Part shown: piece after piece, positions 1 through 29,584 of the stretch
How the letters are laid out: each line of letters begins with the position of its first letter
Numbering within the stretch: the first letter of the stretch is position 1
DNA from: a virus
Lineage: Duplodnaviria; Caudoviricetes
Strand: one strand, 5' to 3'
Virus record (IMG/VR): IMGVR_UViG_3300035530_000048
Span: 1 to 29,584 of that record
DNA: 29,584 nt
Position numbers and translations under genes: made by a program
Notes under the pieces: model-generated
What the model was told of the DNA's origin: nothing
What the model saw: the letters and a program-made list of their open reading frames with translations, nothing else
The model's database searches: none

Positions 1-139
1 CTGCTGATTGTCCACATATCTCCATACTTTTTAGACATTCACGCCCATCTTTTCAGATCACGTTGTAGTGTACAGAGCTTTAGGAGTTTCCAGCAATTCA
101 AGAGGTTTTCATCACAACATTACTGTTATGAGAGACTTA

Positions 140-1390
140 CTACATAGATTTAAGTAATACAAAATTCCCAATTGTATACTTATCTTTATCAGAATTTAAG
201 AATGTCCAAACTATATCCGGAGATATACCCAAGTGTCTAGAACATTCCCGTGCACTATTGTACAGTCTTATGTCTTCTCCACCAATCGTTTTAACATACA
301 CCGGCTTTTTTGTATACTTGTGCGTATTCTTTATATCCCATCTATCGCCTTTGCGTTTAAATACATACCCATTAAGAGGAACTTGATACAAATTTTTATT
401 TCTAAGTCTTCTTTTCATACTAGTCTTTTTTAAGCCACATTGTCGCAAATCGTTCCACGCTGCAGATATACTGGGATATTCGGTATCTTCATCTGTCGAT
501 AAATTTTTAGCAACTATAGCAATTGCTTTTGTTGGAGCTCTTTTATCTACTGGGGTAGCAAAAGAATCTTTATCACAAGATAATAAGTACTTACCACAAA
601 GTATTTTCTTACGATCGCACGAAATATTCTCTGATAGTGTAGCAGCATCAATACCTAATTTCTTAGCTAGTCGGTTTAAACCTAAATATTCAGTAATCTT
701 CCCAGTATGAATATCTTTCAGATATACTACTTTTATACAGGAATTAAGTCCTGTCTGTAAGGCGTGTTCTAAATTCTGTTTATATGTACACCATTCTAAA
801 TTTTCAAAAGAACAATTCTGTTTGTTTCCATCGATATGGTTGACAAGTAATTTACTAAATAGTTTTCTTAACTTTTCTGGAATTGGTATAAATGCCATAG
901 CTACTAAACGATGAACTAAACAATTTCTATGTACATCATCATCTGCTTTCAATGAAACCATGTAATATTGATGTAACCACCCTGGAACTATTTCTGTAGT
1001 CTTAGCAACCCTAATTGTTCCCTCTCTATTAATTACATATCGCGAATATCCGGGTATGTGTACATAATTATTATCTTTTTTCCACTCATCTACTATAGGT
1101 AACCCTAATTGAGCAAACCACACTAAATTTAATAACTTACAATTTTTAAGATTTCCATCGAGATGTACAATTTTCAAATTCTCATAATTATTAACAGGAC
1201 GAAAAGTCTCTAATACTAATCTAGCGACAGGGTACGATGTCCACTTGTCATTTAGCTTGATTCGAACTCTACAATACTTGTCCGTAGAGCTATCTAAAAG
1301 TTTTGTTCCACTGGGACTATACACATAACCATCAGAAGAAACTGTATATTCCGCATTCCGACAACAGGGTAAAATTTTTGTTTTAAACAC
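140..1390 (-). CDS. Intron-encoded HNH homing endonuclease: two NUMOD4/HNH-like units plus C-terminal NUMOD1-like DNA-binding repeats
   Basis: VHRLVAMAFIP...VNHIDGNKQNCSFENLEW (intact HNH) and VARLVLETF...VHLDGNLKNCKLLNLVW (N-terminal copy); C-terminal YPSISAAW and YNSARECSRHLGI helix-turn-helix repeats; GTG start with GAGGAG RBS. Confidence 0.9.
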   Translation of the reverse strand: MFKTKILPCCRNAEYTVSSDGYVYSPSGTKLLDSSTDKYCRVRIKLNDKWTSYPVARLVLETFRPVNNYENLKIVHLDGNLKNCKLLNLVWFAQLGLPIVDEWKKDNNYVHIPGYSRYVINREGTIRVAKTTEIVPGWLHQYYMVSLKADDDVHRNCLVHRLVAMAFIPIPEKLRKLFSKLLVNHIDGNKQNCSFENLEWCTYKQNLEHALQTGLNSCIKVVYLKDIHTGKITEYLGLNRLAKKLGIDAATLSENISCDRKKILCGKYLLSCDKDSFATPVDKRAPTKAIAIVAKNLSTDEDTEYPSISAAWNDLRQCGLKKTSMKRRLRNKNLYQVPLNGYVFKRKGDRWDIKNTHKYTKKPVYVKTIGGEDIRLYNSARECSRHLGISPDIVWTFLNSDKDKYTIGNFVLLKSM

Positions 1391-1392
1391 AG

Positions 1393-1453
1393 TAACACTC
1401 CTCTATTAATTAAAGAATCTTGGGGTTTCTTATATTATAGTAATAGAGTGTTA
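1393..1453 (-). promoter_or_regulatory. Hairpin able to sequester the endonuclease Shine-Dalgarno sequence
   Basis: Minus-strand TAACACTCTATTA (1453-1441) pairs with TAATA-GAG-GAGTGTTA (1408-1393), which contains the GAGGAG SD: 8 bp plus 5 bp with a 3-nt bulge. Confidence 0.6.
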
Positions 1454-1510
1454 AGAAGTTTTGGGAATTTTTTAACCAAGTTATCTTGGCTTTTATCTAT
1501 GTAGATGTCC

Positions 1511-2773
1511 ATCTGCATTTGGGCCTTTTACAATAGCACTCGAAATTGCTATTGTAGTATCCGTTATATCTCGTTTGACTTTAGTTACAAATACTAACTG
1601 AATAGATTGATGGACTAGACTAGGATTTCTCTGTAATAATACAGGCAATCCTAGCAAATCTACTTGTTGTCCATTTTCGTCAACATAGGCAGCTTCTTCA
1701 ATAAGGGTTTTGAATATTTTATCAATGTCAGGATCGTATACAACTAAGGCTTTTGTAACCTTAGCCAATGCATCAATGACTTCATATCCGTGACGGTTGA
1801 TTAAGATGTTCATAATCATCAATTTATAAGTATTTACTCCAATCTTCCACGGAATGTGGATTTCATCTGCTTGTTGTGGTCCAATTATTGGAATGATAAC
1901 AGATCTAAATGTACCATGCAATCTAGTACCAAAGATATGTTTTCTAATCAATCCTTCTTTTGATGCTAACTTTTCTCTTATGATCTTTGTTAAATAGATT
2001 ACATAGGATTTATATGCACCAAATGTAACCTGTTCTAATTTGGTTGGATGAGTTACTACTGTTCTCAGAGTAAATGGAATAGTTACAAGATCAATAATTG
2101 CAGATAAGATATCTTTACTACTACTATCTGCATAGGTTAAGGATCGTCCTTCTTTATGAATGGGGTGAAGTTCATTCGATAGTATAGGTAACTTAGTACA
2201 CCAAATTCTGTCCCTATACTCATTCAGAAACCATTTGATATAATTTACTTGTTTCTTAGTTCGAGTTTTGTAGTGAACATGAAGAAAATAATCCATCAGA
2301 TAATCAAAGTTTTCCTTAACATAATTAAAACCTTGTCCAAGGATAACATCTGAAAGTTCTTCAGGAATAATAGCATCTACGTCTAACATGATATCTAGAT
2401 ATGATTCATTGGATTTCTTTAACCAATCGGATAATATCATGTAAGCAACTGGATGCATAAATGCAGTAATACCTGGAGGTGTACCGATCCACACTTTGTG
2501 TTTAAGTGAATCTACAAATTGTGAATCTACAATAGATTTACAGATAGGGCATTTAGATCCAATATAATAATTACCTTTGAGATTTCCACATTCACACTCG
2601 GCTATATACCCAATATCCTCATTCTTATTTTCAGTATATACTAAGTTAGTGACAGCTTCTGCAAAATGAGTTTCTGTAAAATCTATACTATTGACGAGTA
2701 CAGCATCTGGATTATTTGAAAACATCTCATCCAGATTTATAATTCCTAACATCCTATTTATAGTTTCTTCCAT
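1511..2773 (-). CDS. rpoC: Non-virion RNA polymerase beta'-like subunit, exon 1 (phiKZ gp55-like)
   Basis: Zinc-binding CECGNLKGNYYIGSKCPIC, KEGLIRKHIFGTRLHGTFRSVI, LLQRNPSL and a terminal GPNAD, the start of the NADFDGD catalytic loop; lies downstream of the chimallin-like gene as in phiKZ-like phages. Confidence 0.9.
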
Positions 2774-2825
2774 ATACGTATTCCCTCCTTAGTTAGAATA
2801 TATATGGAGATGGATCTATACACTT

Positions 2826-2838
2826 TAATAATATATAT
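2826..2838 (-). promoter_or_regulatory. Possible phage early promoter (ATATATATTATTA; TATTAC-like)
   Basis: Related motifs lie upstream of chimallin (5446-5456, ATACATATTAC) and the 22642 gene (22714-22724, ATATATATTAC). They resemble the phiKZ early TATTAC consensus, but the genome is AT-rich. Confidence 0.35.
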
Positions 2839-2853
2839 CTACAAATGTAATAA

Positions 2854-2898
2854 AAAATAAAGGGACATACAATTCTGTACTATATATCCCTTTATTTT
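2854..2898 (-). terminator. Probable intrinsic terminator
   Basis: AAAATAAAGGGA / TCCCTTTATTTT 12-bp inverted repeat downstream of ORF 2924-3715. Confidence 0.55.
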
Positions 2899-2923
2899 AT
2901 AGTCGAAATAAGTAAGAAATTAT

Positions 2924-3715
2924 TTACTCACTCACCCACTCCCAAGTACTAGGAATAACTGTAAGTTGGTCAGTATAATGTTGAGGATAAGCCTGACCAT
3001 ATTTATCCATTCCCCAAATCCAACCTACACCACTTGCAGGTGTACATGACCATACTTTAGATATCCCTTTTTGTTGCATAATATTCAACAGATCAGTTTT
3101 CTCAGCCAAAAGTACCAACATGTCAATAGTAGGTATAGAATATGATTTAGTCGAATTGTTATTATAATCTAAAATATAATCAACAACAGACAACATTGTA
3201 TTATTTTCTTTGGATTTTTCAAGATACTTTTCAGAAGTGATTATTGTTTCGATAACTTTTTCAGGAGTTGTAATATCGACATTATCCATCTCAGGATACG
3301 ATGGTGGTATCTTATAAGCTAAAAGTTTTGCCCAATCTCCAATTGGCGCTGTAGTAAATTTTCGTACACATCCCGCTGCATTAACATGTTTTGATGTAAA
3401 TTCTAATGTATAATTCTCCGGTAAGATAGTCGGAGTATTGGACACACCATCTCTAGTGGTTGATGTAGTAGTATCGACACCTACTACATTTAGTATTTCT
3501 TGATCTACGATATCCCAATCTTTGTTGTCCGAAAATGGTAGACATTTTCTATTGATAAGATCTTTGGACGCCTTAATAGATTCAGGCTCTCTGAAATATT
3601 CAACACTCCCACCAACTGCTTCGAATTGGTCTGTGGTAGTAGTTAGTAATATCTTAAGGAATGATCGAGTTTCTATCTGAAATGCATATACCAAAATATA
3701 AATTGTATTATCCAT
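2924..3715 (-). CDS. Hypothetical protein with a C-terminal C-type-lectin (DUF1566-like) region resembling the DGR target domain
   Basis: YSIPTIDML...VWSCTPASGVGWIWGMDKYGQAYPQHYTDQLTVIP aligns without gaps to the target's VWSSSQYDSTTYSWNVYSSGGVYRSGRDGQFGVVP (9/35 identities); AGGAG RBS. Confidence 0.6.
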   Translation of the reverse strand: MDNTIYILVYAFQIETRSFLKILLTTTTDQFEAVGGSVEYFREPESIKASKDLINRKCLPFSDNKDWDIVDQEILNVVGVDTTTSTTRDGVSNTPTILPENYTLEFTSKHVNAAGCVRKFTTAPIGDWAKLLAYKIPPSYPEMDNVDITTPEKVIETIITSEKYLEKSKENNTMLSVVDYILDYNNNSTKSYSIPTIDMLVLLAEKTDLLNIMQQKGISKVWSCTPASGVGWIWGMDKYGQAYPQHYTDQLTVIPSTWEWVSE

Positions 3716-3758
3716 AAGATCTATAGTCTCCTGTTAATTATTAATTCTATTGATAAAA

Positions 3759-3797
3759 TATAAAGAGACACTCTCGAAATGAGAGTGTCTCTTTATA
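3759..3797 (-). terminator. Intrinsic terminator after chimallin
   Basis: 17-bp perfect stem TATAAAGAGACACTCTC / GAGAGTGTCTCTTTATA with a 5-nt loop, followed by TTTT on the minus strand. Confidence 0.8.
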
Positions 3798-3804
3798 CTA
3801 CATA

Positions 3805-5391
3805 CTACCGGTAGTATCCTGCTGGATTCTGATAATGGTACCTTCCCTGTCCATAACGGGAACCCATTGCGGACGTAACTGCGAACGAACCCGAACCATA
3901 AGCTTCAGACTGCTTCATGATCAGATCCATATTGATACCAGACATGGACACTAGACTGGTGGAGATGTTCAGTACCTTATGTACGACTTCGCCCATCGTT
4001 CTGACGAGCTCAGCATCCAGTACGCAAGTCTGACTGATATACAGCCGACGGAATTCACTCATGATTTCTCGAACCAAATCAGCCCGAGGCATGGGATCGA
4101 TATCTCTTCTCATCAACTCAGTCACACGAGGATTATTCCCCATCGACCTTACGCAGGACAGATAGTCAACAATACGACTATCGTACACATTCCCACTACG
4201 AGCAACATATCCAACAAATTCTTCAAATACTGAACGTGCGGGAACAATATTGTTGGGAATATTCAATCCAAGGAACTGTCCAAAGATATTTCTGATAAGG
4301 TCATCGGCTTCCTGAGTCCGATCGGCCAACAATTCAATACGAGGAATACGAGCTCGACCATCAACAATGTCAATTGCCAGAACAGGACGTTCACAATAGA
4401 TGTTAATAAACTGATCGCGCTCTTCAACAGAAGATGCAGCCCAAGGCTGACCATTTTCCGTACGAATCAAATTACCAATATTCGGCTTATCCGATTCGAA
4501 CGAAGTAAACTGATTTCTCCACAATCCTTTACCGATGAACAGATCAGCAGCAACCGAGATGGCAGTTGCAGCCATGGACATGGTGGGCAGAGAAGATACG
4601 ATATCAGTGATGTGTACAATGGGCACATATTTGGTAGTCATCCCATCGGCAAACGAAGGTAGGAATTCGACATAAGCCAGTACCCCGACAATAGGAGTAA
4701 ATCGAGCCTGCTGATATTGATCCTGTCTACCGCCCATGTTGAGAAGATCATCCTTCTTCATGTTGATAGTAAATCCAAAATCTCCACGAGACTGGATCTT
4801 ATGGGGTGACAGAGATTCAACAAACTTCTTGGTTCTGGATACATCGATATCCGTAGTATACTGAATCTTTGACATGGCTTCAATAGTCATGTCATTGACT
4901 ACTTCAGACCGATACGCTTTGAAGATAGCGCTGATATGATCGGCCATAAACTTGGGGCGATCATAATCTTCCGATGTAACAATGATACAATTGAGTACAC
5001 GGAAATCTGAACCCATCATTGCAGCAGCAGAACGAATTGCTACTACATTCACGATGGAAGTAGGAAACTGGATATCTGTACCAACAGCTTCTTCGAAGTT
5101 AAGAACAATACCAACCTTACCCATTGCAAACAGAATAGCGCCGGATGGTTCATTCAACTGTCGAGTCTCAACAGACAGCCCACGAGCAGCATCTTCCAAC
5201 TCATGACGAACTGCTTTTACATATTCAGTACCGGCAGTTGAAATGTTAGCAGAAGTACCGAATGCAGAAATGATATCTGCAAAACTTGTCGGATTAGGAG
5301 CGGAAGCACCAGGTACGGTTCCACCAGTAGGAACTTCTTCTTCGATAGGCTTCTTTGTTTCAGTCGTTGCACCTTTCTTACTAATCGCCAT
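3805..5391 (-). CDS. chmA: Chimallin / phage nuclear shell protein (phiKZ gp54-like), about 528 aa from MAISKK
   Basis: Recalled chimallin-like motifs YVPIVHITD, W..QF...NIGNL, LAIDI and FVGYVARSGNVYDSRIVDYL; position just upstream of the nvRNAP beta' gene; strong GGAGGA RBS before ATG 5391; visibly higher G+C than neighbouring genes. Confidence 0.78.
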   Translation of the reverse strand: MAISKKGATTETKKPIEEEVPTGGTVPGASAPNPTSFADIISAFGTSANISTAGTEYVKAVRHELEDAARGLSVETRQLNEPSGAILFAMGKVGIVLNFEEAVGTDIQFPTSIVNVVAIRSAAAMMGSDFRVLNCIIVTSEDYDRPKFMADHISAIFKAYRSEVVNDMTIEAMSKIQYTTDIDVSRTKKFVESLSPHKIQSRGDFGFTINMKKDDLLNMGGRQDQYQQARFTPIVGVLAYVEFLPSFADGMTTKYVPIVHITDIVSSLPTMSMAATAISVAADLFIGKGLWRNQFTSFESDKPNIGNLIRTENGQPWAASSVEERDQFINIYCERPVLAIDIVDGRARIPRIELLADRTQEADDLIRNIFGQFLGLNIPNNIVPARSVFEEFVGYVARSGNVYDSRIVDYLSCVRSMGNNPRVTELMRRDIDPMPRADLVREIMSEFRRLYISQTCVLDAELVRTMGEVVHKVLNISTSLVSMSGINMDLIMKQSEAYGSGSFAVTSAMGSRYGQGRYHYQNPAGYYR

Positions 5392-5704
5392 AACAATTCC
5401 TCCATGGAAGGTTAAATAGTGCGGCACTAGTAACCGCAGACATTTGTAATATGTATATAAACAATAAAATTTAATTTATCATTCATATACTGACATCACA
5501 ATAATAATGTATATTTGAAAAATTAATCAAATATTAAAGTTAGTAAAATTACCAATTGAACACAATGTTCCAGATACACACATTATGCTTTTGGTATGTT
5601 TTTAAATATATAACCACCAAATAGGTAAATTAAATTCTATAGAAAATAAGTATATAAGTCAGTTATGATATAACTCAAATAAACCAGTATGGTTATAAGG
5701 AGAT

Positions 5705-6886
5705 ATGATTATGCTATTGGAATATATGAAAAAGTTTATAATAAATGATACTACATACAATGCGAATATATTACCACACTATAACAACTATCTTAATACC
5801 TTAGTAGTAAGAAATGCTCTATTGAAAGATAGACATTATGCGTTTGGTGGAAGCGAAACTAAAGGTGTAACTATATTGAAACATATATTGGGTCTTGTTG
5901 ATTTAAAGTATTTGAAAAGTCTACCTAATGATTTTGAAAGATTTACTAATTACTTTGATATAGTAAAACGGGATTGGATGGAAATCTATGATAATAATGC
6001 AACTAATAATGTATATAAGAAAACTTTTGTAACAAAGAAGCTATATACTTGTATGGAGTATCTGTTACCGTGTGAATGTGAAGATCCTTTATCTTTATAT
6101 CCTATGGATAAAGATTGGCAAAGTTGGATAAATGTAAAACCTTTACGATGTATAGATCATGATAGTAATGAGTATACTACTAATGTATTGACAGATCAAA
6201 TAGCTTTTAAAGTCCTTACTCCTAGTTATGTAGTATTTACACTAGATCCTGTGTTGTTAGGGTTTATGTATTTTAAATATATCGAATATACTGAACAGTC
6301 AGAAGATATAGTATTACCCATTCAACAATTTATTCATAAGTATGTAATTGATAAATTGATGGATGATTTACAAAATATATGGTTACGGAATGAGATACAT
6401 AGATTATTTACCTTACAAGATTCTAATGATATCAATAAACATCATTTAGCTGATACTATAACAGATCAGACATATAGTTATGTAGGATTACAATATGAAA
6501 CTGCAATGAAAGAAATTTGGAAAAAGATACAAGATGTGAGAATGCGAAAAGTTAGACCTGAAGAATTTTTAAATAGTATACAATTAACTAATAGTAATGC
6601 AATTACCTATCTAGATAATCTTTTACAATATACACATATACCTTTCCTTAGACAATATATGTGGCAAAGATATTTACGAGATGCTTCATGGGTAGATTTA
6701 GTATTTGATACATTTCTATTAGATACTTCTAGACAAAGTACTAAGAACTTGTTGAGATATCTTGTACGAAAACAGCCAACTATTGAAAGGTCTAGATTTT
6801 GGGATAATATAAGAGATCCTTTAATCAAAAGTAATGTAAAAAAGAAAATAACTAACCAATTAGAAAAATTAGAAAAATACGCATAA
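5705..6886 (+). CDS. Hypothetical jumbo-phage protein divergent from chimallin
   Basis: 393-aa ORF with AAGGAG RBS; no motif recognised. Confidence 0.7.
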   Translation: MIMLLEYMKKFIINDTTYNANILPHYNNYLNTLVVRNALLKDRHYAFGGSETKGVTILKHILGLVDLKYLKSLPNDFERFTNYFDIVKRDWMEIYDNNATNNVYKKTFVTKKLYTCMEYLLPCECEDPLSLYPMDKDWQSWINVKPLRCIDHDSNEYTTNVLTDQIAFKVLTPSYVVFTLDPVLLGFMYFKYIEYTEQSEDIVLPIQQFIHKYVIDKLMDDLQNIWLRNEIHRLFTLQDSNDINKHHLADTITDQTYSYVGLQYETAMKEIWKKIQDVRMRKVRPEEFLNSIQLTNSNAITYLDNLLQYTHIPFLRQYMWQRYLRDASWVDLVFDTFLLDTSRQSTKNLLRYLVRKQPTIERSRFWDNIRDPLIKSNVKKKITNQLEKLEKYA

Positions 6887-6899
6887 AACGTATCCATAT

Positions 6900-6928
6900 A
6901 GGAGAGTACCCCAGTAGGGTACTCTCCT
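6900..6928. terminator. Bidirectional terminator hairpin between convergent genes
   Basis: AGGAGAGTACCC / GGGTACTCTCCT 12-bp stem with CAGTA loop. Confidence 0.75.
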
Positions 6929-6938
6929 TATATTATAT

Positions 6939-8264
6939 CTATTTTTGTTCAAGTCGTATAGATAAAGTAGCAGAACAATCAAATATATATTCATTTACTC
7001 GACCTATACAAGTAAATTCATATTTTATATGATTACATGAACCTGTTCGAGTATCATATTTACCATCGTCATCATAGTGGTAGATAGTCTTATGTCCAGG
7101 TTCTATTTCAAACCATGTACTATGTACCCATCCTAATATTAACATAGTAGCGTTAGTAGCTTCTAACCTACTAGTTTCTTTAAATACATTGATTGTTGGG
7201 TTTCTGTATTTTTGATAATATAAATTTTTCATCATACCCTTTTTGGTAGTAGTTTCTGCAGTAACTGTATTCTTATTATTTATATCAACACCTTTAGAAC
7301 CTTTATATTCTTGAAAGGCATCTAACAGAGTGTCAGCTCGTATAAAAGAGGTAGCATTACCTACTTCTTCTTGTCCAAGTTCTGATAAATTGATAGTATC
7401 GGAAGTAGTATTGGACACTACATGTATATCTTGATCCTTATAGGTATGATAACTCTCCAATCCGGCATATTGATTCTGAGGTACGTTATATAGATTTAGA
7501 GATTTAGATTTAATAGGATTTGTTTCAAATGGTGGATAAATATAAAGAACTCCATTTGTGTAGTAATAAGTCAATCCTTTAAAGTAAACTCCATATCTAT
7601 TTTGTATATATGTAAATAGGGAAGAAAAATCGTGCCCTGGAGGTATAATGATGTGATCGTATACAGTAGTATTGTCAGGCTCAATTAATGAAAGTTTAGC
7701 AATCCCATACGCTGCAACTATATACTCAATTACTTGTTTGACTGTCACTTTACTAAACATACTATTAAATTGTTTATGCCTTAAATTGTAAGCATTTACT
7801 TCTAATAGTTGAAATACTACATTTATACGAGCAGATATTTGATCGTCATATTGTGGAGTCTCTTCTTTATTCTGATATGAAGATATATGAAATTGTTTTG
7901 CTAGATCTTTAGTATTTTTGATAATGCCTTTATATTGATATATCTTAGGTAACTTAGTTACATCTGTTTTGTTAGTAAGATGATCTATATATAAGAATTT
8001 GAGACTGATATTAATATCTTGATGATGATCAACTAACTTTACATACTGAGAAGGATGCATAGAGATTACTAACTCTATATCATCCATATAGTTAGCATCA
8101 AAATTCTGATCTACAGACAACTCTTCTAAAATCGTATTTTCTATAACTATATCTGGATAATCACTAACAGATATGTCATAATCTATTTTCATTATATTAC
8201 TAGAAGTATTGTCAATCACTTCGTCAATACGAGATGATAGTTGTTTACTTAGTTGATACAACAC
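6939..8264 (-). CDS. Putative virion structural protein (phiKZ gp101-like, possibly baseplate hub-type)
   Basis: PDNTTVYDHIIIPPG...YIQNRYGVYFKGLTYYY...YIYPPF recalls the phiKZ-family conserved virion protein; last gene of a four-gene operon. Confidence 0.55.
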   Translation of the reverse strand: MLYQLSKQLSSRIDEVIDNTSSNIMKIDYDISVSDYPDIVIENTILEELSVDQNFDANYMDDIELVISMHPSQYVKLVDHHQDINISLKFLYIDHLTNKTDVTKLPKIYQYKGIIKNTKDLAKQFHISSYQNKEETPQYDDQISARINVVFQLLEVNAYNLRHKQFNSMFSKVTVKQVIEYIVAAYGIAKLSLIEPDNTTVYDHIIIPPGHDFSSLFTYIQNRYGVYFKGLTYYYTNGVLYIYPPFETNPIKSKSLNLYNVPQNQYAGLESYHTYKDQDIHVVSNTTSDTINLSELGQEEVGNATSFIRADTLLDAFQEYKGSKGVDINNKNTVTAETTTKKGMMKNLYYQKYRNPTINVFKETSRLEATNATMLILGWVHSTWFEIEPGHKTIYHYDDDGKYDTRTGSCNHIKYEFTCIGRVNEYIFDCSATLSIRLEQK

Positions 8265-8763
8265 GATATTTCTCCGTTATAGCATCAGCATGTTCACCTT
8301 GACCCATTATAAGTAGAAATAAATTTTTGTCAACATATTGCTTTTCAAAGAATTTATCATTATACGCCAATTTCTTACAATTATTAGTAAGCTCTTGTTG
8401 TAATGTTGATAACTTTTCTAAATATGCTTTAGCTTGAGGATTCTCTTTATGGAGATATAATTCAGTTACATACATATCGAGATATTCTTTGATCTTGATA
8501 TTATCTACAACATTGACTAAAGAGAATGGTATATTATTAGCACGCATATCAACCATTTGGGCTATAGTAGCTACAGATCTGCCCATAGCACCACTATCTT
8601 CATAATACGTAGGATCTATTTCTCCGTCTAGTATAGGATCAGGAAGTGGTGTATAGTAGATAGGAGAAATGACTTCAAACGGTCTATTGTTTATATAGTC
8701 GACTGCTGTTAGATATACTTTTTCCCCATCGTACGATTTATACTTTTTATTTCTTGGTAGCAT
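8245..8763 (-). CDS. Hypothetical protein in conserved virion block (phiKZ gp100-like by position)
   Basis: 172-aa ORF with GGAGG RBS, coupled to its neighbours. Confidence 0.55.
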   Translation of the reverse strand: MLPRNKKYKSYDGEKVYLTAVDYINNRPFEVISPIYYTPLPDPILDGEIDPTYYEDSGAMGRSVATIAQMVDMRANNIPFSLVNVVDNIKIKEYLDMYVTELYLHKENPQAKAYLEKLSTLQQELTNNCKKLAYNDKFFEKQYVDKNLFLLIMGQGEHADAITEKYRVVSTK

Positions 8764-8784
8764 AATAATTGATATACCTCCTAC

Positions 8785-10053
8785 TTATGTAATATTTGTA
8801 ATAGCTACATCTATAAGGTATATATAGAGGCATATGAAATAAAATGCTGATGGTTGTTCAAGATTTCTAAAATCTTTTAAATATACTTCAATTAAGTTAT
8901 TTATATCGAGACTAGTATAATCTATAATCGTATCATATAATACAATTTCAAATTCTGTCATAGTAGTTTTATCGCCCATATAAAACGCTTTAGATAAAAT
9001 ATAGGTCTCTTCTTCATTAGGATCAACTACTAACAATTCTTCTTTTTTAGTGTTGATTAATTCACTATCATCTAGATGTATAAATTGTCTATTGAGTAAT
9101 CCTGTAATATTAGCATCCCATAGCTCAGAAGTATTTTTTAATGTATAAAATTTATATCTGAGTGCACTAACATCACAATGGGTAGCTCCGGTCAACAAAA
9201 ACCAAATAGATGAATAATAGTCAGTAGCTTCTGGATATATCTGCATAGGCAATTCTGGAACATCTAAATAGGATACTTTGGCTTGAATAAACTCAACTAC
9301 ATATGGATCATATACACCATCCAATCGCATAACAGTATTATACTCTTTATAATAATACGTCTGGAAGAAATGTTGAACTAACAATTCTCGATATCGTCGA
9401 AGTGTACGAAGATGTATATAACTATCAGTAGTCAATAGTGTTGCATTATGTGATAGATATTTCTGTTTATCGAAATATAGTTCTTCACTAACAGATTGAT
9501 TTAATTTTTCTACATTACCAAGCTCTTCGTCAGCATATTCAACTAATCGAAAAGATACTTTATGATAAGTACCTTGTTGAATAGATAATCTTGTAACATT
9601 ATCAATAATGAAAATGCCAATTTGATTATCAGGTAATGCATATAGGAAAACATCACCTACATATGGATTGAGTCCAGGATATGTCAATCCTGATCCTACG
9701 ATAGTCATAATTGTAGTTTCTTCATCATAAGAGATATCTAGTTGTCCTTCTAATCTTAACTCAAAATCATGAATAAGACTATACTCATCATGTACACTAT
9801 GTCGAAAAATAGTATAGTCAATTTCTCCAGTCTGCGATACGATAGGTGCAATTCGATGATAATATTCAATCTCGATAGGTGCACCATCTGCATATCCCAT
9901 CAATGTACCATATATAGAATTATACCGATTTGGAGATATAGCAGTTCTATTGATGAATGTATCTTTTACATCAGCTTCACCATCTTTAATGATTTTAGAT
10001 TTATCTTGTTGTGATAGTATATCTACCGACTCTGAATGGGTAGCTAAAGCCAT
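8785..10053 (-). CDS. Putative virion structural protein (phiKZ gp99-like)
   Basis: YPGLNPYVGDVFLYALPDNQIGIFIIDNVTRLSI and YDPYVVEFI motifs; AGGAGG RBS inside the upstream gene. Confidence 0.55.
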   Translation of the reverse strand: MALATHSESVDILSQQDKSKIIKDGEADVKDTFINRTAISPNRYNSIYGTLMGYADGAPIEIEYYHRIAPIVSQTGEIDYTIFRHSVHDEYSLIHDFELRLEGQLDISYDEETTIMTIVGSGLTYPGLNPYVGDVFLYALPDNQIGIFIIDNVTRLSIQQGTYHKVSFRLVEYADEELGNVEKLNQSVSEELYFDKQKYLSHNATLLTTDSYIHLRTLRRYRELLVQHFFQTYYYKEYNTVMRLDGVYDPYVVEFIQAKVSYLDVPELPMQIYPEATDYYSSIWFLLTGATHCDVSALRYKFYTLKNTSELWDANITGLLNRQFIHLDDSELINTKKEELLVVDPNEEETYILSKAFYMGDKTTMTEFEIVLYDTIIDYTSLDINNLIEVYLKDFRNLEQPSAFYFICLYIYLIDVAITNIT

Positions 10054-11641
10054 TGGTACCTCCTTGTCCCTCTAATAAAGGTCTATTGGCTTTGGTCACC
10101 AATAGTTGTTTGTCTTCTATTTCTTCATATCCATCTAAGTCTTCATACTTAACTGCATTGGTAGGTGTATATTTATCTCGATTTGGATATACTAATCCAT
10201 TATCTATATAGATATCACCTTTTTCTTTTAATATATCCAACTGTCTGATAATAGTCGATGCAAAGAAATTGTCATATTTTATAAGTATAGGTGTATATCT
10301 TGAATTAAGATTTTTTATATCTAACAATTCACTTAAAACTATATGATATCGTTTATGTTTAATAGTAGATTTTACATATACTACTAAGTCTTGATCTATA
10401 TCCAACAGCGAAGGATCTACCTGTACATCGTTAGCATATACAGATATATTAAATAGTGCATCGGTATTGAATGATGCTCTTCCTTGGAGTTTTAAAGTTT
10501 CAATAAGGATAGGATGTAATTTACTATCGTTAGGTAATTCATTTATGAGATCTATCTTTGATATCTGTTCACCTTCTGGAGATGTAGGATCTAACAATAA
10601 AGTCCCTATAAAGAAATGTTTGTATGGATTATTGTGCATATTGTTATTGTATGTAGGAATCTCCCAATCATCAAAAGCTGGATATCTAACTATATGTTGT
10701 ACATACTTTTTAGTATATTGTTTAGATATATATTGTTGCATAACTACATCAACATTGACTCCTTCTATATCGGTAGGATGATAAGGTTCTACTTGTGGAC
10801 ATATTTCTACAGGTATCAACTTATTTTCTATAGTAGTTGGATAATATAAAGCTAATGTATTAGGTCTAGAAAATTGATAATAAAAAGATATAGGGATATT
10901 CCAAACATCAGGTAATTTATTTATTTTTTGTGAATCAGGTTGTTCGACAGAAGTAAGTAACTCAGATAATACTCTAAACTGATTCTTCTGAATGATGATT
11001 TGTGTATTATCTTTGTTTCGAGACTTTAAATAACTTACATTATCATTACTACCGTATTTAAGATATTTAGCAAATGTCATATCTATATCAAACTCTTTCA
11101 TGTTGTACAAGATATGTAATATCTTGAAAATAGCAATTGGAAATGGATATGAATAATATATATCATTATATTCTATTATAGATCCAGTATAGTGTCTACT
11201 ATATATAGCATCCAGAACTTGATATGCTAACTCTTTATACTTAAATGAAAATTGTATATTGAGATTTACTGAACAAGGAACTAATTGTTCTTGTAAATAT
11301 ATATTAGCTCTTTTGTCAATAAAGAGTGAATGGTTTTCGTGTTTATCAAATAATGAAGTTCCATATGCTGGAGTATATTTTGATGTAGTCATAGGCCACT
11401 TTACATCAGCACTATTAAAATTGGGAACAACTTCGATATCTACACGATTAGTAGTCAGTTTAGGACGATGATTCTTATCACTAGTTTGTGACGCTGCACT
11501 ACCGGGACTATTATAATAAATAGAATCTTTTATAGTATCCCAAATACCTAAAGTTTTAAATAGTTTTTGAATAAGTTGTTCTGATATAGGTTGGATCATT
11601 TGAGTAATGGATTCGTCTATAATTTTGTAAAATGATGGCAT
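10001..11641 (-). CDS. Putative virion structural protein (phiKZ gp98-like)
   Basis: 546-aa ORF; YQFSRP..L.LYYP..IEN.LIP and YPAFDDW motifs; GGAGGA RBS. Confidence 0.55.
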   Translation of the reverse strand: MPSFYKIIDESITQMIQPISEQLIQKLFKTLGIWDTIKDSIYYNSPGSAASQTSDKNHRPKLTTNRVDIEVVPNFNSADVKWPMTTSKYTPAYGTSLFDKHENHSLFIDKRANIYLQEQLVPCSVNLNIQFSFKYKELAYQVLDAIYSRHYTGSIIEYNDIYYSYPFPIAIFKILHILYNMKEFDIDMTFAKYLKYGSNDNVSYLKSRNKDNTQIIIQKNQFRVLSELLTSVEQPDSQKINKLPDVWNIPISFYYQFSRPNTLALYYPTTIENKLIPVEICPQVEPYHPTDIEGVNVDVVMQQYISKQYTKKYVQHIVRYPAFDDWEIPTYNNNMHNNPYKHFFIGTLLLDPTSPEGEQISKIDLINELPNDSKLHPILIETLKLQGRASFNTDALFNISVYANDVQVDPSLLDIDQDLVVYVKSTIKHKRYHIVLSELLDIKNLNSRYTPILIKYDNFFASTIIRQLDILKEKGDIYIDNGLVYPNRDKYTPTNAVKYEDLDGYEEIEDKQLLVTKANRPLLEGQGGTNGFSYPFRVGRYTITTR

Positions 11642-11782
11642 AACATTTATCCTCCTATACGATGGATAACTTATATTATTTGTGATTATATAATTAGACC
11701 ATTTTATACAAAGCTACTCGACTAGAGAAACCGTGTTGGCATTATAAATCTATTATACCAAATATTAAAAGGAGCGTATGGT

Positions 11783-13741
11783 ATGTTGAAAGAGATCAAT
11801 GCTTTAATGCAAATGAATAATGGTACATCTGATGAGTGGAATCTTGTCGATGTTGTTATTCCCCAAGGTCTGTTGGTATACTCAACAGATACTCAACAGT
11901 TTAAGTTGGGTGATGGGAATACTTTATTTGTCCATTTGCCAGTATTTTTTGATGCTACTACTGCTGGGGATGTTGAAACATTTAAAAACAATTTTCCCAA
12001 TATCAATGCTGTAGATGCTAATAAGTTGTTAGTAGTCAATAGTCAAGGTGATGGATTTACTTTAACTGATTTTACTTTGTCAGATCTAGCTACGGTAAAT
12101 ATGATGAATGTAGCTTTAGCAGATAAGTCTCCTAAAGTACATACTCATCTGTTAAATGATATCGTAGGGGCTAATAGTGCAGCAGCTAAAGATGTCGGCA
12201 TTACAGCTGGTCAGGTCCCAGTAGTTGGTGCTAATGGTAAATTGTCTGAAGATGTAATACCTACTATCGATGACAACAGTTCTACTAAAGATGATATCAT
12301 CACTTGGTTGGTAATGAAACAGTTGGTAGAAGATGATCAAGTAAAACTCAATATGCCTAACGGGTATGTAGATGAATTTGAAGATGAGAGTCATATCGAT
12401 ACTGCCGTAAGTATAAATAGTACATATGATGCAACTACTGGTATGTATACTCTTACTGAAGGTACTATTCAGGCCATGAGTGAAACTTTAGAAGTATCTC
12501 CATCTACTATACATACATTTTTTAGATCTACTGAAACTAATACTAACATCGAATTGTTCTTTGAAATCTCTAGAGATGGTGGTACTAATTGGGCATATAC
12601 TCCAGTACAACAGAGTCGTATGTCTGGCGATGTTATCAAGATCTATACTGGAGATTGTAGTTTTGATGAAGAGAACGATAGTAAGATTGTTATACCTAGC
12701 GATTTCGAGATCGTAGACGATAAAGGAAATATTAGTCAGTTTACTGTAGATACAGCCTATACGAGTGGACACTTTGATAGTGCAGTATCTAGTGATATCA
12801 TTGTAGGATCATACATGACTATCGCTACTGTAGGTACTATCAAAATTACAGGTATATCTGGAGATGGTACAGCTGTAGATAGTGTAACTTATAATTGTGA
12901 TGATGTATATAGGGTATTGCCGCCGACTATTGTATCGCCTAGTGATAATGAAGTGGGCGTGATGGCTCCTATGACTGTAGAGTTGAGTACTTTTGATCCT
13001 TATGGTCTTACTGATACTCAAATTGGAAGTAGGGTCGATGTAGCCACTGATAGTGAATTTTTGAATATCTTATGTTCACCTACCAGTACAGAAAATAGTG
13101 TAGAGATAACGGAAGCTGATGGTCTAGTCACATCACAGAGTCTCTATCTGAGAGGATACCAAGAAGGACAGACTCTGGGATGGAGTAAAGCTGGTAGTAG
13201 TATACATATCACTATGGCTGATCAGTTTATAGGACATGGTGTAGCAGTAGCAGGTGGCACAGCCATAGGTCCATATACCTTTGCAGATGGTCAGACTGGG
13301 TATATAGTAGTACCTAGTAGTAGTGTGTTTACCGATAAGAAGTATGGATATTATAATGTAAATACTGATAGCTTAGGGTTGGCTTGTAGTACTTCCAATA
13401 CTTGGACAGATACTCGTACTGGATTGTATAATACTCAACGCTTATGTACTCAAAGTGGAGATGATGCTTATACTGATCCTAACGATAACCCAGCTCACTA
13501 TTGTAATAATCTAGTACATGATGGATGTAATGACTATTTTCTACCTAATGTAAATGAGTTGTACTATATCTATGAAAATAGATCATTACTAGGTATGACA
13601 TGGCCAAATACTTATGTATGGTCTAGTAGTCAATACGACTCGACTACTTACTCGTGGAACGTGTATTCGAGCGGTGGGGTGTACCGCAGCGGTCGGGACG
13701 GTCAGTTTGGAGTCGTTCCTGTCCGGAGAGTAGTAGTATAG
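11783..13741 (+). CDS. DGR target: tail fibre / receptor-binding protein with Mtd_N-like N-terminus and C-terminal C-type-lectin (DUF1566-like) variable domain
   Basis: N-terminal GTSDEW...GLLVYSTDTQQFKLGDGNTLFVHLP; fibre motifs HTHLLNDIVG and GQVPVVGANGKL; C-terminal DYFLPNVNEL...YVWSSSQ...VVPVRR ending in the VR. Confidence 0.88.
   Translation: MLKEINALMQMNNGTSDEWNLVDVVIPQGLLVYSTDTQQFKLGDGNTLFVHLPVFFDATTAGDVETFKNNFPNINAVDANKLLVVNSQGDGFTLTDFTLSDLATVNMMNVALADKSPKVHTHLLNDIVGANSAAAKDVGITAGQVPVVGANGKLSEDVIPTIDDNSSTKDDIITWLVMKQLVEDDQVKLNMPNGYVDEFEDESHIDTAVSINSTYDATTGMYTLTEGTIQAMSETLEVSPSTIHTFFRSTETNTNIELFFEISRDGGTNWAYTPVQQSRMSGDVIKIYTGDCSFDEENDSKIVIPSDFEIVDDKGNISQFTVDTAYTSGHFDSAVSSDIIVGSYMTIATVGTIKITGISGDGTAVDSVTYNCDDVYRVLPPTIVSPSDNEVGVMAPMTVELSTFDPYGLTDTQIGSRVDVATDSEFLNILCSPTSTENSVEITEADGLVTSQSLYLRGYQEGQTLGWSKAGSSIHITMADQFIGHGVAVAGGTAIGPYTFADGQTGYIVVPSSSVFTDKKYGYYNVNTDSLGLACSTSNTWTDTRTGLYNTQRLCTQSGDDAYTDPNDNPAHYCNNLVHDGCNDYFLPNVNELYYIYENRSLLGMTWPNTYVWSSSQYDSTTYSWNVYSSGGVYRSGRDGQFGVVPVRRVVV
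13640..13729 (+). repeat. DGR variable repeat (VR)
   Basis: 90 nt, 78/90 identical to 14561-14650; forms the last 30 codons before GTA GTA GTA TAG. Confidence 0.92.
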
Positions 13742-13775
13742 TAAATAGTTTTGTAGTATAAACTATTTACTATAC
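13736..13775 (+). promoter_or_regulatory. Hairpin/cruciform immediately downstream of VR (DGR target-recognition type; may also terminate transcription)
   Basis: 16-bp perfect stem GTATAGTAAATAGTTT / AAACTATTTACTATAC with an 8-nt loop, overlapping the stop codon. Confidence 0.75.
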
Positions 13776-13999
13776 GCTGGTATATGGCCATATCTTAATT
13801 CTTAACTCTTTAAAATTGGGAAGCGTCGGAATTTGCTATAGAAGTAGTAAACTACTTCTATACCGTACGATTGAAAATCGTAGGAAAGGAGACGCTTAAA
13901 CTCTCCAAATAGTTTATTTTATCTATAAGGTAGTGTAGGATAGGTAGTAATATCCTACACTACCTATCCTTTAATCCTTTTATCTCATACGAAATTCTT

Positions 14000-14362
14000 A
14001 TGCCATTAGCTTACCAGAAGATACAATTATATAAGGTCGGATTGCAAGTAATTACAGAAATGCATAAATATGTCAGTAAAATGAATAAACTTTATAAATA
14101 TTCATTGGGCACCAATTTAACTAATACTATGATGTATTGTGTTGAATTAATTTGTTGGACATATACTGTTCCTGACGATTTATCTAAATTTAATGGATTA
14201 CAAGTACTTAAAAATAATATAACTGCAGTCACTATTCAACTTAATATTGCCTTACACTTAGGAATAATAAAAAGAGCTAAATATGAGTATTTCATTATTG
14301 AATTAGTAAAAATGTTAGAACAAACAGATAAATGGATCAATTCTTTAAAAGTAAATAACTAA
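14000..14362 (+). CDS. avd: DGR accessory variability determinant (Avd-like four-helix bundle)
   Basis: 120-aa helical, basic ORF between target and TR/RT; LYK...KLYKYSLGTNL...LHLGII..KY...W pattern. Confidence 0.8.
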   Translation: MPLAYQKIQLYKVGLQVITEMHKYVSKMNKLYKYSLGTNLTNTMMYCVELICWTYTVPDDLSKFNGLQVLKNNITAVTIQLNIALHLGIIKRAKYEYFIIELVKMLEQTDKWINSLKVNN

Positions 14363-14506
14363 TAATACTTAATATAATTATTCCAAATTATACCTAGTAT
14401 ATTGTATATCTATCTGTCAGAATAATATCTTCCTAATGAAGTTATTAGAGTACTATCATCTCGGTTTATACTACCTTCTATGGTTATATTTTATATTTCA
14501 TATAAA

Positions 14507-14538
14507 TACTATCGAAGGCGGAAACGTCTTCGATGGTA
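14507..14538 (+). other. RNA hairpin with GAAA tetraloop upstream of TR (probably part of the DGR template RNA)
   Basis: TACTATCGAAGGCG-GAAA-CGTCTTCGATGGTA: 14 pairs including two G-U, which points to an RNA-level structure on the + strand. Confidence 0.6.
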
Positions 14539-14560
14539 ACAAATGTATAAACTACAATAC

Positions 14561-14650
14561 TCGACTACTAACTCGTGGCTCGTGCATTCGAGCGGTGGGG
14601 TGAACGCCAGCGATCGGCACAATCAGTATGGAGTCGTTCCTGTCCGGAGA
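14561..14650 (+). repeat. DGR template repeat (TR), atypically depleted of AAY codons
   Basis: Non-coding copy of the VR in the canonical position between avd and RT; 6 mismatches at TR adenines and 6 at non-A bases. Confidence 0.85.
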
Positions 14651-14657
14651 TGATATA

Positions 14658-15779
14658 ATGATAGATATACTACCCGACAATGAGATATTATTTGAGGAGT
14701 TATTACACGCCTATTTGGATTGTCGAAACTCAAAACGTTATAAAAATACCCAACTAGATTTTGAATTAGATCATTTAAACAATCTTAGACAGTTATTGGT
14801 AGAATTAAATACATACACATATCAAATACAACAATCAATAGTATTTATTATTACTGATCCTAAAATTAGAGAAGTATGGGCAGCAACTTTCAGAGATAGA
14901 ATAGTTCATCATTTGATATATAACAATCTTAAATATATCGAAAAAAGATTTATCGAAGATACCTATAGTTGTATCGAAAATAGAGGTACCTTAGCTGCAG
15001 CTTATCGTCTAGATCATTTTTGTAAAAGTATAACCCATACATATACAAAAACAGCATATTATTTCAAATTTGACATTACCAACTTTTTTGGATCTATAGA
15101 TAAAAATATTTTATGGAATATAGTTGAACCTTTAATTAGTAGAACTATTATCAAAAAATTATTATACCAAGTTATATTTAACGATCCTACAATAGATCCT
15201 ATTTATATGGGTAATTATCATAATGAAGTATTACAATTGCCTCAACATAAATCATTATTCAATAGACCAAAAGATGTTGGATTACCTATAGGAAATATCA
15301 CCAGTCAATTTCTAAGTAATCTATATCTCAATATATTAGATCAATATATCAAACATCAATTACATTGTAAATATTATTTAAGATATGCAGACGATGCTAT
15401 TATCTTAGATTACTCTAAAGATAACTTATTGTACTATCAAAAAATTATAAATGAATATTTATATGATCAATTACATCTAACATTACATCCCGACAAATGC
15501 TATATCAATGAAATATCTTCCGGTATAGATTTTGTAGGATATATCATTTATCCATACTACACACAACTAAGACCACATACTATTGAAAAAGTATTTAAGA
15601 TAACTAAAAATAAAAAATATCTTCCATTAGAAGATTTAACAGCTTCCATAAATAGTTATCTAGGAATGCTAAGACATACAACATCATATAATACAAGAAA
15701 GTTAGTATGCCAATCATGCCATATTCCTATGATAATAGAATACAATGATACATATACTAAAGTTTCTTCTTTTTCTTAA
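14658..15779 (+). CDS. DGR reverse transcriptase
   Basis: DPKIREVWAATFRDRIVHH, YSCIENRGT, FKFDITNFFGSID, GLPIGNITSQFLSNLYL, YLRYADDAII and GIDFVGY; likely start is ATG 14658 with GGAGA SD at 14646-14650. Confidence 0.95.
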   Translation: MIDILPDNEILFEELLHAYLDCRNSKRYKNTQLDFELDHLNNLRQLLVELNTYTYQIQQSIVFIITDPKIREVWAATFRDRIVHHLIYNNLKYIEKRFIEDTYSCIENRGTLAAAYRLDHFCKSITHTYTKTAYYFKFDITNFFGSIDKNILWNIVEPLISRTIIKKLLYQVIFNDPTIDPIYMGNYHNEVLQLPQHKSLFNRPKDVGLPIGNITSQFLSNLYLNILDQYIKHQLHCKYYLRYADDAIILDYSKDNLLYYQKIINEYLYDQLHLTLHPDKCYINEISSGIDFVGYIIYPYYTQLRPHTIEKVFKITKNKKYLPLEDLTASINSYLGMLRHTTSYNTRKLVCQSCHIPMIIEYNDTYTKVSSFS

Positions 15780-15819
15780 TTTCCACATATAACACAAAAA
15801 ATTACAGGAGTATATCTTT

Positions 15820-16389
15820 ATGCAATCAGGTACGTATACAGTAGAACGGATCTCTAAAATTTCAGATACTCTTGGATCAGATCAAGTAGGTCTGTTTGGT
15901 AAAGCTGGACTTACTACTTCTCTCGTAGTCAATAGTACTAACGTTAAGATCGTTGAAATGGATGAATTGTTAGACAACGGTACTATTTTCTACACTATCC
16001 AATTTGGTACAGAGTTTAAAATCTATAAGAACTCTACATGGAAGTCTGTGGTCCGAGACAATGCAGGTACTTTTGAATATCTTGATGCTTCTGAACAGTG
16101 GGTAGCTGCTAATGATAGAGATACAGCACTTGCTGAAGCTACTCTTATTACTAATAATCAAATGACAGCTACTATACTTAATACTATTCCCATGAGTGCA
16201 TATACAGAAACGCCTTCTCTTTTGACTGTGACGTATGGAGTAGCCAGTGAGGATAATGGTATCATCGGAGGTAAAGTTGTAGCTACTTCTAATAAGACAT
16301 TTCCTGAAGGTACAGATGTCAAATGGCGTATCAGATCCATTACTGACTCACCTATCAATATCCATGGCGTATCTTTGAGTTGGAATTAA
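15820..16389 (+). CDS. Tail-fibre C-terminal-like protein, possibly the displaced 3' end of the ancestral target gene
   Basis: AGGAG RBS; ends in GTDVKWRIRSITDSPINIHGVSLSWN, a beta-sandwich terminus of the kind seen in phage tail proteins. Confidence 0.6.
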   Translation: MQSGTYTVERISKISDTLGSDQVGLFGKAGLTTSLVVNSTNVKIVEMDELLDNGTIFYTIQFGTEFKIYKNSTWKSVVRDNAGTFEYLDASEQWVAANDRDTALAEATLITNNQMTATILNTIPMSAYTETPSLLTVTYGVASEDNGIIGGKVVATSNKTFPEGTDVKWRIRSITDSPINIHGVSLSWN

Positions 16390-16413
16390 TATCACATCCT
16401 TATCTTTTATATC

Positions 16414-16453
16414 TATATAGAGAGTCTCTCTATTATGAGAGACTCTCTATATA
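16414..16453 (+). terminator. Intrinsic terminator-like hairpin
   Basis: 17-bp stem TATATAGAGAGTCTCTC / GAGAGACTCTCTATATA with TATTAT loop. Confidence 0.75.
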
Positions 16454-16556
16454 TGTTATTACACATTGTTCTATATAGTTAACTACTACTCTGAAACATA
16501 CTATAATTTATATTCGATTATATTCATATTTAGAATATCAATAAGGAGATATATCA

Positions 16557-17312
16557 ATGATAGATATAAGTGCATTATGCTCATTTCCATCAGGCACAGA
16601 AGCTGAATGGAAACTCTTAACTACACCACTGCCGGTAAATAATATATTTTATGCTACAGATATCAATATACTCAAACGAGGTGATGGTATACATCTTTGG
16701 GACGATCTGCCTATCTTTTTAGATATAGCTACTATTGAAAGCAATTCTGAATATATCGACAAATTGCTAACGTTAAATGGGACATACAAATCTACACCAT
16801 TAATGACTTCAGAAGATGGTACTCAAATTATACCCGCTTTCGGAAATACACATATACCTACAGGATTTGTTACTATTTGGTTTTCTGAAAATTTACCTAG
16901 TGGATTTCTAGAATTAGATGGATCATGGTTATCCAAAACCACATATAGTAAGTTGTATTCTATTTTAGGAGATAGTTATGGAAGTACTGATACGCAATTC
17001 AGACTTCCAGATACTCGAGGACAGTTTATACGAGGTTGGTCACATGGTACATCTACTGATCCTGATAAAGATCTACGTACAGATAGAGGAGATACTACTA
17101 CAGGAGATCATGTAGGTACTATTCAGGCATGTGAAATCCAATCCCATAATCACAATACTTTAGGTGACCTCAAAGAATATACTGTCAGTAATACAACTAC
17201 TCTTTATGATATCCGGAGCTCTAAATGGGTTGGAGATTTTTCTGTCGAACCAACTGGTGGATCTGAAACTAGACCTAAAAATATCAACGTAATGTTTTGT
17301 ATTAAATATTGA
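16557..17312 (+). CDS. Short tail fibre protein: Mtd_N-like N-terminus plus phage tail collar domain
   Basis: GTEAEW...YATDINILKRGDGIHLWDDLP; PTGFVTIW...PSGFLELDGS...FRLPDTRGQFIRGW...ETRPKNINVMFCIKY. Confidence 0.85.
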   Translation: MIDISALCSFPSGTEAEWKLLTTPLPVNNIFYATDINILKRGDGIHLWDDLPIFLDIATIESNSEYIDKLLTLNGTYKSTPLMTSEDGTQIIPAFGNTHIPTGFVTIWFSENLPSGFLELDGSWLSKTTYSKLYSILGDSYGSTDTQFRLPDTRGQFIRGWSHGTSTDPDKDLRTDRGDTTTGDHVGTIQACEIQSHNHNTLGDLKEYTVSNTTTLYDIRSSKWVGDFSVEPTGGSETRPKNINVMFCIKY

Positions 17313-17326
17313 GGAGTTCATGAATA

Positions 17327-18634
17327 ATGCCTGCACCTAACGTATACAATTATCACCACATTACTTTTGAATATACAAATACTAGTATTGCTAAATTAGA
17401 TCCGTTAGAAACAGTACATAGTGGAGTAGATACATATCTCCTACCAGCAAATGCTACATTTGAAGAAATACCTACATATACTACTAACCAAATTCCAATA
17501 TTTGATATCACTACAAATACTTGGTCTGTAGTAGAAGATTATAGAAATATTCCAGTATGGGATGGGGATGGTAATCCTGTCACTATTACTGAATTAGGTC
17601 CATTACCTTCTGGTTATACTACTACTGAACCACCTATAGATTATCTAAAACTCAGAAGTGATCTTGAAAATGATATCAAAGAATATAGAAAATCTTTATC
17701 ATATGGTGGAGTATATATCAATAATGTCAGATTTGGTACAGACCTTACAGACTTTACGTGGTTAGAAAGTGCATTATCTTGGTATCCTAAACATTGGAAT
17801 GATAATCCTATCAATACAGATATAGATACCCTAACTATCGATACTACTAGTAGAGGATATTTTAATTCTCCTATCCCTATAGACGTTACTGTCGGATGTC
17901 TAGTAACTCTAGGGCCACCAAAACATTTTATTGTAGATACAGTATCTACAGAAACTACTTCAGGAACTGGACATTTTGCATTATCTATAGAAAACTATAT
18001 CAAAGTAAATAGTGAAATTTTAGTCGATACAGAAACTATCACTATATCGAATATATCAGACACCACAGGCACTACTATAGGTAGTGTTGAATTTACAGAA
18101 GGTACTTCGTTAACTATAGGTACACATACCATATATCCAAATATACAATTTCCTGAATATAGAGTAAAAATAGTAGCATTAGAAAACGATGGTACTAATA
18201 CAAATGATGTAACGGTAGAAGGAATTTCTACATCAGATATCATACTCAAATCTATCAATACTATGTTGTATCCTTCAGACGCTGAAATATTGACATATAT
18301 AACAAACAAATTATATTACAATGTAGTTAATGATACTCATCAAGAAGTTAATATTGTTGATATTGTAAATATCTTAGGTACTAATTATGTAAGAGAAATA
18401 TATACAGAACCTTTTCTCAATTGGCAAATTACTACTGATGATGAAATGGGATTTTATAGTTTACAAGTAGATGAAATAACTTTGCGTACTGTACATGACA
18501 TCATTGCTGATTTTAAAGAAGCTTGCTTTGATGCACAAGCTACAAAGAGGGATGAACTCTACAATACATCAGATGCAGAATTAGTAAATTTTGATGTAAC
18601 TACTGGATGGCCATCTAGAGAATTTACTGTATAA
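17327..18634 (+). CDS. Tail fibre assembly (Tfa-like) protein fused to an interrupted DUF4376-like domain
   Basis: VYNYHHITFEY...LLPANATFEEIP...WSVVEDYR...ITELGPLP; GGVYINNVRFGTD and ACFDAQ...TTGWP. Confidence 0.75.
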   Translation: MPAPNVYNYHHITFEYTNTSIAKLDPLETVHSGVDTYLLPANATFEEIPTYTTNQIPIFDITTNTWSVVEDYRNIPVWDGDGNPVTITELGPLPSGYTTTEPPIDYLKLRSDLENDIKEYRKSLSYGGVYINNVRFGTDLTDFTWLESALSWYPKHWNDNPINTDIDTLTIDTTSRGYFNSPIPIDVTVGCLVTLGPPKHFIVDTVSTETTSGTGHFALSIENYIKVNSEILVDTETITISNISDTTGTTIGSVEFTEGTSLTIGTHTIYPNIQFPEYRVKIVALENDGTNTNDVTVEGISTSDIILKSINTMLYPSDAEILTYITNKLYYNVVNDTHQEVNIVDIVNILGTNYVREIYTEPFLNWQITTDDEMGFYSLQVDEITLRTVHDIIADFKEACFDAQATKRDELYNTSDAELVNFDVTTGWPSREFTV

Positions 18635-18641
18635 CATTTAA

Positions 18642-18677
18642 GACATAAGAGAAGGGACATATCCCTTCTCTTATGTC
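18642..18677. terminator. Bidirectional terminator hairpin
   Basis: 16-bp stem GACATAAGAGAAGGGA / TCCCTTCTCTTATGTC between convergent genes. Confidence 0.8.
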
Positions 18678-18701
18678 CTATATACTTATAGATATTTTTA
18701 T

Positions 18702-18860
18702 CTACGAATTTTCTAATATATTAATTCTATCTCGTAATTCATCTATTTCATTTTGTAATTCCGAAATACGTTTATCTTGTCTATCCCGTAATGCTACAAT
18801 GATAGGATTCAAAATAGCTTCTACATACCTCTTTATCTTTGGTAATTCATATGTACTCAT
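18702..18860 (-). CDS. Small coiled-coil protein, 52 aa (absent from the ORF track)
   Basis: AAGGAG RBS, then MSTYELPKIKRYVEAILNPIIVALRDRQDKRISELQNEIDELRDRINILENS*; flanked by terminator hairpins. Confidence 0.75.
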   Translation of the reverse strand: MSTYELPKIKRYVEAILNPIIVALRDRQDKRISELQNEIDELRDRINILENS

Positions 18861-18917
18861 AACTTACTTCTCCTTTATGTATGATAAAAAATAATAATTC
18901 CAAGTTGTATATAATGT

Positions 18918-18952
18918 ATATAAGAGAGGGACATTACATCCCTCTCTTATAT
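18918..18952 (-). terminator. Terminator-like hairpin
   Basis: 14-bp stem ATATAAGAGAGGGA / TCCCTCTCTTATAT. Confidence 0.7.
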
Positions 18953-18966
18953 TACAATACTATTTA

Positions 18967-19496
18967 CTATATCTTATCTCTATCTACCAAATAAGTCAAC
19001 ATATCTTTAAAGAACTCGTTTGTAAGGATACCCACAAAGAGTTGATCTTTAATATCCTTATTTTCTTTTCTAGATTTCTTTGCCATAAAATCTGAAAGAA
19101 ACCAATCAAACTTTTCCATAGTATAATGACATAGACCTTTAAGTACTTGAATACGAAACATATTGCGATGATGATCTTCTTTCATCTTAAATCTTTGTTC
19201 TTCACTCAAGTTCATGTGTCGAATAGTTCCTTGTTCAAGTCGACATACTAATTGTGGAATGGAACAAAGCTCTTTATATCGATCAATACAATGTTGTACT
19301 GTAATACCTGTATCAGTTATCCAATCAGTTTGGGGGAAAATCTATAGGCAGATTACCATACAATGCAGCAGTATGTGCAACGCTTATATTTTCATCAGTA
19401 ACAATATTCCAATCTTCAAAATGTATCAGTAAAGTTTTCAGGTAATTCTCCAAGATCTGCCAATCTAAATAGTCGCAATATATGTTCATCTATCAT
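18967..19496 (-). pseudogene. Ankyrin-like-repeat gene broken by two +1 frameshifts in homopolymer runs (or a sequencing error)
   Basis: AGGAGGGAG RBS and ATG 19496. Removing one base from each of the runs at 19418-19421 and 19332-19336 gives MIDEHILRLFRLADLGELPENFTDTFEDWNIVTDENISVAHTAALYGNLPIDFPQTDWITDTGITVQH..., in frame with ORF 18967-19215. Confidence 0.65.
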
Positions 19497-19516
19497 AAAT
19501 TACTCCCTCCTGAGTT

Positions 19517-20854
19517 TTATGATCCATTAATGAGATCAACTACATCCAATATAGACATATATGGTCGTTTCTCTTTCTTATTATACGTCCAATATCCTCT
19601 CGAATTAAGGATATCTGAAATTACATTGCCACCTTTCAGTACTCCATTAACAAACTCTTTGGGTTTGATATTCAACGAATCACTTAACCCGAAAGTCGAC
19701 CACTCATTTTGGATATAACACAATTGTCCTAATAATTCAATTGTTCTATCGAGTTCATAGTTTTCACTCAATTTAGCACGTACAGATTTTCTAGTAAGGG
19801 GAATATTAGGTAATAGATCGCAAGTTTGAGTAACATTATTCCCACCCAATCCAAACATCTTATTTTTCTTCAGATAATGAAAGTTACTTAACCCCGATAA
19901 TATACCTTGATATTGCGAAATGATAGGATGAACAATTGGACCAGATGCATTATTCTTACATCTACACACAATAGTATCTACAAGATTTAATTCATTAGCT
20001 ACACTAAACGATTCGGGATATTGACAGTTCTTATCTGAATCCTGTAATACTTTTATACCACGAGCTTCCAATAGAGTAGATGTCAAAAAAGTAAACTGAC
20101 TTCCTGCATTTTTAATACTATCATTAGCTTTCATGTATTGTAAATCTTTAGGTGATTTAGAATAAGGATCTAAATCAAACTTATTTCCAATATGAGCTGT
20201 AATAATAAAATAAATTCCACCTTTAGCAGCAAGTGCAGGTATCTGTCTCATCATTTGGGTTTTCATATTCCCATCATTCATATATACAGTATTGAGTTTG
20301 GAATCTCCCAATTGATGTTTATCGTATAACTCTTCTTCTTTGAGTGAGTTGAGTTTAGATATGGAGTCAATGACAAATATCGTAGGAACAAACATAGTTC
20401 TTGGTTTGAGTGTCTTATTATCAATAAATGGAGTCTCTACTATGTAATCTTTTTTGTTCTTTACTTTATGTTCAACTAATCGTTTAATAAAAGTAAACAA
20501 AGAACTTGTATCGTGAGTAGAGTTATCCCACAAAGCTATAACATCAGGATCTATAGTAGTGTCACACATATCAACAATACGAGACTTTCCTGCTATAGAG
20601 AATTCGCTATCGTGAATCAGTAGTTCACTACCTTCATATCGAGCAGCTGCACGTACTGCTAACGATAAAGCTTCTGTCGATTTATATCGCTGAGGTCTAC
20701 CGACAATACCATTGACTCTACTTAGTCCACCATTGAGAATCATATTAGATTTTCCAGGAACAAATTTACCAGTAGCAAGATCGAATTGAGTACCTGTATT
20801 GAGATATGGAGTAAATACGCTAGTTGACACATTTAATGCAGAAAGAATACCCAT
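19517..20854 (-). CDS. uvsX: RecA/UvsX-like recombinase (phiKZ gp152-like)
   Basis: LNTGTQFDLATG...ILNGGL, Walker A GRPQRYKST, HDSE, Walker B IFVIDSIS and FIITAHIG. Confidence 0.85.
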   Translation of the reverse strand: MGILSALNVSTSVFTPYLNTGTQFDLATGKFVPGKSNMILNGGLSRVNGIVGRPQRYKSTEALSLAVRAAARYEGSELLIHDSEFSIAGKSRIVDMCDTTIDPDVIALWDNSTHDTSSLFTFIKRLVEHKVKNKKDYIVETPFIDNKTLKPRTMFVPTIFVIDSISKLNSLKEEELYDKHQLGDSKLNTVYMNDGNMKTQMMRQIPALAAKGGIYFIITAHIGNKFDLDPYSKSPKDLQYMKANDSIKNAGSQFTFLTSTLLEARGIKVLQDSDKNCQYPESFSVANELNLVDTIVCRCKNNASGPIVHPIISQYQGILSGLSNFHYLKKNKMFGLGGNNVTQTCDLLPNIPLTRKSVRAKLSENYELDRTIELLGQLCYIQNEWSTFGLSDSLNIKPKEFVNGVLKGGNVISDILNSRGYWTYNKKEKRPYMSILDVVDLINGS

Positions 20855-20883
20855 AAATATATAACCCTCTCTTTATAATACCA

Positions 20884-21393
20884 TTAAGAACAACTACTCA
20901 ATGTGTGTAAATAATGCATATTAACAGAACCTAAAGAAGTATTATTTTCGATCGGAGTGTATAATTTATACACAAATTCAATATATCCATCAGCTGCTAA
21001 CTTATCTGTAATATCTGAAGGATAATCATTTAAATAATATACAGTTTTAATTCCAGCATTAATCAATAACTTACAACAAGATAAACACGGTTTAGTTGTA
21101 CAATATAATACAGCATCTTTAAGAGATACCCCATTATATGCTGCATTAGCAACTACATTTGCTTCAGCATGTGTAGCCATGCATCTTTCCAATTGTTCAC
21201 CTGAAGGTATATCTTTTCTAAGACATGTATCTGGAGTACAATGTTCTACTCCTCTTGGTGCGCCGTTATATCCTGTTGACAAAATACGTTTATCTCTAAC
21301 AGCAATCGCTCCAACTTTACGTTTGCAACATGTAGACCGCGAAGCTACCAAGGTTGCAATATCCATAAAAAATTCATCAATATCCTGTCTCAT
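20884..21393 (-). CDS. dCMP deaminase
   Basis: RSTCCKRKVGA, TGYNGAP, and zinc motifs HAEAN and PCLSC. Confidence 0.95.
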   Translation of the reverse strand: MRQDIDEFFMDIATLVASRSTCCKRKVGAIAVRDKRILSTGYNGAPRGVEHCTPDTCLRKDIPSGEQLERCMATHAEANVVANAAYNGVSLKDAVLYCTTKPCLSCCKLLINAGIKTVYYLNDYPSDITDKLAADGYIEFVYKLYTPIENNTSLGSVNMHYLHTLSSCS

Positions 21394-21488
21394 ATGTATC
21401 TAACCTCATAGAAATATAGTTTATAAATTGTATATGATGCTCCAAATGTGTATATAAATATACAAAACATCAAAGAATAGATTAGAAT

Positions 21489-21522
21489 ATAGAGGGATGA
21501 GTTATAATACTCATCCCTCTAT
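21489..21522 (-). terminator. Terminator-like hairpin
   Basis: 14-bp stem ATAGAGGGATGAGT / ACTCATCCCTCTAT. Confidence 0.7.
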
Positions 21523-21542
21523 TCATACCATTAACCTATTAC

Positions 21543-22001
21543 TTACCCGTGAGAAGTTAACGATAATGTAAATATATCAATAGGTCTATCGAATTTGTAC
21601 TTATCCGTAGTTATGCTTATGACTCTATTTTCAAACAATCCAGATCTCAATACTCTAATATGACTAAAATATTGAAAATAACACAATAGAGTTCCTACAA
21701 ATGCAAATTTAGTATCAGTGATATGAAGTAAACTCTTAGTGCCTTTATGATAAACTACCAACCCTACATAGATAGTATCCTCATTACCTATAGGAAAAAG
21801 TTCCATATCTAGATACTTATTTTTCGTAATCGTATCATATATCTGTTGTAGCTCTTCGTATGTAAGAGGTGTAGGAAATTCACCACGAACTACTAAACTA
21901 TTATCATCTTCAAAAGTCTCATATCCCCATCGCAATTTGATAGACCTAATCAACTCTAAACAAAAATCTTTAATTTGTGTTATCATATCTTTCCTCACCA
22001 T
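21543..22001 (-). CDS. Hypothetical protein
   Basis: 152-aa ORF coupled to the upstream gene. Confidence 0.6.
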   Translation of the reverse strand: MVRKDMITQIKDFCLELIRSIKLRWGYETFEDDNSLVVRGEFPTPLTYEELQQIYDTITKNKYLDMELFPIGNEDTIYVGLVVYHKGTKSLLHITDTKFAFVGTLLCYFQYFSHIRVLRSGLFENRVISITTDKYKFDRPIDIFTLSLTSHG

Positions 22002-22642
22002 TCGACAGTTTCGGCTACCTCAGCCAAAAGAGCTTGTTTGAGTTTCGCAGGAATTCTATCACTTTTTCTTCCGAAGAATATAACTAATCCATCCAAAACA
22101 AACCAAATATTATTTAGTTTGGTATCAAGAAGAATTCCAAATTTAGAATGGTTATAGATTGGAATATATTTCAGTTTTTCTATATCGTCTACGATATCTG
22201 CCAAGTTTTCGATCTGATTTGTAATGGTATAGATTCTGACTATAGTAATACTCAAATCGATATACCTAATCAGATTTTCTATTAACAGATCTTGACAATC
22301 TAATGATATACAAAACTTTTCATCTTCTTCCATAAAATCAAATTCAAATTTAGGAGTAGTGACATCTGATGTATCCAAACGGGTAAATTCTGAAATATGT
22401 TTTAGAAAGCTATCTGTACCCAAAAACGTAAAATACTTATCTCCATAAATTACTACACCTTCTCGAGTTTCTGGAAGCATTATAGAGATATTAGAATTCT
22501 CATATAAATCAATACTATAAAACTGTGAATAGATATCATTCAAATAGGCATCAGCCCATTCAGACATACACATATTCCAATCAATTGCATCTCCTTCATC
22601 TATCAGATTAGCATTGACTAATTTGTAGTTAAACTTAGGCAT
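21995..22642 (-). CDS. Hypothetical acidic protein
   Basis: 215-aa ORF with AAGGAG RBS. Confidence 0.65.
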   Translation of the reverse strand: MPKFNYKLVNANLIDEGDAIDWNMCMSEWADAYLNDIYSQFYSIDLYENSNISIMLPETREGVVIYGDKYFTFLGTDSFLKHISEFTRLDTSDVTTPKFEFDFMEEDEKFCISLDCQDLLIENLIRYIDLSITIVRIYTITNQIENLADIVDDIEKLKYIPIYNHSKFGILLDTKLNNIWFVLDGLVIFFGRKSDRIPAKLKQALLAEVAETVEW

Positions 22643-22772
22643 AATAGATATCTCCTTATATTAAAAGATTGCATATGTAAACATATATCACTATTAGATG
22701 TATATCTGTTGTAGTAATATATATCCGAGATATATACGAATCATCTTATAGGACTAATATACTAACACACAA

Positions 22773-23897
22773 ATGGGGAAAATTATGCCTAATAGATATA
22801 TGGGAAAAATGAAAGATTTTATGTCTTTCACTACTCTCTATGGGAAAGTTACTTTACATCCATCTACTACGAGAAATCTCAATGCTATAATCAAACAACT
22901 TATGCAGATATTTGATATCGAAGAATTACAAAATTTCAGAAGAGCATTAGCTGATCATTCTATCGATATCTATAATCCTCACGATACATATCTAAATGAC
23001 TTAAGTAATAAGATATTACAAAGTATATATGAAAAATGGATAGCGTATGGGAATTATGATTCTTTTGAATCATTTAGAACTATATTTTTCAACGAGATAC
23101 ATTTGGCCGATTCTGATGATATCTTACTATCAGAAGATGAAACTCTAGCTTTGACTGTAGAAAAGTTTATCAGATTATTATATCTTTTTCATACAGGTCC
23201 ACTCTATGCTCATAAACCAATATTAGATAAAATAGTATCGGGGGTCCCTGTAACCAAACCTATACTCAGATCTATCGATAGAAATATCAATCCTACCTTA
23301 GATATAGAAGAAAAATTAAATTATGGATGTGGTACTTTTGTAATCGATATAGATACCGATACTATATATACAGACACCTATTATTTAAATGTAACTCATG
23401 ATGTAACTTATACGTATGAGGAATATGCTGTACCTTACTCTACTGCTATGGTTTATACTATTGAAGATATTTTACCTACATTGAGTGAAGAAGATACTTC
23501 TTGTATATTGGTAGATTACCAAAACCTATTACGACCCACTAACATAACGGAAGATGAAGATAACATAATTTCTTTAACTAATGTCATATCTATGAGTCGT
23601 AAAAGAAGTACTCCACTCAACTTAACTATAGAAGTATTTGATGGTATAGATATAGATCAGATCAATATTCCTATTTCTCCTAATAACCATAAGTTCAGTA
23701 TATCTCTAAATCCTAATAGTATAACTGTAGGACGACGAAATACTCAAGGAGAAGGTGTAGTTTATTCTATACCACGAAGTACTAATCCTCATAATTTTTT
23801 AAACGATACTAAATCTACAAAAATTGAAAATGTTAAACAGTTTACTCATTATGGAACCTCTTGTTCTGATGAGGAATTGATATACTTATTAACGTAG
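22773..23897 (+). CDS. Putative virion/tail protein, paralog of the next gene
   Basis: LADHSIDIYNPH...IYEKWIAYG...F...FF...IHLAD matches the N-terminus of 23911-26193. Confidence 0.65.
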   Translation: MGKIMPNRYMGKMKDFMSFTTLYGKVTLHPSTTRNLNAIIKQLMQIFDIEELQNFRRALADHSIDIYNPHDTYLNDLSNKILQSIYEKWIAYGNYDSFESFRTIFFNEIHLADSDDILLSEDETLALTVEKFIRLLYLFHTGPLYAHKPILDKIVSGVPVTKPILRSIDRNINPTLDIEEKLNYGCGTFVIDIDTDTIYTDTYYLNVTHDVTYTYEEYAVPYSTAMVYTIEDILPTLSEEDTSCILVDYQNLLRPTNITEDEDNIISLTNVISMSRKRSTPLNLTIEVFDGIDIDQINIPISPNNHKFSISLNPNSITVGRRNTQGEGVVYSIPRSTNPHNFLNDTKSTKIENVKQFTHYGTSCSDEELIYLLT

Positions 23898-23910
23898 GGA
23901 GAAAGAAATT

Positions 23911-26193
23911 ATGTCCTTAACGCAAAAAACTGGTATAACTGGAGTATTATCCAATTGGGATGAATATTCTACTAAAAAAGCCAGTGAACATAATGAGTCA
24001 CAAACTACACAATATACTGTTCCAGAGATATTGAATGAGATAAGGAAAATAAAGAAATCTTTTGATCCTCAAATCTTAGAACGGATGATGCTATTATTGG
24101 AAGATCATATTCATAATAGTAACAATCCACATAAGACTACCATCGATTCGATGGGTACGAGTGTTATTGCTGAGTTGTATAAAGAATGGACCAATTTGGG
24201 ATATACCGGGAGTATAGATACTTTTATAAAGATATTATTTCAATATATAGAAATTGCAGATATCGAAACTACACGAGCTGGAGTATCCTCGAGTAAGTTA
24301 GTATCTGTAAAGGGAGCTAAACGTATTTATGATGAGCATCTGGAAGATCCAAATGCTCATAATGAAATGTTTAGAGATATGTTACCAGGGATTGTACCTA
24401 ATACCTATCCTACATGGAGTATCCAGTCTATAGTAGGTGTAGATAGTGAAATCTCTGTAGAAAGACCAGCTCCTTGTATGTATCATAAGCCCGATGGATA
24501 CCTAGATACTGTACCAGCCCATACTTTACCTATCGATTATTGTTATGGTGAACCTTTTTTCTCTATTTGGGGGAAAAGAAAAAATCTCATTACTCACAGT
24601 ACTACATTAGAGAGTGGATCATTTTTTGGTGGATATAAGACCATATCAGATAAGATCGAATCACCAAATCATGAAATGGTAGTATCTAAATATCATGAAG
24701 ATGTTACTAATATTACTAAAGAACATGGATGGTCTACTCCTACTATACCATTTGAAATAGGTAAAGTATATACTGCATCTATTTATGTATATCCTAAAGA
24801 TAGATCCTATTTTACTACTCGTATACCTGACGGATTATCAGGAGAAACTGCTAGATTGCACATCAACTTAAATAATATAGATGAACGATATATACCTATA
24901 CATTACGATGACACTATCAATAGTGTAGAAGTTATAAAATTTCCTAATGGTTGGTTTAGAATCATACACACATTTAAAGCACAAAAGACTATCGATACTA
25001 CTATAGACTTTTTATTTTTAGATATCCTGGATGGAGATACTACATATATAGGAGACGGATGTACGTCTGGATATCTATGGCAAGGACAAGTAGAGTGTGG
25101 AGTCAATGCTTCTCCTCCTATCTTGACAGAAGATCTGTTGGTAGAACGACCAGCGACTATTGTCAAAGTACCTTTTCGTGATAAGTTTAGTCTCAAAAAT
25201 GGTACTTTTGTAATAGAAGCCAAAAAGCCTAAAGATATCAAACGAAATGCTACACAATATCTCTACGCATTAGGAGATGACACTACTGCTATCATGAGTG
25301 GCAAATTTCCTATTACTCGAAATCAAGAATTATATATCGAATCCATAAATACATTTGATGAAATCCTCGATTATGCTTGGTTAGGACCTAATGTTGCAGA
25401 AACTAATACCTTTAGTTATGGGTATAATCATAAATATCATATCTATGCTGATACTGATAATCCTATCATTAGAAATACTGTAGAAGATACTTCTATTACA
25501 TATTCTGAAGCTATGAGATATTTGTTGACTGATAAATATGAAGAACTGTTATATGGTAACGATAAATGTGCTATATTTGATTTTCAGAATGTACTTAAGG
25601 AATCTAATACTTCTGTATCTGGCGGTAGTACTATAGATCCAGATAGTGGTATTATCTATATTGGTAATAGTTTAAACTTTGTTGATCTAAATCCTACCGA
25701 TAATATTGATATCAATGCACAACTCTGTGATTTTGTATTATCTTCAGTACTCGAAAGATCCATAGAAACATATGACGGTATTCAGAGTGTAGGTACTATA
25801 GATCTCGTAAAAGGGATTGATAGTTTAGGTACCAATACTACTATCAACAATAGAGATCAGATCTTTATTGGAAATAGTGAAGAATATGAAGATATGGATA
25901 TCACTGATGATCCAAGTACTAATATCGAATTAGCTGATTATATATTAAGTACTGTGTATCCTAAGGCTAAATCTTTTTATTCAGGAAAACAGATCGCTAC
26001 TATAGATTTAGTACAAGGATTGGAAACTATAGATACTACCACACTACCTGATATATGCGATACTTTATTTATCGGATCTAACATATACGGTACTGAACAA
26101 TTGGATGGGTATATCAAAAGCATCACATATTATTCAAACTATAGTGATGAATTAACATCAGAATTCTTTGTAGGGGAATATATACATGAGTGA
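23911..26193 (+). CDS. Putative tail/spike fibre protein with lectin-like (LamG/CBM-type) region and internal repeats
   Basis: HIHNSNNPH and HLEDPNAH fibre motifs; RKNLITHS...NGWFRI...WQGQVECG..ASPPILT...RPA; LFIGS...LDGYIKSITYY. Confidence 0.7.
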   Translation: MSLTQKTGITGVLSNWDEYSTKKASEHNESQTTQYTVPEILNEIRKIKKSFDPQILERMMLLLEDHIHNSNNPHKTTIDSMGTSVIAELYKEWTNLGYTGSIDTFIKILFQYIEIADIETTRAGVSSSKLVSVKGAKRIYDEHLEDPNAHNEMFRDMLPGIVPNTYPTWSIQSIVGVDSEISVERPAPCMYHKPDGYLDTVPAHTLPIDYCYGEPFFSIWGKRKNLITHSTTLESGSFFGGYKTISDKIESPNHEMVVSKYHEDVTNITKEHGWSTPTIPFEIGKVYTASIYVYPKDRSYFTTRIPDGLSGETARLHINLNNIDERYIPIHYDDTINSVEVIKFPNGWFRIIHTFKAQKTIDTTIDFLFLDILDGDTTYIGDGCTSGYLWQGQVECGVNASPPILTEDLLVERPATIVKVPFRDKFSLKNGTFVIEAKKPKDIKRNATQYLYALGDDTTAIMSGKFPITRNQELYIESINTFDEILDYAWLGPNVAETNTFSYGYNHKYHIYADTDNPIIRNTVEDTSITYSEAMRYLLTDKYEELLYGNDKCAIFDFQNVLKESNTSVSGGSTIDPDSGIIYIGNSLNFVDLNPTDNIDINAQLCDFVLSSVLERSIETYDGIQSVGTIDLVKGIDSLGTNTTINNRDQIFIGNSEEYEDMDITDDPSTNIELADYILSTVYPKAKSFYSGKQIATIDLVQGLETIDTTTLPDICDTLFIGSNIYGTEQLDGYIKSITYYSNYSDELTSEFFVGEYIHE

Positions 26194-27649
26194 TAAAATA
26201 TGGGCAGACCTCACACAAGAGTGGTCTGAGATATTAGCAGATGTAGCCTCTGAACGTACCTTATATGTTGAAGGTAGTGGCGTATATGTATATATCTCAG
26301 ATACTTTAGTAGAAGATTATACTACTATACTAGATAAAGATGTACGATACATAGGCGGTATTTTGAGTACTATCGATATTCCAGAAAGAGCTTTTGTATA
26401 CGCCAAATCGCATCAACCTATTGGTAAAGTATTTCATTTACCTAAAGGTATGAGAGATCCAGATCAGGATATGAGAACTGTCAACGATAGAGTATCGACA
26501 GTACTAGCACAATTACTCGCACATATAGATGCTACAGGTAATGTACATGGTGTTACTAGAGAACAATTAGATCTTGATAATATACCTAATAGTATAAGTG
26601 ATAATCCAACACTCAATTCTTCTGAAGTATTACTTACTACTAAGGGTAGTACTACTTTGTTTACAATTATCAACTCACATAAAGAAAATCAAAATAATCC
26701 TCATGGCATAACAAAAGCTCAGTTAGGATTGGATAAAGTAAGTAATTTACGTATTCCACTCACTGAGTCTGAAGTGATGGATATTGAAAGAAATGATCTA
26801 TATGCAACTATAAAAAATGTACACGATATAGTATTTACTAGAGAACAACAGTTAGTAAATATTATACCAAATACGGTTGTAGAAGTACAGTCATTTCCAC
26901 TATCAGAATCAGATTATGGAGTATGTGATCCTACAGCAAAAACTGTAGTACTTGATGATAATCAGGTAGTCTGCCCATCTGGACTGCAAGTGTCATATAG
27001 TATCGGAAATAGATATTATATCTCCCAAATAACTACCTCTTCAATGTCGATAATGAAAGAATCTATATCTCCTAGCGTAGATCCAGTTTCTGGATATCAC
27101 TACATCTATGCAGATATTGATACTAATAAAAATATCAGCGGAATAGGACATACTATCCATAAACCTTACTATGGAAAATATCCTATTCCTACTGAAGGTG
27201 ATTATTTCAATACATTAACTAATCGAATGTATAATTCTCAAGGTGTAGAAATATGTAGAGTATATATAGGAAAAATATATGTAGAAGAAGATAATACCTT
27301 TAGTAGTTGTATCCCTGTACCGAAAGGCTGCAGCTATACACATAAAACTAATTTATCAATTGTACCTAACCAAACATATATCTTAGATAATCCATTCTTT
27401 GAATGTGTAGATGTTATTCCTAAGATATATATCAACGGACAATGGTGTGATCCAAAGTGGAATGATCAGGTAGGCGTTATCGCTACATATGACTTTCAAA
27501 GACCTAATAATGTTATTGTCCAGACTGGATCTATGGGATTAGCTATGCCTGCAGTTTCTTCAGGAAATGCATTTACTGTAGAATCATTACCTACTACAAC
27601 TACAGCAGCTGCTCCCCTTATGTTAGAGATATATAAGAGGAGAATGTAA
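26186..27649 (+). CDS. Putative tail fibre protein
   Basis: Two H-x4-NxHGxTxxQLxL repeats (HIDATGNVHGVTREQLDL and HKENQNNPHGITKAQLGL); C-terminal DYFNTLTNRMY...RVYIG. Confidence 0.7.
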   Translation: MSDKIWADLTQEWSEILADVASERTLYVEGSGVYVYISDTLVEDYTTILDKDVRYIGGILSTIDIPERAFVYAKSHQPIGKVFHLPKGMRDPDQDMRTVNDRVSTVLAQLLAHIDATGNVHGVTREQLDLDNIPNSISDNPTLNSSEVLLTTKGSTTLFTIINSHKENQNNPHGITKAQLGLDKVSNLRIPLTESEVMDIERNDLYATIKNVHDIVFTREQQLVNIIPNTVVEVQSFPLSESDYGVCDPTAKTVVLDDNQVVCPSGLQVSYSIGNRYYISQITTSSMSIMKESISPSVDPVSGYHYIYADIDTNKNISGIGHTIHKPYYGKYPIPTEGDYFNTLTNRMYNSQGVEICRVYIGKIYVEEDNTFSSCIPVPKGCSYTHKTNLSIVPNQTYILDNPFFECVDVIPKIYINGQWCDPKWNDQVGVIATYDFQRPNNVIVQTGSMGLAMPAVSSGNAFTVESLPTTTTAAAPLMLEIYKRRM

Positions 27650-27652
27650 CTT

Positions 27653-28510
27653 ATGATATACTCAGAATATAATACTGAATTAGTAGAAATATATCGCCAA
27701 TTGGAAGTCATCAACGAACAGTTAGATGTAGTAGGAAATGAAGGTCTTAAAAATATCATTACTCGAATAGGAAATACCTTTGGTAGTATATTCAATACCT
27801 TTGTAACTATTACAACTAAACTCCATAAAACTACTAAACGAGGTGAACTCAAGTGGTATAAAGAATCTAACTTGTTTACAGTCAAACAGATATACAAATT
27901 GTCATATACGGAACTAGTGCATGTAAATTTACCTATACCTAGAGGTATGAAATCTGACTATTTAGAATATACAAATACATTAGAATCTTCTTTAGAATAT
28001 ATCAATATGGAATCTACAGTCAGACTCTTAGAGATGACTATAAAAGATATCCACGATACCATCTTGGAAGGTAATAGTGATATTAGTCAGATTATTAAAA
28101 ATGCTAATAATTTGATAGATAATAAAGTTACAGCTAAGATACAGAAAGATATGTCTAAAGTAGATAATCCAAAGTATAAAGAAAAAGAAAAGACTTATGG
28201 AGATCTCTTTAAGTCTACTAATGAATTTAATGATCTATTAGCTAGATTAATTGATATGGAGAAATATTACGATCAAACTAATCGTATTATTAAAAAATTG
28301 GATACTATAGAAAAGTATATGCAAAACATTATAGATTCCAAAGATATTGAAAAGGTAACAAAGTCAGATCTGCAGACCTTAAGTAATTTAGCATATACCT
28401 ATGCTAAGTCTTTTGATATTTATGGAATGTTAGTATATAACTTACAACGGGTAGAACATAACTTTGTAGAATGTATGAAAACTATAGCTTTACAAAAACA
28501 TATAGGGTAA
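27653..28510 (+). CDS. Putative head/virion protein with an acidic propeptide
   Basis: Helical 285-aa protein; acidic N-terminus ending VVGNE-G resembles the S/A/G-X-E prohead-protease sites of phiKZ-like head proteins. Confidence 0.5.
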   Translation: MIYSEYNTELVEIYRQLEVINEQLDVVGNEGLKNIITRIGNTFGSIFNTFVTITTKLHKTTKRGELKWYKESNLFTVKQIYKLSYTELVHVNLPIPRGMKSDYLEYTNTLESSLEYINMESTVRLLEMTIKDIHDTILEGNSDISQIIKNANNLIDNKVTAKIQKDMSKVDNPKYKEKEKTYGDLFKSTNEFNDLLARLIDMEKYYDQTNRIIKKLDTIEKYMQNIIDSKDIEKVTKSDLQTLSNLAYTYAKSFDIYGMLVYNLQRVEHNFVECMKTIALQKHIG

Positions 28511-28512
28511 AG

Positions 28513-28557
28513 ATGTATAGAGTACTCCCTCTCTTGTAGAGGGAGTACTCTATACAT
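28513..28557. terminator. Bidirectional terminator hairpin
   Basis: 20-bp perfect stem ATGTATAGAGTACTCCCTCT / AGAGGGAGTACTCTATACAT between convergent genes. Confidence 0.82.
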
Positions 28558-28561
28558 TATT

Positions 28562-28855
28562 TCATCTTTTACTATATAACTTATTAGCTTTGTCTAATAC
28601 TTCATCTAATTTCTGTTTCTCTTCTTCTGTTCCTTTTGTAATTATCCGTAACCTTTCATTTATGCTATAATACTTAGATACATATTCTTCTATCAACGTA
28701 TCTTTATCTTTAGGTGGTACTGACCAACTTCCATCGGGTCGAGCTATACCATTATGGATATTGGGACCTATCATTTCAATATAATGAGGTTGTGGAAATC
28801 GTTGTGCACATACACTTACAGTTTTTCCTATAACACCATAATACTTCATAGACAT
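28562..28855 (-). CDS. Small tail-fibre-associated protein (chaperone-like)
   Basis: YIEMIGP...IARPDGSWSVPP followed by a helical tail; lies after a collar-domain gene. Confidence 0.5.
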   Translation of the reverse strand: MSMKYYGVIGKTVSVCAQRFPQPHYIEMIGPNIHNGIARPDGSWSVPPKDKDTLIEEYVSKYYSINERLRIITKGTEEEKQKLDEVLDKANKLYSKR

Positions 28856-28882
28856 ACATAATCCTCACTTAATATATATTTT

Positions 28883-29584
28883 TTATATAGAATAATCAAA
28901 TGCTTTCATAATTTTTCGTGGAGTAGTTGGAATATTAGGTACTCGAAAATACCAACTACCATCAGTATATCCAAATTTATAACAAAGAACATTTGTATCT
29001 AGAGTTTGTTGATATTCATCCAGACTGATGATTAGATTATTAGTTCTAGCATAGTTAAGGAGTGATGTATATGCATTAGCATCTAATGATTGACCTTCCA
29101 ATCTGACATATCCATAAGGTACTATATCGGATACTGATTCAATAATTGCTCCTATAGGATTAGCATCAACACTATTCAGATCTTGATATACTCCAGCATC
29201 TACCATCTCGTAGATATCTAATTCATAGCTCACAGGACTATGGTCTCTAGATACTACTACTAGATCACATAGGGTATATTGAGCATCTAATAGACTAGTC
29301 ATCATATCCCTAGTAGGTACTCCAGTTATATTAAGTTTAGTAGGGATATTATCTCCTACTTTATATACTAATATATCTCCACTAATAAATAAGGAATCTG
29401 TATCTAATTCTAACTTTCCAATACCATTAATGTAATCGGGATTTGGTGTCAAAACTATACAATCATCTTCAAAGGTATCTGATATAGCATAAATAGTATC
29501 ATTTGTAGTATAATCTATTATAGATACATAGTCTGTAATAAAAGAGATATCAGTAAGATCAAGATACGCTAATTCACTATCTCC
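28883..29584 (-). CDS. Tail-collar-domain protein, 5'-partial (frame open to the window end)
   Basis: PIGAIIE...PYGYVRLEGQSL...FGYTDGSWYFRVPNI; no stop in frame from 29452 to 29584. Confidence 0.75.
   Translation of the reverse strand, partial: GDSELAYLDLTDISFITDYVSIIDYTTNDTIYAISDTFEDDCIVLTPNPDYINGIGKLELDTDSLFISGDILVYKVGDNIPTKLNITGVPTRDMMTSLLDAQYTLCDLVVVSRDHSPVSYELDIYEMVDAGVYQDLNSVDANPIGAIIESVSDIVPYGYVRLEGQSLDANAYTSLLNYARTNNLIISLDEYQQTLDTNVLCYKFGYTDGSWYFRVPNIPTTPRKIMKAFDYSI

Follow-up and report, generated by a model that had tools for sequence, protein, structure and literature searches.

Among the known systems closest to the element described here is the diversity-generating retroelement (DGR) of Bordetella phage BPP-1, with mtd-VR/IMH/hairpin, avd, TR and brt. 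According to the available text of Guo et al. (2011, PMC3240598), its TR "remains unchanged" and the hairpin is required for homing. Such sources (e.g. PMC3240598) state as a rule of natural DGRs that transfer runs one way, from a TR that does not change, and the accessible part of a recent DGR model assumes that the TR alters by point mutation only. Engineered DGRs overwrite their own TR once a recombination protein is supplied, as can be taken from portions of the corresponding reports (10.1101/2025.03.24.644984; 10.64898/2026.06.12.731847; 10.64898/2026.07.21.739853). A further group, the atypical DGRs, appears in the accessible sections of two surveys (Wu et al. 2018, PMC5758913; Roux et al. 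2021, PMC8144416), for their non-A mismatches, 86 of 372 DGRs having at least one and 7 clusters lying under 75% A.

The locus studied here resembles that of BPP-1 in its order (target, avd, TR, RT), its target of predicted C-type-lectin fold with a terminal VR, the GC-rich 3' stretch common to both repeats, the hairpin behind the VR and the restriction of changes to adenines at codon positions 1-2. It differs by two mutagenised TR alleles in nature, by having no 21-bp IMH/IMH*-like homology past the common end, by an RT whose ATG lies 7 nt past the TR end, and by its location in a chimallin-encoding jumbo phage (by predicted fold) that probably has several remote targets. The TR is not invariant at this locus, which is hence a variant of the BPP-1 type of DGR.

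The DGR locus

The window, i.e. the whole stretch of DNA analysed, comprises positions 1 to 29,584 of IMGVR_UViG_3300035530_000048. The DGR features are:

11783..13741, + strand: DGR target gene, 652 aa, with a tail-fibre-like N-terminus and a predicted C-terminal C-type-lectin fold, Lcl_C/DUF1566-like (Pfam, PHROG, AlphaFold)
13638..13729, + strand: VR, 12/12 differences from the intact template at adenines, several VR alleles per run
13736..13775, + strand: 16-bp inverted repeat (hairpin/cruciform) directly 3' of the VR, DNA fold z -3.79
14000..14362, + strand: avd, intact, 120 aa (PHROG 3206 Avd, E 2.8e-6; NCBIfam DivGenRetAVD, E 4e-5, below cut-off)
14363..14558, + strand: predicted structured RNA region 5' of the TR, hairpin at 14507-14538 (RNA fold z -3.32 for 14363-14720)
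14559..14650, + strand: TR, adenine-mutagenised allele W, 19 A versus 27 and 3 AAY codons versus 9 in the intact allele
14579..14618, + strand: stretch within which the window TR has its 8 A-to-N changes (4 C, 3 G, 1 T)
14658..15779, + strand: intact DGR-type reverse transcriptase (RT) of 373 aa with YADD at residue 243 (RVT_1, E 3e-17; PHROG 1423, E 6e-91)

The target gene has PHROG tail-fibre matches in its N-terminus and a Pfam Lcl_C match below cut-off (E 8e-5). Its AlphaFold model (pLDDT 77) matches 8q4e, the C-terminal domain of Lcl (E 6e-5), and, more weakly, C-type lectins, and the VR is predicted to lie at the end of this C-type-lectin-fold domain. Sequence searches of the PDB found neither the lectin domain nor the chimallin described below; both came from folds. 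TR and VR are exactly alike in their last 21 nt (candidate IMH/IMH* region), beyond which no alignable sequence was seen. The fold energy is -13.3 kcal/mol after the VR versus -1.2 after the TR, and the fold comparison of both repeat ends gave no counterpart of the VR hairpin 3' of the TR. This TR is without the 3' hairpin that homing in BPP-1 requires, a point against homing into the TR. The RT is 100% identical in contigs L006 and L007, and the predicted RNA scaffold, with the same outer helices, is unchanged in all three TR alleles described below; an Rfam search of the predicted RNA region gave nothing near threshold. No RNA dataset with the locus was found among those listed. RT-dependent DGR activity and expression of the TR RNA are putative, and the many VR alleles support them indirectly.

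The phage and its predicted nucleus

Outside the DGR, three genes of the window bear on the identity of the phage:

1493..2773, - strand: phage multisubunit RNA polymerase subunit (PHROG 2987, E 5e-86)
3805..5427, - strand: predicted from its fold to be chimallin, the shell protein of the phage nucleus (AlphaFold pLDDT 66, pTM 0.72)
19517..20854, - strand: UvsX-like recombinase (PHROG 97, E 4e-33), candidate for recombination at the TR

All nine Foldseek matches of the chimallin model with E at most 0.001 are chimallin/PhuN, from E 6e-15 (Goslar chimallin) to 5e-12, with a TM of about 0.58. PhuZ, capsid, terminase, helicase and polymerase are encoded on contig G002, which is probably linked to the window. 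Sister contigs are 2-12% complete; CheckV puts a fragment of 23 kb at 8% and one of 33 kb at 12%. The source is predicted to be a nucleus-forming jumbo phage, its likeness to Chimalliviridae (phiKZ, 201phi2-1, Goslar) residing in the chimallin fold, the multisubunit RNA polymerase subunit, the UvsX-like gene (announced as UvsX in the earlier note) and PhuZ on the probably linked contig. Among the matches listed, the term "diversity-generating retroelement" was not found in the Chimalliviridae literature, and a review of 224 jumbo phage genomes mentions DGRs, in its available text, for other phages only. The nuclear shell compartment shuts out many host enzymes, as stated in accessible parts of the literature. 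Since the phage DNA is predicted to lie inside this shell, the question of cDNA integration and TR protection gains in sharpness.

Adenine-specific changes in template and target

The gapless 92-nt alignment of VR (13638-13729) with TR (14559-14650) has 12 mismatches, which affect 9 codons. The codon pairs are exactly those that the earlier note had listed, and its two observations were correct: half of the mismatches are at non-adenine bases (6 at TR adenines, 6 at TR C/T/G), and all of them are confined to codon positions 1-2. It had also pointed to a 3-nt offset just upstream (TR CAATAC-TCG versus VR CAATACGACTCG). This offset is real, but it predates the rewriting discussed below and is separate from it, because the window aligns gaplessly with L001 and L003 in this place.

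At the same locus, a near-identical phage contig (L003/L007) carries an AAY-rich template, in which 25 of 27 adenines are at codon positions 1-2. We use L007 as the intact reference, and name the window TR W and the L006 TR L. Compared with the intact TR, W differs at adenines only (8/8, hypergeometric p 2.4e-5), and so does L (10/10, p 1.2e-6). The window VR has 12/12 of its differences from the intact TR at adenines, but only 6/12 when compared with the window's own TR; for the L006 VR the count is 13/14. For the two mutated TRs and two VRs together, 43/44 differences are at adenines. Flanking bases show 1 difference in 5,969 for the window and 1 in 7,873 in a second comparison, so that the 8 changes in 92 nt of the window TR stand out from the flank of 5,969 nt (Fisher p 1.8e-14). 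The position of the TR and VR differences at adenines and the near-invariant flanks show that the RT is an ordinary adenine mutator and that the template itself was rewritten. The likeness to the atypical DGRs, i.e. TR/VR pairs with many non-adenine mismatches, goes together with a difference: in the available sections of Wu et al. (2018) and Roux et al. (2021) these are blamed on atypical RT, integration errors or later mutation, whereas here the intact allele shows a changed TR, not a changed RT.

There are three TR alleles at one locus in a nearly identical background, and the VRs derive from the intact allele. The rewritable template and the AAY-rich master of both copies, both proposed in the earlier note, are supported, the master being the ancestral allele of the same locus; the comparison with TRs of related phages recommended there revealed it in L003/L007. 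The change is an erosion, from 9 AAY codons to 3, and the predicted number of reachable peptides falls from about 4e13 with the intact TR to 9e8 and 6e7 with the mutated ones. The 8 target proteins that the intact TR can reach or nearly reach (0-2 unreachable residues) have 4-9 such residues from W or L. The suggestion that rewriting locks in successful residues has no support in these data: at 6 fixed bases the window TR clashes with the VR of the window, and no VR examined can be derived from a mutated TR.

TR alleles in metagenome runs

Alleles were surveyed in eight runs using Logan contigs (k=31), in which rare variants are dropped; contig counts and absences refer to the contigs listed. 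The runs with the locus are all from oil fields in 2020, possibly from one campaign, and some may be sources of the assemblies. The intact TR was found alone in 5/8 runs, W alone in X1, W with the intact TR in X2, and the intact TR with an L-type allele in X5. The intact master is thereby present in 7/8 runs, and rewriting is natural here and appears rare.

In X1, one contig covers 13887-14650 with 0 differences at a depth of 37.7 and joins W to avd; the adjoining RT contig has a depth of 41.1. The W contig is unbroken and of single-locus depth, and the intact allele is absent among the contigs listed. VR contigs listed in X1 other than the window VR all have A at 13689; W has G. The X2 graph splits at 14578, giving W (11.1, the major branch) and the intact TR (6), and the X5 graph at 14566, giving the intact TR (5.44) and a contig of 14537-14652 (3.1). 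The latter spans both unique flanks, with 11 differences and 2 gaps, the counts that the L006 allele gives. The window TR and the window VR occur together. The earlier note had proposed flank-anchored reads for resolving TR polymorphism; our evidence consists of junction-spanning contigs of locus depth, and the mutated TRs are joined to TR-unique flanks in X1, X2 and X5.

VR alleles are at least several per run among the contigs listed, and the block downstream has 2.1-2.7 times the avd depth in 5 runs. Other strains were rejected as the cause of the high depth around the VR, as the steady ratio to avd fits several cassettes better; we infer that the phage carries several VR cassettes per genome.

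Origin of the rewritten templates

We favour, with a probability of about 0.7, an intact adenine-specific DGR whose TR was replaced in at least two separate events, all within a single phage population, by an adenine-mutagenised copy, likely its own cDNA homing back. RT and Avd would produce mutagenised cDNA from TR RNA, and the hairpin 3' of the VR would favour VRs as the destination of most of it. From time to time, cDNA would anneal to the perfectly homologous TR through homology alone, possibly aided by phage recombination proteins in the predicted phage nucleus. A rewritten TR would then rise along with its clone, consistent with the joint occurrence of window TR and window VR. The predicted effect is that mutable sites are eroded, a slow ratchet rather than a memory. 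In the engineered DGRec and E. coli DGR systems, as far as the accessible text goes, TR-cDNA likewise overwrites the TR and adenines are progressively removed; these systems differ in that an added annealing protein (RecT) is needed and rates are like those of target editing, and their authors contrast them with natural DGRs. Self-retrohoming, as the earlier note called it, is the best of the options it listed; since a VR, too, is a mutagenised TR copy, sequence alone cannot show whether cDNA or a VR was the donor. This ambiguity, the several probable VR cassettes and the UvsX-like gene all weigh against homing of cDNA.

The main competitor, unlikely but deserving consideration, is VR-to-TR gene conversion, in which homologous recombination (UvsX-like protein) would have copied a VR onto the TR with no cDNA in that step; this VR would most plausibly have come from the genome of a sibling in a co-infection or from a remote target that has been lost since. 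The probable multiplicity of VR cassettes and the UvsX-like gene would provide donor and enzyme, L is G-rich, as VRs are, one VR peptide is identical in two target genes, and the available text of a DGRec preprint describes some RT-independent TR-VR recombination. Yet neither mutated TR equals its neighbouring VR, with 12 mismatches for W and 14 for L, interleaved, and no VR matching or descending from W or L was found among the VRs examined. In X1, where W is the sole TR allele listed and its contig is unbroken, no W-like VR is among the contigs listed; a same-genome donor would be expected to persist or to keep W's fixed letters. In the reconstituted BPP-1 DGR, as reported in accessible text, TR-VR recombination is rare and RecA is not needed.

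A mosaic assembly, with VR variant reads stitched into the TR position, is very improbable. Around the W changes TR and VR share 20-nt 5' and 32-nt 3' stretches, the W 3' junction (34 nt) is longer than one 31-mer, and breaks at VRs are frequent among the IMG/VR contigs here (L002, L003). Against this, W is linked to avd in independent Logan contigs with 30-nt overlaps, which in X1 have the full depth of the locus and in X2 form the major branch, and on its 5' side W is connected with TR-only sequence by 10 possible 31-mers. For L, whose first change is 9 nt into the repeat, there are 22 such 31-mers to unique sequence at the 5' side and 2 at the 3' side, and the X5 contig crosses both flanks. 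We therefore reject the mosaic suspected in the earlier note.

Its further idea of a true master TR elsewhere in the genome, acting in trans on a spent copy at the locus, is just as improbable. The window covers no more than 29.6 kb of what is a jumbo genome, and in-trans DGR activity is described in the accessible part of the literature. L007 and 7/8 runs, however, have the intact master in exactly this position, no third copy is present in the window, and X1 has no contig with intact-TR letters among those listed. Least credible of all is an RT that mutates non-adenine bases, or a TR drifted by ordinary point mutation, as proposed for non-A mismatches in the available text of the surveys (PMC5758913; PMC8144416), given 43/44 differences at adenines and nearly invariant flanks.

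The one-way rule leaks here in a wild population, where the ancestral template coexists with two derived ones. TR rewriting can simply account for some of the "non-adenine" DGRs that surveys report and offers a route of DGR decay, and the locus is a natural handle on cDNA integration and TR protection. A search of openly accessible papers for natural TR rewriting yielded engineered cases only. More speculatively, and rather doubtful at present, nucleus-forming phages might integrate DGR cDNA by their own homology-driven recombination without strict target marking, the TR being a regular recipient; lineages would use up the adenines of their template and get an intact TR back when siblings co-infect, which would act as a heritable and reversible dimmer on hypermutation.

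Some minor observations can be added. L has 5/10 and 4/10 of its derived bases in common with the two VRs; an A-to-G bias can explain this, and a selected VR as donor also fits. The 2/8 derived bases common to window TR and VR were rejected as evidence of a conversion tract. A sister TR at the loose end 14650 was also rejected, that end being the drifted terminus of a paralogous lectin gene in G002, and 2/2 matches of a metagenome pattern scan were chance matches in unrelated sequence. Two different target genes (P0134, P0138) have one and the same VR peptide, so that repeats may recombine here, or they may be mis-joined in these assemblies. L022 is an independent case, from assembly only. Finally, of 127 repeat pairs surveyed next to related RTs, 119 have an A-specificity of 90% or more.

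Three alleles of one template repeat

The window contains a complete diversity-generating retroelement (DGR), with a target gene carrying the variable repeat (VR), a hairpin, the accessory gene avd, the template repeat (TR) and an intact reverse transcriptase (RT) gene.

11783-13741, target gene, 652 aa, VR at its end
13736-13775, hairpin, 16 bp
14000-14362, avd
14559-14650, TR
14658-15779, RT, intact

The final domain of the target has a predicted fold like the C-terminal, C-type-lectin-type domain of Lcl. The 92-base alignment of TR and VR has 12 mismatches, six at TR adenines and six at other bases, which reproduces the count of the earlier note. Scanning of viral contigs by exact match gave three loci (L007 is the whole contig of locus L003, and L006 that of L001). 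Outside the TR, L003/L007 is identical to the window at 5,968 of 5,969 bases. Its TR, here called intact, has 27 adenines and nine AAY codons; the AAY-rich master postulated in the earlier note behind both repeats therefore exists, at the same locus. Relative to the intact TR, the TR allele of the window (W) has eight changes, every one at an adenine (p 2.4e-5); the window VR has 12, again all at adenines. Downstream of the VR region, L001/L006 has a single substitution across 7,873 bases. Its TR allele (L) has 10 changes relative to the intact TR, 10/10 at adenines and in a pattern unlike that of W, and the L006 VR differs at 14 bases, 13 of them adenines. The "non-adenine" mismatches are explained by the comparison itself, since TR and VR were each mutagenised separately from a single master. 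Judged from these alignments, the RT has ordinary adenine specificity and the template has itself been rewritten. A 3-nt offset at the 5' edge of the repeat is common to all three TR alleles and, on that distribution, is older than their split.

Only 7 nt (14651-14657) separate the TR end from the RT start codon, and in a predicted helix about 14403-14413 pairs with about 14657-14667, so that a priming spacer, if present, would run into the beginning of the RT coding sequence. Downstream of the VR hairpin (window 13803-13804), 56 nt that include an inverted repeat are inserted in L001, and its residues upstream of the VR differ; L001 here probably joins this DGR to the end of a paralogous target cassette.

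Template alleles in oil-field metagenomes

At least 20 runs were listed, 11 with at least half the query words, all of them 2020 oil-field metagenomes as Logan contigs, and eight were examined (X1-X6, X9 and X10). This evidence comes from contigs, where rare variants drop out, and the comparisons cover the differences and contigs listed. The intact TR is at full locus depth in X3 (11.3), X4 (9), X6 (65.8), X9 (65.7) and X10 (9.89), where a 17-kb contig carries it through avd, TR and RT. In X1, W lies on a single contig (13887-14650, 0 differences, depth 37.7) adjoining an RT contig at 41.1, and the intact allele was not found among the contigs listed. The avd contig of X2 stops at 14578, where two branches continue, W at a depth of 11.1 and the intact TR at 6. 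That of X5 stops at 14566; its branches are the intact TR (5.44) and a contig covering 14537-14652 (3.1), which differs from the window by 11 other letters and 2 gaps. Aligning the L006 allele to the window gives equal counts and the letters listed, a part of the contig, agree, from which we infer that it is the L006 allele.

The earlier note had considered an assembly mosaic, an option contradicted by junction-spanning contigs in X1, X2 and X5. The 30-nt overlaps of Logan contigs imply 31-nt words. At the 5' junction of W, ten such words link the first changed base to TR-only sequence; for L, 22 at the 5' end and 2 at the 3' end reach TR-unique sequence. The 3' join of W, 34 nt, is longer than one 31-mer and is supported by depth and by the lack of another allele among the X1 contigs listed. 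With these words and independent Logan contigs at locus depth, we rejected a mosaic; X1 and X5 may be source data of the assemblies, and all runs may stem from one campaign.

The clone carrying the rewritten template

The window VR is present in X1 (27.8) and X2 (11.1, equal to the depth of W there), and the differences listed for the other six runs exclude it. W and the window VR thus have an identical distribution (2/8 runs, p 0.036), by which they ride on one clone. The simplest account of the rise of W would be hitch-hiking with, or drift of, the clone. At six fixed bases W and its own VR are incompatible, and another round templated by W would therefore replace the residues now present in the VR instead of preserving them. 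Among the X1 contigs listed, the base at 13689 is A in every VR other than that of the window; the matching base of W is G. Reachability was scored for 19 target-like proteins out of 24 ids: eight lie 0-2 residues from the intact-TR repertoire and 4-9 residues outside that of W or L, and 11 are drifted paralogs. No VR acting as donor to, or descended from, W or L was found among those examined. The proposal that a rewritable template "locks in successful residues" is not supported, given this clash and the lack of derived VRs among those examined.

Adenines fall from 27 in the intact TR to 19 (W) or 17 (L), AAY codons from nine to three in the mutated TR, and computed reachable peptides from about 4e13 to 9e8 or 6e7. 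Folding predicts that the RNA scaffold flanking the TR is preserved, and RT and avd are unchanged; W may therefore still function at reduced power.

At least three further target types carry this VR (L002:1-35 / L016:2-1309 on contig G002, P0126, P0127 and P0133-P0139); in one, the VR is internal to the protein and followed by more domains. Several lectin paralogs (P0128-P0132) have drifted and can no longer be reached by the TR.

How the template was rewritten

Two sources could supply the mutagenised copy, cDNA and a VR. We favour, with a probability of about 0.7, homing of mutagenised cDNA back into its own TR, one event per allele. The 3' hairpin, required behind the VR for BPP-1 homing (PMC3240598), is found behind the VR and not behind the TR. 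Homology would then be all that directs editing of the TR, making it rare, in line with the intact-only TR in 5/8 runs. RecA was dispensable for BPP-1 reconstituted in E. coli (PMC12875486).

Conversion of the TR from the VR of a co-infecting genome seems unlikely and requires a donor absent from the VRs examined. In its favour, several VR cassettes are apparent (the downstream block is at 2.1-2.7 times avd depth in five runs, and contigs of remote targets are at DGR depth in X3 and X4), the phage encodes a UvsX-like gene, and P0134 and P0138 share one VR peptide between two different target genes. Self-homing cDNA and a VR from a co-infecting genome remain once VRs of the same genome are removed. 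A remote one predicts a W-like VR in X1, a broken W contig and doubled depth, and neither break nor doubling is seen; an adjacent one is excluded by interleaved TR/VR differences in both assemblies. P0134 and P0138 are different 750-aa targets, and their identical VR peptide would reflect VR-to-VR conversion or a chimeric assembly.

Self-homing or not, the alleles show, with support from a natural population, that DGR directionality leaks in an element that is ordinary in other respects. Natural TRs are described as unaltered in PMC10907252 and PMC3240598. Engineered DGRs overwrite their own TR, "unlike natural DGR systems" (10.64898/2026.06.12.731847; 10.64898/2026.07.21.739853; 10.1101/2025.03.24.644984); the TR of the window's DGR, too, has been rewritten, here naturally and in a wild population. 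A published model lets the TR change through point mutation alone (10.64898/2026.02.18.706561). Surveys record non-A TR/VR pairs and, in the portions accessible, explain them by causes other than TR rewriting (PMC5758913; PMC8144416, text and supplement note). The available parts of PMC10743442, PMC7824862 and 10.1101/2024.11.15.621889 add nothing on TR rewriting, and no published natural case was found in a search mostly of literature outside subscription papers, with bioRxiv articles as main text.

Frequency among related DGRs

The scans gave at least 591 viral and at least 577 genome loci with related RTs. The best 80 of each were surveyed, and 159 remained after removal of L018, which is the same DGR. 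A codon-phased ungapped repeat pair was present in 131 (127 unique) and absent from 28. Adenines account for at least 90% of the differences in 119 unique pairs, for 75-90% in four and for less in four, three of which are by our reading not TR/VR pairs. L022:4863-4962 (IMGVR_UViG_3300011714_000042) has an adenine-depleted repeat at the TR position, with 15 A versus 30 in its relative L024; 15 of the 17 differences are at L024 adenines, and the repeat matches none of the three VRs of L022. It is a possible independent case of an eroded TR (1/127), known from assembly. L022 belongs to an unrelated DGR with three targets, and its relatives L024 and L030 retain an AAC-rich TR. Another DGR locus has two near-identical AAC-rich TR-like copies (L176:1004-1141 and 1669-1806), a template duplication.

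The phage

One unannotated ORF of the window, close to the RNAP gene, resembles the nuclear shell protein by its model:

3805-5427, minus strand, chimallin by predicted fold, 540 aa, model pLDDT 66, 4-sequence alignment

All nine Foldseek matches of this model with E <= 0.001 are chimallin or PhuN; by sequence it has three relatives only (27-60% identity). The window also encodes an RNAP subunit and the UvsX-like gene, and PhuZ is on G002, probably a contig of the same phage as judged from a shared VR end and equal depth. Together these features predict a nucleus-forming jumbo phage, of a divergent lineage from oil-field samples. The ORF of the RNAP subunit gene breaks off abruptly, and directly after it comes an HNH/NUMOD1 endonuclease gene (140-1390, minus strand), possibly an intron or homing endonuclease that splits the RNAP gene. 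On G002 (L008), near the paralogous lectin gene and adjacent to a membrane protein gene, a 118-aa ORF, which we take to be DsrE/DsrF-like, might hint at a sulfur-metabolising host.
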